A DNA stretch of 4,054 nucleotides from a virus (taxonomy: Duplodnaviria > Heunggongvirae > Uroviricota > Caudoviricetes): the IMG/VR virus record IMGVR_UViG_2579778968_000004; one strand, 5' to 3'. Of the stretch, positions 1 to 4,054 are shown piece by piece. Numbering within the stretch: the stretch's first letter is position 1; the number at the start of each line of letters is the position of its first letter. The position numbers and the translations under genes are program-made. Under the pieces are notes generated by a model, which saw only the letters and a program-made list of their open reading frames with translations, did no database searches and was not told the origin of the DNA.

Positions 1-249
1 ATTAGAGACTTTCAGCGTTGGCCTTGCACTGGCACCTTTGCCGTTCATCTCAAATCCACTCCCCTGAATGGGATAGGCCTGATACTGCCGACTCTGCCAG
101 GTGACAGACTCTCCTTTCTCGTTCTGCTCATTGCAGAAAAAGTAGCGATCCCCGCCTACCTCGGTCAGGTCGATTTCCCAGAGCACCACGCTGGCCGACT
201 GCTCCGCACGAATGCATTCATTCAGCGTTTCCTGTTGTATGTCCTGCAT
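1..249 (-). CDS. L: Minor tail protein L (lambda gpL family), N-terminal 83 codons only; gene continues beyond the window start
   Basis: Reverse-complement of 1..249 translates in frame from ATG (247..249) as [83 protein letters not shown] with no stop before the window edge. This is near-identical to the N-terminus of lambda gpL as I recall it (about 10 differences in 83 residues). Sits immediately downstream of M, as in lambda. Weak SD-like GGTGA a few nt upstream of the ATG. Confidence 0.9.
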   Translation of the reverse strand, partial: MQDIQQETLNECIRAEQSASVVLWEIDLTEVGGDRYFFCNEQNEKGESVTWQSRQYQAYPIQGSGFEMNGKGASARPTLKVSN

Positions 250-587
250 CAGATCACCACTTCGTCAAACTGACACGAAAAATCGGTATAGGTGATATGT
301 TCTGTCGCTGACCACGTTCGACACACCACTCTGATTTTTCTGTTAATACCCGGCGGGCGCCAAAAAAAAGATTTATAGCCTTCATGCCGGGCTAAAAATT
401 TTTCAAATGAATCACGTTCATTCGCCTCAACTTTGAAATCACAGGTGAAAACGCGCAGAGAATGATTAAGTCCATTTGGACTTCGTTGCTCATAACCATC
501 ACCAAATCTTACAGTTTTTATCGATGGTTTATTTTCTGTTTTCATTCCATCCTCTGGTAACCAGTGAAATTCTTCCGTATTAGCCAC
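249..587 (-). CDS. M: Minor tail protein M (lambda gpM family)
   Basis: Supplied ORF, 112 aa. Contains [16 protein letters not shown] (lambda gpM has VRFGDGYSQRAPAGLN from memory) and a similar C-terminus (FDEVVI vs FEQVVN). The first codon is GTG at 585..587, directly after an in-frame stop, so no upstream ATG is possible. An N-terminal F-x-W...GM...PS spacing shared with lambda gpM supports the GTG start over the internal ATG at 543..545. Stop TGA at 249..251. Confidence 0.85.
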
Positions 588-3500
588 TTAACATTCCCCC
601 ATCACGTCGCATATTTAACAGATTGCCCTGCACCCGCTGATCAACCATCCCCATAAGTGCTTTTATTGCCTGAGGGCCAATCTCTCCATTCTGGCCGTCA
701 TTTTGAATAGTGATTTGGTATACAGGGGCATAGGTAATATCTCCGCCTCCATTACCACTTTTACTATTAATAGCTCTGACACCAAGAGAACCATCGGAAG
801 TTCGTGTTAATGGCATAATGGCTTCCGGTCCAGCCTCACCAAAAACACCAGCCCCTTTTGCAAAAGCAAAAAATTGCGGGGAATCATAAATACCGTTCGA
901 ATACGTGCTCAATGACGGAGACTCATAAACACCGCCCTTTGCATTCGGAATAAATTTACTAATAGCACTCCCGATAGTTCCTAAAATCCCCCCAGAAGAA
1001 CTGTTACTAATGCTGTCGAAAATCCCAGTAATTGAAGCCTTTAATGCTATTCGACTAAGATCCGAAATCACGGAAGTAGCGAAAGAACGAAAATTTGCCT
1101 TGCCTGTCGTGACAAAATCACCCAGCGCATCGGTCATCCCATCAAACATCTGAGTCGTGGTTGATTTTATCTGCTCACTGATATCCTTAGTGTCATCCAG
1201 CCAGTTATTGAATCCCTGGGAGGCACCACTAACCCAGTCTCCTGCCTGAATATCGAGCTGCTCGTTTTTCTGTCTGACAATTTCTTTTTCCCGTTCCAGA
1301 GCATCATTCAGAGCCTGCATTTTCTCTTGAAAAACATGATCTGACATTCCACGGGATTTATCTGCATAGTCACGTTCAAGTTGCAGACGCTGATTGTTAT
1401 ATCCATGTTCAATCCGCAGTAATTCCTGCTGGCGTTGCTGATTTTTATCGCCAACCCCATAACCAGCAATCTGAATATCATACCCCTGCTGACGATTATC
1501 AATCGAAGCCTGCAATGAATCACGCCATGCTGTTATTTCGGCGGATTCCTTGATTAGCCTGTTATTTTTTTCAATCGCAACATTTTTCTCCATCAACGTG
1601 GTTATTTCTTCCCGGTGTAAGAGAAGCGATTTCTGATCCTGGGTTAATTTCGATGATGGTCGTGACTCTAGGTCGGCAATCCGCTGACGCCACTTAACCA
1701 GTTCCTGTTCAGAGGAACTTAATTTAACGGTCAACTCAGCTTGTGAACTTAGTAACGCATTCTGTTGATTCAGATGATCAATCATTCGTTGGGCTGCATC
1801 ATCAGAATAACCTTTCGCCTTTGGTTGCTTTGGATCTTTATAACGCTCATTTATTTGAGCGATAAGATTATTATATTCTTCCTTTGAATACTGATTCTTT
1901 AGCTTTTCCAGTTTTGCAAGTTCACTAGCTCTCTGCTGCTCCCGGGTCTGATATTGTTTTGAAAAGGCATCTGCTCTCTGTCTGAGTTCAATTCCTTCCT
2001 GTTGTCGCTTGTTGTAATCGTTTATTGATGAATTTAGTACGTCCTGAGCAATTTTTTCTGCTTGAAGTACGCCCAATTGCTGCTTTAATCGTGCCAGCCT
2101 TTTATTTTGAGCTCCGCCATCTCCAATGCCACCTAACCCGAAAACTCCGGGTCGGGTATTTTTTTCTATTTCATCAATTTGACGGAGAACATCTGAGATT
2201 TTTTGATCAAGGGAGGCCTCACGGCCAATATCCAGCATGGAATCCCATGCCCATTTTGCGGAGTCTGCGACAGCTTTCCATGCAGTCTCAAGATAACCAA
2301 GATTTTCTTTAATCTGGTTGGTGCGCTGGATCATTGAGGATGAGTATTCTTCTGTCGCAATGCGGGCGGCCTCCTGCTGGTTCCCTTCATCCTGTAGCGC
2401 CTTAATCTGGTTATAAGTCGCAAGTGTCAGAAAATGGTACTGATCATTAAGTTTTGATATGGCACTGACAGGATCCTTTGCAATTTCATTGAAGTCATTA
2501 ACCAGTTGTTCGGTTGATATTCCTGTTACTTCGCTCGTTTTTACTATCGCTGTCGTCACTTGCTCCAGCGAACTGCTCGCTACCTTTCCCGAACGCACAA
2601 GCTGATTTAATACTGCCGCCGCAGCACCAGTTGTCGAATCAGCCGCATTCCCGGCACGTTGAGCTATATCGCCCAATTGCCCGCTGGTTGTCCCCAACTG
2701 ATTTCCGGTAAGAATAAGAGATTTATTAAATTCGTCCTGCTCCTGAGAGCCTTTATAGTAAGCCAGTCCTAAGACCCCAACGGCTGCTGCGGCCAGGGTA
2801 AAAGGATTAATTAATCCCAGCACATAAGAACCTACACCTTTGATCGCCGGGCCAATCCCACCGAACATATCTTTTAGCTGGCCGCCCTGCTGCATTAACA
2901 CCATAAATGGCGACTGACCAGTGGACAACCCAACAACAATATCCGTCATTTGTGCAGGCAACATGCGCATAGCAAAAGCCGTTTGTTTTGCCGACATTCC
3001 GGTTTTGCTTAATTGTGATTGAGTAACCTCAAGCTCACTCCGCATAGCACGAAGTTTTCCAGAAAGCTCCTCATACATTTCAGGAGAAAGCATCCCCTTA
3101 GCTTTTGCTTCATTGAGCTGTTTCTGTTGTTCTACCAGACGATTAAAAGCAGTTCCGACAGGATCAAGTTGAGCAATCAGACGTTGCAAAGCAACAACCT
3201 GTTCATCATGCGCTTTTGCTGCTTCTCGCTCTGCCTGAGCCTCTCCGGTAAGCTCTCGCCGTGTTTCCTGTATTTTTCGGCTATAATTCTCAAACTGAGA
3301 ACCATTTATTTTCCCGGATGCAAACGCAGCATTAAGTTCATCATGCTGTTGTTCAAGATTTCTTAGCGCCGCAGCCAGAGGGTCGATCTTGTCCAGCATT
3401 CTTTGAAAGGCCTGAGCCTGCGCTTCCTGCTGGGCGGCAGCAAGTTTTCCGGCCTTCTCGGCTTCTCTCTGCGCTTGCGCAACCCCGCTCAATTCCTCTG

Positions 3501-3813
3501 TGGTTTCATTAAGTTTACGGACAAGAAATTCATATTCTTCTTTATCAATAAGCCCTTTATCGAAAAATTTCTTTAATTCAGAATAGCGTCGACCGACAGT
3601 ATCAATTGCGGCACCAACTGGATCAATAGCTGCTTTTAATTTTGCGAGCGCGTTCTTCTCATCTTCTGTTGCCTTAGTCACTTTCCCTGCGCTATTTGCA
3701 GCAGTTTCCCCAGCCTGCGTCATTTTGACTAATGAGGAGGTCAGATTGTCAGCATTATTTTTCGCTCCAGTGCTATCAATAATTATTGCGAGACGCGAGG
3801 TTTGCTCTGCCAT
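580..3813 (-). CDS. H: Tail length tape measure protein (lambda gpH family), 1077 aa
   Basis: Supplied 1077-aa ORF. ATG at 3811..3813 is directly preceded by an in-frame TAA and an AGGAG Shine-Dalgarno with a 9-nt spacer. [10 protein letters not shown]...[21 protein letters not shown] matches lambda gpH MRMLPAQFTD...GQSPWLILLQQGGQVKDSFGG (from memory), and the C-terminus [16 protein letters not shown]...RRDGGMLSG matches lambda NDGTNGQIGPAALKAV...MRDGGLFSG. The long Q/E/K/R-rich central region is typical of tape measure proteins. Followed by M and L as in lambda. Stop TAA at 580..582. Confidence 0.95.
2950..3627 (-). repeat. Three tandem in-frame coding repeats (about 73-80 codons each) forming the N-terminal region of the tape measure protein
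   Basis: Protein units start at residues 63 ([11 protein letters not shown]), 143 ([11 protein letters not shown]) and 216 ([11 protein letters not shown]). Each repeats the pattern (I/L)DP-x-x-x-A..., then G-x-(I/N/L)-x-x-x-(Y/F)-E, then K-(L/I)-x-E/A-x-x-x-EL-(S/T)-G. DNA-level identity between units is low (compare GGATCAAG at 3161, GGTCGATC at 3382, GATCAATAG at 3621), so these are diverged duplications rather than recent ones. Boundaries are approximate. Confidence 0.6.
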
Positions 3814-3822
3814 TTATTAAAA

Positions 3823-3827
3823 CTCCT
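3823..3827 (-). promoter_or_regulatory. Shine-Dalgarno (AGGAG) for the tape measure gene
   Basis: Minus strand reads AGGAG-TTTTAATAA-ATG; 9-nt spacer to the start codon at 3811..3813. Confidence 0.6.
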
Positions 3828-3828
3828 G

Positions 3829-3858
3829 ACAACAAAAAACCCACCGCGAAGTGGGTTT
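3829..3858 (-). terminator. Candidate Rho-independent terminator (minus-strand orientation) directly upstream of the tape measure gene
   Basis: Minus strand reads AAACCCAC-UUCGCG-GUGGGUUU followed by UUUGUUGU: a perfect 8-bp stem (plus-strand 3837..3844 pairs with 3851..3858), 6-nt loop, then a U-rich tract. On the plus strand the hairpin is followed by CAGG rather than a T-tract, so a terminator reading works only for the minus strand. Strength and function cannot be judged from sequence alone. Confidence 0.45.
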
Positions 3859-3978
3859 CAGGCGACATAATAGTAGATATAGCGATTACGAGGCCACGCA
3901 ATGCTTTTCTCCAGGAGCATCATCGATTTAATTAAAGACACCATCACATCTCTGTAACAGAGTGTACGTAATTAACAA

Positions 3979-4054
3979 CTACACACACTGCTCGGCTTTG
4001 TTGAATAAATCAGATTTCGGGTAAGTCTCCCCCGTAGCGGGTTGTGTTTTCAGG
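3979..4054 (-). CDS. 3' end of an upstream minus-strand ORF running in from beyond the window (frame ambiguous; possibly a tail assembly chaperone by synteny only)
   Basis: Two minus-strand frames are open from the window edge: one reads ...PENTTRYGGDLPEI and stops at TGA (4010..4012), the other reads ...LKTQPATGETYPKSDLFNKAEQCV and stops at TAG (3979..3981). With only 14-24 codons visible I cannot tell which is real or name the product. In lambda the genes upstream of H are G and T. Confidence 0.3.
   Translation of the reverse strand, partial: LKTQPATGETYPKSDLFNKAEQCV

Follow-up and report, generated by a model that had tools for sequence, protein, structure and literature searches.

The window (the whole 4,054-nucleotide stretch of Caudoviricetes DNA that was analysed) holds an intact tape measure gene whose product carries, between a short leader and the conserved core, three tandem copies of a unit of ~72 residues that were duplicated long ago and have since diverged. 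The explanation we regard as the best, and as reasonably probable, is that this is an old three-copy module of the Rac-type lambda-family tape measure protein, which most likely lengthens the tail ruler at its head-proximal end. Since related phages carry from one to five copies of the unit, the three-unit N-terminus falls within the ordinary variation and is no peculiarity.

The tape measure gene and its repeat units

The gene spans positions 580..3813 (minus strand) as an uninterrupted ORF of 1077 aa, identified from the ORF listing, its Pfam and NCBIfam domains and its alignment with lambda gpH. It is preceded by an AGGAG ribosome-binding site, and its start codon is common to more than 90 homologues. 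Three Pfam domains were recovered on the same strand: the TMP_2 core (PF06791; aa 267-471, 2401..3015; 273.6 bits for a cut-off of 30.2, E 1.4e-81), TMP_4 (PF24622; aa 671-748, 1570..1803; 84.7 bits, above the Pfam cut-off) and Tape_meas_lam_C (PF09718; aa 858-932, 1018..1242; 91.4 bits for a cut-off of 23), while TIGR01541 covered aa 705-1040 with 218.4 bits (cut-off 104.75). Residues 270-1077 aligned to lambda gpH 57-850 (28% identity, E 5e-77), and the gpH structure was matched as well (PDB 8iyk_H, E 4e-70). By homology, the ORF encodes a tail tape measure protein of the lambda family (TMP_2 / Tape_meas_lam_C), and among the Rac-type lambdoid prophages of E. coli this allele of the gene is the usual one.

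Its surroundings are those of a tail gene cluster. Downstream (all on the minus strand, as annotated in near-identical phage records) lie the homologue of lambda gpM (tail tip assembly protein M; an ORF at 249..587) and the 5' part of the gpL homologue (tail tip assembly protein L; 1..249), which runs off the window. Upstream, 22 nt from the start codon, a terminator-like GC hairpin with a 10-pair stem and a T-run was found (3836..3859, minus strand), a feature that recurs in a relative (L002). In intact relatives the tape measure gene is preceded by a small ORF and a gene for a YdaY-type chaperone; by comparison with L002 (7780-7800), only the last five codons and the stop of the upstream gene (presumed to be a chaperone extension; 3979..3993, minus strand) are left in the window, cut off from the rest. 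The phage match ends at 3993, and the remaining 61 nt (3994..4054) are the terminus of an IS903B element (IS5 family), with 98-100% identity to IS903B ends in hundreds of records. As the element interrupts the upstream gene, this genome's copy may never build a tail.

The leader (aa 1-54; 3652..3813, minus strand), the counterpart of lambda gpH residues 1 to ~56, is common to relatives with one, three and four units; it gave no signal with the unit HMM and was modelled by AF2 with low confidence. It is followed on the same strand by unit 1 (aa 55-134; 3412..3651; 122 bits with the unit HMM), closing with EELSG and an Ala/Gln-rich linker, by unit 2 (aa 135-207; 3193..3411; 127 bits), closing with RELTG, and by unit 3 (aa 208 to ~275; 2989..3192; 103 bits), which closes with SELE and runs into TMP_2, overlapping the start of that domain at aa 267. 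Positions 2950-3627, for which the first-pass annotation had proposed a triplicated module upstream of the conserved MRMLPAQ core, correspond to residues 63-288, that is, from the first IDP through the end of MRMLPAQ (aa 282-288, inside TMP_2). Both the triplication and its placement (leader, units, core) were confirmed: the unit HMM retrieved exactly three strong copies and nothing comparable elsewhere in the protein, and the local alignment scores between units (122, 82 and 95) lay far above the means of composition-preserving shuffles (25-29; z = 17.8, 11.3 and 15.6), the observed score being reached in none of 2000 shuffles.

The units align for 56 columns without a gap, D-P and G staying in register, and their (I/L)DP motifs fall at residues 63, 143 and 216 (spacings of 80 and 73 residues). 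The pattern (I/L)DPxG...EL(S/T)G proposed at first pass proved approximate, as (I/L)DP occurs in all three units, while DPxG and EL(S/T)G are each found in two of them; the truly conserved positions are D10, P11 and G33, near-invariant over 71 diverse units. Between the three units identity amounts to 34-36% in amino acids and 44-50% in nucleotides, and the longest DNA word in common has 9 nt. TRF detected no tandem repeat in the window DNA, and alignment of the units at DNA level revealed no recent duplication; the units are thus anciently duplicated, diverged tandem copies. Searches of Pfam, NCBIfam and PHROGs yielded no model for the unit (only whole-protein PHROGs, a sub-threshold SHOCT match and spurious SMC matches), and a literature search found no earlier description of it.

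The protein is 1.26 times as long as lambda gpH (1077 vs 853 aa, as had been noted at first pass), and 213 aa of the 224-aa excess are already accounted for by the offset at the MRMLPAQ core, so the inserted units explain nearly all of it. The first-pass annotation had credited lambda gpH with a single unit of the (A)EPVGDLVVD type; this did not hold, as MAEPVGDLVVD aligns to the leader and not to an IDPVG unit, and a search of gpH residues 1-75 with two unit profiles and hhalign detected no unit (2.8 bits, 0.3% probability). Lambda gpH has zero copies between leader and core, and in mid-protein it has only a partial unit-like motif (412-445).

Tail length and the fold of the unit

Tape measure proteins are textbook molecular rulers, and repeat number is one known route by which tail length is tuned. 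Tail length shifts proportionally with deletions and duplications in the tape measure protein (PMC5099701; PMC3271669), and in lambda (32 rings, 42 Å rise) the C-terminus of gpH is located in the tail tip as a trimeric coiled coil (PMC10721106). Considering that the C-terminus would be anchored in the tip and that the tube would polymerise towards the N-terminus, the units would lengthen the head-proximal end. Calibration with lambda and phage T1 (tape measure of 957 aa, ~34 rings; PMC11945409) gave 26.7-28.1 residues per 42-Å ring. At this rate the 1077 residues would, if fully extended, span ~38-40 tube rings (~160-170 nm), compared with 32 in lambda, and fewer if hairpins persist; up to ~8 rings (~34-36 nm) would be owed to the three units, provided that they lie extended in the lumen of the tube. 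We infer that the longer tail proposed at first pass is a reasonable prediction. No EM or tail-length data were found in the literature for phages with this allele, the matching 'phage' records being prophage predictions.

The fold predicted for the unit makes this prediction less certain. With the 71-sequence unit alignment, AF2 modelled unit 2 as an antiparallel helical hairpin (pLDDT 88, rising to 96-98 around the turn); the single-sequence model of aa 1-320 had low confidence (pLDDT 60) and was used for secondary structure only. The unit is predicted to be all-helical with breaks at the conserved Gly, running as helix, Asp-Pro kink, helix, Gly turn and long helix over ~65-72 residues. A hairpin that persisted in the tube would add much less than 72 x 1.5 Å per unit.

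It is conceivable, though in our judgement unlikely, that the units fold on their own into antiparallel helical hairpins and serve mainly for something other than length, each adding about one ring or less; they could serve as chaperone docking sites, contact the head-proximal terminator or the DNA end, or act in the periplasm after ejection. Besides the confidence of the model and the near-invariance of D10, P11 and G33, this reading draws on structural neighbours retrieved by Foldseek (ESCRT-I and integrase coiled-coil hairpins, TM 0.66-0.72), on the sub-threshold resemblance to the SHOCT helix-turn-helix, and on phage T1, which has only ~2 rings more than lambda for 104 additional residues that include one unit, which hints weakly that residues at the N-terminus add less length than proportionality would give. 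However, the Foldseek E-values were not significant, a hairpin is what prediction yields by default wherever a Gly turn links two amphipathic helices, and the single-chain model ignores both the trimer and the narrow lumen of the tube. Furthermore, among relatives with the same leader the full-length protein grows by about one unit length per unit (946-972 aa with one unit, in Klebsiella; 1077-1124 aa with three; 1195 aa with four), and no compensating loss was seen elsewhere, which speaks for the units as added ruler length.

A role as docking sites is weakened further by the genes next to unit-bearing tape measures, which encode YdaY-type, lambda G-type, T1-type and other chaperones. This mixture of at least four unrelated types rules out a specific pairing between unit and chaperone. 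According to a review, gpG binds multiple regions of gpH rather than the N-terminus in particular (PMC5009743); neither this nor the variety of adjoining chaperones supports the earlier suggestion that chaperones engage the N-terminal region and that the duplication may multiply their binding units.

D-P and G are strictly conserved over hundreds of clusters, which suggests that the unit does more than space passively. We think it improbable that the D-P/G unit constitutes an undescribed family of autonomous helical hairpins that stay folded in the tail, in which case tape measure and tail length would be related non-proportionally and hairpin copy number would set some other property at the head-proximal end. 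If the hairpins do stay folded, copy number may tune chaperone loading, the pausing of polymerisation before terminator binding, or contact with the DNA end. Natural alleles with 0, 1, 3, 4 and 5 copies of this clearly delimited unit of ~72 residues occur in proteins that are homologous otherwise; this series could test whether all tape measure residues count equally towards tail length or folded hairpins count for less.

Copy number, prevalence and age

The unit profile matched 479 protein clusters (E<=1e-3) among 1.84 billion representatives, and the unit is widely used as a module in the tape measures of proteobacterial siphophages. Our census, drawn from the best 150 profile matches, covered 92 full-length proteins in which a TMP_2 core is present, namely the 1077-aa protein, lambda gpH and 90 cluster representatives with units. 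One copy before the core was the commonest state (54 proteins), followed by two (17), three (13), four (4) and five (2). Three copies are thus not exceptional; the copy-number variants among related prophages for which the first-pass annotation had recommended a search do exist, as relatives with the same leader carry one, three or four units, in register and differing by whole-unit steps. The unit has been gained and lost in such steps over long evolutionary times. A 505-aa, four-unit 'short tape measure' (L003-L005) was set aside as a deletion remnant with an out-of-frame tail.

The region was present in 1071 of 5426 complete E. coli genomes, K-12 included, and 1063 of these 1071 carried the three-unit region at >=80% coverage and >=90% identity. 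The K-12 gene ynaA, in the Rac prophage, matches window positions 2879-3813 at 99.9% identity and has all three units; as it keeps only the N-terminal ~342 residues (P0052), it is a truncated remnant of the three-unit allele. The unit thereby accounts for a stretch that had no annotation, residues 1-266, both in a very common prophage protein of E. coli and in K-12 YnaA.

Differences in copy number behind one leader might be taken as the mark of an active, recombination-prone tandem array that changes tail length on short timescales, a substrate for recombination having been suggested at first pass. Two rare alleles (P0023, P0026/27), which have lost 25 and 37 residues in frame within the region, could be cited for it, but the deletions end at 3-residue microhomologies and not at unit boundaries. 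We consider such an array very improbable, and the proposal largely refuted already: a DNA identity of 44-50%, with no run of identical bases longer than 9 and no repeat visible to TRF, together with a region intact in nearly all carrying E. coli genomes, argues that this is not a current recombination hotspot. No copy-number variant was found among the complete E. coli genomes, and the extra unit of the four-unit allele (unit B) had no DNA match in them, its identity to the nearest paralogue being 60% at DNA level; moreover, conserved orthologues exist for every unit position in both E. coli and Klebsiella. That the repeat only mirrors a biased, coiled-coil-like composition instead of a true duplication, as the richness of the region in A, E, Q, K and L and the spurious NCBIfam SMC matches over aa 18-281 might suggest, is refuted to the point of having virtually no probability by shuffled scores that never approach the observed ones, by 56 ungapped columns in register and by the recovery of the same unit in 479 clusters.

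Relation to known tape measure systems

Apart from the unit, nothing here departs from the ordinary: the gene is a known one in a normal allele, and the phenomenon in general is already established. The closest counterpart is the tape measure of Rac-type prophages, of which ynaA is the same gene; it is truncated in K-12, whereas here the 1077-aa ORF is intact and has the end of IS903B upstream. Lambda gpH (PDB 8iyk chain H) shows homology all the way from the MRMLPAQ core to its C-terminus, sharing TMP_2 and Tape_meas_lam_C, and likewise has a similar short leader (MAE, then a hydrophobic stretch) and gpM and gpL downstream in the same gene order, but it is 224 aa shorter and is without the unit between leader and core.

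Phage T1 gp38 (957 aa; PDB 9l9p chain B) has the same TMP_2-type core (MRMLPAQ at aa 209) and, in place of three units, a single clear one (aa 68-123), behind a different leader and beside other chaperone genes; a terminator-like hairpin likewise lies just upstream, where a terminator is annotated in T1 at the same relative place. Other Drexlerviridae tape measures count, with gp38, among the closest known systems.

At the level of the unit itself, the central motif (L..L......G.I...EY....L) resembles the SHOCT helix-turn-helix (PF09851), of which a sub-threshold match was seen at aa 79-101, within unit 1. However, SHOCT is a C-terminal domain of ~28 residues and the unit an internal repeat of 72; with a best score of 21.3 bits for a gathering threshold of 27, and any match in just three of 12 units, identification of the unit as a SHOCT domain was rejected.

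The tape measures of TP901-1 and of mycobacteriophages contain 11- or 18-residue Trp/Phe repeats, which vary in number and are tied to the tuning of tail length (PMC5099701; PMC3271669). As in those proteins, significant internal tandem repeats are found here and relatives differ by whole units. The unit described here, in contrast, is 65-80 residues long, bears a D-P ... G ... Y/F signature, is predicted to form a helix-turn-helix and stands at the N-terminus, before the core, and the 11/18-residue Trp/Phe periodicity was not seen. Judging by sequence, the D-P/G unit represents a different repeat family.

The tape measure gene and its prophage setting

The tape measure ORF (580..3813, minus strand) is preceded by an AGGAG ribosome-binding site and encodes a 1077-aa protein, whose start codon is common to more than 90 homologues, all opening with M[AST]EQTSRLAI. 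Pfam recovered TMP_2 (aa 267-471, 273.6 bits), TMP_4 (aa 671-748) and Tape_meas_lam_C (aa 858-932), and NCBIfam recovered TIGR01541 (aa 705-1040), while residues 270-1077 aligned with residues 57-850 of gpH, the 853-aa tape measure protein of phage lambda (BLASTP; 28% identity, E 5e-77), a match reproduced with chain 8iyk_H of the lambda tail structure. Its sequence places the product among the tail tape measure proteins of the lambda family. Downstream lie a lambda gpM homologue (249..587, minus strand) and the start of gpL. The gpM homologue matched no NCBIfam model. Translation could begin either from a GTG at 587 (112 aa, overlapping the tape measure stop) or from the ATG at 545 chosen in phage annotations (98 aa).

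A terminator-like hairpin (3836-3859, minus strand; 10-pair stem and T-run) precedes the start codon of the tape measure by 22 nt and is likewise conserved in L002, a near-identical phage record. In phage T1, the corresponding place just ahead of the tape measure gene holds an annotated rho-independent terminator (L013 1509-1528). The last bases of the window (3994-4054) are the terminal 61 nt of IS903B (IS5-family). The element interrupts the upstream neighbour of the tape measure gene, of which only the last five codons and the stop remain on the tape measure side (by comparison with L002 7780-7800). Among 5426 complete E. coli genomes this junction is absent, every match starting only at query base 62. 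Given that IS903B interrupts the upstream gene and that the junction is unseen in complete genomes, this prophage copy may be defective in tail assembly.

The gene itself has existing database entries and is extremely widespread in E. coli. Its DNA is 98-100% identical to E. coli prophage tape measure genes, and the N-terminal 964 bases (annotated as ynaA, a truncated Rac prophage remnant, in K-12 strains) were found in 1071 of the 5426 complete genomes; the near-identical records labelled 'phage' are predicted prophages of clinical isolates. The E. coli copies are often truncated or split (L002 4383-7616; P0005, P0010 and other homologous proteins), with products of 717 aa (28 contigs), 836 aa, 829 aa and 342 aa (K-12 YnaA), as well as two CDSs in ON470595. 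This points to extensive decay of this prophage's tail module, whereas the tape measure ORF in the window is intact.

A three-unit helical repeat between leader and core

The first-pass annotation had proposed that a tripled N-terminal module occupies window positions 2950-3627 (residues 63-288, from the first IDP through the end of MRMLPAQ), and a search for internal repeats in the 1077-aa protein upheld it with significance. Between the leader (aa 1-54) and the TMP_2 core we delineated three units of about 72 residues, spanning aa 55-134, 135-207 and 208 to about 275, with the (I/L)DP motif at residues 63, 143 and 216, respectively. Smith-Waterman alignments between units scored 122, 82 and 95, whereas shuffles averaged 25-29 (z = 17.8, 11.3 and 15.6), and the observed score was reached by none of 2000 shuffles. 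A three-unit HMM recovered exactly three strong copies (103-127 bits) and only noise elsewhere in the protein, while in an alignment of twelve units taken from this protein and its close relatives, D10, P11 and G33 were invariant and the first 56 columns gap-free. Taken together, these results show that the repeat is real and no effect of composition. The units share 34-36% amino acid and 44-50% nucleotide identity, the longest DNA word identical between any two is 9 nt, and Tandem Repeats Finder reported no DNA tandem repeats; on such divergence the repeat is evidently old.

No model in Pfam-A or NCBIfam covers aa 1-266, and PHROGs holds whole-protein families only. SHOCT matches to the units remained sub-threshold (21.3 bits vs a cut-off of 27, in 3 of the 12 units), and SMC matches in this region were rejected as spurious. 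Single-sequence AlphaFold modelling of aa 1-320 gave an all-helical prediction of low confidence (pLDDT 60), with helix breaks at 86-90, 166-170 and 239-243, the positions of the conserved Gly. With 71 diverse units aligned, unit 2 was predicted at pLDDT 88 (96-98 around the turn) as helix 2-9, helix 11-32, a four-residue turn and helix 37-71. Its Foldseek neighbours are antiparallel helical hairpins (ESCRT-I headpiece, serine-integrase coiled coil; TM 0.66-0.72), with E-values that are not significant, as a fold of this simplicity would lead one to expect. The new element is modest: a conserved D-P/G helical module is defined for which there is no existing family model.

The single '(A)EPVGDLVVD-type' unit that the first-pass annotation ascribed to lambda did not survive comparison, as residues 1-75 of gpH contain no unit (2.8 bits with the unit profile; hhalign probability 0.3%) and lambda's MAEPVGDLVVDLSLD is instead the counterpart of the leader that lies upstream of the units in the 1077-aa protein. 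Lambda gpH therefore consists of leader and core with no units between them, where the 1077-aa protein has three; the alignment opens at aa 270 of the latter, facing gpH aa 57. Since MRMLPAQ is located at residue 282 here and at residue 69 in lambda, the N-terminal insert supplies 213 of the 224 extra residues, in line with the initial view that the repeat is the source of the added length.

The sole unit-like signal in gpH is partial and lies mid-protein (residues 412-445, L001 2776-2877; LNKALKDGKILQADYNTLMAA; 18.7 bits with a 71-unit profile), covering the unit's central helix-Gly-turn-helix segment. A comparable weak stretch occurs at aa 627-657 of the 1077-aa protein, and this motif may occur more generally in tape measures.

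Copy number among relatives and stability of the repeat

Relatives sharing the same leader differ in unit number, and their units align cleanly in register. Many prophages of Klebsiella and Enterobacter carry one unit (946-972 aa; e.g., P0143, P0146, P0152), while three are found in E. coli and Klebsiella (1077-1141 aa) and four in P0030, P0048 and P0122 (1195 aa), so the anticipated copy-number variants do exist. Unit positions have their own orthologues conserved across hosts (types A, C and D), type E being the distinct unit of one-unit alleles and type B the extra unit of four-unit alleles. Type B is nearest to type C (52% amino-acid, 60% nucleotide identity), which fits an old duplication of the type C unit.

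Across 1.84 billion cluster representatives, the twelve-unit profile found 479 proteins at E<=1e-3 and 84 at the stricter E<=1e-10, almost all of them the size of a tape measure. Units ahead of the core were counted in 92 full-length proteins whose TMP_2 core could be recognised: 90 representatives bearing units, the 1077-aa protein and lambda gpH. As the sample consists of the best 150 unit matches, multi-copy proteins are over-represented and unit-less ones left out; 54 proteins had one unit, 17 had two, 13 three, 4 four and 2 five. Up to ten units occur in tape measures of other types. T1 gp38 (957 aa, PDB 9l9p_B) has one clear unit (68-123), and the examined Drexlerviridae, Casadabanvirus and Vibrio phage tape measures likewise have one. 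Three copies thus represent a well-populated state of a variable architecture, and the standard allele in E. coli, rather than a rarity.

A 505-aa four-unit tape measure ORF was found on at least eight metagenomic contigs (e.g., L003 6001-7518, L004 1278-2795, L005 652-2169), directly followed by a gpJ-like gene. We rejected it as a short tape measure: its last ~40 residues are out-of-frame and Cys/Arg/Phe-rich, hence it is a recurrent deletion remnant devoid of the C-terminal tape measure half and the M/L/K/I genes.

The suggestion that the repeat is recombination-prone is contradicted in E. coli, where 1063 of the 1071 matching complete genomes have the region at a coverage of 80% or more and an identity of 90% or more, DNA similarity among units is very low (44-50%), and the extra-unit (type B) DNA of the four-unit allele had no match in any complete genome. 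Two rare E. coli alleles (P0023; P0026 and P0027; homologous to window 2950-3200) have lost 25 and 37 residues in frame, either within unit 3 or where units 2 and 3 meet. These deletions end at three-residue microhomologies (AMR...AMR, AKA...AKA) and not at unit boundaries; they may stem from slippage or from assembly errors. Units have been gained and lost, but over long timescales.

Chaperones, tail length and known tape measure repeats

The N-terminus of gpH had been put forward as the site engaged by the G and G-T chaperones; a review describes gpG binding to multiple gpH regions and does not single out the N-terminus (PMC5009743). As the chaperones adjoining unit-bearing tape measures are of several types (YdaY-type, a lambda G homologue in phi458, T1-type and others), a specific unit-chaperone pairing is not indicated; generic chaperone binding to the added helical segments is possible.

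In lambda, 32 gpV rings, each rising about 42 Å, make up the tube around a gpH oligomer that sets its length, and the tail tip contains the gpH C-terminus as a trimeric coiled coil (PMC10721106); T1, with a 957-aa tape measure, has about 34 rings of the same rise (PMC11945409). Deletions and duplications in the TP901-1 tape measure alter tail length proportionally, and repeats are regarded as natural facilitators of such changes (PMC5099701); variable repeat-unit numbers are described in mycobacteriophage tape measures (PMC3271669). From this geometry and these precedents we infer that the units lengthen the ruler, presumably at its head-proximal end. At 26.7-28.1 residues per ring, 1077 residues would predict 38-40 rings (a tube of about 160-170 nm), to which aa 55-281 (227 residues) would contribute about 8 rings (34-36 nm), making a longer tail than that of lambda plausible. 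A real caveat is that hairpins persisting in the lumen would let each unit add roughly one ring instead of nearly three, for which T1 offers a weak hint, as its tape measure exceeds that of lambda by 104 residues, one unit among them, and its tube by only about two rings.

The natural series of 0-5 copies could test whether all tape measure residues count equally toward tail length. Tandem repeats and homorepeats occur together in 23,469 of 45,500 tape measure proteins, about half (PMC13585406), and the tripled module belongs with the known copy-number-variable repeats of these proteins.
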